Shown here piece by piece: positions 1-64,000 of a stretch of 64,000 bases of DNA. The stretch is taken from contig MCFH01000002.1 of NCBI GenBank assembly GCA_002104945.1, positions 1,674,001 through 1,738,000 on the forward strand, given 5' to 3'. The translations under genes were made by a program, and so were the position numbers. Origin of the DNA: Piromyces finnis finn (Eukaryota > Fungi > Neocallimastigomycota). The notes under the pieces are model-generated. The model did not search any database. It saw only the letters and a list, made by a program, of their open reading frames with translations, and was not told the DNA's origin. How positions within the stretch are numbered: position 1 is the first letter of the stretch; every line of letters begins with the position of its first letter.

Positions 1-1190
1 GTTATAGCGAATTTTTTTCTTTAAATAAAAGATTCTTAGATTTAGGATTAAAACCACCTCTTGAATTACCACAAAAATCGTCGATTTTTTCTTTTACTTC
101 TTATGACAATCCAAAATTTGTTGAAACTCGTCGACAAGGTTTAGAAGAATATTTACAAGCCATATTAGCTAGTAAGGATGAACGGTTTAAAAAGTTACTT
201 GAATGGAAAGAATTTCTAGGAATTTCTCAATCAAAAGTTAAACCAGAAGATGAAGAATATAGTGTGCTTTGTACATCAATGTCAACTACTAGTAATGATA
301 TAAGATTTAATGATACCGGTGGATATAATTCATGTTCTTTTGATATTACATCATCCGAACAATGGCTTGAAGAATGTCGTAATTTAGATTTAGTTATTAA
401 CGAAATAAGAACATGTATTGCAGCTCGTAATAAATTTGTAACTCGAAATGAAACAGCTGCTGCTTGTGAAGCAACTGTTTTAGCACGTAAAAATCATAAT
501 ATATTATGTACAAAATACGCAGAACTTGAACGAGAGCTTCACCTTCAAGTAGATGATTTTTATAATAATGCCCAACAACAACAGGAAGATAACAGTATTA
601 TAGTTGGTTCTAGTCCTAGTTTTTTTTCGTCAGTTCTAGGTACAATGAAAAAACAAAAGAGCAAAATGTTACTTTCCAAGAGTGAACTTTCTCGTCGACA
701 AGACTTATTAGAAAATATTAGAACAGAAAAAATACAATTGGAAAAACTTTTAGCCAATACAAAATTTAACGATAGCCTTTCACAAAACAATATTTCTGAT
801 AAAGTTTATTTTAGCGCTAAAAGTGGATCCAATCGTCAATCCAACAGCTTAGAAAATAGTTTTGGGAGTAATAGTGGAATTAAGCATAATACTTCTGCAA
901 AATCACGAAGAAAATTTGGTATTCAAATTTCACAAGAAGTTGAAGAAAGTACTCAGGGACTTGATAATACTCAAATTTTACAGCTTCAAAAAAATATGCT
1001 TAAAGATCAAGATAAAACATTAGAACAATTTTCTGCTATTCTTAATCGTCAACGTAAGATCGGTGAAACCATTAACCAAGAGCTAGATTTCCAAAATGAA
1101 TTATTGGATGATTTGGATGGCAATGTTAATAAAGTTCAATTAGGACTTGGTCAAGCTGAAAAGAGAATGAAGAAAGTTTTAAAAAAGTAA
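1..1190 (+). CDS. VAM7: PX domain + C-terminal Qc-SNARE protein (Vam7-like); 5' end lies outside the window
   Basis: The frame of ORF 264..1190 is open back to base 3 and reads YSEFFSLNKRF...LPQK...FVETRRQGLEEYLQAIL, a PX-domain signature. The C-terminus has a SNARE motif (DQDKTLEQFSAILNRQRKIGETINQELDFQNELLDDLDGNV) with no TM anchor, the Vam7 architecture. Confidence 0.85.
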   Translation, partial: YSEFFSLNKRFLDLGLKPPLELPQKSSIFSFTSYDNPKFVETRRQGLEEYLQAILASKDERFKKLLEWKEFLGISQSKVKPEDEEYSVLCTSMSTTSNDIRFNDTGGYNSCSFDITSSEQWLEECRNLDLVINEIRTCIAARNKFVTRNETAAACEATVLARKNHNILCTKYAELERELHLQVDDFYNNAQQQQEDNSIIVGSSPSFFSSVLGTMKKQKSKMLLSKSELSRRQDLLENIRTEKIQLEKLLANTKFNDSLSQNNISDKVYFSAKSGSNRQSNSLENSFGSNSGIKHNTSAKSRRKFGIQISQEVEESTQGLDNTQILQLQKNMLKDQDKTLEQFSAILNRQRKIGETINQELDFQNELLDDLDGNVNKVQLGLGQAEKRMKKVLKK

Positions 1191-4116
1191 GATTTTATAA
1201 TAATTTCTTATTTTAACAATGAAAAAATTAAATATACCACCACCACCGCCACCATTACTACTACTTTTAATAATAATAATAATAGGTAATAGTTATGAAG
1301 ATAAATCTAGTTTTTATATGCATAAAAACTAAAATTTTGAAAATATTATTAAGAGATCAATATATATACGTAATGTAATATAATAAATGAATGAATACTA
1401 TATATTATAAAAAATTATTAAAACATTTAAAAAGAAATTTAAATATAATTTTAATAAAAATCATACTTTGTAATTAAAACTTAAATTTAAAATATTAGTT
1501 TAAAATATATTTTATGAAATGATAGATGTTTATTATTATTTTTCAATGACTATTATTTAATATTTATAATATATGAAAAAAATTTATGCCATTAATTTGA
1601 ATATTTATAAAAGATAATAAAATTAAAATAAAATAATGTCAATTTAATAAATTATTATTAAAACTTTATAATCAATAAAATTTAATTTGATTTTCCAAAA
1701 TAGAGGACATTTATGAAAAAAGTTAATGATTAATATATAAATAATAAAAATACTTTTTTTTTATAATAAAAATAATTTAACAAAATTTCTTTATTATTTA
1801 ATAATATCTTTAATATTATTATATTAGTCTGATATTATTATTTAGTTTTAAAGTATATATTTTACCTGCTTTTTTTTTTTTTTTTTTCGTTTTGTTTTAA
1901 TTTGTCTTGCGTAGTAAGATGTTAAATAGACTTAATTTTATAATCTTTTTATACAATCCTCTCAATATATATTTTATTATAAAAATATAAAAATGACAAC
2001 ATACAAGGTGTGAAAATTTATCTATATAATATTAAGTAAATAATATATTGTGTTTATTTATTAAATTAGTATTGTATTTATGCTAATTCTATGTTTATTA
2101 ATGTTTGACCATAATTCTTTTTTAATTTAAAATAACCTAATTATATAATGAAAATTTCTAATCCTAATATATTGGCTAATAAAAAACCAATTCTATAGAT
2201 TATATAATAATATATTGAAATTAATTATTTTATTAAATAAATAAAATATTATATATTATCCTATATTAGCTATATTAAAGGATTCAAAGTTTAATTAATA
2301 GTAAAAATTGAAATGGTATTTTTTTTATTTGTCTTACCAATTACAAAAAACTTTTTAATAAAAAATAAAATTATACTATTTATATATATTATTAATATAT
2401 TAGATAACAATTCTTTTGATACATTATTTTTTTTTTAGAAAAAATAATAGTTTTATATTGACCTAAAAAAAAATATTTTCTTAATAATATTAGGTAGAGA
2501 GTAGAAAACTCAATTTTGTAACAAATTTATTATATTTTAAATCAATAGAAATATATAAAAGTCAAACAATGAAATGGTTTTATGTATGGTAATTTTTATA
2601 ATATATAAAAGTGAATAAATGAATGAATAATATAACTTTAATAAATACAAATAATATTATAATAATTAAAATAAATATAAAATCATAATAATATACTAAT
2701 AAATTAATATTTATTAATTACAGATTTTCTAAGCTTCTTTCTTTTTTTTTTTTTTTAATATAATTTTTATAATAAAAATAAATAAATTTTATTATATAAT
2801 AAATAATATTGAAATAATTCTTTTTTAAAAATACTTTTTTTTTTTTTTCAAATTTGAAAAAAAAAAAGGTAAATACTAATAAGTATATTACAAGTATATT
2901 ACTTATACTTTAATATAATCATTAACATTTTAAAAATATAATAAATCATTTAAAATTTAAAAGATATGAAAAATATCTTTTTTTATTTTTCTAATAAAAA
3001 TATTTGTAATCATATATAAAGTATAAAGTAAATAAATATAAATAATTATTCTTTTGCAATATTCAATATCTTCAATAAATTAAGCAAATAGAATATAATT
3101 TTATCAAAAATTTTAAAGAAAAGTTTTTAATAAGTACTTTTCTATTTAAATAATATAAACATTTAAAAACTAAAAACTAAAAAAAAAAAATACATTACAA
3201 TAAATAATAAAAATAAACCAATAAATAAATAATAAAATACAAATATTAAACAACAAATTTAAAGGAAGAAGAAAAGTAAAGCTAAAGAAGAGTAATCAAT
3301 AAATAAAAAATAAATACTTTACAAGTAGATATTTTCCCTTATAAATTTAATATATACAATAAATTAGTTATTTTACTTATTTTTTGTTTAAATGTATAAT
3401 TTATACTTCTGTTAAATTAGCTAGTCAAAAAATATAATTTTTAAAAATTTCAAATAATATTTATTGCATATAAAAAGAAAAGAAGTATATATAAAAGGGT
3501 AATTATTACATATGCATTTTGTATTTCTGTTTATTTAAATATGTAATTTTTTTTTCTTTTATAATGCAAATTATTTATTATTATTTCTATAGTGTTTATA
3601 TATATATATTTTTATTTTATTTTTTCCCTTCAGTTAAAGACAAATAAATTCAAATACAAATATAGAAATGATAAAAATTTGAATACTTATAATAATTTTA
3701 TAAAATGTATTAATTTAACATTTACATAATATTTGAAAAAATTATATTTTATATAATATGTTCTATCTACTAGACATAATGTACTTATTTTATTCTATAA
3801 TTAATATCGAATAGATATTTATTTAATTTTTATTTTATTATCATCTTTTTTAAAAAATAACAATGATAGTTATTAATATTATTTATTATTAATAAAAGAA
3901 TTTAATCATAGTATAAAATAAAATCATAAATTATAAAAACAATTTTTTATTGTATAAAAAATTTATTAGATAGCAACAATATTGATGAAATTAAAACTTA
4001 TTTAAAGAAGATATAAATTTCTTTAAATTAATATCGATGATATATTTATTTATTTTTATTTATTATATAGGAATATTTAAATATTTTCGTGAAAATCATT
4101 ATTTTTAGCGTAATTC

Positions 4117-7873
<3,757 letters not shown>

Positions 7874-8815
7874 TCAGAAATGAATAAAACATTAAAAATT
7901 CTAAGCATAATTGAATATCTTTAATTATCATACACAAATAACTACAAAGAATTTAAATAATTATCATACACAAATAGCTACAAAGAATTTAAATAATATA
8001 AATTATAAATAATAAAATAAAATTTAAAACAATTATAATAAAATTTATTATTAAAGAAAAAATAAAAAAAAAATATTAGAGAAAAAAAATATTTTATAAT
8101 ATATTTTTTTTTATTTTTGATAAACATTTATGTATTATAAATTATATTTTATAATACAAATAGATACATTATTAATTATGTAAAAATAATAATTACTTAT
8201 AAAATTAAAATAAAGGAAATATTAAAATAAATAAATAAACTAAAAGGTGTATTATACAATCATATTATTGATATTATATTTATAATAAAATGTTTAATAT
8301 TTAATATTTAGTATTGAGGATGATATAAAATATAAATTAGTAGATATTGATAAATTAAGCTTATTAAACTTTGTTATTGAAAATCATTTTCAAACAATAA
8401 AAATTTATATGTCATTAAATTTATATATCATTAAATTTATAATAGAGAAATCTTGTCAAATATATTATTGATATATATAAAAAATGATTATTATTATTAT
8501 TTTTTTTTTTTTTTTTATTTTTAAATCATTTGATAAATGTTCTTTTGAGCTAAATGTTTATATAAATCGAATTCTTATTTATTCATTAATGTATATGAAA
8601 ATTACAGAAAAGTTTTATTCAAATTCATTTTTACAAATAAATAACTTTAAATATAAATAATTTTAATAATTTAATTGATGAAATTTTGAAAACATACATA
8701 AAAAATCAAAAATCAAAAAAAACAAAACAAAACAAAAAAAATCTAAGGATATTTGATAAAAGTTTTTTTCATTACTTTTATAAATAGTTACAGAACCTAC
8801 AAAATAAAATAATTA

Positions 8816-8853
<38 letters not shown>

Positions 8854-8939
8854 CAATTATTACTTTTTTTTATATATTCATATATAAATTCAATTTTTTA
8901 TCCATTTTTTAAATAAATAATAATATTATTTTTTTAAAA

Positions 8940-11900
8940 ATGACAATTAATTATATAATTTACCCGGAAAGTATTAATGATTACTCGAATAGTAAAAAAT
9001 CACTAACTAATAAAAAAGATATAAAATATGTTAATACTGATACTATAGATGATAATAATATTATCAAAAATAATATGAATTATCCAATATCACTTGAAAA
9101 AAATGATTTCATTTATAATGAATACAATTTAATTAATCCTTTAAAAAATATTTATAATATACAGAAACATGTAAAAGACAATCATTCTTCATTTAATAAT
9201 TCTAATTCAGCAATATTAATTAAAAAAACAAGACAAATGAATTTTTGTATTAATGGAGTATCTTACCAGGAAAAAGAAAATATCAATGAAAATCAAAGTA
9301 AATATAAATTATAATAATGTTTATTATTATAAAATTTATTATTTAATAATAATAATAATAATAATAAATATATATATATATATTAAAGGTAAAATACCTA
9401 GTGATAATAGTAATACTGATAAAAGTAATAAAGAAAATATAGATGTAAATATTTTTTTAATGATTTTATATATAGTAATATAATATTAATATTTTAAAAG
9501 GATATAAGAATAATCTTTATATAATTATAATAAAAAATATGACGAAAAACAATACAAAAAAAAAGTTTTATAAAGTTTATAGTTTAAGACAACGTTACTC
9601 TCCTAGAAAGTATAGAATTGAACGAGAAGCCATAAAACAATTTGAAACTATTGTGAATTATGGAAATGGAAATAATAATGAAAATAATGGTTTACTAAGA
9701 AAAAATCAGCCATTTAAATTAAAACTAAAAAAAGATTATGAAATTCATGATGATCTTAATAATAATGATAAAAACACATTATATAAAAACTCTGTTACTG
9801 CGAAATTTATCGGAAATAGGGAGGAGGAAAATATAAATAATAATACAACTAGTGATGATCAAACTAATTCTAAATCGACTTTATTTCATAAAAAATTACA
9901 ATTTAATGACAACAATATACTATTTAAAAGTCAATACACTAATTTATCAGAATTTAAGTCTTATCTTATAAATTATGGTAAGAAATATGGAATACAAAAA
10001 TTAAAAAAAGTCTTATATGAACAATTTTTTAACAAAATATACGATAAAAAACCAAAACTTAATGCCTTTATACAGAATAGTGAAGATAATTATGGTAATA
10101 ATATAAATTCATCTGAAAATACATTAAATATTTCAAATATATATACAGATTTATTGAATGAATTAGAACAGGAGATAGAAAAAAATAGCAATGATTCAAA
10201 TCATTCCTTTTTATTAAATAAAAAAGGTGAGAATATTAATCAATGTGTTCCATTAACTGAAACAAATATATTATATAATGAATTAGTAGTAAAAAAAAAT
10301 AATAATAGCGCTCCTCCACCATCTACACTTCTACTGCAATGTTCTGATACTTCAAGAACTAAAAAAAATGAAATAGATAAGTCAATATATCATCCAAAAT
10401 TTGATAGGAAGACTAAAGAAGAATTATTAAAAAAAAAATTCAAAAATATCAGTCTTAACGATTCAGTTGGCCTAATACATGATAAAAATAGTTGTAATTC
10501 AATAAATAGTATAGATATCAACGAATATGATAGTTATGATAAAGATATAAATTTAGATAGTGAGCAAGAACATTTAAATAAAAAATTTAATGAAAAACAG
10601 CATGTTGATCCATATGAAATAATGAATTATAAAGTTAAAATGTACAACAATAAACGTAAGCATAATATTGAAAGGAGTAAAATTAATGAAAAAGTTAAAG
10701 AAAATGAAGAAGAATTTCCTGTTTTTAAAGATTTCCTTTATCCTAGATGGTATCAACATCAAAAATATTATACTAATGAAAATGAATGTAATTTAAAAGG
10801 TCTTGGTGGTTTATATGGTGTAAACCTTTCTGAAGATGAAAATGATAGGTAAAAATAATAATTCATTATACTATTGTAAAATGATAATCTTATTAGTTAT
10901 GAAATACATTATATAATTAAAAAATATATTTTTTTTATTGTTATTGTTATTAATAATTAAAAAATAATGTAGTGACCAAATTAAAGATATATATATCGAT
11001 AATAAAACATTAAAAAAAATAATTGAAAGAAAAAATATTAAACAAAGGTATGCCTCTATAAATGATGATGATGATGATAGTCAGGATTCTAAGGATTCAT
11101 TTGATATTGATCCAAAAGATCAAATATTAAATGAAATTGAAATAGTTAAAAAAGATTTAATCAACTTAAGAAAAAAAAATAAAGCCTTATGGAATTGTGG
11201 TCATCCTCGGCAAAATAATTTTCATTATCCTTCTCAAGATGAATCTATTAAATATTGGAGTTGGAAAAAAAGACATCCAGAAAATGCTGGTAAGTACTAT
11301 GATAAAATTTATATATATATATAAACCTCTTTTTATAAATAAATTAAATATGAAAATGATCATAATAATATTATAATAAACAATATTTATTTGTATATTT
11401 AAATTTATAATAAATATTAATTATGGTAATTTATACAGCAATATTATTACAAAAAAGACAAAAATTTAAAATTCAATATGAACAGAAAATTAGAAAAATG
11501 ATAAGACTGTTTGAATTAATAAAAGTTTTAAAACAACCTGACTATATTAATATTAATAAAGTATATATAAGTATAAGAAAAGAATTCTTTAAATTATTTA
11601 AAAAATTATATAAATGAATTATTTTTAATTTATTTTATATAAATTATACTACAATACTATAATATAATTTTATATAAAAGATTCGAAATGAAGAAAGATA
11701 TTATGGAAAGAGAAAAATAAAACCAAAATCACCACCTCCATTTTCAGTCAATGGAAAAAAATATCTTCAGTATGAACCAACTCAATTCTTGTCATCTCAT
11801 ATACCTAAAGATGAAACTAAAATAAAAAATCCAGAGAAATCGACAAATGATATTAATTTGAATTCAAGAAAAAGCATTCCGAAAATTAAAAGCCAATATA

Positions 11901-13126
11901 TACGAATGAATTTTAGCAATGCTCTTCCCGAAAAAATAAATAATATATATTATCAACAAGTTTCCAAAGATGCTAATTATATATCCAATTCTTCTTTTAA
12001 TAACACTGATATTAATAAAACAGATTATGATAATAAAACAAATGATAGGTATTATACTCTTTTTGATACTAATCATGGTATTAAGGAAGCTTTTGATAAA
12101 CTTTCTTGGAAAAAAATTGAATCCTGTAAATATAACAGTCCAACATCAAATGAATTTAAAAGAATATTCCATCTTAATTCTAATAAAGAATCAAATGAAT
12201 TATCTGATAATAATACAGCTACTAATAAGAAAATTCATATTAATAATATCAATAATGAAATTAAGAATAATAAAAATAATGAGGATTCAAATTCGTCAGA
12301 TGATACTACTTTTCTTAGAAATGAAGGAAAAAGAGAAAGTAATTACACTAAGCTAAGAAATAAAGAAATACATGATAATTCTATTGCTATTCATGCATCT
12401 GTAGTTGATGCCAATAGAAAGGAATGTTTACCAATGAATAAAAATTTAAAAAATTCCCAATATAATTCTCAATACAAATCTCAATATAAATCTAGAAGTC
12501 TTTCTACACGCTCAATAAATAGATCTAGATCAAGTAAAAGTTTATCTTCTTTATCTTCATCAAATCATCTATACGATTATAATAAATTAAATGATCCAAA
12601 TTATATGGAAAATTTAAAATATAAGTATCGCCATGATCCTGTAGGAAAGAAAACACTATTGGAATTACTACGTGGAACATATGTAAGAAATATCAATGAC
12701 GATGAAAATGGGATATTTTATAATAGCAGTTCCATTGATAGACTAAAATTAAAACAATCATCAATTAATGATAATAATATAGATACAGAGAAAAAACAGA
12801 CAAAAACAACTGGAAATGAAAAATCATCTAATATTAGAATAGTAGGAGTAGATAAAAGCCCAATTGAAGAAAAAATTGATGAATTTTCAAGAAAAAAAGG
12901 AAGATTATTAAATGTTGAACAAATGAAAGAAGTTTTATTAGATGAAAAAATTAATAAATTAGAAAATAGAAATAAAATATTAGAACCCAAGGCAGCTACA
13001 AGAAAAGCTAGTATTATTGATAACAATAAAATAGCTAGTAATAGTCGTCGCAATCATTTCTATAAGCAATTAGAAAAAATGAATAATAAATATAATGATA
13101 GTGCTTATGCTATGTTTGACATTTAA
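8940..13126 (+). CDS. Large (~1200 aa) N/K/S-rich hypothetical protein, about 6 exons
   Basis: Phase-consistent exons 8940-9297 and 9389-9444, then ~9509-10848, 10973-11289, 11439-11560 and 11681-13126, with GT/AG boundaries. The acceptor of exon 3 is uncertain. No recognisable domain. Confidence 0.7.
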
Positions 13127-13338
13127 TTAGTATATATAATAAAAATTGTAATATTACATTTGAATCTATTATTTTAAATATAAATCTAAAAATAAAAAAA
13201 AAAATAATAAATATAATACAAATACATAATGTATAATGTATGTAAATTAAATCTATGTATGAGTTACCATATATGTATATAATTATGAATAGTTTATTGT
13301 TTCTTTTAGAGATTTAATAATTAATTAAGCTTGATTAT

Positions 13339-13375
<37 letters not shown>

Positions 13376-13458
13376 TATAACTTTTTTTGGTAGATTCAAA
13401 ATCAAAAACAATATTTTTTTTTATTTTTTTTTTATTTTTGTAATAATATTAATTAAAT

Positions 13459-15405
13459 ATGGCAAAGAAAAAAAAGAGAGCTCAATTTAAACCATGGTGT
13501 TGGTAAAATCAGAATAGTAAAAATTATATATGTTTTATTAAATATAAGTATTTTTGGTCTAAAAATGAAATTAGCGAAAATTGATTAAAAATTACTATTT
13601 AGAATAATAGAAATATTTAAAATGGATAATTTATTACAAATACTAAAATAAACAAAGTAAAAATAAATTGTTATTAATAATAAATTAGAAATTAGTATTC
13701 ATAATCAATAAAATAAATGCAAAATAAATCAAAATATCTTAAAATTTTTTTAAAAAATAAATTTCAAATTTTGTAAATTTGATTAACTTAAAGTAATACA
13801 TACATGAAAGAAGAGAATAACAAATATATTTTATTATTTTATTATATTATATATGTATTTTTATTATTAAAATAAATTAAGATATTATAAAAGATAAAAG
13901 AAAGCAAAATATTTTTATATACATATATATTAGTTACATATAATATTAAAATTATTATTTTATATTAATATTTATTGATATATCTTATTTCATAAAAATT
14001 AAAGGTATTGTGAAAGAAATTTTGAAGATGAAAAAGTTCTTATTCAACACCAAAAAGCAAAACATTTTAAATGCCCTAATTGTCATAAAAAACTCAGTTC
14101 AACAAGAGGAATGGTTATTCATGCAGCTCAAGTACATAATGAAGAAATTAAAAAGTAATATATAAATAATAATTACTTTTAATAAAATAATTATAATAAA
14201 TTTTAATATATATATATATATATATTTTACACATTTTAAATAATAAATTATTAACATTAAAAGAGTACCAAATTCAATACCAGGTCATGATTCAACAGAA
14301 ATTGATGTTTATGGAATGGATGGAATACCAGAAGAAGATTACCAAAATCATATTGATAAAATGTCAGGAGCAGGGCCTTCAAAAAAAAGACATTTAGAGT
14401 CTCCACAATCACAGGAAGCTATTCAACAACCTTACACTGCAGCATCAACATTATCAACTCTAAATTCAGCTGTAATACCTCCAGGACAACCACCAGCTCC
14501 AACAAGTTTATATTCTACTGTATCATTAAGTAATTCAATTAATCCATTAGCAGGTAGACCAAATAGTGTATATACTGCACCACCTGTAATAACTCCACCA
14601 AGATATCCAATGGCACCAAACATGTATAGACCTCCTGTAACACCCTATTATAGACCTCAAATGACTTATCAAAATGGACAACCACGACCAAAGTAATATA
14701 ATACATTCTTTTTATATCAGATACAAGATATATATAACATATACCAAAAAATATATATTTATTAGCGTTTCTAATAAATAATTAATAAATTTTATATTTT
14801 CGTATTTTATATTATAAATTTAATGTTTGTTACATATTATATATATATATTATGTATATAAATAATAATAATAATAATAATAACAACAACAACAACAACA
14901 ATAATAATAATTAGTATGAATCAATATGTACCAAATTGGCAAAAAGGAAATATTGCGAGACCTCCGCCAAATCTTTCGACATTTCCAACGACAAATCCTA
15001 TTTCTGGAGCACCTGGAGCACCTGGATTAAATACAATTGGAGTTATACCACCACAAATAGCAGGAATGCCACCACCAAATCTAAGTCTTAATACAAATGC
15101 TACTCCTGGAATTCCTGGTTTTAGTTTATCAAATTCGTCAATATCAGCTAATCCTGTTAATGCAAATTCAACGATTGGAAATATACCACTTAAATTACCA
15201 ACTTCCAATTTAACTTCATCAACTACAGCTTCGTCATTAACAGCAAAACCTCCAGCACTTCCGACGATAAATACAATTTCAACTGTCGCAGAACCAAATA
15301 AGACAGAATCTTTATCGAACTCGAATTTAGCTGCTACAACCACTATTGCAACAACAACAACGACAACAACAACAGCAACGAGTATTTCTGTCATTAAAGA
15401 AAATG

Positions 15406-15461
<56 letters not shown>

Positions 15462-15791
15462 GAAATAAATGATGAAAAAATAGAATCAAAATCGAACATA
15501 ACTACATCTAATAATAATAATAGTAATAATAATAATATATCACTAAATAGTAGTACCAATGCAACTATACAAGTTATATCGTCCAATAAAATTAGTGAAT
15601 TTATTTTAGTATATTCTGATAATGATATATCAGTTGTAAGTTTTTTTTTTTTTTCTTTTCTTTTCTCATTAGAAAATAATAAAAATTATAAAGATTATTG
15701 TAAACTAATATATATATATATAATACTAAATTATAAAATATAGGAAGAAAAAAGGGCTAATAATATAAAATACAGATATACTCCAAAATAA
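13459..15791 (+). CDS. ZNF207: BuGZ/ZNF207-like C2H2 zinc-finger protein
   Basis: Spliced N-terminus [59 protein letters not shown]...[22 protein letters not shown], followed by a Pro-rich low-complexity region and C-terminal [25 protein letters not shown]. This matches the family. Confidence 0.9.
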
Positions 15792-17014
15792 AATATTTGG
15801 AAAATATTTATAATTTTTATATCTACTACAATTAAGTTATTTAAATTTAAATTAATATTTTCAATATTTACTTACTATTACTAATAATAAGTGAAATAAA
15901 TAAAAATAATAAAATATATATGCATTTTGAAAAAAAAAAAAAAAAAAAATATTTTTAATAATTTTTAAACATATTCAAAAGTTTAATATGTTATTTTTCC
16001 TTTTTTTAATTGAATAGGAATTTAAAAATTTAATTTTCATTTTATTATTTTTATTGTTTTGTTGCTTATATCTAAGAAATATAATCAAAATATACAAAGT
16101 CCATCCACGTATTTATTCAATAAAAATGAAAATCACAATTTTAACTTGTATCTTAATATACTTAATAGTTCTATTTTGAAAAATTTAAAGTAATAAAAAT
16201 CATCGATAAATATTTATATATATATATATATATTTAAAAAAAAATAAAAGAAAAAGAAAAAATATCAAATATATTACATACTATTTATAATTATTAATTT
16301 TTTTATTTTTTTTTTTTAATTTTTATTAAAAAAATATTTTTTTTAAAGATTTATTATATTTTCTTTAATATATTCTATACTTTTTAAGTTAATATATATA
16401 TTTATATATTTTTATTATAAATGACATAAAAAAAAGTAAATTATTTGTTATAATTAATGAATTTTTCTTTCACACTTCTTTTTGTCTTTATTTTTTGAAT
16501 GTATAAATTCTTTTAATTAAACTTAAATAGTGAAATTCCATTATTTTTATTATTAATTAGTTTTTTTTATTATTATTTTTTTTATTTTTTATTTTCATTG
16601 TTGCATTAAAATAAATTGTTAAAAATACTAACTTATTTATATAAAATATTATTTCTTTATAAAACAATATAAAATATTAAATAATAGTATTTTGATTAGT
16701 TTTGTGTTTAAATATTCTTCATTATTTTTATATTTATTAGTTTATTTTCATGATTCTGTTTTCCATTTTAATAAAAATTATAAGATTTGTTTTTTATATA
16801 TTTGTATGTATTATTGTTTGCTTTTTATAGAATGTTGAATTAATTAATGAATTATACATATAAAATAAATATTTTATAAAAAGATTCCTTCAAAGATCTT
16901 TCAATTTAATCTATAAAATTTATTATATTATTTATCAAAAATAATTTTAAAAGTTTAGTTTTCTTTCTTTTTGCCCATTAATAATACAACTTATTTTAAT
17001 GAAATTAATACTTA

Positions 17015-18685
17015 CTACCAAGCGTGAAGCATGTATTTTTGAGTAGCACATAAAGCTTGGTATCTGACGTCTGGATCTTCATGAGTCATTAATTCCATAA
17101 TGTGTTGCTTAGCACCAATATCTTGAACAAACTTTTTACCTTCTGGATGATACTTTACATATTGACCTAAATCGTTGCAAGCAACAGCAAGAACAGTTGG
17201 GTCAGTAGAGGTACTGAATAATCTGGTTAAAACTCTGAGTAATTCGTAGTTGTTTTCGTTTAATTTTTCAGCATTACTCTTCCAGAATTGTTCGGATTTG
17301 TGTGGTGGAGACCATTCAAGCTTACCAGAGAAGACTTCAGCAGAGTATTCATCGAAAGTACTTAACTTTTGAATGTTTTTGCTGAGTTCATCCTTTAAGT
17401 AGGTTAAGTCTTCAGTAATTTCACTGTCAGACCACTTACGACCTAATAAAGTTTCACAGAATGGAACCATTTTATTACCTAACATTGGAAGCATGTTAGC
17501 ACTTGGAGCCTTTTCTAACATGTTTCTGAAAGCTTGAAGAACAACACGAACAACCTTTTCCTTAATGGCGCTCTTAGCAATATCAATAAGAACTGGAATA
17601 ACATTGTGGGTTTTGTTAATTTCAGCACAAATAGATTCATCGAAAGTAAGTAACCAGATACAGAAAATAAGTTGGTATTGTAATTGAGAATTTGGATTCT
17701 TCTTTACTAAAACATTTATAATCCTTTTTTATTTATAAGTAAAATATTATATTAAAAAAATCATATTATATTATTTCTTAAATTTCAGATACGTAGCAAT
17801 ACTTACTTTGAAACACCATCACAGTTTCTGTAGAATTCAGATCTTAATGGAATAGCAGATAAGTAACCTTGGATGTATTGAGAAGCAAGGTCAACTACAT
17901 CCATGTTTTCGGAATCTAAAAGATTACTAGCCCACTTGAAAACTGGAGTGTAATCAATCTTGGCAATGTGATAAACATTGCTAAGGTAAGAAGAAATGAT
18001 ACGACCAGCAAGTAATTGAATGGTTTCATCGTCATTGGATAATAATCTTATTTTTAAAAATTATTAAAAATTTTAATATTAATTTTTTTTTCTTTAATTT
18101 AATAAAGTTAAATACTTACTTAACAAGAGAGTTTAAATTATCTTCATTAAAGTTATCAAGTAAAGAAACATCCTTAGCTAATAAAAAAGAAATTTTAATA
18201 TATTTCGTTTTAAATCCATTATCTTAAAAAATTATAGAACTTACTAGTAGCATCATCAAGTAAAGCTAAAGTGTTTTGAAGAGTTTCTAAAGTATTGACA
18301 TTTGAAGCAACGTTTAATAAAGCAGAAACGTACTTTAAAATAAAAAAAATTAATTAATTGATTATTTACATATAAAAATTTTTTAGTTTATTAAATAATG
18401 AAAATTAATAACTTACTTCTGGAGTTGGTTCACCCTTAGCAATGACTGAAGCTTGTTCAGAAGTAATGATATTGGCAGCAGAAATTGACTTTTATATTTA
18501 TTTATATCAATATATACATTATTTAAATTTAGTTACTTTTATTAATTTAATATTAATTAAATAACATTTCTTCATTGAAAACTTACATCCCAGGAAATTT
18601 TGTTTTGGAGTAACTTTTCAACCTTTTCGGTTAAATAGACGTTGTGGGAAGAAATAACCTTAGAGTCGATAATTTGTTCTGACAT
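17015..18685 (-). CDS. VMA13: V-type proton ATPase subunit H, about 6 exons
   Basis: ATG at 18685 (MSEQIIDSKVISSHNVYL...). The C-terminal domain LSTFDEYSAEVFSGKLEWSPPHKSEQFWKSNAEKLNENNYELL...VLAVACNDLGQYVKYHPEGK...DPDVRYQALCATQKYM is diagnostic. Confidence 0.95.
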
Positions 18686-20246
18686 TTTTCTATTTTGTTT
18701 ATTGAAATATTATATAAAAATATAATTAACATTTATGTTATAATTGTATTTATTAAATATAAATGTCAAAAGTATATCTGTATATTGGATATATAATATA
18801 TTGTTTTGATTATTTCTTCAAATAAATTATATTAATATCTTGATAAATATTCATAAATTACAAATCATATCATTCTTATTAAAATTAAATTATTTTTGAC
18901 ATGTAATCCATTGCTAATAATATATACCACAGGCTTTTAACATGATCTTGTTTATGTCTATTACTTAAAATTAAAACTAAACATATATATCCATTGAAAT
19001 ATTTATTTTTACATTAATGTGTTTCTATTATTTTGGAATAAAATCTTTAAATCATATATTATTAATTAATGATTAATAATAAGTTTTTTGCTCGATATAC
19101 TGGATTGATTTTAAACATTTGAAGAAATAAATTATTTATTTCCGTGTGTATATTATATATAAATTAAAATAATAAACCATTGTATACACTTTCTATTGGG
19201 ATTATTATTATTTGCTTTTCTTTATTTATTCAATTTAATTATAGATAATATTAATCCTTACTTTAATACCAAACTACTTTTTTTTTTAAAGAAAATTTTT
19301 TTAAAAAAAAACGAAATTAAAAAAAAAAAAAATAAAAATTTAGTATATTATAATTATGATAATAGATAATAATTAATTATTAAAATTTTTGATAATAAAA
19401 TTAATATAATATTTACTAGAGATTATGTGGTTGGACTTAGTTATTGGTAGTAAAAAGTAGTAGTAAGAATAATAAAAATAATAAGATTGAATAAAATTGT
19501 TAATACTATTATTTTTTTTTTAACATTTGTTAATAGATTTAATTAAATTATATTATATACAATATATAATTATATATATTGTATATAATATGAATTAAAT
19601 AGATAATACATATAATTGATAAATCAATTCATAATATATGTACTTAATATTATAGTATAAATAAATATACTATTCATAACATATTAATATATTAATAACT
19701 AAAAAGTTTTCTTATAGTGAATATCAAATAGTTTTAAGGCTACTAAAAATTGTATATATTATGATAAAACACGATTGGATAAATTTGAATTGATTACAAA
19801 ATCTTTTTTAGTTATTCATATTAAATAATAGAATCTATTATTTATCAAAATACATAGTAATAATTAAGATAATTTTTTTTTATTTAAAATAACTACATTA
19901 ACATTTTTTTAATAACTATATATTAAGCAAATAATTTACTATTAACCTTAAAATAATACTACATATCAAATATATAGATACTTATAAATATTTATATACT
20001 ATATAATTATTAACACAGCGTAATCTATAAGTACTATTATTTATCTTTATTGATATTTTAAATTTATCAAGTGTTCTTTCACCTTTCACAATTAATAAAA
20101 ATAAATAAATACAATATATCAAAAAAAATTTTTTATTAATTATTACATATTCTTATTCACCAAGACTTGTGGGTTTTTGTTTTTTTTTAGTAGGGGTTTA
20201 TGGTTATATTATATTAAAATTAATAATAATTCATAATATTAATAAT

Positions 20247-20316
20247 AGCCAATCATTTTAAAGCAAAAATCTAGTGTTTTATATTTTCAAAAAGATTATG
20301 TCATAGAGCCAATCAG
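20247..20316 (+). promoter_or_regulatory. Pair of consensus CCAAT boxes (AGCCAATCA) 60 bp apart
   Basis: AGCCAATCA at 20247-20255 and AGCCAATCAG at 20307-20316, in the intergenic region between the divergently transcribed VMA13 and ELP6. Function is not demonstrated. Confidence 0.3.
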
Positions 20317-21357
20317 GCCAACTAAAATTAATTTCTATAATAGATCATGGTCAAATGATATCACGATATTATTGTGATAATTTTATGATTTATATACATA
20401 AAATATTGACAATATGAAAGTGGATGATCCATAATTTTATAATTTAAAACATCAAATAAAAAAAATAAATCTATATTTGACTTTTATAAGAAATAAAAAA
20501 AATATTAAATTTAAATAAATCCTCAAACATAATGCTTTCGTTTTGTTTTTTTAATAATACATATTATTATATATATTAAATTATATTAATATTATTTTAT
20601 CATTAAAAATATTAAATATTCATTCCATTAATTAACTTATTTCTAGCATATTATAAAATTTTATAAAAACAGTTCATAGTTTATTTAATTTTAATTTATT
20701 CAAACTATATATAAATTTATGGTGCTCACAATAATTTTTAATATATTTATATTTTTCAATTTAATGAAAATATTAAGTATTTTTGAGTATAAAGTATCTA
20801 TATACATTAAAGAAAATGATATCTTAATAATTAATAGAAATAATAAACTTATTTGTAACATTATTATTTAAATAAAATAATAGTATAATTTCTCAAAAAA
20901 AAAAAAAAAAGATTAATAAAACTTTAAGAAAAAAATATATTTATATTACATACTTGATTAATCCTTCCTCCATTCTTATTTTTGTATTAATAATAATTAC
21001 AATTTTACATAAACATAAATTTAGACAAATCTTGTTGCATTATATGATATAAAATTCTGTCATTAATATTCATTTTTCTTTATTTATTTATTTTTTTTTT
21101 AAAATTATAATTTTAAAATTTGTTTAAAATATCATTTTATTTAATTTTATTTTTATCTATAAAAAAATAAAATTTCTGTTTAATAGAAATATTAAAAATA
21201 TTATTAGAGTCATCCAATCAAAATCATTTTAAATTCTAAAAATTATAAAAAAATAAAGGTTATAAATTATTATATAAAATAATTTGTATTATGAGAAGAT
21301 AAAAATTTATAGAAAATAGCAGTTAAAATAGCTTAAAGATAGTAAAACTTTGGAATA

Positions 21358-22318
21358 ATGTATGCACCAATTGATAATGTACTTCCAAATCAAAATGGAA
21401 AATCAATTTTAATAGCAGACACTATATTTGCTGATGCTGCATTCTTAGTAAACCATTTTTTAAGTAAATCAATTAAAAATAAGGATGGAAATGTTATATT
21501 GATATCTTTTACTAGTAATTATACACAATATGAATCAATACAGAAAAAGATGGGAAACAACTTAAAACTTTATAAAGATACAGAAAAATTAAATTTCATA
21601 GATGCAAATTTAATATCAACTGAAAAAAATAATATTTCATTAGATGCTTTATACACAAGAATAAAAAATATCTTAGGTGAAACATCATTTGAATCAACAA
21701 CTTTAATATTAGATGATATAACACATTTAGTTTATATCGAATACCCAATGAATGAGATTTTAGATTTTGAATATAAATGTCGTAATATTTGTAAAAAGGT
21801 AATATTATAATAAAAAATGTTAATGTATAGAATTTTACATAATTAAAAATTCTAAAATGTCAAAATATTAAATATAATAAAAATTTTAAAAATTATAATG
21901 TTATTATATATTAAATATATATATATATAAATTAAATAATATAGTATAATTGTGATTTAGTAGTAAAAATTCATAAAGATGTTTGTGAAACTAGTGATGC
22001 TGATTCAATATCTATAAATCATAAGCAATTACTTAATTATCTCATCAATTCATATGAATATATAATTGAAATAAATGAATTAGAAAGTGGATATACTGAT
22101 GATATTCAAGGACAAGTATGTATCATAATTAATCATTTAAATAATAATAGTATTAATATAATTAATATATTTTAAATTTTATATAATAGTTATCATTTGC
22201 AAGAGGTGTATCATGTACTCAATATGATTTTAATCCAAGATTATATCATTATAAAATTAATGAAAATCCAGCATTTTCAAAATTTTATGCTAAAGGTTTA
22301 ATTGAAGGAACAATATAA
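21358..22318 (+). CDS. ELP6: Elongator complex protein 6, 3 exons
   Basis: KSILIADTIFADAAFLVNHFLSKS...VILISFTSNYTQYESIQKKMGNNL...LILDDITHL (RecA-like Elp6 fold). Later exons read ...YIIEINELESGYTDDIQGQ-LSFARG...FYAKGLIEGTI*. Confidence 0.8.
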
Positions 22319-22816
22319 AAAAATACTGTTTTTTTTTCTTCTGGAAATAAATTCATCTTGATAATAGAATTATAGAAGTTAAAAAGTTAAAATAATAATA
22401 TTTAAATATTGATATTATTAAATAAGTACAATAATTACAATAATAATAATAATAATAATAATAATTTTGAATAATACCTAAAAGTCTAAAAATCATTTAA
22501 ACATAATGCTAATAAAATACATAAACGCTAGTATTATATAGAATATCGTCTTTTAATAATTATATATAAAATACTTTTTTTTTTATTAATATAATAAAAA
22601 CTAAAATAATAATAATGCTAATAATAATAAGATGATTAATCATTTATTTTATTTGTATATAAATATAGATATATGGATATATATACAAAATCACTTCATT
22701 ATACAATTAATTATTTATAACTATTTAAAAAGTATGGTATAAATTAATTTAATAGATTAAATTCAATTAGAAAGAAAAAAAAATCAAATGGCATATATTT
22801 TATGACCAAAACAGAT

Positions 22817-23028
22817 TCAATGTCGTCTAAAATGTCTAAATAAATCAGAAAATTGATCTCTAATTGAGTTACCAAAACTCATATTTAATGAGCTATGATG
22901 ATTTTGAGTATTTGAATGATGAATAATGCTATTAAATCTAGATAAAAATGACAGTGATGATACTCTTTCGCCATTGTTATTTATTCTAGCTTCTGTAGTA
23001 TTATTTTCATTTGTGTGTCTATTAATTC

Positions 23029-23123
<95 letters not shown>

Positions 23124-24940
23124 GTATTAGTATTATTATTATTATTAATATCAATATTTCTAATTTCATTTAAACAATGCTCCATATAATCTATATGTTG
23201 TTGTCTTATTTCATATTGTGATGAACGGAGTTGCTCCATAAGGTTATCAACTCTATTTATTCTCATTCTTAAATTCCGGGTATCGTGTAACGTTCTAGGA
23301 TCTTGATAATGACCTGTTTCACTAAGATTATTTAATCTGGTTCCAAACACAGGAAATTCAGTATTAGTAGTATTGATGTCGTGATTGATAGAAGATTCAG
23401 CTAATGAAGCTGTTGAAACCTCATTTTGGTCATTACTGATGCATAAAATTTCATCTTCAGTATCTTCTTTATTTATATCTAATATTTTTAATCCATAACA
23501 TTTTTTTTTTTTTTTTTTTTTTTTTTGGTTTTAGTTTTTAAAAAATTAAACACTTAAATTAATACGTATGATATTATTATATGGAATAAAATTATATAAA
23601 TATTTACCTGAAGAATTAGATTCAATATTTTTTTTTTGTTTTTCAGATTTTACTTTTAGGAATTTTTCATTTAAATCCTGAATTACGGTGTAAATGATAT
23701 TATCATTATTACAGTTAAACTCGCTAAAGTAATTAATAAACGATTTAAATTTATCAATAATTCTTCCCTCTTCATCCAATAAGCCAACAACCACTGTTTG
23801 AGAAGGTGTGATACATGATCTTGATAATCGATTATTATTATAGCGGGGTAATAATGAATGAATTGTTCTATTTCTTCTCTGCCTTCCAGTATTAGAAACT
23901 CTGTTTCGATTTAAAGTATTAGAAATGTTAGAAATGCTAGAATTGCCTGATAAAGGTTGATGTTGATAATGATGATTATTTATTATAGAGTTGTTGTTAT
24001 TATTATTAATTGTTATTGATGAAATATTATTATTCCTATTTCTATTATGGTATATTGTAGTTTGATTTGACGATAAAGGAATTCTTTCAGGGAAATTCAA
24101 AATATAATGAGAATTTACACGAAAAGCATTTCTTCTAATAAGACTTCTTAAAGTATCAATTTCCAAGGCTTGCCTATTGTTATCATTTATCGACGATAGA
24201 CTTGAATACCAATTATTGGTATTAGATAAGTTATTATTGTTTAATCCATTTCTGGGAACAACGTTATTACTATTATTGTTATTTGTATAAGACATAGAAG
24301 GTGAAAACCGAGAATAATTTGGCAATAAATCATTATTATCATGATTTTCTATTATTGATTGAACTAAAGGATTATTATTAATTCTACTATATGTTATATC
24401 ATCATTATTGATACTATTATTATTATTTTCATTACTGCTGTTATTGTTGTAATGATTATTTATACTTCTGCTATAATTATTATTACTGTTATTACTACCC
24501 CTATTACCATTTCTTCCATTTCTAGTATATTCTACATTTGAAGCATTAGGAAAAGTATAATCTAAATTTGAAATAGATAAAGATACGTCATATGAATGAC
24601 GAACAGTAGTATTATTACCATAGTTATAATAATCAGAATTAAAATTGTTACGTGATCTTGATGCACGGTTATTGTTCATTCTATTACGGTTATATTGTCT
24701 TGATTCTAAATTTATTTGTTCAATACTTTCAATTTCATTTCCATTATTATCCATTATGTAATTATTGTCATAGTCATTCATTATACCATTTTCAATTTTA
24801 TTACCATTTTCATCGAATACCTTTCTTAAATCATAATGAGATTCTATCATTAAATTTAAATTGTTGGATAAAGATTCCATCCATTCTGGAGAAAACCGAT
24901 TTACATAATTATCATAATGCGATAGATAATTTCCATTCAT
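22817..24940 (-). CDS. Asn-rich low-complexity hypothetical protein (at least 2 exons; start may be further upstream)
   Basis: Long open frames 23546..24940 and 22817..~23500, separated by an intron-like AT/poly-A gap. Poly-Asn tracts are encoded by AAT repeats. Confidence 0.6.
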
Positions 24941-25788
24941 TGATACCTACTAAATAAATTTTCCAGCTAAGATATTACAATCCTTTGTTTGCTTTATAAA
25001 TTATTGTTTAATTATAATAATTAAGATATTTATTTCTATAAATGATTATTATATTTATAATTAAATATTTTTTTATTATTATTATTTAAATTTACGTTGA
25101 AATAACTATTAAAATAAACAAATGCCTTACTATTAAGTATTTAAAAAAAAAAAAAATAAAATATTAATAAAATTTTTCAGATGATATTGTAATTGTTTTT
25201 TAATTTATTTTAAATATACACTAAAACTAAAAAATTTTGATTATATGGTTAAAAATTAAAATTTTAATTATTTTAATTTAAATTTAAAGGATTATTATTT
25301 AATATATCTAAAATAAAAAATGATCTTTTACACAAATTTTAATATTTTTATTTGACTATAAAATATTTAAATATATTTTTAAATGAATAAAAAATTATTG
25401 AAAATGTTAATTTTTATCTTATTCTCAAAGTTTTTATTTTAATATAAAATTATGAATTATCAAAGTATAAATATCACAAATATATTACCCATTGATCAAA
25501 AAGTACACTGTTTTAAATAAGTCAATGATAAAATATATATTAATATTTTGATATTGTACTTATCATCATTTCATAGGAAAAACTTTTTATTTATACAAAA
25601 AAATAACAATATAGTATTAAAATATATATTAAATATACTTCTATTATAAAAATATAGTCTATAAATATTAGAAAAAAAAAAATGTAGAAAATGAGTAAAA
25701 GGTAAAAATTATAAAAAAAAAAAAAAAAAAAAAATTAAAATAAATAAATTATGAATTTAAAGATCTCAATATATAATAATAATGAAAA

Positions 25789-27570
25789 TTAATAAATATT
25801 TAAACAACTAGCTTCATTTTCTTCATCATTTAAATCACTTTCTCTGATGGTAGCCTTTCCATGTTTTATTATCCAATAAATTTGTTCCCTTGGAAGAGAA
25901 AGAATGGTGATTTCATCCTCTTGACAAAACTTATTAATAATTTCATTAAATTCATTAATTTTTTCATCAAGAGCTTCTGGGGTTATCATAAGAGTTTGAT
26001 TAACAATTTCTTCATAATCTGAATTTTCATCCATAACTTTTTGAAGAGGAGTTAATTCTTTTTCAATAACTTTATCCCAATATTCTGTTTTTCTAGCAAT
26101 TTTATTGGCTTTTAATAATTTATAAGCTTTGACAAAGCAAATAATATATAACAAACGATAAAGATCAGGGATTTTTTCAAACTTAAGATTAAATATCTTA
26201 TTCATAACATAGTTGTTAATATCTATGAAAATTTTTGACATGTCTAACCATGACATATAATCATTCTTTCTAAGGTCACAATATTTTTGATGGGTTTCCA
26301 GTGATTTTGAATATTGGCGTAATAAATAGTAACATTTAGCTGAAAAAGAAAACAAGCCTGGTTCTTTTGGATCCTTTTAGTTCATATATATTAGTTTTGG
26401 TATTTTGAAATTATAAAAGTTTCCATATAATATAATAATAGATATGTTAATTATAATTACAATTTCGTTATTGTTATAAAATTGTTAAAAATTCATTATT
26501 ATATATTTTTTAAGTATATAATTAAACAATAGAATGAGTATTAGTATTTAGCATTCAATAATAATAATAATAATAATAAATCTTTTTCCTATAGAAATTC
26601 AAAATTTACCAATTTTTCAACATATGGTGCAATTTCATTAGTACGATCCATCTAAATTGTTATATTTAAATAAAATAATAAATATTTGATTATATTAAAT
26701 AATATTAATAAAAATATGTAATAGTTTTGAGATTACTTGAATTAAACAACGAATAGCAATTTCTAAAATTTCACGTTCATTAATGAATTTTCCTTTACTT
26801 TTATTGCATTCTAGATATTTATCACAACAATTTTTTATATATTGATATGAAATTTCTTTATATAACTTTATATTTTGAATTTGTTCTTTTGGTAAACTAT
26901 TGTTATCTTTCATTTTCATTACTGAATAATACCATTCGATGGCTTGTTTGACTGTATTAGGTCCATTTTTAGATGCAAAAAATACATTTGAAATTTCTTC
27001 TAATGGTAACTCGTATCCCTTATAAATTAAATTATTTTTAAATTTTAGATTTCATTATCAAATGATGAATTTCAAATAATATTTATATTATATATATCAA
27101 TAATAATTAATTTTTATTTTGTTTTTTGTTTTTTTGTTTTTTAATAGATAAAATTATATAAAATTAAGATTGGATTATAATTCTATTCTTTTTAAAAAAA
27201 AAAAAAAAAATCCAACATAATAATAAATTTCTTATTATCTTTTTCATTTAATAAATAATACATACTCCTGTTAAAAAGTTTGGTCTATAAGTAGCAATAG
27301 AATTCTCTTTCCTCATTCTTTCTAAAGCTCTTTCCTCCTTACTAACACTCTGGGTAAAAAAATCATCATCATCATCAATATCTACTGCGAATTGAAAAAT
27401 CCCATGAAATTCCTCGGCTTCCATATCCATTTTTCTTATATTTATCACTTTTACTTTTCTTTATTCAATATCTTTTGATAAAATAAATAAATTTTATTAT
27501 TAAATCTTCTTGTATCTATTAATATAAAATATACATACATATGCTTCTTTTCCCTTTCAAAACTAATCTT
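25789..27570 (-). CDS. Multi-exon TPR-like helical protein, possibly C8orf76-like
   Basis: Exons encode DDDDDFFTQS...ATYRPNFLTG / GYELPLEEISNVFF...EREILEIAIRCLIQ / MDRTNEIAPYVEK / DPKEPGLFSFSAKCYYLLRQYSKSLETHQKYCDLRKNDYMSWLDMSKIF, a TPR-like helical pattern. The 5' boundary is approximate. Confidence 0.55.
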
Positions 27571-28052
27571 TATTTTTATAATTTTAATGTTAAAAAAATT
27601 TTTTTGTTATTGTTAAAAGCATATTATTAAGCCATAAGAGATAAACTTGATACTTATGTTTTATCATTATATATTAGTATATTTATTTAATAAGCCACAA
27701 AATATGATTTTAATTGAATTGTCACCCTAATTGTAATTTATTAAATTAATTATATTTTAATGGATTTGAATATTTGTTAAAATAAAATATAATTACTCTA
27801 TATATTGTTTTTTCAAGTAATTTTTTCATTTATTTATTTATTAAAATAATAAAGCTTAATAATATGTTAATAATGAAAGTAAATGATAATCTTTTATATC
27901 ACATTAAAGAAAAAAAAAAAAAAGTATTATAAAACTAAATAATTACAAATTTATAATTTCTGCTTAAAAGTCTGGTAAGAGAAAAAATTGCCTGGTTAGA
28001 AATTGTGCTAGGGTTTTATCATTCAAAGAAAATAATAATATAAAAAAAAAAA

Positions 28053-30137
28053 ATGATTGATGAAAATATAACCTTTGAAATATCACCAATAAACGTTATT
28101 ACATATCAGTTTAATAATAAAAATAATGAATGGATACCTGTGAATAATATAAAAAAGATAACTACATTTTATTTTCAAGTTTTACTACCAAAAAACATAC
28201 AAGAAAATGAAATAAATAATAAACCATACAAAATTAAAACTATTAATAATGAAAAGATAATTATGGAACAACTTGAAAAAGAAATAGAAAATAAAAAGAA
28301 AGAAATTTTCCCCTATCCAGTTATTATAATGGCAAATAAATTAGTTGATACAACTATGATTATTATTGAAAAATTCTTCCCATCAAAAATTTTTATAGAA
28401 AAGGGAAATGACTACTTCTGTATATTACGAACAGAATATCTTCTTCCCATTGTTGGTTTTCAATTTACTTCATCCATATTATTAGATCGTTTTAAAACTC
28501 AATTTGAAAAATGTCTTTTTATGATAAACAGAATAAATGAAAATCAAGGATTTTTAAGTAGCTCTAATCTACTACCAGAAACTAATCAAAGTCAACCACC
28601 ACTATTGAATGATATCAATATAAATAAATCGGATGTTGAAAATAAGATTAAATTAACTTTAATTAAAAACTATTGTTATAACGATATGAAAATACAGATG
28701 TATTCTGAAAAACAAAAAGAAAAATCTATTTATCACTATCCATCATATTATGGAACAATTATTACATCTTCTATAAATTTGATTCATATGAATCTAATCC
28801 TATATATAGAAATGATATTTAAAAATTATTGTTATTACAAAAACCTTTCAACATCTATTTTTCCTCTTAATCAAATTTTTTTAGCGTCGAAAATAATATA
28901 TGATAATAAAGAATGGACAGGATTGCCTCTTTTCGAAAAAAATAAATTATTTTTAGAAGTAAGTTCATTAGACTCTATACATATCCAAAAATATCTTCAA
29001 CCATTTAAGCTATTAAATAAATATACTACTATATATTGTCATCATAATCAATTATCAAATCTAATAAAAAGTTCTTTAAAGGATTTAACCTCTAAATTAT
29101 ATGCGCGAATAAATCAACTTGAATATACACTACGAAAACAACTCTGGGTTTTCCATCATGAAGTTTTTCATTTCATTATGTATGGAATAAAAGATTCAGA
29201 TATAAAAGTTACCTCAGAAAATTATTTAGAATTATTAAGCAAAAATAAACAGAAATATTCTGATTTATGGAAAGAAGCTTCATCATGTATTGTATATCAA
29301 AGCCACCTCAATTCATCAAATCACTCTAAAATTACAGATAATAAATTAGATAATTCAATTCATACTTGTTTTCATTTTATTTCCGATTTCTATGATTTCC
29401 AAAAACAATGGTATTCAATTCTTCCAAAAAACTTTAAATATCATCAGGATTGTATAAATAGCACCAACAAAATAAAAAATCATTTATTTAATACTTCTTC
29501 ATCATTACCATCAGGTAATATGCACTGAATTTTACCTATTTTTATATATTAGAATTACCGATTTATATACTATATTATTTCAATATATAATGCATTTCAA
29601 TTTTATAAACTATATTATTTCAATATATAATGCATTTCAATTTTATTTGATATTTTTAAAGCATAATTAAAAATAATTACTAATTTTAAAAATATATAAT
29701 TAATTATCAGTGATAAAAAAAATAACTTATTCTTTTAAAAATATCTAATTATTTATTACTTATCCATTTATTTATATTTTTACTTATAATATTTAGTTAA
29801 TAAAAATCAACTAGAAACTCTCTATCAATATGGATTTGTATCTACTTATGCAATGACCTCCTTTTACGAAGATTTGGCTGAAACATGGGCATTTCTCTTA
29901 ACTTATAATTATATGTTAGACGCATATCTCGATCAAGATTATTCATTTTTAAAGCAATTAAAAACATCTGAAAATATTGAAAGTATAAAAAGTTTGTTAA
30001 AAACAATAAATTTTTGTTATAAATCCATAGAAAAAGATAACTCTTTCCATCATGAAAAAATTTTAATTTTTAACTATAAAATATTAAAAAATAAAATTGA
30101 ATTATTACTATCATTTGTATTCATAAATATACAATAA
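28053..30137 (+). CDS. EVH1/WH1-like N-terminal domain fused to an HExxH zinc-metallopeptidase-like domain, 2 exons
   Basis: Exon 1 is 28053-29514 and exon 2 is 29797-30137, joined by a phase-1 GT-AG intron. Motifs: VFHHEVFHF (HExxH) and GFVSTYAMTSFYEDLAETWAFLL. The N-terminus has YQFNNKNNEWIPV and IVGFQFTSSILLDRFKTQFEKC. Confidence 0.7.
29569..29646. repeat. 40-bp tandem duplication (~1.9 copies) in an intron
   Basis: ACTATATTATTTCAATATATAATGCATTTCAATTTTAT occurs at 29569 and 29609. Confidence 0.85.
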
Positions 30138-33100
30138 TAAATATATTTTATTCTTAGTATTTTAACTATGGATGATTATAGAAAAATATAAAATAGTATC
30201 ATTAGTATAATTAATAAATATTCATATACATAAAACCATTACATATCACATGATTTAATTATTCACTTTTGATTTTTCATAGCATAAATCTATATAAATA
30301 AAAAATATATATTTTATAATTATATATTTATATTATCAATATAATTCAAATAATAAAATATAATATTATTTCCTTAATTTCATTTTTCTATCATATTTAT
30401 ATAATATTACTATGAATATGGTATTTACATTTTAAAATTCCATTAAAAAAGTATTATTATTTCACATTTATAAAATTAAAATTATTAAAACGATCCTATT
30501 TTAAAAATTAACCTGCATAATACTTGAAAAAGCTAAAATCAAAACAAAAAGAAAAAAAAAATTAAAACTGAAATTATATTCTAAATATATTTTATATCTA
30601 TTCTATTATTCTTACTATTATATAATAATTATAATATTAAATTGTAATTTTTATTCTTTAAAAAAAAAAAGGAAAATGTTGGTTTGTGGGTAAGATATTT
30701 TATGATTTTCTTTGATAAAAAAAAAATTAGAATACATTAAATTTTAATTTAAATTTTAAATAAAAATTTTAATATAAAAAAAAAGATTTTTAAGATGAAT
30801 ATTTTATTAATCTTCATGAAACTAAAATTCGAAAGAATGAACAGTTAAATAATAATACTAATAATACTATTATTATTAAAATTATTATTGCTTTATATGG
30901 GATATTAATTGAAATTAGAAGTATAATACTTTTGTTATAAATCTTTTCACCTACATTTTTCTCTATCATTTCAGGCGTTTAGCTTTGATGGATGTAGGAT
31001 TTTTTTTTTATTATTAATTTGTTTCATATATTTTTATACTTATTTAATCCATACGGTAAAATTAAATAACCATAAAAGGTAAAAATTATATATTTAAAAA
31101 AATATTTTAATATAAAGTATGGTATTAAACTATGAAATTTCAACAAATCAAAATATAAGAAATAAAATTGACGCTTTCAATTTAAAACTATTACTTTATA
31201 TATTATTTTTAAAGTAGTTAGTTGTGGCTTATATTCCTTGATGTTAAAAAAAATATTATTTATTGAAATTATTTTTATAGCAAAATATTTAGATGCTTTA
31301 ACAAGTTTAAACTCTATTGTAAATATTTTTCTTTTCTATAAATATTTAGTTATTTCAATAAATAGTTTAGTTTATTTTATAATAAAAAAGAAATATTATC
31401 ATTTTTTAAAATCATTATGATTTAAAAAAAAAAACCCTGTTGCATTAACAAGTATTAACAAGTAAGACGAATGAAATTTATTGTAGTATATATTAATAGA
31501 ATGAATTGTGGCTCGTTAATATACATTGATTCACTAATATTAAAAAAATTCATGTCTAATTATTTTTAGTTTAATTTAAATATAATTATAAATATATTAA
31601 TTAATATATTTAATAAAATATATTATAATATATTACCTATATATAATGATATAATGTATTCTTCACACATTCAGATAATAATTTCTTAATATAATTCATA
31701 AAATTCTATTAATCAAAGAGTTAATATTTAAGGTTATAAAGTTTCATTGGAATTATTGATATATAAATATTAAATTTACTTTAATATATATAATTATATA
31801 TTTGACATATATTATTTAATTAAGAAATTAAAATAAATATTTTATTGATATCCATTGGCTAAAAAATTTTGTCTACCACGCCATACAAAAAAATAAAGAA
31901 ATGAAAATAATATATAAATATATTATTTTTTGGAAAAAAAATTATATGTAAAATATATAATTATTATATGTAATTATATAATAATTATATATTATATAAA
32001 TCTTAAAATTTTCTTATTATTTATCTCCAATTACTATAATAAACTTTTGAAAAGTTGTCAATGGAAGAAAGACCTTTAAAAGTGAAATGATTTTTATTTA
32101 CAACTAGAATAAAAATTGTGGTTTTTTATGGTTAATCACTTTTTACTTAATATGCAAATAGGATATTAAACTTATTATATAATTATGATTATTCCACTTT
32201 AATTATTGATAATAACAAAAGTTTTCTATTATTTAATTATTATTGATATACCTTGATATATCTTTTTTCTCAGTACTATTAATAAAAGAAATATATCATC
32301 ACATGAATTTATATTTTTATATAGTATGAAAAATAAGAAGCATTAACCACCAATAAATTAAAAGCATGCAACAACAAAAAATAGCGTAAAAGTAATAGGT
32401 ATTCTTATCTTTGTAATATTATTATATTACATATGTTGTTGTTTCAATCAAATATAGATCTTCTTGCTAAAATCTTCCCTGCCATACCCTATGGTTTCAT
32501 TCAAATTTTGCCTTTATTTCCTTGTTAAAAACTAATTACTAATTCGAATTACATTTTTTTTTGTAATATTGGTGAATATTTTTTTGTTTTATTAAATTAT
32601 ATTGCAATATCAAACTTTGCATCAAAAATTCAATCTATTAATATATTAATATTATATTAATTAATTTATTTTATTTAATATTTCATCACAAAAATATATG
32701 TTAATAAAGAATTTATAACATAATTTGTAAATAATTAACTTTTTTTTTTAATAAGGAGCATAATAGTATTATTTTTAATTATTATTTAATAAAGTTTTTA
32801 TATTAAAAATAATATAATTAATATAATTAGCTTTATTTAAATAGATATTTCATTTTATAACATCAATAGCATAATATATTATATTATATATTAATAACAT
32901 ATTATCCATAATGTTAATATTGTTATATATATCATATATTATATATATTAGAATAATATTGCTGACATGCATTTTTAATTTAACTTAAAATTGTTTATAT
33001 GATAAATAATTTTAAATATATAATGAATTAATGTTACAATTAATTGCACGATATATTATATGTATATTAAATACAATTTATTGATATGCTTAATAAAGAA

Positions 33101-34896
33101 TTATGATTAAAATCCTATTTAAATTTGAATAACTAATTATAAATGTATTGAATTGAGATAGAATATATTATTATATATGTTAAATTATAATTAATTAATA
33201 TTATGAATAACCATATTTATTTTTTATTAAATGGTTTATTTAAAAATTGTTGTACATTTATTACTAATAAATTATATAATTTTATCTCTTTTTTTTTAAT
33301 ATTAAAACAATAAATTTATTTATATAATAAATAATTATTCACTTAATTATAAATTGAATTCTAATATATTAAATTTTTATTATATATTAAATAATAAAGT
33401 TTATATAATAATTTTTTTTTTTTTTTTTTTAATTTTTTTAATTTTTATTCTTTCTTTTTTTTTTTTTCTTTTATTTGTTAAAAAAAAAATTACTTAAAAA
33501 TACCTTGATTGTATAATTTTTCTTACTAAATCTAAAATAAGTAACAAAAATCAATTAAATATCAAGAAAGAAGTAAAATAATAGTAAAAAGGAAAAAAAG
33601 TATATATCAAAAGAAAATATATAATACTTATACTTTATAAAAAAATAAAAAATCATCAAAATAATACACTTCTTTTTAACCATTTCTTTAAAAATAATAT
33701 CTTTGAAAAAGAAAAAAAAATAAATATTTATATACATTATAATATATATATGCAATCAATAAAGTATTAGAATAATGAATATTATATAAATAAAAGTTAA
33801 TTTAAAAAAATGAAAAAGATTAATAATACAAATGGATTTTAATTGAATTGTAAAAGTCAAGAATTCAAAATATAATATTAAAGAATAAGAACAATCTACT
33901 TTACAATATATTTTGACAATAAATATAATACATAAATTTAAATATTTGTTCAATTATTTTGTTTTTTTAACAACTGTTCAATACCATTTATTTTTTATAA
34001 TAATTAAAAAAATAAAAAAATTATAAAATGAAAAATAACTAAATATTAAAATTTATTTACTAATTATAAATTAAAATAATATTAAATATATATTATTTAT
34101 TATGATTTGTTAATAAAATAGGTATTGAAAATATAATGTTTTTTTTTTTGGATAATTTTATATAAATAATTGTACTTTTCTGAAATTTATTGAAAACAAT
34201 CAAATGGAAAATTAAATTTATTGTTTTTTAAAAAAACAAATTTTTGAGAAATACAAAATTACCCTAATCAAATGTTTTCATTTAAAAATGAAAAAGTTAT
34301 AAATAATAAGGCCTAATAAATATATTTATTTATTGTAAAACCTTTGTAAATACTTTTTCATTAAATTTAAAAAAAAATAAAGATAATAAATTAAAAAAAA
34401 AAAAAGTAATCTCGTTTAGAAAAGAAATTGAAATTTAAAAGGTAAAATATAATTTATTTTCATTAATTACATTTTATTAAACGATATATCATAAATTTAT
34501 TTTTTATAATTATATATAATTTATTTTTCATATTTCACTTTGTTTTATATAATTTTATTATTATAAATTAATTACTGTTTATATAAAGTTAATAACATTA
34601 CTTTTTTTAATTATAAAGAATACCTTTAATCTATAATTTATAAATTCAAACTAAAAACTGTAATATAACAAAACCATTTTAAATAATCAAATTCATTTTA
34701 GTTTATTAAAAATTGAAAGAAAAAATATTTTAGGTAATAAATACATAATTGTTATATTTTATATTTTAATAAATAAAAACTAAAATTATTATTATTACTA
34801 TTATTATTAAAATAAAATTTAGAAAATAATTTTTACACAAATAAATTTTGATTTTATATTTTTTTAGATTTAGTAATAAAATAATCAAAAAGAAAA

Positions 34897-36641
34897 ATGA
34901 ACTCCACAATATTTAATTATACATCCCTTTTAATACTATCTGTTATCTGGTATATATCATTAGTTAGTGCTAGTAATTTTAGACCTGTTAAAACATATCA
35001 ATTTGCAAAAGATGAATATTATGATACTATTAAATATGAATGGGATATCACACCTACAGATAAAGTAGGTATGTTTGATTATTCAATTCAATCAAATGGG
35101 GCAGTAAGTACACTTCTCATGAATAGTACAGACTATAACAATTGGCAAAATAAATATTACCCTGAATGGCTTAAGAAACATGAATACACTTTTACATATT
35201 TAAATGATGATTTTAGAACTTTCCAGTGCAAAGTATGTAAACTTACAATATAATTTATATATTTAGGATAATTAGTTATACATTTTTCAGGAGTTTTTTT
35301 CATAAAAATCATAATATTAAATATATCAAAATAAAATATTATAATATATTAATGAATTATATAAATTAATACAAATATTAAATACAATAGAGCCCAGTTG
35401 CTGCATGCGCTAGATATGATATTAAATTTCCAGATAAAAAATTATATGTAGTAGTCCTTAGAACTACACTTGATGCTGATATTACATATACCTTTGAAGA
35501 TGACCTTGAAAGATTAAAAAGCAAATCAGCAAAACTAATATATGATCCAAAATACGCATCACAAAATGCAGTTGCCGCTACAACAATAAATAAAATAACT
35601 TCAACTACAAATGTACCTTCATCACAAACAATATCATCAACCGTTAATAATGCAGTACCACCCCAAACAAATAGTTCATCTATAGAACAAAATAGTAACC
35701 AAAATAATGGATCAAATGAGGTAAATGATTCTAATAATATCAATAATAATGATAACACAGATAATAGTGAAAATAAAAATGGTTTAAATGACATTGAAGG
35801 TAGTAGTGATAACAATAAAGATATAAATATAAAGGATAATGAGAATAATAATGAAGATGAAGACAAAAGCAAAAGTAAATGGTTATGGCCATTAATTGTA
35901 TTTGGTACACTCTTTCTTCTTTTATTAATTGCCTTATTATACGCTTTCATGAACCGTAAAAAAAGGAATGAAATAGATACTACAGATAATACTTATAATA
36001 ATAAATCTTGTGAACTCTATTATAAGGATGCACAACCAAAAGACAAGAATTTAAAAGCAAAGATTCCATACAATCCACACCATATTGTTAAACGTGTTGC
36101 TTTCAATTATAAATCAGATGATATTGTTATTGAAAGGGATAGTATTTTGGAAATTAATAAACGCTATAATGACGGTTGGGCTGCTGTTATTAATCCAGAA
36201 GATGGAAAAGAATGCCTTATACCATTAATTATATTAGAAGGTGATATAAATGAGGATATGACCAATATACCAATAGAAGAAAAAAGTTCGAAGAATATTT
36301 TAGCCACGCCTGAAAGTTTATATGAAAATAAATATATATCACAAAAGGATTATGAAGAAATGAAAAGAAATAATGAATGGATAAAAAATGTTAAATTAAT
36401 GAAATATGGAAAATCAGATACAAATAGCGAACAAATTAAATTCATTTCACATCCAGTTACTGAAACAATTGAAAATGATATAAGTCAATCGCGAACAAAT
36501 GATAATAGAAAATCAATGGTTGCCACAGTTGTTAATTCCAATACTGAATTACTGAGTGCTGATCATATACTAGAAGTATGTGAAGAAGATGAATATGATT
36601 ATGAACCTGAACAGGGAATTATTATGAAAGATGATTTATGA
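34897..36641 (+). CDS. Type I single-pass membrane protein with a cytoplasmic SH3-like domain (~528 aa, 2 exons)
   Basis: Exon 1 34897-35232 and exon 2 35391-36641 are in frame. The protein has a signal peptide (LLILSVIWYISLVSA), an ectodomain, an S/T/N-rich stalk and a TM segment (WLWPLIVFGTLFLLLLIALLYAFM) followed by RKKR. The SH3-like segment is VAFNYKSDDIVIERDSILEINKRYNDGWAAVINPEDGKECLIPLIILE. Confidence 0.8.
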
Positions 36642-37989
36642 AGTATTATTGGCATAAATCTTCGTTTAAATAATTATCATATATATTTCAGTATCTATTC
36701 TATATATCCTTAATATTCTATATATCTTAAAAACATGGATTATCATATATATCCATTCTTTATTAAAATTATGATAATAACATTTTAGAGATAGATAATT
36801 AAACAAAAAATATTGAATATTGATATCAAGATATATATATATATTTACAAATATTGAAAATAAATATTGTTATTATTTATTATTCAATATTTTATACATT
36901 AATTAAGTAGTCTATTTTATTATCATATATATTAAAGGTAAAATCAATTCTCACAATATATTTTATTCTTTTTTCTTATGAACCTTTAATAAGTTTATAT
37001 CTATTTACTATTTTTTTTTTTTCTTTATTTTATTTTTTGTTAAAGTTTTGTATTTTTGCAATTTAATTATTTAAATTCTTTTATTGTATAAAAATATTTA
37101 ATATTTTAAAAAAGAAAAAAGAAAAAGAAAATGGAGAAAAATATAATAATGATTATCTTATAATATTTATACAAGTGAAACATATAGTATAATTATTATT
37201 TTATTATGTGTTTATATAACTACTATCAATAATATTTAATATTATTTTTATCGAATTGTATTATATAAAAAGTAAAAAATAGTATTATCTTTTTTATTAT
37301 TATTATTATTATTATATTTATTTATTTTAATATTTTTCTCTTTTTTTTTTTTTTATTTTTATTTTTTGTTTAATAATAAAAATATATCAATAAAATATGC
37401 ATTTTTAGAAATTAGAAAAAATAAAGATAGATCCTAAAGAAATTTATATAATTTTCTTTGAAGCCTTAATATGGCATTTCTTGATGATTCATAGGTAATT
37501 TCTAAAAGTATTTAGGAAGAATCCTATATAATTTTCCTTTTTTTTTTAAAAAAAAAAAAAAAATAATAATTAAAAAAAAAAAAAGCAGTTTTTATGATAC
37601 GATAGAGAAATAAAAGAAACTTTCTAAATAAAAAAAAAAAAAAAGTAAAAAAAAAGGGGAGGAGGAAAGATCATTAAAAAAATGTTTTTAAAAAATATCA
37701 TTTTATATAATATATATATAATAAACGAATTAAAAATTACAAAAAGAATTATTGACCTTTTATTAAATATCTTTTTTTTTTTTAATTTTTAGGTTTATTT
37801 GTGTTTATTTGTTTGAAGAACAAAAAGTTATTATTGCTATAACTTTTTTTTTTTTAAAATTTTTTTTTTTTTAAATTTTCAATAAATATTTTAAAAGTTT
37901 TAATATAAATATTTAAAAAAAAAAAAAAAAATTTAAACTTTAATGAATTAAAAAATAGATATTATATATATAATGTCTTTTAGGAATTA

Positions 37990-40900
37990 AAGTAGAAAGG
38001 TCACCATTTAGACTTTAACTTCCAATAGGACTCTTGGCTATTGCTTTAAACCTTTTTGAGTCTTGTCCATTGTTAGCCAATAACATAAGACATCATTTTG
38101 ATTAAAGGATCTGCTATAACCATCAAAAAATGAAGACCTTTCCATAAGTCCCTGAATTTATTTTATACTTTTTTAAATTTTTTCTTTTTTTTTCCTCCAT
38201 TCCTCTGAATTGGTATTATTAAAATGTCTTGTCATAACTAATCCACCAACCAAAAAAGAAATTAAAATAGATTTCCTGTACATGACTACTTTAATACATT
38301 AATATTCACTAAATAATTTCAAACTATTATGAACTAAATTATCATTTAAACATGACTTGGAAAAAAAAAAAAAAAAAAAAAAAAGGAATTATTATATTAC
38401 TTTTAATTATCCTTACTGGACTTTATCTTTCAAAAATTTAGAATATAATTATTATAAGGTTATGAATTTCATCAAATTTTTTTTTTTTTTTTTTAGACTA
38501 GGAAGAGAATACACATCTTTTATTTATTTATTTATTTAATTTGTGATATTACATAATATTAGGTGACAATACATATTGATATAATAAATAATAAATAAAA
38601 ATAATAAAATAAATATAAATAAAAATAGAAATAGAAAATAATATAAAATAATTATTTAAGTTGCATAAAAGTTCAATGAACTCTGCAATTTGTACTGTGT
38701 GGAATTGGTCCCTACCTAATAAATTAAATGAAATAAAAAAAAGAAGTAACATCAGGTATGATAGTGTGGTGTCCACTAAACTCTATATTACTTTTAATTA
38801 CTGGACTTTATCTTTTAAAAATTTAGAATATAATTATTATAAGGTTATAAATTTCATCAAATTTTTTTTTTATTATTATTATTTAATTTATAGTTGATAA
38901 TTGATAATATAATAAATAATAAATAATAAATAATAATAATAAAATATATATAAATAAAGCATATAAATATTAAATAAAATGTTAAAATCATTTAAATTGG
39001 TATGATTCAATGCAATTTATTCCTATGTCTTTATTCTCTCTTATTAATTTGTAACTTTTTCCAAGCTAAAGTTCTACCAAGAAAGAATGTAAAAATAAAA
39101 TTAAAAAGTATTCTTCTTACTTTCATTCCAGAGAGCAAATAATTTACTAATTCTTATATTTATTATGAAAAAGGGAAGAAAAAAGTAATCATCAAAAAAT
39201 CAAAACTAATGAAATTATGCATTCAAAGAAATGTAAAACCATCTAATATTTAATGATTAAAAAAAAAAAAAAAAAAAAGGATGTTCATCATTATTACAAC
39301 ATAGACAAATACAAAAGTGGTAACTGTATTTCTCTCAATAGTAACTCTGGTAGATGTTTTCATAGCCGCAATGACTATGGATCAAATAATTCTTAAATTT
39401 AAGAGAGTTATATTTAACTTCCAATGGGAACTCTTGGTGTGTTGTTTTAAACCTTTTGAATAATTGAAATATTGTGGGTCAATAATATTAGGAGCATTAT
39501 TAAAAAATGGAGATCTTTCAGAGGTGCTCTTGTTTAATTTAACACTTGTAAAATTCTTTTCCATCCCCTTGAATTATTATTGTTGATGCTGTTGTTGTCA
39601 GAAATTTTTCCACCACAAGAATTTTTTTTCTTTCTTTTTGTACATACTAAAATAATTATACATATTACTATTCAAAATAGGTTATTAAAACTATTCACTA
39701 ACAAAAACTAGTATTTAAACCAAAAAAAAAAAAAAAAAAAAATAGAATTATCATTTTCACTATAACTATTAAATACTATAATTTCAAATACATAATTATT
39801 ACTAATATTATTATTATTGTCATTATTGTTACTATACTATTATTTCTAATTTTTTTTATATTCATCATTAACTTAATAAGGTCATTGTAACATTAAATTT
39901 TGGATATTCGGCTAACCAATATTGAATAGTTTGATTTCCACTTTTTTCAACATTTTTTTCTTTTATATATAAACTAGGAAGAGAATACACTTCTTCTTGT
40001 ATCTATTTATTTAATCTAAAATATTGCATTATGTTAGGTGATAATACCTATTGATATAATAAATAATAAATAAAAATAATAAAAAATATATATATAAAAG
40101 TATAAATAATAAATATAAAATAAAATCATTGAATCCTATGAACGGAACATTAGGAATGATCCTTTGCCATATCGATACGATGTCGGCGCTCGCTTGATGA
40201 CATTAGGTGTCTTACTAAACCTATCAAAAAGAGTAGCTTCATTAAGCTACTCATGATAGGAATTATTTTAGCAAGAAAAGCTGCAAGACCCTCTACATAC
40301 AGAACATGAGACCCCGATGAACTGTAAAGCTGTTCATTCAAATGTCTCTATTCCGCCTTATCGATTTGTAGCTCATTATATGCTAAAGTTCCATCAAGAA
40401 GGAACGTAAAAAAATATAGTTATAAATTATTTTTCTTCCTTTCATTTCAGAGAATAAGTAATGAATTGATTATTGTATTTATTGTGAAAAAGGGTAAAAA
40501 AATCGTCAAGAAAACAAAGTGAAGAAGTTCTGTAGTCAGAGAATGCATGCAGAATATTCTAAAATTCAATGATAAAAAGATTGTTCATCATATCCGCAAC
40601 ATGGACAAGCACACGAGGGCAGTCAGGAGTAACTAATAACAATTTTGGTAATAGTTTCACTTTTTCAGCATGCCTTTTTTTTTTTTTTTTTTCAACGGCA
40701 TCAAATATTTTTTTTTTTTTTAAACTTTATTAAAATTATAATGCATGTAATAAAAAAATAAAAATAAAAATTAAAAAAAATAGACTTAAATAAGCACGAA
40801 TGAATAAAAATTGAGTATAATGTATTCTAGTAATTAAAGAAAGCCACTCTTATACTAAAGTATAATAATTGTATTTGACTTCCAATGGGACACCGTGCCA

Positions 40901-41110
40901 AAGATCAAAATTTTGTCATGGAACAAAATTTTAATCTCCCATTGATTGCTAGCCCTCCTGGCCTGTTTCTTCAGCAACGCTCCTGGTTGTTGCATCAAAC
41001 CTTTTGAACATTGACCATTGCTGATCAATAACAAAAGGCATAATTTTAGTTAGAAGATCAGGACAACCTTGATTACCAAATAATTGATAATTTCAGAATT
41101 TTGTCAATAA
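37990..41110. repeat. Array of diverged, decayed repeat units (probable TE or pseudogene relics)
   Basis: Shared blocks: ACTTCCAAT(A/G)GG at ~38018, ~39417 and ~40858; CTAGGAAGAGAATACAC at ~38498 and ~39974; a ~90-bp near-identical block at ~38391 and ~38785; and G(A)TGTTCATCAT...ACAACAT(A/G)GACAA at ~39280 and ~40580. Minus-strand frames give similar but stop-interrupted peptides. Confidence 0.65.
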
Positions 41111-41593
41111 AAACTTTATTTATTTATGCCTTATTAACACCTATTCAATATATAGAGAAATCTTCATTGTACTCTTTACATTAAAAAGAGCTTAATAATA
41201 TTTATATTAAAAACCAACTACATTATTATCGTCAACACATTTATTTTTTTCGCAATCACAAATATTAGTACACTTTGAAAAATTGATAATTTTTTTTTTT
41301 TTTTTTTTAAATTTTTTTATTATTTTTATTTTTTAAAATATGTTCAAAATAAATAAATAAATAAATATAATTATTATATTATTAATGATTTTTAGGATAG
41401 TTAAAATTAATTGGTATATTACAAATAATACATTTGAAAAAAACGTGTTTAATAAATTTTCTCAATGAGATAAAATAGATTATTGATAAATATTAATGAC
41501 GGTATATTTTAAAATATCATTTTAATAATATTTATGATACTAATTATTGTATTAAATTTATGTAATAATAGATTTTAAATTTTATAATAAAAT

Positions 41594-42844
41594 TTAGTTT
41601 TCGTCGTTCTTGAAATCAACACCAGCAGCTTCAGCAGCAGCATAAATGTTTTCATGGCTAGTGAGTTCTAACTTTTTGTCGAATACACGTAATAAAGAAT
41701 CAACTTCTTCAATATTTAATGGCTTGATATCAGCTAATTCCTTAATCTTTCTGGTGACTTCCTTAATTTCATCATCAGATAAATGTAAGTCAAGTTGTTC
41801 ACATCTTGACTTAACAGCATTCCAACCAGTAAGACGGTGACCAATAGAGACGTAACGAGTCATACCGAAATCTTCTGGACGTAAAATTTCATAGGTAGTT
41901 GGGTTGTTAAGAATAGCCTTAGCGTGAATACCAGCCTTGTGAGTGAAAGCACAGTAACCAGTAATGTAGTTGTTGAATGGAACTTGAATTTCAACAAATT
42001 GAGCAACCATGTTTTCAAGATCACGAAGCTTGTGGAGGTTGTATTTGTTAGTAACGTAAGCCTTATCAGCAACGTACATACGAGCAGCTAAACCACCAAG
42101 TGGGGTAATACCGTTACGTTCACCAATACCTAAGACACAAGTATCAATGTGAGTAGCACCAGCTTCTAAGGCACAGTAAGCATTAGCAATAGCACAACCA
42201 GTATCATTGTGGAAGTGGCATTCAATATCACAGTTAACAACACCTCTTAAAGTTCTGATTAATTCATAAACTTGACGTGGGTTAGCACAACCAACAGTAT
42301 CGGCAACACCAACACGGTTAACACCAAGTTTATCGACGTAACGGTAAAGCTTAAGTAAATCAACTAAATCAGAACGGAAGGAATCTTCAGATGAGAAACG
42401 AACTTCCTTACCCTTAGACTTAATGAAAGTAACAACTTCACCAGCAACCTTGTAAATGGCATCCATATCCTTACCGTGAGAGAATTTACGTAAGTAAGAA
42501 GAAGTACCAATAACAACATTTAAACCATCAACAGCGGTTTCAACACCAACAGAGGCATCAGTCATGTGACAACGAATGTGAGATAAAATCTTACATTTTA
42601 AACCTAACTTACAGATCTTTTCAATATCTTCTCTGGATTGTTCAGAAGCAACTGGTGAAGTTAATTCAATGTATTCAACACCAAAGTCATCTAAAGCCTT
42701 AGCAACCTTTAACTTTTGTTCAGTGTTGAAGAAAGCATTGGCGAATTGTTCACCTTCTCTTAAAGTGGTATCAATACAATTGAAGTTAGCAACATTACTT
42801 AACATATCAGTAATTCTAGCGTATGGAGATGAAGCAGTAGACAT
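41594..42844 (-). CDS. LYS20: Homocitrate synthase (alpha-aminoadipate lysine pathway), intronless
   Basis: [43 protein letters not shown] and [29 protein letters not shown] motifs. Strongly biased codon usage. Confidence 0.96.
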
Positions 42845-44261
42845 TTTGTATATATATTAATGTATCAAATATAAAAAGTAATTAAAAAAGCTTTAATGTA
42901 AATAATATTTTTTTTTTTGCTTAGTAAAAAGCTTTAATTATTAAAATTAATATAAAATATAATTGTTAATTAATAATAAAATGAAAAAAAAAACTTTTTT
43001 GCTCTTTATATACTAGCTACCAAAAAAAAAAAAATTAGAATAAAATTAAAAAAAAATAATAATAATAATAATTTTATTAAATTTATCCATAAATGAAATA
43101 AATAGCATCAATATATTAATGTATATTAAAATATATAAATCAATTGATTCAAACATTTCATCTTTAATTTTTATTCATCACTTTGACTACAATATATATT
43201 TAATATGTATTAATATATTGTGTAAATGATTCTAATATATATGAAGATATATATTATAGATGTATATTCTATTTTTTTATTTAAAATGTAATAAGGATTG
43301 ATGCTATTCTATGATTGGATATAATTCATCTAAAAAATCATCTATTTATTGTACTTTAATATATGCTAGCAATACATATATATATTAAATACCTTAGGTT
43401 ATTCTACATTTAACACACAATAATGTATTAGATGAAAATTATAGTTTATTAATATAGAATACGCTTATATATTAAAATATACAATAATAAATACAACGCA
43501 TATATTATAATTATATTTTCTTTCAAAAGAATAAATCAGAATATTTAAAAAAAAATTAAATTAAAAATTAAAATAACCATTCCTCAAAACAAAAAAAATA
43601 TTCCTAATTTGTGTTATTTTCATTATTAAAAAAAGTAAAAGACTACTAAAAGGCTCTTTTTTTGTTTTTTAATTATTTTTAGTGGAATTAGAAAGAAAAA
43701 AAAAAAACGTAGTCCATGATGAAATAAACGAAAATTGAAATGATAAAAAATAAATAATATTCTTAATAAATATTCATCTAATAAAAATTTTTAAGTATAA
43801 AATTCATTATGTTGTTAATTTTTTTTTTTACTTTTTTTACTCTAATAATAAAAAAAATAAACACGGCTTTTTTTGTTAATATTAATTTAAATAAATATAT
43901 TATAATATATTATAATATATATTATTAAATTTTATTAAAAATTTAAAAAGACAAGAAAGAAAATATAAATAATAATGCTAGAACAATTATTTAGTAGTAA
44001 TAAAAACATTTAAGTAGAAAGTATAAAGTAGTATGAAGAGTGTAAAAAAAAGATTATTATTGAAAGTGCATTTTAATAAAGGAAAATAAGATATTAGAAT
44101 ATAAATATTCATTGAATTATTTTATAATAAATAACTTTATCATAAGAATTGTCAATATTTAAAAAAAAAAAAAAAAAGGAATAATTTATGTTAATTAAAA
44201 CTTTAATTTATTATTAATTGAATTTTAAAAATAAGAATTAATAAAAAAATAAAAACATTAT

Positions 44262-44398
44262 TTATTTATTTATTGATTTATTTATTTAGTTAGTTAGTTA
44301 GTTATTGATTTATTTATTGATTTATTTATTTAGTTAGTTAGTTAGTTAGTTATTGATTTATTTATTGATTTATTGATTTATTTATTTATTTATTTATT
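44262..44398. repeat. Compound tetranucleotide-like repeat (TTTA/TTAG/TTGA)
   Basis: Directly visible run of tttatttattgatttatttatttagttagttag units. Confidence 0.8.
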
Positions 44399-47113
44399 GT
44401 TACACTACATTTAAAACATTAAATGAATATAAAACGGTTTAAAATAACTAAAAGGAAAATTGTGATATGTTACAAAATACTTTTTAAATAATCAACAACA
44501 TAATTGTATATGTAGATCGACATTAATTGTTTTCTTTTATTTATTAATGATTACATATATTTATAAATATATATCGTTATTTAATAAATGAATCAATAAA
44601 TAACCTAATAACGGAACTTTGTTTCTAATAAAAAGTACATTCTTTTTATTATTATATAATCATCATGAATATAATTAAATTCAAAACTTTAAAACATCAT
44701 AATAATAAAAGATATTTAAATTGTAATATATGCGGAATAAATATAATATTCCATTATATTATAATATCTTTAGATGATGAATAAAAATACCAAAAAGTAT
44801 ATTATAACTAATCTAAATTTTAGAGTTCTCTTATAATATATAACAATATAATAATAACAATTCAAATGTTTAAAATAGAATTGAAATATATTAATATATT
44901 TTTTCAAATAATATTGGTAATATTTAATTATAATGAATGTGCTATTCTTGTGAATGCAAATATAATATTATAAATAGTTATAATGAATACTTTTCAAAAA
45001 TGGTGGCATATTATTTTTATAGAATATATATTAATTAATCTGAAAACTTTTAATTTTAAAAAAAAAATAATAAATTAAATATTTATGCAATAGAGCGATG
45101 TATAATATTTTATTATAATAACTTGTCTTTTTTTTTTTACAGTTAAAATTCCAATATAATAAACATTTTATAATAAAAAAAAAGTAAGCATTTCTCTTTC
45201 AGTAATACAAAACCTATTATTTCATGACTTTTTATTCATTATTATTTTCATAAAAACTATTAAAAATAAATACTTTTTATTAAACGCATCCATTTATTGT
45301 TGTGTAAAGCTATATAAATTTATGTTTTAAATAGAAAAAATACCAAAAGAAGGAATATTCATAAATCCTATTAGATTTACAACAAGAAAACTTTTTTCAT
45401 TTCCTTTATTCGAAGGAAATGTTTCCACTCTTTTTATTGGATCGTTTATTTTACTAAGTATTTTTTTTGTATACATCATCATCTCATCTAAATTTTAATG
45501 TTAATTATATTAATATATTAATTTATAGATTTTAAAAAAATAGATGGAAATAAATTGAAACTGATGAAATTTTAAAAATTTAATCTTTATTTAAATTTAA
45601 TATATAGGAATATATATTATAAATGAACTAACTAAAAACTTTATTTAAAGTTCATCATTATTAATAATTTTAACCATATTTGGAAAATAAATTATTCCAT
45701 TTTACTTTTTGAAAAAAAAAAAACTTTACTAAGAAATTTTAATAAAAAAAATATTAGTTAATAATAATAATAATAGTAGTAGTAGTAGCAATAGTGGTAA
45801 TAGTAATAGTAGGGTAATAGCAATAAATAATAGAGCAACTTTATCATAGTATTATTATTAAATAAAAGCTTTTCTATAGAATATATTAAAAGTAATATAC
45901 AAATGTTAAACTATGAAATTATCCATAAAATCTGAAAACTTTATAAAGCATCAGCAAAAAAAAATAATAATAAAATAAAATATTATTTTAATTTATGTAA
46001 AAGTCAAACATCAAACTATAACATTAACTAATAATTCTAATAAAATAATAGAAATTGAAAAAGAAGGGAAAATAAAATTAAGAGAGTAATACCATAACCA
46101 AAAAAAAAAAAGGCCTAATAGTATTCATCTAAAACCGCATTCTCAATAAAAAAAAATTATAATAAAAATGAATAAAAAACCTATTAACAACATATTACTG
46201 AATTGTATTATTAATAAAATGATATAAATATAAATCTTTCAAAAATATAGTATGTAATATATAGAATGTATATTATATAATAATAAATATGTAATTAGAA
46301 AGAATTTCCTTTCTAAAAACTTACATATATAATACTTATAATACTCTATTTAAATATTATATATGTTACAATACTTTTACAGTGTAATTATTCATTAAAA
46401 TTGTAAAACGTGATTTTATATAAATATATTTAAAAAAAAAAAACTTAATATTTTAACTTTTTTTATTAATATTAATATTAAATATAATTAATAAAATAAT
46501 AAAATGTTGCTATTTAATACTTTATTTACCAATAAAGTGTTTAAATATAATAAATGAAAATACATACTTTATTTTAAAAAAATAAATTGGTTTTATTAGT
46601 ATTAAAACAATGATGATGATCATTTCTTTTTTCTTTGTCCAATTAACCTTAATATTTAGTAATTTTGATTATAAATAATATATGGTTACCAGAGAAATAT
46701 ATCTTCTTCCCCAGTCCAATATTCACATTTTAAATATAAAATCACAAATTTACATGTTTAAATTGATATTGGCTTATATATATTGATTTATACTAATATA
46801 TTATTGATATTGATGTATGTCTATTAAAAAGAAATAGTAATAATGATGGGTTATAATAAATATATATATTTATAAAATAAAGAATAATTACAATTAATTC
46901 ACATAAAGTATATCCCTTTTTAAACAATACTACCTGGTTAACATGAAATTTATAAAAATATAATGTAATATTTAAAATTAAAAATCTTTTATATGAATAA
47001 TTATTTAGAATCGATCTTTATTTAATAATAAAAAGAAGTTTACAATAAATAAAAATAATACTAAAAATCCAAATCTATCTACTGATATTTATTAAACACT
47101 AATACTTTTTTTC

Positions 47114-47159
<46 letters not shown>

Positions 47160-50100
47160 TACAAGTAAATACACTTTATATTTCTGCTTTATTAGACATT
47201 TTACCCTACTTCGTTTCATGTCTTCTATTTTTTATTTCGAATATATTATTTTTTTTTAAAAAAGTTCATAATGAATTAATGAATTTCATATAATAATGAA
47301 TAATGTGAAAAAGAATCCTTACACACTTTTCCTAAATTGATAGGTTTAAACCTACAAAATGGACCTACAAAAAAATATAAAGCATTCATTAAAGTTTTTT
47401 TTTTTTGGAATGCGCCTATAAAATAAGGTTATTTTATTTTTTCTTTTCATTCCTACTCCATTTTTTTTACAATACAATTCTAATTTATTTTGATTTAATT
47501 GATCTGATTTAAAAAGGATTAATTAATATATTATTAATATATTAGTCATAATAACGAAAATTTTTATTTCTTTCCTCATTCATTTAAAAAAAAAAAGAAT
47601 TTTTAATATATATTGTAATATATTAATTATATTAATAATTACTATAGAATTATTTAAAAATATATTATTAGTAAATAAATTTTTTTTTTTGAAATGAAAT
47701 ATAATGAAATATAGCTTTCCTTTTAAAAGAAATAATAAGCATGTTATTCTTTATTATTATCACGATTAGTTGTGTCTAACGATTAAGCTTTGCTTGCTTC
47801 TAAAAGATTTTTATTATTAATCAATATTTTAGTATTCTATTTTTTATTTTAGTAAATAGCTTTTTTATCTATTACAAGGAAAATTATTATTTTTATTATT
47901 AACAAATTTTTAAACTTTCAACTTTTTTAAATAAATAAATGCTTTCATTACAAAAAATAGTATTTCCTAAAAAAAATATTTGTGCATTTCAAAGATCTTA
48001 ACACTATTAAAATAGATTTATATATAGTTGGTTATACTTGCATAATAATACAAGCTATTATAAAAGTTAGTACAAGATCTTTTACAAAATTTATTAATGT
48101 TAAGAATTAATAAAGGTTAGGAAAATTGAAATCAAGGTTAGGTTATACAATTTTAAAATATTAAAAAATTTTAATAATATATTTGAAAATAAAAAAAGGT
48201 AATTATACATTGATACACATTGATACAAGTATTTTATATTCTTTCATGTTTACAAACTCTAGATTTAAAATATATGTTTTATTGATCATTTATATAGTAT
48301 AGATAAAATAATATAATAAAATAATGTTATTTAATTTTGTAATATATATTTAGTAATTTTTTATTTTATCCAATATTAAATGATGTTTTTTTAACAAATA
48401 ATTTACTATAAAACACTTTTTTTTTCTTGAATACAAAGGTTAGACTTTATGAATATTTTTGGATTATTTATAAAGTTTATATTTATAGTAATAACTAATG
48501 ATTAAATGAAAGCAATGTAGTTTTAATTATCAATTTAATCGATACTTCAATGATATTAACTTTTTTTTTTTTAACTTATAATTGTAGTTAACATAACTAT
48601 TGTAGATTTAAAACATTTAAATTAATTAAAATACTTTCTAATAAAACTTTATTATTAGTCATGAAAAGATGAAAACATTATTAAATACAAGATGTAATGA
48701 ACCAACATACCTTTTTTTTTTTTTCCTATTTAAATTAAACATTTTATGTAATACAATTTGATACTACATAAACTTTGCTGTGTAACATTTAGGTTTTTTT
48801 TTTATATATAAATAAAAATATAAAAGAAAATAGATATTAAGTTTGAAGATGCAACGTTTTTTTTTTAATAAACGAAAAGGCAAAAAAATAAATCCTCTAA
48901 AGAACACATAAATTATAATTAAGAAACATATATCGTATGTTAAGGTATGGAAAAAAAAAATACAATTCTAGCTTAAAAATGAAACATAAATTTAATTAAA
49001 AAAAAAAAAAGTAGTTATTATTTTTTATTTCAAATTAAAAATTTGCAAACCATTCTATTATTAATTAATAAATAAAACAAATCTTTTTATAACAGAGAGA
49101 AATTAACAATAATTTATTGTAATTTTTAATCATAGAAGATTTGTGATTTTTACATTACCAAAAGATAGTTATTATATTATATATTACATATATTACATAA
49201 TTATTGCTATTTTTTTTTTTTATTTTATTTTACAAAATCACTTTGTTTTATCCAAACTGTTTTTAAACTTGCCTTTTTTTTATATTTTTTCTACTATTTT
49301 TCCAGAATAGTTTTAAAATTTTAATCATTAATAAAAATTAATGTTTAAGTAAAAGGTTAAATAATTTAATGTATACATTTATTTTTATCCAATAAAATTT
49401 AAAACAGTACATCGGATGAATCGAAAATGTAATATAAAAAAGTAAAATGAATTAAAATTTTAAATTTTTTTTTAAAATAATATTTATATTTTTTAGGTAT
49501 AAATGGATAAAAATAAAAATAAGTACATAAAATATAAATATAAATAAAATGTTAAATATAAACATAACTAATTATAAATCTATTAATAAATGAATTAATA
49601 AAATAGAATGATAATAAATTTATAGTATTTATTTATTTATTTATGAATAAAATAAATAGCCTATTTCTAATTATAACCTTTATAGTTTCTTTTATTTATA
49701 TATTAGTTGGGCATTTACCATATTCTATTATTTATTTAGTAATATATATTATATTTATTTAATTAATCTTTTAAATTCAAGGCTTTCAAATAGCAAATAA
49801 TACTAATTTATTTATCTATCTATTTATTAATTTATCTATTTATAAACGAATAGAGTCATTTATTTATATATTATTACAATTTATTTATTCATTTATTTAT
49901 TTTATTTGTGCATTGGAATTATTAACTTATTTATTTATATATTTATTATTCAATTTATTTAGTTATATATTACATTTATTTAATTAATTTGATGATCATT
50001 TATTTAATTAAGGGGTCATTCATTTATTTGCTTGTTATTATATATTGGCTAATTTATATACATTTTATTCTATCATAATATATTTATTTATTATATTAAT

Positions 50101-50906
50101 TAATTTAATTTAATTTTTTTATTTATTAATTAATTATCTATCTATTTATTTATTTATTTATATTTATAAAAAAATTTATAATTACTAAATTCATTATTAA
50201 TATTAGAAAAAAAAATGTTTAAAAATTAATAATACTTGTAATAATAACAATAATAAAATCCCTTTATGTATACTTTTAACAAACTATAAACAAACAGCAA
50301 CAACAACAAGAACAATAACAAAAAAAGTTGATATTCATATTGAAGAATTTTAACTTTTTTTTTTTTATTATTGTTATTTAAAAAAAATAATTTATGAAAG
50401 TTACAATTTTATACTAGCTTTTCAATTAATAGTTTTATTTAAAATAAAGCTTTTCAATTTCAATTTGTATATTCCCTTTTTTTTTTTTTTTTTATAGATA
50501 AATATAAAACATTGAAAACAATAATAAAAGCATTTTAATATTATTGAACATATAGAATAATTGTATTATAAACATTTAAAATTGATATTTATTAAAAATT
50601 ATTATATATTTAATTACATATATTATTAACACATCGTTATATATCAATACCATTTTATAGGTATGTAATTATATATATATATATATTTATTTGTTTAATA
50701 ATAAAATTAAATATTAATTATAAATTTATATCTTTTATATTTATTTACAATTATTTTTTCACTATATATTAAACTATATTTAAAATTAATATCAAAAAAA
50801 GTATATTCATTATATATCCAATTTATTGTTATAAACACAATCAATTTATTATTGCTATTATTATTATTATTATTTTTTTTTTTTCAATTTAATAATATAT
50901 ATAAAT

Positions 50907-52313
50907 ATGAGTGGAGGAATGAACATTAATAATCCAGAACAATTTTCTGTAGGTGTTTACGTTTGTAAGAGCGAGAATGAATTTGGTACGGATATACCTG
51001 GTCAAATTCAAATAGTTGAAAATTTTTGTGGAGTAAAAAGCTTACATATTGTTGACTATTATATTGATAGTAATAATGATGATAAAATAGAATTGTTAGA
51101 AAGAGCAGCAATAAAAAGATTAATAAATGATATCAGCGAAGATAAAATAAACATGATAATTGTTAAAGATCTCGATGCCCTCAGTACTGATTATAAAAAA
51201 GTAAAGAAAATAATTCCAATATTATTATCAAAACCAAATAGTAGATTTATTTCTATTGAAAATGAAATCATGATAGGTTCAAATTCTTTAAAGGAAATTA
51301 ACGATAAGATAAAAGCAAAAGTAAGAAGACGCAAGTATAGAATGGGTGGTCGTTTGAAACCAAATGTTATTTTAAAGAAAGTTTATAGTGCACCACATAC
51401 TGATAATGTTATATGTAGACCACCATTTGGATATTTACTGAAACCAGATAGTAAAAACGAATTTATTATTGATAGACCAGCTGCTGATATTGTAGTTGAA
51501 ATTTTTGCAAAGATTATTGAAGGTTATTCCTATCAAAAAATAGCAAATAGTTTTAATGAAAGAGGCATTCTGACAGTTTCACAATATGCTGAAAAAATGG
51601 GAAGAAATCCAAGAAAAATTAGTACTCAATGGAATACTTCTACAATATATCAAATTGCTACTAATGAAATATATTTAGGACATTTAGTTAAATCAAACTT
51701 TGGAAGACCAACTTACAAATCAAAAAATCAGAAAAAAACAGAAAAAGTAATTTACTATAATGCTCATGAACCTATTATTGATGAACAAACATTTAAAATG
51801 GCACAAAATATTACTCACGGAAGAACCAAAAGTACCACCCAAAAAGTTTTAAATACTAGAAGAGCTCCATTTGGATATGATACAGATGTCAGTAATAATA
51901 ATAAATTTGTTATTGATCCAGAAGCAGCTGCTGTAGTCAGAACTATATTTAATCGTATTATTCAAGGATTTTTCTATTATCAAATTGCTGATGAATTTAA
52001 TTCCAACGGTGTATTAACAATATCTCAATATGAAGATAAAAAAGGAAAGAAACAAAGAAAAATAAGTACAAAATGGAATACATCAACAATTTATAAATTA
52101 GTTAGAAATGAAGTCTACTTAGGACACCTTGTTAAGATAAAAAAAATTATTGATGATGTTGACGGATCTATAAAAAAGGAAAAAATAGTTATTCGTAATA
52201 CGCATGAACCTATCATATCAGAAGATGTTTTTAAACTTGTTCAAAAAATTATTCGCAATAAACATTCTACCAATGTATCAGAGGGTAGTGAAACGGAAAA
52301 ATCAGAAATGTAA
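50907..52313 (+). CDS. Large-serine-recombinase-derived protein (TnpX/TndX-like): degenerate catalytic domain plus two tandem recombinase DNA-binding domains
   Basis: The N-terminal resolvase-like domain reads GVYVCKS...GQIQIVENFC...IVDYYID...ERAAIKRLINDISEDKINMIIVKDLDALSTDY...SRFISIEN. Two repeats of the recombinase domain follow (PFGY...FIID..AA.VV.IF..II.G..Y.QIA..FN..G.LT.SQY...WNTSTIY....NE.YLGHLVK...N.HEPII.E..F...Q), at residues ~172-302 and ~320-449. Single intact 468-codon ORF. Confidence 0.9.
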   Translation: MSGGMNINNPEQFSVGVYVCKSENEFGTDIPGQIQIVENFCGVKSLHIVDYYIDSNNDDKIELLERAAIKRLINDISEDKINMIIVKDLDALSTDYKKVKKIIPILLSKPNSRFISIENEIMIGSNSLKEINDKIKAKVRRRKYRMGGRLKPNVILKKVYSAPHTDNVICRPPFGYLLKPDSKNEFIIDRPAADIVVEIFAKIIEGYSYQKIANSFNERGILTVSQYAEKMGRNPRKISTQWNTSTIYQIATNEIYLGHLVKSNFGRPTYKSKNQKKTEKVIYYNAHEPIIDEQTFKMAQNITHGRTKSTTQKVLNTRRAPFGYDTDVSNNNKFVIDPEAAAVVRTIFNRIIQGFFYYQIADEFNSNGVLTISQYEDKKGKKQRKISTKWNTSTIYKLVRNEVYLGHLVKIKKIIDDVDGSIKKEKIVIRNTHEPIISEDVFKLVQKIIRNKHSTNVSEGSETEKSEM

Positions 52314-52888
52314 TTTAATTTTTTTTTTTTTTTTTTAATTTATTATTATTATTATTTTTTTTTAAATTCAAATTTAAAGAAAGAGAAAATGAATGATATT
52401 AATCCTTTAAAATTACCTAATTTACCTATTATGAATCATATTTATTTCTATATTTTTAAAAATACTTTTTTTTTTTTTTTTTTTTCATATATTATATATA
52501 AAATTTTTATATATCAAGTCATTAAAAAGAAACTATAAAATAAAAAATTAAAAAAAAAAAAAAAAAAAAAAAAAGCATCATCATCAACATAATAATAATA
52601 ATAATACCATTTTTATCTTTTTTTTTTTTTTTTTTTTTTTTTTATTTTAATATTTTTATTATTATAATTAGTAAAACTATTTATTTTTCTTAAAAAACAT
52701 AAAGATTTTAAAAAGATAAATATAGCGTTTAACTTGTAATAATAAATAGTAACAATATATATATCATATTTCAATTTTGTAATATTAATAGTATTATCTA
52801 TTATTATTAAAACATACTATTATTGAAAAGTAGTTTAAAATACATAATAAATAAATAAAAATACTAATTAAAATCTTTTATATAGTAT

Positions 52889-52923
<35 letters not shown>

Positions 52924-53080
52924 ACCTTTTTCTATCATATTACTTGTTATTATTGACCATAATTAATAATCATAAAGTGTTTTTTTTTGTGTAATAATAA
53001 ATATAACAATAAACACAATAAGCATAATAACAAACATAAAACATAATAAACATAATAAACATAAACATAATAAATATAAA

Positions 53081-53085
<5 letters not shown>

Positions 53086-53150
<65 letters not shown>
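53086..53150. repeat. (AAT)n microsatellite
   Basis: About 20 perfect AAT units. Confidence 0.9.
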
Positions 53151-53154
<4 letters not shown>

Positions 53155-53920
53155 TTAATATTAATATTAAATATATTGCATAATTCCAAGTATTAAAATT
53201 ATGTGACGTATTAATGAAGTTTTAAAAAAAATTAACACATTAATATTCTATTGTATATAATGCAATTTCAATAATATTATTAATATTTTAAAATAAACCC
53301 AACTAAATAAATAGATTATTGATATCATGGATTATTATATTCTATTATCATTTTCACTAAAAGATTAAGGAACAAATTATAACAATTGAAATTTTTATTT
53401 TTTTTTTTTTTAAAATAAATACTATTTTAAAAGCAAATTGATTTTTTTTTTCAAGATTAAAGTTAAAGGATGATACTTAACTTACATAATGATATTAAAA
53501 GTAATAATAATTTCTTTTAAGAATATCCTTTTTTTTTTTTTTTTTTTTTTTTTTCTGGTAAATTTCAAAAATATATTTTAGTTTAAAAAAAAAAAACAAT
53601 ATATTTATCACTTATATATAAAATTTTTTATTTTTATTTTTTTTATAGGATAATTTAACATAAATTTATAGAAAGTATTTTGTAATTTAACAATTTTTCA
53701 ATTTTTTTAAATTATTTTTTTTTTTTTACCTGAATAAAAATTGTTATAAACTTTAATTAATTATTATAAATAAAAACTATAAAATTATAATGATTAAATA
53801 CTTTTCTATTATTGAACAAACATTTAAATAATTATTATCATCTATCTATCTATATATATATATAAATATACTTTTCCAAATAATCTTATTTTTAATTAAA
53901 AGTAATAAATATGAACATTA

Positions 53921-55306
53921 TTACTTCAATAAAGTGAATGTAATGGATAAACTTAAAATGATAAATATTATTAAATTTAGTGGTTTTGAAATTGGATATG
54001 AACCGTCGTCAATTTCATAATTTGGTAATACTTTTTCATTTGTAATAATATTTGTGTCATTACCTTTGATAATGTTATTGCTATTGCTGCTTATTTCATC
54101 CTTATTATTATTATTATTATCAACTTTATTCACGTTTTCATTGTCTTTACTGTTAACATCATCCTTATTATTATTATCAACTTTATTCACGCTTTCATTG
54201 TCTTTACCGTTAACATCATCCTTATTATTAACACTGATATCATTTTTTGAATTGGTATTATTATTAGTACTGGTATCAGTATTTGAATTGGTATTGTTAT
54301 TAGCACTAGTAGTTTCATTCTTAATAGTGCTACTATTACTAATATTAATAACATTTTTAATATTTTCATTTTTTTCTATTTTATCATTATCTTTGTCATT
54401 GTTATTTGTATCCTTATTTGGTTTTGAGGAGGAAGAAGTACTATTAGTTTCTTCTGTTTTTTCATTTTTATTATAAGATTGTCCAGAAACATACATATGA
54501 TCTTTTTCTCCAAGACATTCAGCAACTGTAACAAAACGATATCCTTTTTCTTTCATACCACTCTTTTCAATAATCCATGGTGCAATTTCATGAACTGTAT
54601 AGTCTTGTGAATCATGCATAAGAATAAGATAACTATCTTTTTCTTTGGCAAATTCTTCTTTTAAAAATTTTATTGAATCTTCTACTCTTTTTTCTGCAGA
54701 ACCAGAACTTTCAAGATCCCAATCATTCGTATCAGTGTCCCATTGAATAAGACGATAGTTCCATTTATCAAGATTATTTTGACAATTTTCATCGCATTCT
54801 CCTTTTGGTGCACGGAAGTAGTATGGACGGTCACCCGTAACTTTTTCAATAAAATCATCCATATCCGTAAGGGATTTTTTAAATTCATTTGTATTACTTG
54901 ATATATTATGACCCCATGTATGGGAAGCAATTTGTAAACCATTATCATGTGCTTTTTTCATTGCATTTTGGAATTCTTCTGTTTCATAAGCAAAAGGATA
55001 GTGAAATTCAGCAACATGAAAGAAAGTTACTTTTGCATCTGTTTGGTCTACAATATAATCAACCAATTCTTTAGTATATTTATATGGACCATCATCAAAC
55101 TAAAATTTTATATAAAATTATTATTATATTATTAGAGGGATTACTTATTTATTTATTTATTATTATATATATATATTTTAAATTATATGGTGTAAATAGC
55201 TTACTGTTAATGCTATTGTTTTTTTTTCTTTACAAGAATAAATAATTTCAGCTTTAACTATATTTGAAATAGTTGCAATTAATGGAATGAAATTTATGAA
55301 CTTCAT
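53921..55306 (-). CDS. Secreted, probably GPI-anchored CE4/NodB polysaccharide (chitin) deacetylase, 2 exons, 426 aa
   Basis: Exon 1 55306-55205 encodes the signal peptide and ends ...KTIALT; exon 2 55099-53921 begins FDDGPY. All five CE4 motifs are present: TFDDGP, SHTWGH, RAPKG, DTNDW and LMHD. An N/S/T/D-rich stalk and a hydrophobic C-terminal tail (LIIFIILSLSITFTLLK) follow. Confidence 0.92.
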
Positions 55307-56439
55307 TATATTATTATTATTATTATTATGATTATATATTTTTTTTTTTCCTTGATAAAATACGATTATTTTAATGATAAGAAAAATATATATATATATA
55401 AATCATATTGTAACTGTTAGTTAGCTATCATTATATTTTTCATTTTTTTTAGATACTATAATTGGATATACCTATAGTTTTTATCTTTTAATTAATTGTA
55501 ATATATGCAAATAATATAATAATTTTAAATATAATTACTGCTAATGATATTAAGTATTAATAGTAAAAAGTAACTTATGATATAAAAAATAGCAAATTAA
55601 TTTATTAAAATTAAAATTTGTAGGTAAAGTATTTTCTCCCATTCCATTATTTATTTATTATTACCAAAATTTTATTTTTTGGTAATTAATTAATAATATA
55701 ATTATTAAAATTAATTTTTTTAATTAAAATAATTCTTTATTTTGATAATTATCTCCCATGATCAGATGTTATTACCAAAATTTTATTATTTTGGAAAAAA
55801 TCAAACTATATTAATAATAAAGTTTTTCTTCTTTTTCTTCTTCTACTGATAAAAAACTTTTGAAAAATAGTCAGTCAGTGTATCTAAATCAAAATATTAA
55901 ATATTTATAATTTTATTATATGATATTTATTGTTTCTATATATCTATATATTTAATTTATAAAAATTAACCTATATTTTCATCTTTAAAATAGAAAGAAA
56001 TGAAAATAAAAAAGTTTATCAATTTTTTGTTTTTTTTTTAGATACACCTTTTTATTTACTATATATTTATATAACTATGCATACTACTATAGTAATAAAA
56101 TTAAAAGCTAAAAATCAAAATATAAACAAGTTGTAATTTATTTTTTATTACTTGCATTATTGTATATCATTCTTTATATATATATATTTAAATTAATAAA
56201 ATTAAGATTAATAATAAAGAATAGTCATACATGGTAATTTATAAATAGTATAAAAAGTTTGTTTAATTATTTATATTAAATAACAAATAATATAGGATAT
56301 TTAAATTTTGTTGTTTTTTATAGAATTGAAAATATGAGTGTTATCAATATAATTAATATATATTTAACTCTATCATAATATACTACTACTACTACTACTA
56401 ATACCAATATTAATAATACTAATACTATTACTAATACTA

Positions 56440-56685
56440 CTATAATATTACTACTATAATACTATTATTACTACTATAATACTATTACTATTACTATTAC
56501 TATTACTATTACTATTACTATTACTATTACTATTACTATTACTATTACTATTACTATTACTATTACTATTACTATTACTATTACTATTACTATTACTATT
56601 ACTATTACTATTACTATTACTATTACTATTACTATTACTATTACTATTACTATTACTATTACTATTACTATTACTATTACTACTA
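56440..56685. repeat. (ATTACT)n hexanucleotide microsatellite
   Basis: About 240 bp of tattac/attact repeats, perfect from ~56480. Confidence 0.92.
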
Positions 56686-58428
56686 ATAATAGTATTTTTA
56701 TTAAAAAACTATTATTTTTTTATTTTTTTTTATAGTAATGATATTTACTTTGACTTTTATTTTAAAACCTCATAGAACAGAATTATCAAATATAATGAAT
56801 AAAATTTATAAATTATAATATATTATTATTATTATTATTATTAAATATATATATATATATAATTAATTATTTTTAAATATTAAAGTTACACAAATCCGTA
56901 ATTAATAATAATCCGATTGTAAAAGCAAATATTTAATATATATAGTTCTTTACTATAGAAATATTATTTAATATTTTATATAAAAATAAAAGACAAAATA
57001 AAATAAAAATTATAGCTACTAATGAAAAGATTTTAAAGTATTAGCGTTTATATTTGAAGTTATCTGTAATTTTTTTTTTTTTTTTTTTTTTTACTTATTA
57101 ATTAGATATATCACCCCATCCATCATCCATTATCATACTACAACTAATGATTCTGATCCAAAATATTAAATGTTGAAATGTTGAAATGTTGAATTAAATT
57201 ATAGAAAAAATATTATATTTATATAAAAATTACGATAGTGAATATTATTATTATATACTTTCTATTCTTAATTAAAAAAAAAGTTTAAAATTATATATAT
57301 TATATTATATATAGTTATCAGTTAATTAATTATTCCTAACAACAACAACAAAATTAATTTAAAAATGCCTTTTTTTAATATTTCTTTTCTATAAATTCTG
57401 GCTAAATCCTTCTAAAATTTAGGATAAGTACTAAGTTTCTATAATACAAAAAGTTAAAAATTATATATTTAAATAATTGCATTTCTATAAATTTCTTTGT
57501 AAAAGATAATTTATCATAAAAATTTTTAATTAAAACTTTAATAATAAAGCCACAAAAATTAAAGTTTTTTTCTTATCCATCTCATATGACTTTTCTCTAT
57601 CAATTTTTTATTTAATATTAAATTACTATTGTCAATAATAGTTAATAATATTATAATATTTATTTTATTTAGAGATTTACAACCTATAAACATATAATAA
57701 TAATAATAATAATAATAAATATCATTTTACATTTGATTATTTATCTTTATATAAAGTAATTGGAATATCAAAGAAGAAAAAAAAATATAATTCAATCTTA
57801 TTTTTTACTTGTTTATATATTCTTTCTTTTTCTTTTATATAAATAGAAAGATAAAAAAAAAGAAAGAAAAATTAAAGTTTAAAAAATCTCTGCAATACTC
57901 ACAAAAGATAATAACATCAAATCACCTATTAATCTAAATATAAAGTAAATATATATTTAATAAAGTACTATAAAATATATGGTAGTCTGAATATAAAATT
58001 TAAATTTCAGGAAATTGTATTTAGATAAAACATATAAAAATGATAATAAATTAATAAAAAACAAACAAACAAACAAACAAAAAAAGAACAATAACAGTGT
58101 CAAAAAACAACAACAACAGTAATAATAAAAATAAAATATATAATAATTAAAAAAAAAGTACAAATAACAATAACAACAACAACAAAAAACAAAACAAAAC
58201 AATTATTTTAAAAGCATTGCATTTGAATAACAATTAATTTCATCAATATATTTAAAAATAAATTTATTAATATATTAATTAGCATTTTTATTTTTATAAT
58301 TTTAAAAAAATAACAATTATCAAAAATAGGCACAACGTATATCTATTAATATATATATAACAACGTTGTTAATTCGACAATATACACACATATATTATAT
58401 AATAAATAATAGTATAATATAATTAATT

Positions 58429-59549
58429 ATGTCCGGGCAAGAAAGAGTAAGAAGAATTTGTGTTTTAGGTTCTCCTTCTGTTGGAAAAGTATTATTATTT
58501 ATTTTATATTATTAATATTTATTATATATTTGTTAATTTTATTGTTATAAATAAGAAAATAAAAAGAATATTATTTTTTTTAAATTATTATTTACTAAAT
58601 ATATATTATTTTTATATCTTATGATAATTACATAAATATTTAATTTTGTTTATTAATGATATTAACAAAATCTCATTTCTAATTTGAATAAAATAAATTA
58701 ATAATTAAATAATAATTGAATAATCAACGAAATGCTTATTATATATTATATATAAAAACAAAATGTATTTTCATTTATTTATTTATTTTTTTCACCCATT
58801 TTATTGATATTATTGTTAATTATCATATTTTTTAATGATTAAACAATATCATATATGAATGATTGTAATAAAAAATAACGGTGATAATAACAAATACCAA
58901 TATTATTAAATAAACAAACAATAACAATACCAAAAATAACATTGGCAATTTTCTTTGAATATAATATATAATTAATTTTCAAAAAAAAAAAAAAAAAAAA
59001 AAAAAAACATATATATATAAAAATCAAATTTTACAAAAATATAACTCTTAGTCATCATTAACAGTTCAATACGTGGAAGATCAATTTATTGATTTGTATT
59101 ATCCAACCATTGAAAATACTTTTACAAAAATAATAAATTATCATAATCAAGAATATAAAGCTGAAATTATAGATACAGCAGGTCAAGATGAACATTCAAT
59201 CCTTAGTAAAAATCATTCTATAGGTATTCATGGATATATGCTTGTATATTCGATTACATCAAGAGCTTCATTAGAAATATGTCAAGTAATTCGTGATAAA
59301 ATTTTAAATCATACACAAACAGATTGGGTACCTATTGTACTTATAGGAAATAAGAGTGATCTTCATTTACAACGTGAAGTTACCTATGAAGAAACTCAAA
59401 AAATTGCTAAAGAATGGAATTGTGCTAATATAGAAGCATCAGCAAAGCATAATAATAATATTGCAAAAGCTTTTGAATTAATGTTAGGTGAAATAGAAAA
59501 GGGTGAAGAAGTTCCTGATGAGCCAAAAACTACATGTGCTATAATGTAG
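58429..59549 (+). CDS. RHEB: Rheb small GTPase, 2 exons
   Basis: Exon 1 58429-58488 (MSGQERVRRICVLGSPSVGK) is spliced to exon 2 59052-59549 (SSLTVQYVEDQFIDLYYPTIENTF...DTAGQDEHSIL...NKSD...SAK). The Rheb effector loop YYPTIENTF and the CAAX box CAIM are present. Confidence 0.93.
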
Positions 59550-59936
59550 ATACTAATTTACACCTATCTCGATTATTATTGTTATTATTGTTAAATTACT
59601 AATTTATATGGGTTTAATAATAAAAACAAACAAACAAACATAATAATAATAAATATCAAAGTTCAAATAAAAAAAACTAAAAATTAAGAATCTCAATAGC
59701 AATCAATAATAAACATAATAAATATAATAATAATAATTATCATCATCAATACCATCATTAATAGTCACCTATTTCTATATACTATAATATTGATAAATAT
59801 TGATTATTTATTCAAAGTAAATGTACTATATATATATAAAACAGTTTTTAACAAAATAAAAAAGCAATAAATAAAATAAACATCTTTGAAAACTAGCTTC
59901 CAAATAGAAAAATTTTATATTATTATTATATCATTC

Positions 59937-59973
<37 letters not shown>

Positions 59974-60546
59974 GTAAAAGAAGGTTTTATAGCTAGTTTA
60001 TAAAAAAATATAAATTTTAATGATTATAAAGCTTGTAGTTTTTTAAAGATTATTCATAATTAACCATTTTTACTTTTTTGTATTTTTGTACACTTTTTTT
60101 GTATTTGCTAAATTAATCGTAATTAAAATTCCAAAAATGTGTATAAATAAATTAATTTTTTATAAATTAATTTTTTTTTTATTTTATTTTATTTTATATA
60201 AGATTTTAAATTATTTTAAAATATAATGAAAAGTTTTTTTTTTTTTCTTCCTATTTTATTCTTTAAATTATAAACATTAAAAAAGTACTTTTTAAAAATT
60301 TTATTAATTAGCATTTTAGAAAAAAGGAAAATATATTTATTCAAAAGTTATTAGACTATCTGATTTTTCAATTGTTCAAGAAATTTAATTAGCCATTAAA
60401 AATAAAAATATATATTTTCCATTTAATTTTATAGTAAAATAGAATTTATAAACATAATTCAATTGCTCTTCTAATTTCAATTATTATTATAATAATAAAT
60501 TAATAATAATAATTATTTTCATCATTAATAATTTATTTATTAAACC

Positions 60547-60578
<32 letters not shown>

Positions 60579-60579
<1 letters not shown>

Positions 60580-61686
60580 TGGAAAATAGAGTAAAAGAAG
60601 GTAAATTGTCTATAATATTTGAATATATTTTGTAATGTAGTTTTTAATAATATTAAATAAAAAAAATTAAAATTTAAATTATTAGGCGAAAAAATTAAAT
60701 CAACATCATCAGAAAGTAATTCAAATACTCAAGATCCCATTATTTTAATATTCGAGAAATTAAAAGCAATTGACGATTTCATTTGTGAAGATAAAAATAT
60801 TAAATCAAAAGATATTAATATTAAAAAAAGTTTCCCTTTAGATAATAAAATCAATGATAACAATAATTTAAATCCTTTAGGAAAATCAAATGACATTTTA
60901 AATGAAGACAGTAATAATAATAAATCCAAAAAAAGTGAAAGTAAATCAAAAAGGAATGAATTTATTGAAAAAGTAAATGGAAATATTTCTAAATTTAAAA
61001 AAGGAAAAAGTGGAAATACTGAAGATAAAAGAAATGCCAATAATATAGGACAAGAAACAAATAATGATAATAATGATAGGGATAATGAAATTAATAGTTT
61101 TATTAGAAAAAAGAATAAACATTCCAAGAACTATATGGATCATATATACAAATTAAAAATGAAGAAAAGATTTACTAATAGAAATAAAATGTTTAATAAT
61201 GATATTTCTTTATATAAATATAATGATTTATTTAAAAACCATGATTTGGAAATAGTTAAGAAAGCCTTAGATGTTACTAAAAATTTATTTGTTCATGCGC
61301 CATATCCTTTAAACAGTATGAATGATTGCTATATAAAAGTTATAAAATTATTAGGATATTCGGTATCATCTATGAATGAGTTAAAAGATGCCGAAAATCT
61401 ATGTAAAACTCTATTTTCCTTTCTATTAAATTGCCGTTCTAATCTACATATATATTCTAATTATTGCTGTAAGAAATTAAATAGACGTCCACTTGTTTCT
61501 ATTCCTGAGGATAATACTAATATTTATTTAGGTAATTTTTATGACATCTTTAAATATAAAACTGAAAAAGACTTAATAATAATGTCAAATAACCTTGACT
61601 ATCAATGGGTATCACTAGAATATTTATTATCATATCTTTTTAACAATTATTTAAAATTTTGTGAACGAAATAAACAATTGTATTAA
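60579..61686 (+). CDS. Hypothetical protein, ~340 aa, 2 exons
   Basis: Exon 1 60579-60600 (MENRVKE) and exon 2 60686-61686, which is open and in frame with ORF 61135..61686. The N-half is low complexity and the C-half looks globular/helical. Confidence 0.7.
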
Positions 61687-62815
61687 TTTTTATTAGAACA
61701 TTAAGACTATTCACTATCCAATTTATCGTACATACATACATACATACATATATACATATATTCATACATACATATATTTATTCTAAAATGAAACATTTTA
61801 AAGATACCTATTTATTGATTTATTATTACTTCTTTTAATATAAATATTTTAAAATATAGAGAATAAAATTTCTATCACTTTTTCTTCTTCTTCCTATGAT
61901 AATCTTTTTATTTTTTAATTATGTTATAGATCAATAAAAAAAATATTTATTATAAATATAAAAAAGTATTATAAAATTTATAATTATTTTTTTTTTTTTT
62001 TCACAATTTTATTATTATATTATTATATAGATTTATTAATTAATTTTAAATTAAACAATATATTTAATATATCAATTATTTTAAAATTAATCCATGAACT
62101 TATTTATTAGTTAAAACTTTAATATTTAAAAAAAAAAAAACATTAAATATAAAAGAAAAAAAGGAAAAGTTATTTATGAATAGATGTTTTAGATAAATTA
62201 TATTGTACTAGAAATTTTTAATAATAATAAAAAAATATAATTATTTAAATTAACAAATTAACCTTTAGTCAATTAAATTAAACCATTTATAATTTAACTA
62301 TTATCAATGATTATTTATAAGTAATAAATTTAAAATTAAAAATAGAAAGAGGTAATTTTTAATTTTTTTATATTATATATATTTAATCTAATTTGAGATT
62401 CCAAATATATTTGAAATCTTAAAACTATTATTGTAATCCTAATTCATTAAAGAATAAAATAAAGAAAAGTAACAACAACAGCAACAATATTAATAAATTA
62501 AGATGATAAAGTGATAAGCTTTAACATAAAATAACAACAACAACAACAATATATATACATTAGCATATAGCATATAGTAATTATATATATTTTTTAATTT
62601 TTAATAAATCTTGTTTAATAATGACAGTTATAATAATAATAGTAATAATAATAATATATATATTTTAAAAATAATTCTAACAATCCGTTTTCTTGATTTC
62701 TATTTATTTATTTTATAACTTTGTAATAGATTAATTAAGATTTAAATTAATATATACAATATTTTTTTAATTCAATTTTAAAGCTCATTAACACCTGACA
62801 TCATTTAAATATAAA

Positions 62816-63970
62816 ATGAACCAAGGTATTAAATTATTTTTAAAATTTATATTATGCCACTTTTTTTTTTTTATGTTTATTAATTTTTATTTAATTTTTC
62901 TTAATTCATTCATTCATTTTTTTTTTTTTTTTTTTTTTAACATTTGTTAATATAGAAACCAATAAAAGAAAATTAGATAAACCATCCGACAAACAAATTA
63001 ATTCAAAGGATAATAGTAATAATCAAGAGCCATTGGCAAAAAGAAAGAAAATATCATCTGGTTTAAATTTAAACAACGATACTAATAGAAAAGATAACAC
63101 GAATTCAAAAAATGATTATATAGAAATTACTGATATTACCGATGCAAACAATAGCATTCAAAAAAACAATAGTAGTAGTGAAAATGGTAAAAAATTATAT
63201 ATATATATATATATATATATTTAAATATTTAAAAATATTTTTAAAATATTGTAATTTCGCAATTAAAAATATGCACTATTATAATTTATAATTTTTTAAA
63301 GTATATATAGTAAAGAAACAAATTTTGCTGTTATTATTTTGCTATTATTATTATTATTATTATTATTGTTTATGATATTTAAAAATATTTGGATAAAGTG
63401 TCAAATGCTATGATAATAATAAAACTCAATTTATTTTATCCATTTCTTTTCTATATAATAATAAAAAAATAGAATCTGCAGTTAAAATATATGATAATCC
63501 GTATTATCCGAGCAATCAAATATTTATGAAAGAAATACTTCGTCTTCATCAAATGATTCAAGAAGTTCAACAAACTACAGACTTAAAAAAGAAAGAAGCT
63601 TATCAAAAGGAAATTAAAGAAAGCGAGACAAAATTTAAAAAATTCAAGCAAGAATATCCAAAAATTTTAGAAATTTATGATAAGAATATAAAGAAAGCAA
63701 AAAAACAGAAAAAAAGTATAATTAGTTCTAATAATAATGTTTCATCTGTTTCGTCAAAACATTTTAAGCCATCTTCTAATTTAAGTATTCCATTTAATAA
63801 AAGATATCAATTAGCATTTAAATCAGCAAACAATGATAAAAATTCAAATCAATATACCCTACCTAATAGCAAAATAAGTACACCTAAAACAATACCAGAA
63901 AGTAATAAGATTTTAATAGATGAAATAGTATCAGAGAATATAGAAAAATCTAATAAGAAACAAAAAGAAG
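62816..63970 (+). CDS. Hypothetical multi-exon protein; continues beyond the window end
   Basis: Phase-consistent exons 62816-62825 (MNQ), 62956-63186 and 63473-63970, followed by a GT donor at 63971. NLS-like PLAKRKK and a coiled-coil segment are present. Confidence 0.7.
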
Positions 63971-64000
63971 GTATATAAGTTTTTTTAAAATATTAAAAAT

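What the first reader, a model, noticed from the sequence alone, without database searches (positions are those of the whole stretch)
50907..52313. Bacterial TnpX/TndX-like large serine recombinase gene embedded in fungal chromosomal DNA (candidate HGT and domestication)
Seen: an intact, intronless 468-aa ORF with AT-rich codon usage. It is flanked by the same poly-T/(ATT)n leader and trailer sequences as neighbouring fungal genes and has an AAAT-ATG context. There is no obvious Shine-Dalgarno site, and no phage, ICE or other bacterial genes are nearby. Established: serine recombinases with the recombinase (PF07508-type) domain are prokaryotic or phage proteins. The IVKDL-x-x-L-x-x-DY...RFISI, LT.S.Y and WN.STI...NE.YLGH...HEPII motifs resemble Firmicutes TnpX/TndX-type resolvase/integrases. 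Inference: the gene was acquired from a gut bacterium and retained as a host gene, which would be an unusual eukaryotic LSR-derived protein.
Basis: partly seen in the sequence, partly recalled or inferred. Interest (0 to 1): 0.88.

Follow-up and report, generated by a model that had tools for sequence, protein, structure and literature searches.

The report
Dead bacterial integrase kept by gut fungi
A rumen fungus carries a gene that descends from a bacterial "large serine recombinase" but has lost its DNA-cutting residues and doubled its DNA-binding domain; related fungi keep, conserve and splice it, so it now looks like a host DNA-binding protein, not a recombinase.

Summary
Window 50907-52313 (+) is an intact 468-codon ORF that hits Pfam Resolvase (29 bits) and Recombinase (two copies, 142 bits). 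It lies on a 1.96-Mb Piromyces finnis contig among fungal genes. It is not a contaminant or a relic. Orthologs of 464-473 aa (78-94% identity) occur in Neocallimastix, Pecoramyces and rumen metagenomes. dN/dS is 0.04-0.14, and 0.01-0.05 in the first Recombinase domain. In two other lineages, transcript-like contigs lack a GT-AG intron that sits in the genomic 5' UTR. The next-best relatives are bacterial LSRs, mostly from Clostridia, at only 25-31% identity. The fungal clade sits on a very long stem, so the donor is unresolved. The catalytic Arg8, Arg68 and Arg71 are absent in 12 of 12 fungal proteins but present in 66 of 66 bacterial ones, and the Ser nucleophile position is not conserved. 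The zinc-ribbon/coiled-coil domain is missing. The Recombinase domain is duplicated in tandem, before the genera split. The most likely reading is a domesticated, catalytically dead LSR derivative that acts as a DNA-binding protein. Neocallimastix also has an adjacent 1,486-aa paralog with seven Recombinase domains. No paper found describes this family.

The parts
50907..52313 (+). Complete CDS (468 aa plus stop) of the LSR-derived protein. Met5 (50919) is an alternative in-frame start, used in the gene model of the close ortholog P0123.
   Evidence: ORF list; Pfam; identical protein in the P. finnis assembly.
50946..51275 (+). Resolvase-like N-terminal alpha/beta domain (residues 14-123). The fold is retained but the domain is catalytically degenerate.
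   Evidence: PF00239 at 29 bits; AF2 block pLDDT mostly 73-93 apart from a low-confidence loop at residues 24-27; Foldseek match to the TP901-1 integrase N-terminal domain 3bvp, TMt 0.76; phmmer hit to 3bvp, E 1e-4.
50958..50975 (+). Remnant of the active-site motif Y-x-R-x-S, here Y-V-C-K-S-E. It is two residues shorter than in bacteria. There is no Arg8 equivalent, and the Ser position varies among the fungal orthologs.
   Evidence: Alignments A1, A2 and A4 with column counts: 66/66 bacterial proteins have R and S; 12/12 fungal proteins have a gap at R and C/S/Y at the S column (or S/W/N if the alignment is shifted).
51165..51188 (+). Remnant of the K-D-L-S-R-x-G-R motif, here K-D-L-D-A-L-S-T. 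Arg68 is replaced by Ala and Arg71 by Thr.
   Evidence: Column counts: R68 and R71 are present in 66/66 bacterial proteins; the fungal proteins have A/S/C and T/M.
51282..51416 (+). Basic linker (residues 126-170, pI 10.6) in the place of the long alpha-E helix and the alpha-E-to-RD linker. It is strongly conserved among the fungal orthologs. It may be an NLS and/or a minor-groove-binding segment (inference).
   Evidence: AF2 gives pLDDT below 50 for residues 141-168 and only two short helices; conservation in A2; pI.
51417..51824 (+). Recombinase domain 1 (RD1, residues 171-306).
   Evidence: PF07508 stretch 193-303; domain table; AF2 block pLDDT mostly 79-96, with a low-confidence loop at residues 264-279; dN/dS 0.013-0.047.
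51858..52280 (+). Recombinase domain 2 (RD2, residues 318-458), a tandem duplicate of RD1.
   Evidence: RD1 and RD2 share 48% identity, E 4e-45; second PF07508 stretch; dN/dS 0.015-0.12.
52281..52310 (+). Short acidic C-terminal tail. It sits where bacterial LSRs have the zinc-ribbon and coiled-coil domains, which are absent here.
   Evidence: No PF13408 hit, whereas nearly all bacterial hits carry PF13408; pI 4.1.
50661..50801 (+). Hypothetical 5'-UTR intron (GTATGT...AAAAAAAG). It is proposed only by analogy with the spliced 5'-UTR introns seen in Neocallimastix and in the L001 lineage. No P. finnis transcript was available.
   Evidence: Sequence read; analogy. Transcript-like contigs of the closest Piromyces-type lineage (L103, L104) start 75 nt upstream of the ATG and show no splice, so this part is weak.
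53921..55066 (-). Neighbouring polysaccharide deacetylase gene. It is context only and serves as a synteny anchor shared with the related Piromyces-type contigs L015 and L102.
   Evidence: Pfam PF01522; tblastx and blastn synteny; gene tables.

Best explanation
An ancestor of the anaerobic gut fungi (Neocallimastigomycota) acquired a large-serine-recombinase gene from a bacterium or a bacterial mobile element, most likely of the Bacillota/Clostridia type. The gene was then domesticated. The catalytic N-terminal domain kept its fold but lost the residues needed for DNA cleavage. The zinc-ribbon/coiled-coil module, which controls synapsis and directionality, was lost. The DNA-binding Recombinase domain (RD) was duplicated in tandem. 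The product is a basic protein (pI 9.5) consisting of a dead N-terminal domain, a basic linker, RD1 and RD2. It most likely binds specific DNA through its two RDs, possibly as a dimer through the surviving N-terminal domain, and serves a host function such as transcriptional or chromatin regulation. It does not recombine DNA. What is shown: the homology, the chromosomal fungal location, the loss of catalytic residues, the domain architecture, conservation and purifying selection across genera, and spliced transcripts in relatives. What is inferred: DNA binding, dimerisation, nuclear targeting and a regulatory role.
For: Homology: Pfam PF07508 (two copies) and PF00239. The AF2 model matches the SPbeta, Bxb1 and PhiC31 integrases and the TP901-1 N-terminal domain.
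Host location: a 1.96-Mb P. finnis contig with eukaryotic neighbours and host-like GC3 of 0.14.
Catalytic loss: R8, S10, R68 and R71 are invariant in 66/66 bacterial comparators but absent or variable in 12/12 fungal proteins. There is no PF13408 hit. AF2 shows no long alpha-E helix.
RD duplication: 48% identity, E 4e-45. RD1 and RD2 are each monophyletic (99/100) and are sisters (98), so the duplication predates the split of the genera.
Retention: orthologs in Neocallimastix sp. 'constans', Pecoramyces and many rumen metagenome contigs. dN/dS is 0.04-0.14 overall, lowest in the RDs and 0.09-0.22 in the N-terminal domain. The locus is stable, with the order gene, tRNA-Ser, (deacetylase), CotH shared by L001 and L015/L102.
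Expression: L004 matches the Neocallimastix genome (L007) in two blocks of 100% and 99.9% identity across a 345-nt GT...AG gap in the 5' UTR. L019 shows the same pattern against L001.
No mobile-element hallmarks: only low-complexity repeats flank the gene, and the window holds no second copy.
The RDs and the linker are basic, with pI 9.6-10.6.
Against: DNA binding, target sequences and any regulatory role are untested here. The donor lineage is unresolved, because the fungal stem is 1.87 substitutions per site and long-branch attraction was flagged. Synteny between Piromyces and Neocallimastix was not detectable within +/-10 kb, so cross-genus orthology rests on sequence and tree alone. No P. 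finnis transcript was examined. That the spliced contigs derive from RNA is inferred from the splice junctions, not from sample metadata. dS between genera is about 1, close to saturation, in a genome with extreme AT bias, so the dN/dS values are approximate. The N-terminal domain is still under purifying selection, so it has some function that I cannot specify.
Confidence: 0.72

Rival explanations
1. It is still an active site-specific recombinase or transposase of a eukaryotic mobile element, using an unconventional active site.
For: The full-length ORF is conserved. The N-terminal domain fold is retained and under purifying selection (dN/dS 0.09-0.22). Tyr18, Gln33, Asp54, Arg66, Lys87 and Asp88 are conserved with the bacterial proteins. 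Neocallimastix has two copies plus a paralog.
Against: Arg8, Arg68 and Arg71 are absent in all 12 fungal proteins, and the Ser position is C/S/Y (or S/W/N). Established mutagenesis of Tn3 and gamma-delta resolvase shows that these residues are essential. The zinc-ribbon/coiled-coil domain is absent and there is no long alpha-E helix. There are no terminal or att-like repeats. The window holds a single copy. The locus is stable across lineages with dS of about 1.
Confidence: 0.04
2. It is bacterial contamination or a chimeric assembly join, not a fungal gene.
For: The domains are otherwise prokaryotic or phage domains, and the closest non-fungal relatives are gut Clostridia.
Against: The gene is embedded about 247 kb from the end of a 1.96-Mb contig, with 13-16% GC fungal intergenic DNA on both sides. 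Its codon usage is host-like, with GC3 of 0.14. Independent assemblies of other genera and many metagenome contigs carry orthologs in equally AT-rich contexts with fungal neighbours such as CotH, the deacetylase, HSP20 and a tRNA-Ser gene. Spliceosomal GT-AG introns occur in the 5' UTR. The best bacterial hit shares only about 30% identity.
Confidence: 0.01
3. It is a neutral relic of a transfer, an unexpressed pseudogene-to-be with no host function.
For: The catalytic residues are lost. No expression data for P. finnis itself were examined.
Against: ORFs of 464-473 aa are intact in every lineage sampled, despite dS of 0.6-1.2. dN/dS is 0.04-0.14, and 0.01-0.05 in RD1. Spliced transcript contigs exist in two lineages, and transcript-like contigs in the Piromyces-type lineage.
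Confidence: 0.02
4. It is domesticated, but it is not a sequence-specific double-stranded-DNA binder. The RDs might instead bind RNA, single-stranded or structured DNA, or proteins, or the protein might antagonise incoming bacterial or phage LSR elements.
For: Function was not assayed. The RDs are basic, which would also suit RNA binding. The protein lacks the zinc-ribbon domain that supplies much of the att-site specificity in LSRs (established from the LI integrase-DNA structure 4KIS).
Against: In every characterised LSR, the RD is a double-stranded-DNA-binding module that contacts the att half-site (4KIS and the Bxb1, PhiC31 and SPbeta cryo-EM entries found). The strongest constraint falls on the RDs. 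Tandem arrays of DNA-binding modules are the usual way to build specificity.
Confidence: 0.15

Closest known systems
Large serine recombinases / serine integrases of Bacillota mobile elements and phages (TndX of Tn5397, TnpX, CcrA/B, SPbeta SprA, A118/LI Int, TP901-1 Int, Bxb1, PhiC31)
   Same: The N-terminal resolvase-fold domain is followed by a Recombinase domain (PF07508). The best sequence and structure matches are these proteins. Conserved motifs include VKDL, RFI(S/A), PFGY, W...Y.G and HEPII.
   Different: Identity is only 25-31%. The catalytic Arg8, Arg68 and Arg71 are lost and the Ser is not conserved. There is no zinc-ribbon/coiled-coil domain, no long alpha-E helix and there are two tandem RDs. 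The gene is a single-copy eukaryotic chromosomal gene with host codon usage and, in relatives, a spliced 5'-UTR intron. There are no att sites and no element.
Bacterial multi-RD LSR variants found here (P0150: Resolvase + 4 RDs; P0151: Resolvase + 3 RDs; P0158 and P0178: 2 RDs; P0202: 5 RDs)
   Same: They have a Resolvase domain followed by tandem RDs. P0150 and P0151 also lack the zinc ribbon. These are the top-scoring non-fungal hits (262 and 200 bits).
   Different: P0150 and P0151 keep the full catalytic motif set (YCRLS, KDLSRLGR). P0150 and P0158 were seen to sit in bacterial tandem-LSR operons, directly after a standard LSR gene. Their RD repeats form their own clade (100), separate from the fungal RD1+RD2 clade (98), so the duplications are independent.
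IS607-family serine recombinase genes transferred into the yeast Lachancea (Saccharomyces) kluyveri (Rolland et al. 2009, PMC2715888)
   Same: A serine recombinase of bacterial origin was fixed in a fungal genome, duplicated and kept under purifying selection (dN/dS about 0.19). Some copies lack the catalytic Ser or an Arg.
   Different: That case involves the small IS607/TnpA type (an N-terminal MerR-like DNA-binding domain plus a catalytic domain), not an LSR with PF07508 domains. It is species-specific rather than conserved across genera. Most of those copies keep their catalytic motifs.
Other HGT-derived genes of Neocallimastigomycota (Murphy et al. 2019, bioRxiv 10.1101/487215; Duarte and Huynen 2019, bioRxiv 10.1101/514042)
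   Same: The origin is gut-bacterial, largely Clostridia-like. The composition is ameliorated and the gene is conserved across anaerobic-fungus genera.
   Different: The main texts of those surveys, which deal chiefly with HGT of metabolic and carbohydrate-active-enzyme genes, contain neither 'recombinase', 'resolvase' nor 'integrase'. The present gene comes from a mobile-element enzyme and has been turned into a non-enzymatic protein.

Membership tests
Large serine recombinase (functional enzyme family) | N-terminal resolvase-fold catalytic domain (PF00239) | tested here: met
   29 bits against a gathering score of 23.3, covering profile positions 4-102 of 145. The AF2 domain is confident and Foldseek matches 3bvp with TMt 0.76.
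Large serine recombinase (functional enzyme family) | Catalytic Ser nucleophile with Arg8, Arg68 and Arg71 (gamma-delta numbering) | tested here: not met
   These residues are invariant in 66/66 bacterial comparators. In 12/12 fungal proteins Arg8 falls in a 2-residue deletion, the Ser column holds C/S/Y (S/W/N in the shifted alignment), Arg68 is A/S/C and Arg71 is T/M.
Large serine recombinase (functional enzyme family) | Long alpha-E helix that forms the dimer and tetramer interface | tested here: inconclusive
   The segment has a similar length but is highly diverged. AF2 gives two short helices and pLDDT below 50 for residues 141-168. A monomer prediction cannot settle the question.
Large serine recombinase (functional enzyme family) | Recombinase domain (PF07508) | tested here: met
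   Two copies, 141.9 bits in total, both predicted confidently.
Large serine recombinase (functional enzyme family) | Zinc-ribbon domain with embedded coiled coil (PF13408) | tested here: not met
   There is no hit at E <= 1. Only about 10 residues follow RD2. Nearly all bacterial hits carry PF13408.
Large serine recombinase (functional enzyme family) | Residence on a mobile element with att sites or cargo genes | tested here: not met
   Only low-complexity repeats flank the gene. The neighbours are fungal genes. The locus is shared between lineages.
Domesticated recombinase/transposase-derived host gene | Orthologs across species under purifying selection, in an immobile location | tested here: met
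   Orthologs occur in Piromyces, Neocallimastix and Pecoramyces. dN/dS is 0.04-0.14. The gene order gene, tRNA-Ser, CotH or deacetylase is shared. Synteny between Piromyces and Neocallimastix was not detected within 10 kb.
Domesticated recombinase/transposase-derived host gene | Expressed as a host mRNA | tested here: met
   This holds for relatives. A GT-AG 5'-UTR intron is removed in L004 relative to L007 and in L019 relative to L001. It was not tested for the P. finnis copy itself.
Bacterium-to-fungus HGT gene of Neocallimastigomycota | Nearest non-self homologs are bacterial; the fungal sequences form one clade; no homologs in other eukaryotes | tested here: met
The fungal clade has support 100. 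No other eukaryotic hit appeared among the listed hits, but most database entries are unnamed, so absence from other eukaryotes is only provisionally shown.
TnpX/TndX subfamily specifically | Closer to TnpX/TndX than to other LSR subfamilies | tested here: inconclusive
   TndX is among the best annotated plasmid hits at 29.5% identity, E 6e-16. Many unnamed Clostridia LSRs score the same or better, and the tree does not resolve a sister group.

The most novel reading that the evidence does not exclude
The LSR Recombinase domain has been co-opted in anaerobic gut fungi as a new modular eukaryotic DNA-binding domain. It would be deployed in tandem arrays: two in the conserved 468-aa protein and seven in the Neocallimastix paralog. 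These would form a lineage-specific class of transcription or chromatin factors born from a bacterial mobile-element enzyme. As far as I know, this would be the first LSR-derived host gene family in any eukaryote.
Probability: 0.45. Interest if true: 0.78.

Novelty: new variant of a known kind. Interest (0 to 1): 0.64.

Why it matters
Domesticated recombinases and transposases such as RAG1, the CENP-B/pogo-derived proteins and Crypton-derived genes are a classic source of new eukaryotic DNA-binding proteins. All well-known cases derive from DDE or tyrosine enzymes. To my knowledge serine recombinases, and large serine integrases in particular, have no described domesticated descendants in eukaryotes. 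Here a bacterial LSR has been stripped of its catalysis and synapsis modules. Its DNA-recognition module has been multiplied and kept under strong constraint across a fungal phylum that is known for heavy bacterial gene uptake. This shows that HGT into these fungi is not limited to metabolic enzymes. It also offers a natural experiment on RD-DNA recognition without the zinc-ribbon domain, which is relevant to engineering LSR specificity. Finally, it gives a candidate lineage-specific regulator for organisms that have few genetic tools.

Tried and rejected
- Contamination or chimera: rejected on contig size, flanking composition, fungal neighbours, independent assemblies and introns.
- Mobile element: the repeat search over 47-56 kb gave only (ATT)n and poly-A/T low-complexity families. 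tblastn of the protein against the window found only the gene itself. The sigma-70 and terminator scans are uninformative in DNA this AT-rich (36 found against 29 expected).
- Poly(A) tails as evidence of expression: unusable, because genomic A-runs cannot be told apart from tails. Splice junctions were used instead.
- Donor identification: the first scan of bacterial genomes, with a mixed fungal/bacterial alignment, failed because it had no conserved stretch. The scan with P0151/P0150 returned Clostridia loci, but the full-length matches turned out to be two adjacent LSR genes, not multi-RD proteins. The tree of the N-terminal domain plus RD1 left the sister group unresolved.
- The metagenome scan with the protein returned only one extra locus, L019.
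- An apparent 18-residue deletion of alpha-E in alignment A1 was an alignment artefact. A2 shows similar lengths.
- Searches for more poly-RD fungal paralogs found only the Neocallimastix lanati model P0298.
- Literature searches for any description of this gene family found nothing.
- A 5'-UTR intron in the Piromyces-type lineage was not supported. L103 and L104 are colinear with genomic L102.
Full report
**Observation.** Window 50907-52313 (+) holds an uninterrupted 468-codon ORF. Pfam gives Recombinase PF07508 at E 9e-42 in two separate stretches, and Resolvase PF00239 at 29 bits, just above its gathering score and covering only profile positions 4-102 of 145. NCBIfam finds only far-sub-threshold similarity to the CcrB, XisF, CcrA and CcrC recombinases.

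**Provenance and context.** The identical protein is encoded once, on MCFH01000002.1 of GCA_002104945.1, a 1.96-Mb contig. That assembly is Piromyces finnis. The window has 11-34% GC per kb. The CDS has 27% GC with GC3 of 0.14, inside the range of neighbouring genes (0.13-0.27). Two Clostridia relatives have GC3 of 0.38-0.43. The neighbours are homocitrate synthase, a polysaccharide deacetylase, an intron-bearing Ras-like GTPase model and N/S-rich low-complexity ORFs typical of these fungi. Repeats around the gene are only low-complexity, and the window contains no second copy. Contamination and chimerism are effectively excluded.

**Anatomy.**
- Residues 14-123 form a resolvase-like alpha/beta domain.
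- Residues 126-170 form a strongly basic, conserved linker (pI 10.6).
- Residues 171-306 (RD1) and 318-458 (RD2) are two Recombinase domains that share 48% identity (E 4e-45).
- Ten acidic residues end the protein.
- There is no zinc-ribbon/coiled-coil domain (PF13408), which nearly all bacterial hits have.

I aligned 12 fungal proteins with 66 bacterial LSRs. The bacterial proteins all have Y-x-R-x-S, G40 and K-D-L-S-R-x-G-R. The fungal proteins all lack two residues in the first motif, so there is no Arg8 equivalent. They have C/S/Y at the Ser column (S/W/N if the register is shifted), A/S/C for Arg68 and T/M for Arg71. From established resolvase and invertase enzymology, loss of these residues abolishes catalysis. 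Tyr18, Gln33, Asp54, Arg66, Lys87 and Asp88 are retained.

**Structure.** An AlphaFold2 model was built with a 78-sequence alignment (mean pLDDT 76.6). It gives confident N-terminal, RD1 and RD2 domains. Residues 141-168, where LSRs have the long alpha-E helix, have pLDDT below 50 and only two short helices. Foldseek against the PDB returns serine integrases as top matches: SPbeta-type 9y66 and 9dxd, Bxb1 9iu2, PhiC31 9rah and 4bqq, the TP901-1 N-terminal domain 3bvp (TMt 0.76) and the LI integrase-DNA complex 4kis. By sequence, only 3bvp is detectable.

**Retention in fungi.** A search of 5.8 billion proteins finds six clusters of 464-473-aa proteins at 78-100% identity, then a drop to about 30%. 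Members include two proteins of Neocallimastix sp. 'constans' (on contigs of 1.3 Mb and 414 kb), a Pecoramyces ruminantium fragment and many rumen or faecal metagenome contigs. Pairwise NG86 dN/dS values are:
- whole gene: 0.04-0.14
- RD1: 0.013-0.047
- RD2: 0.015-0.12
- N-terminal domain: 0.09-0.22

dS is 0.6-1.2. These values are approximate because of saturation and AT bias, but they are far below 1. The related contigs L015/L102 share the downstream deacetylase with the window. L001 and L015/L102 share a downstream tRNA-Ser(UGA) (81 of 82 nt identical) and a CotH gene (68% aa identity). The flanks of the Piromyces and Neocallimastix loci are not recognisably syntenic within 10 kb.

**Expression.**
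- Contig L004 matches the Neocallimastix genome (L007) as 1-48 = 9559-9606 (100%) and 47-1614 = 9950-11517 (99.9%). The skipped 345 nt begin with GTATTT and end with AATAG, which marks a spliced 5'-UTR intron.
- L019 lacks a piece of about 100 nt, GTAAG...AATAG, that is present in genomic L001.
- In the Piromyces-type lineage, L103 and L104 come from the same sample series. They start 75 nt upstream of the ATG, end 65-80 nt after the stop and are colinear with the genome.

So the CDS is intronless, but the gene has acquired eukaryotic gene structure and is transcribed in relatives. The P. finnis copy itself was not tested.

**Origin.**
- An exhaustive HMMER scan of 1.84 billion representatives lists one fungal representative and then bacterial LSRs.
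- The top two, P0150 and P0151, are Resolvase + 4 RDs and Resolvase + 3 RDs, without a zinc ribbon but with intact catalytic motifs.
- P0150 and P0158 lie in bacterial contigs immediately after a standard LSR gene.
- Relatives of that 'MARKSRK...' subfamily occur in Butyrivibrio, Lacrimispora, Oscillospiraceae and rumen Bacillota MAGs.
- Annotated best hits include TndX on Enterococcus plasmids (29.5% identity) and Ruminococcus MAG proteins.
- In a tree of RDs, fungal RD1 and RD2 are each monophyletic (99, 100) and are sisters (98). The P0150/P0151 repeats form their own clade (100). The tandem duplications are therefore independent, and the fungal one predates the split of the genera.
- In a tree of the N-terminal domain plus RD1, the fungal clade (100) sits on a stem of 1.87 substitutions per site, with long-branch attraction flagged.

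A Bacillota or Clostridia mobile element is the likely source, but the donor is not resolved.

**Expansion.** About 1.8 kb downstream of one Neocallimastix copy lies a single open frame of 1,486 codons from its first ATG (L011:13230-17690). It has a similarly degenerate N-terminal domain that shares the fungal-specific 'ENFC' motif and lacks the Y-x-R-x-S motif. Four RDs follow, then an N/S-rich linker and three more RDs, so Pfam sees seven PF07508 stretches. Existing gene models cover only fragments of it. RDs 2-6 group with the RDs of the 468-aa family, though with weak deep support. No such paralog was found elsewhere.

**Mechanism (inference).** In characterised LSRs, the RD is the double-stranded-DNA-binding module for the inner att half-site. 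Catalysis resides in the N-terminal domain, and synapsis and directionality reside in the zinc-ribbon/coiled-coil domain. This rests on established structural work (4KIS and the cryo-EM entries). The fungal protein keeps and duplicates only the DNA-binding module, and that is where selection is strongest. It also has a conserved basic linker that could track the minor groove or serve as an NLS. The most economical model is a non-catalytic, sequence-specific DNA-binding protein with a host regulatory or chromatin role, possibly dimeric through the retained N-terminal fold.

**Comparison and novelty.** The closest precedent in fungi is the IS607-type small serine recombinase family transferred into Lachancea kluyveri (PMC2715888). 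That case is a different subfamily, is species-specific and is mostly still catalytically intact. The main texts of two HGT surveys of anaerobic fungi do not mention a recombinase, resolvase or integrase. No paper combining PF07508 with eukaryotes describes such a gene. The protein already exists as an unremarked gene model in public databases. I rate it a new variant of a known kind, namely a domesticated, HGT-derived recombinase. It is not a functional member of the LSR enzyme family.

**Limits.** There is no functional assay and no P. finnis transcript. The donor is unresolved. That the spliced contigs derive from RNA is inferred from the splice junctions. Absence from other eukaryotes is only provisionally shown, because most database hits are unnamed.

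Noticed in passing
L011:13230-17690 (+) (Neocallimastix sp. 'constans' JBODTK010000152.1), 1.8 kb downstream of the ortholog at L011:10001-11416: One uninterrupted ORF of 1,486 codons from its first ATG. It has a degenerate resolvase-like N-terminus, 4 Recombinase domains, an N/S-rich low-complexity linker and 3 more Recombinase domains (7 PF07508 stretches, 247.7 bits). Existing gene models cover only fragments of it: 310 aa here and 1,053 aa in N. lanati (P0298).
   Followed up: partly
Proteins P0150 (766 aa), P0151 (620 aa), P0202 (847 aa) and P0279 (629 aa) from metagenomes: Bacterial serine recombinases with 3-5 tandem Recombinase domains. P0150 and P0151 were confirmed to lack a zinc ribbon and keep their catalytic motifs; P0150 was seen to follow a standard LSR gene in an overlapping operon. 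P0202 begins 'YTRVNT', so an Asn replaces the catalytic Ser. This architecture may be undescribed in bacteria too.
   Followed up: partly
L007:9607-9951 (Neocallimastix) and about L001:179-275: GT...AG introns inside the 5' UTR of the orthologs, absent from contigs L004 and L019. This shows that those JGI contigs derive from RNA and that the transferred gene gained spliceosomal introns outside its CDS.
   Followed up: yes
L007:8520-11494 against L011:8460-11491: The two Neocallimastix copies share 78% nucleotide identity across the CDS and also about 1.5 kb of upstream sequence. In a genome whose intergenic DNA is otherwise fast-evolving low-complexity sequence, this is unusually long conservation. 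It may mark a conserved promoter or 5'-UTR region.
   Followed up: no
L015:3595-3676, L102:3740-3821, L001:3334-3415 (all - strand); window 52314-53920: A tRNA-Ser(UGA) gene lies about 1.6 kb downstream of the ortholog in two related lineages (81 of 82 nt identical). It is absent from the P. finnis window, which has no tRNA gene at all in 64 kb. The CotH gene that follows in those contigs is also absent from the window.
   Followed up: partly
window 54108-54221: Two 57-nt tandem copies (96% identical) lie inside the polysaccharide deacetylase ORF. They encode part of its N/D/K-rich linker (repeats of the type ...NKDDVN(G/S)KDNE(S/N)VNKVDNNN...).
   Followed up: no
L020:5554-7725 (bacterial contig carrying P0158): SIR2/STALD and TIR-domain genes (defence-system-like) and a group II intron reverse transcriptase flank the tandem LSR pair. 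This suggests that the bacterial relatives ride on defence-island-type mobile elements.
   Followed up: no

Follow-up and report, generated by a model that had tools for sequence, protein, structure and literature searches.

A degenerate large serine recombinase with a tandemly duplicated recombinase domain in anaerobic gut fungi, a putative host DNA-binding protein

A 64,000-nucleotide window of the genome of the anaerobic gut fungus Piromyces finnis (contig MCFH01000002.1) contains a complete gene for a derivative of a bacterial large serine recombinase (LSR), in which catalytic arginines have been replaced and the recombinase domain (RD) has been duplicated in tandem. Judged from comparative sequence data, this protein is probably an acquired LSR that became catalytically dead and was kept by selection as a fungal DNA-binding protein. 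A more specific proposal is advanced tentatively, as one that may or may not hold: that it represents a lineage-wide, LSR-derived new class of sequence-specific DNA-binding regulator, with a tandem-RD reading head and possibly dimerized via the dead catalytic domain.

Gene structure and domain organization

The coding sequence was located in the open reading frame list at positions 50907..52313 of the window, on the forward strand like all features described here; it is intron-less and encodes 468 aa followed by a stop codon. The N-terminal domain is a degenerate domain of the Resolvase type (50940..51287, aa 12-127), which has kept its fold and lost its active site, and the Pfam model Resolvase (PF00239) matches it over aa 18-120 with 29.0 bits, above the cutoff of 23.3. 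It is followed by the residual C-terminal half of helix E (51288..51326, aa 128-140), delimited by an alignment gap and a helix in the AF2 model, and by a basic, conserved linker or insertion (RRRKYRMGGRLKPNVILKK...; 51327..51419, aa 141-171) that is predicted to be disordered. Recombinase domain 1 (RD1) spans 51420..51824 (aa 172-306; PF07508, with an envelope of 172-308 in our own HMM), a basic and conserved inter-domain linker spans 51825..51863 (aa 307-319), and recombinase domain 2 (RD2) spans 51864..52268 (aa 320-454). A short acidic C-terminal tail and the stop codon (52269..52313) complete the gene.

PF07508 was matched in two stretches of the protein, with a total of 141.9 bits. When aa 172-318 were aligned with aa 319-468 using BLASTP, RD1 and RD2 shared 64 of 135 residues (47%, E 2e-44), and the alignment of their coding DNA required a single 6-nt gap. 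The preliminary description had reported two homologous units of about 130 aa at 51420-52253 (aa 172-449), and these results confirm them; the peptides that it quoted were found as written. Its observation that the protein ends early, with no zinc ribbon, also held. No match to the zinc ribbon PF13408 was obtained in the Pfam search at E up to 1, and the only cysteines in the translation are C20, C41, and C170, so that a zinc ribbon is impossible because no cysteine follows aa 170. The protein stops 14 aa past RD2, too soon to accommodate a coiled coil. The absence of both modules is common to all of the fungal orthologs, and the DNA 3' of the coding sequence consists of low-complexity A/T.

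Relationship to canonical large serine recombinases

The Pfam and NCBIfam matches place the fungal protein in LSR ancestry, and 7723 relatives were recovered in a representative search. The nearest bacterial matches were gut-metagenome LSRs, about 28% identical, in which a zinc ribbon is present and DUF4368 is frequent; the few named ones among them were Ruminococcus MAG proteins. The fungal protein has in common with canonical Firmicutes LSRs (TnpX/TndX-like; structural examples of the canonical type are the LI/A118, SPbeta, Bxb1, phiC31, and TP901-1 integrases) the Resolvase fold, a remnant of helix E, and PF07508 with its HTH core. It differs from them in that the catalytic arginines are lost, the serine is variable, half of helix E is deleted, and a second RD replaces the zinc ribbon and coiled coil; its gene, moreover, is part of a eukaryote's nuclear genome and has the conservation of a host gene. 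A feature search of the ESM Atlas returned generic Resolvase+Recombinase clusters of ~280-330 aa and was uninformative on domain number.

Loss of the active site

The catalytic domain of TP901-1 integrase matched the fungal N-terminal domain both by sequence (E 1e-4) and, using the AF2 model, by fold (TMt 0.74-0.76). In the alignments, which were anchored on the invariant Y18, the remnant of motif A (Y18 to S22, 50958..50972) reads Y-V-C-K-S, whereas bacterial relatives have Y-x-R-L-S. Across the six fungal lineages the arginine position of this motif is occupied by C/S/C/Y/C/Y, the arginine being gone in 6/6, and the nucleophile position by S/W/S/S/S/N, that is, serine in four, tryptophan in one (P0002), and asparagine in one (P0006). 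Motif C (51162..51194) reads VKDLDALSTDY in place of the bacterial VKDLSRFGRDY, and both of its arginines have been replaced in 6/6 lineages, by A/S/C and by T/M. R66, the arginine of the ...RP motif, is invariant. Compared with 8 bacterial LSRs, helix E has lost 15-18 aa from its N-terminal half. The gap falls after the RFIS..EN strand and ahead of the KIKAK motif, where the preliminary description had correctly suspected a shortening; a helix at aa 128-146 is retained in the AF2 model. With these changes it is very unlikely that the fungal protein recombines DNA. The preliminary description had suggested that a monomer could read a bipartite direct-repeat site; the N-terminal fold, being retained, might just as well bring about dimerization.

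Recombinase domains, linkers, and predicted structure

In the AF2 model, RD1 was predicted with pLDDT values mostly of 81-94, and the secondary-structure elements of RD2 follow in the same order as those of RD1. The pLDDT fell below 50 at aa 141-167 and aa 307-317, the two linkers, and with a pTM of 0.37 the predicted inter-domain arrangement is unreliable. The top Foldseek matches of the model were the SPbeta, Bxb1, and phiC31 integrases, and the RD profile matched the SPbeta integrase RD with an E of 5e-18. Structures of LSR complexes show the RD as a DNA-binding module (PMC3783163).

The region before RD1 includes a basic, conserved, fungal-specific insertion of ~20 aa, which is absent from bacterial LSRs in the alignment, and the linker as a whole (aa 141-171) is nearly invariant among the orthologs; it could be an NLS or a minor-groove contact. 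The linker at aa 307-319 holds the position of the RD-ZD linker in canonical LSRs. In LI integrase that linker lies in the minor groove (PMC3783163), and its fungal counterpart may behave similarly.

Host residence, orthologs, and selection

The GC content of the window varies between 12 and 27%, and the GC3 of the gene (0.14) is fungal-like. An identical protein (P0001) was found on a contig of 1.96 Mb with 18% GC. The protein has counterparts in five further fungal clusters, at 78-84% identity over the full length and with the same architecture, among them orthologs in Neocallimastix (Neocallimastix sp. 'constans' KAL6628420.1) and Pecoramyces (a Pecoramyces ruminantium model). Table S1 of Wang et al. 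2019 (PMC6712302) counts 'Recombinase' among 40 Pfam domains that, in a comparison with chytrids, are unique to anaerobic gut fungi.

Among the six fungal lineages, overall dN/dS was 0.07-0.15 at a dS of 0.7-1.3, with 0.01-0.07 for RD1, 0.03-0.11 for RD2, and 0.11-0.34 for the N-terminal domain; these values are approximate because dS is near saturation and the genome is extremely AT-biased. The gap between pN (~0.03-0.08) and pS (~0.5) is large. Purifying selection is very strong on both RDs, which are the most strongly conserved parts of the protein. The N-terminal domain is also under purifying selection and so does something, which a DNA-binding model explains only vaguely. Loss of catalytic residues is combined here with purifying selection across species, as in domesticated (exapted) mobile-element proteins.

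Other multi-RD recombinases and the origin of the duplication

The architecture had been described as novel, and a wide occurrence in active bacterial elements would have spoken against the interpretation built on it. The database search did find multi-RD proteins elsewhere, as rare rather than common forms. Domain doubling is not unique to the fungal protein, since some bacterial recombinases have doubled RDs too; what remains of the claim is a rare architecture that in the fungi arose by a duplication of its own.

The multi-RD proteins were of two kinds. Gut-metagenome proteins of 766 aa (P0121/P0319) and 620 aa (P0122), which are probably bacterial, consist of a Resolvase domain followed by four and three RDs, respectively, and have no zinc ribbon. 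Proteins of the P0121/P0122 kind resemble the fungal protein in their tandem RDs, linkers of ~8-12 aa, and lack of a zinc ribbon and coiled coil; unlike it, they have intact catalytic motifs (Y-C-R-L-S, DLSRLGRNY) and a helix E of full length, and their genes sit between canonical LSR genes in serine recombinase arrays on metagenome contigs (L008). No published description of this kind was found in the literature. When P0122 was used as a tblastn query, no multi-RD protein without a zinc ribbon was found in annotated phages or plasmids; the matches were of canonical LSR size (~900-1000 nt), with the three RDs piling up on them. The second kind combines two RDs with a zinc ribbon and is represented by Clostridium innocuum P0277/MCC2831824.1, Clostridia bacterium GHU44414.1 (P0217), P0130, and P0345. 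In these proteins, from bacterial isolates or MAGs, the RD has been tandemly duplicated right after the first RD, as in the fungal protein, but the zinc ribbon and C-terminal region are kept.

In a tree of individual RDs, fungal RD1 (100/99) and RD2 (100/100) were each monophyletic, which places the duplication before the divergence of these fungi, and together they formed one clade (99/92) inside the canonical-LSR part. The units of P0121/P0122 formed their own clade (100/100) apart from the fungal one, so that the fungal duplication arose independently of theirs. The units of P0217 and P0277/P0130 likewise did not join the fungal clade, as would be expected if they had been duplicated separately.

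The same tree bears on the possibility that the fungi received the tandem-RD form without a zinc ribbon already assembled, from a bacterium with a multi-RD protein like P0121 or P0122. With 231 and 204 bits, these two proteins scored highest of the non-fungal sequences against the fungal profile; their alignments run across both RDs in one stretch, and they too have no zinc ribbon. A high score is expected in any case where two query domains meet two target domains, and the tree, with fungal RD1 and RD2 as sisters, argues against the P0121/P0122 clade as the source. Ready-made inheritance is accordingly considered improbable; an unsampled bacterial donor may already have carried the fungal-type duplication.

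Alternative explanations

Bacterial contamination, or a recent neutral insertion decaying to a pseudogene, would agree with a domain family that is otherwise bacterial or phage-borne and with non-fungal matches that are all bacterial or metagenomic. Both were rejected, and their likelihood is negligible, given the position of the gene inside a 1.96-Mb AT-rich contig with fungal-like GC3, the intact orthologs in several fungal genera at a dN/dS of ~0.1, and a best bacterial match only ~30% identical. Hardly more credible is a still-active recombinase or transposase, serving a fungal mobile element or programmed rearrangement through a non-canonical active site. Such activity could be read into the retention of the Resolvase fold under purifying selection, Ser22 at the nucleophile position here and in three other lineages, and the invariant R66, yet that position holds Trp or Asn in two lineages, no lineage retains any of the three other catalytic arginines, and the deleted half of helix E belongs to the rotation and dimer interface. 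Also counting against it, a repeat search covering 49205-54500 revealed no mobile-element termini, only low-complexity A/T repeat families, and there is about one 90%-identity cluster per fungal lineage.

A weightier alternative, though still an unlikely one, is a conserved dead protein selected for something other than sequence-specific DNA binding, for example to scaffold protein-protein contacts, to bind RNA, or to act as a decoy for, or an inhibitor of, serine recombinases (or their DNA) arriving from bacteria or phages. The selection that is shown does not by itself point to a particular ligand, and these fungi live among Clostridia rich in LSR elements. The most constrained parts, however, are exactly the two RDs, whose counterparts contact DNA in LSR complexes and whose profile matches that of SPbeta integrase, and the linkers combine conservation with a basic character, which fits a role in contacting DNA.

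Proposed mechanism and significance

The preliminary description had suggested a transcription or chromatin factor. Its view that the architecture is new as such was not supported, whereas the LSR derivation, the very unlikely catalysis, and the conservation of the RDs lend the suggestion support: with the RDs as the most strongly conserved parts, a co-opted DNA-binding role in transcription or chromatin is the best reading. In the scenario proposed here, an LSR of the TnpX/TndX-like kind found in gut Clostridia would have been acquired horizontally, and in the ancestor of the sampled anaerobic gut fungi the zinc-ribbon/coiled-coil module and half of helix E would have been lost and the RD duplicated in tandem. 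Selection would since have maintained a non-recombining protein. The data above establish the bacterial ancestry, the duplication, the loss of the catalytic arginines, the variability of the nucleophile serine, the retention of the fold, and the selection on both RDs; that the protein binds specific DNA sequences in the nucleus of the fungus is what we infer. In such a protein the HTH core of each RD would occupy a major groove, the two basic linkers, ahead of RD1 and joining it to RD2, would lie in the minor groove, and RD2 would take the place of the zinc-ribbon domain in the canonical LSR half-site complex. With RD2 so placed, a single chain is proposed to read a bipartite site of ~20-25 bp. 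The degenerate N-terminal domain would probably serve as an oligomerization or protein-contact module.

Domesticated DNA-binding proteins derived from transposases or recombinases have lost catalysis, have kept their DNA-binding domains, are under purifying selection, and are encoded by a single host gene. To our knowledge, the domesticated examples in eukaryotes derive from DDE transposases or tyrosine recombinases; the fungal protein appears to follow the same logic from a different ancestor family. No paper on a domesticated LSR in a eukaryote, or on serine recombinases of Neocallimastigomycota, was found in the literature, where the Pfam name in the table of Wang et al. 2019 was the sole trace, and the word 'recombinase' is absent from the main text of the HGT preprint 10.1101/487215.

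If specific DNA binding holds, this would be the first description of a large serine recombinase domesticated by a eukaryote, and it would show that eukaryotes can draw regulators from serine recombinases as they do from DDE transposases. Among the bacterial genes that have shaped anaerobic gut fungi, it would be a non-metabolic one with a part in information processing. The protein would further offer a compact DNA reader built of two modules, free of zinc and related to the integrases of genome engineering, and a natural example of RD-RD DNA reading, which has evolved independently in some gut-metagenome recombinases. That tandem RDs have appeared independently in several lineages from gut metagenomes and Clostridia, in some of them with intact catalytic motifs and without a zinc ribbon, raises the question of how sites are recognized and directionality is controlled without a coiled coil.

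Genomic neighborhood and expression

Similarity to one long ortholog contig (L001) ends at the borders of the coding sequence, with no synteny detectable outside it, and the CotH neighbor of the L001 ortholog is not adjacent to the gene in the window. On reading the ORF list around the gene, no other recombinase ORF was noticed. The named genomes each carry one or two nearly identical copies. Orthologs were found on contigs of 1.4-1.9 kb. In runs guessed to be RNA from the same organism, in three studies, 72-80% of the sampled words were present. The short ortholog contigs and these runs, whose 'RNA' label is itself a guess, are indirect signs of expression.

Domain composition of the fungal protein

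The gene lies in a window of very low GC content (12-27% in 2-kb bins) and consists of a single, uninterrupted ORF at 50907-52313 on the forward strand, which encodes a protein of 468 aa. A Pfam scan of this protein identified a Resolvase domain at aa 18-120 (29.0 bits, barely over the cutoff of 23.3) and two stretches of Recombinase, PF07508 (141.9 bits), here termed RD1 (aa 172-306) and RD2 (aa 320-454); Zn_ribbon_recom was absent from the scan. In NCBIfam, the only similarity was sub-threshold and was to the large serine recombinases (LSRs) CcrB, XisF, and CcrA. The C-terminal halves aligned with each other with 64 identities in 135 positions (47%, E 2e-44), and the DNA of the two units aligned with one 6-nt gap. 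The two homologous units in the preliminary description, at 51420-52253 (aa 172-449), were thus confirmed, and the peptides quoted for them were found. The reported lack of a zinc ribbon and coiled coil also held: because the only cysteines are C20, C41, and C170 and only 14 residues follow the second unit, both elements are truly absent.

Active site and helix E

The N-terminal regions of the fungal proteins were aligned with those of eight bacterial relatives using the invariant Y18, K87-D88-L89, and D95 as anchors. Motif A, which is Y-x-R-L-S in the bacterial proteins, is Y-V-C-K-S in the window; across the six fungal lineages the arginine position is occupied by C/S/C/Y/C/Y and the position of the nucleophilic serine by S/W/S/S/S/N. 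Motif C (VKDLSRFGRDY in bacteria) is VKDLDALSTDY in the window, with the first arginine replaced by A, S, or C and the second by T or M among these lineages. An alternative gapped register produced by MAFFT restored neither residue, and a pairwise HMMER alignment to the catalytic domain of TP901-1 integrase likewise placed D-A-L-S-T opposite D-R-L-S-R. One conserved arginine, R66 of the ..RP motif, is retained. Judging from these alignments, the active site of the fungal protein is destroyed. The serine is present in this genome without being fixed in the family, which adds weight to the view that the protein is inactive.

In serine recombinases, subunits pair and rotate against each other along the N-terminal half of helix E. 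This half corresponds to 15-18 residues missing from the fungal proteins between the last strand of the N-terminal domain and the K-I-K-A-K motif, in agreement with an initial estimate of about 15 aa. The deletion is followed by an insertion of ~20 aa that is basic and conserved.

Predicted fold

Structure prediction, which had been proposed as a check, was performed using AlphaFold2 on a 70-sequence alignment (mean pLDDT 77, pTM 0.37). In the model, the N-terminal domain is alpha/beta and is followed by a helix at aa 128-146 and a disordered basic segment at aa 141-167. RD1 and RD2 are built alike, each with two short strands, then five helices, a beta hairpin, and finally a long helix, and pLDDT in them is mostly 80-94; how the domains are placed relative to one another in the model is unreliable. 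The top Foldseek matches in the PDB were the SPbeta, Bxb1, and phiC31 integrase complexes (E 1e-14 to 1e-10), and the TP901-1 catalytic domain was matched by fold with a TMt of 0.74-0.76. A profile of 30 RD units matched the RD of SPbeta integrase (residues 172-297) with an E-value of 5e-18. The fungal protein is an LSR derivative that has retained the N-terminal fold, and it occurs across several genera of anaerobic fungi.

Tandem recombinase domains outside fungi and origin of the duplication

A profile of six fungal proteins was searched against 1.84 billion representatives, which yielded 7723 matches, and the best non-fungal ones span both RDs. Two gut-metagenome proteins, P0121 (766 aa, Resolvase and four Recombinase domains) and P0122 (620 aa, Resolvase and three Recombinase domains), resemble the fungal protein in having tandem RDs, with neither a zinc ribbon nor CxxC pairs found in either of them, but differ from it in retaining the catalytic motifs Y-C-R-L-S and DLSRLGRNY. 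P0122 is encoded on ENA metagenome contig k141_1864404 (L008:19-8153), where four serine recombinase genes follow one another as an array: 553 aa (canonical), 620 aa (P0122, with three RDs and without a zinc ribbon), 821 aa, and 546 aa (canonical). Ahead of these four lies a DUF6870 gene; the layout around P0121 matches this one, including the upstream neighbours. How LSR relatives that have three or four RDs and lack a zinc ribbon and coiled coil work appears to be undescribed.

Four bacterial LSRs, P0130, P0345, P0217 (Clostridia bacterium GHU44414.1), and P0277 (seen on 86 contigs; Clostridium innocuum, MCC2831824.1 among others), have a Resolvase domain and share the adjacent RD pair but keep a zinc ribbon after it. 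Several further two-RD matches were fusions of two complete recombinases and were not counted. Annotated phages and plasmids contained canonical forms only, with no multi-RD proteins lacking the zinc ribbon. Tandem RDs, including multi-RD proteins without a zinc ribbon, some of them with intact catalytic motifs, are therefore also encoded outside fungi, on gut-metagenome contigs of bacterial appearance, where they are rare rather than common; the uniqueness of the architecture, as first proposed, is not supported.

When 81 RD units were placed in a maximum-likelihood tree, fungal RD1 and RD2 were each monophyletic (100/99 and 100/100) and sisters of one another (99/92). The units of P0121 and P0122 formed a clade apart (100/100), the two P0217 units were sisters (100/97), and those of P0277 and P0130 did not group with the fungal ones, as would be expected if the duplications were separate. 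These groupings indicate that RD duplication is recurrent. By the tree, the fungal duplication is a separate event, younger than the separation from every sampled bacterial relative and older than the divergence of the sampled fungi; it is possible that an unsampled donor already carried it.

Fungal residence, signs of expression, and selection

A word search recovered five more clusters of 469-473 aa that are 78-84% identical over the full length and have the same Pfam content; next below these were bacterial LSRs with ~28% identity and query coverage of only ~58-64%. Cluster look-up identified the Neocallimastix sp. 'constans' orthologs KAL6628420.1 and KAL6601122.1, annotated as "recombinase-domain-containing protein", and a Pecoramyces ruminantium ortholog, a JGI Orpsp1_1 gene model; the host is accordingly a member of the anaerobic gut fungi (Neocallimastigomycota). 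Bacterial contamination was excluded by these orthologs, by the location of an identical protein (P0001) on a 1.96-Mb contig, and by the composition of the CDS (GC 27.5%, GC3 0.14). The 84% ortholog lies on a 7.7-kb metagenome contig (L001) with 19% GC, whose likeness to the window is confined to the CDS. In Table S1 of Wang et al. 2019 (PMC6712302), Pfam "Recombinase" is given, without comment, as one of 40 domains found in anaerobic gut fungi but not in chytrids. A literature search found no paper analysing the fungal protein.

Expression is only indirectly supported: three studies supplied four runs of the same organism that are guessed to be RNA and contain 72-80% of sampled words, relatives were present at a low share in faecal metatranscriptomes, and orthologs were found on transcript-sized contigs.

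Six lineages (the window, L001, L003, L004, L005, and L007) were codon-aligned, and Nei-Gojobori estimates of dN/dS were 0.07-0.15 for the whole gene, 0.11-0.34 for the N-terminal Resolvase domain, 0.01-0.07 for RD1, and 0.03-0.11 for RD2. These ratios are approximate, since dS is near saturation (0.7-1.1 for the whole gene, up to about 1.5 in single regions) and codon bias is extreme; even so, the RDs show an unambiguous gap, with pN near 0.03-0.08 against pS near 0.5. Variation in the protein alignment is concentrated in the N-terminal third, and the two RDs and the two linkers are nearly invariant. The substitution pattern indicates a maintained host gene in which the DNA-binding modules are the most constrained part.

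Proposed function

In the LI integrase-attP complex, the RD places its HTH core in the major groove. Two linkers, one from helix E to the RD and one of 8 residues between the RD and the zinc-ribbon domain, occupy the minor groove, and the RD and zinc-ribbon domain together span a 25-bp half-site (PMC3783163). The fungal protein would be a non-catalytic DNA binder in which RD2, connected through a basic stretch of ~13 aa, takes the position of the zinc-ribbon domain as a second DNA-reading module, so that a bipartite site about two helical turns long would be recognised by a single chain. The half-motifs need not be identical, because the positions that differ between RD1 and RD2 are each fixed within their own set; the direct-repeat target first suggested is possible but does not follow. 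The protein may form dimers through its N-terminal domain, bringing four RDs into one complex. The basic segment RRRKYRMGGRLKPNVILKK, put forward in the preliminary description as a candidate NLS, may alternatively be the counterpart of the minor-groove linker between helix E and the RD.

As a whole, the reading as a co-opted DNA-binding factor is favoured with moderate confidence, and the findings on structure and evolution on which it builds are considerably more secure. The earlier interpretation stands in part. Loss of recombinase function and a likely DNA-binding role are supported; a unique architecture is not. The core of interest is a eukaryotic LSR, domesticated and catalytically dead, of a kind that appears to be undescribed.

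Flanking sequences

The 3' flank (52311-53170) is made up of long runs of poly-T and poly-A and of an (ATA)n microsatellite; a repeat search over 49205-54500 found no element termini, only low-complexity families of this sort. On L001, a CotH-family gene lies ~2.5 kb downstream of the ortholog (L001:4284-5480, reverse strand), non-syntenic with the window; CotH is also among the domains unique to anaerobic gut fungi in Wang et al. 2019 (PMC6712302). The neighbouring ORF in the window, at 53921-55066 on the reverse strand (381 aa), looks from its translation like a NodB-type polysaccharide deacetylase with an HTWGH-type motif, and has a long, low-complexity tail rich in Asn, Asp, and Lys with 57-nt and 36-nt tandem repeats.
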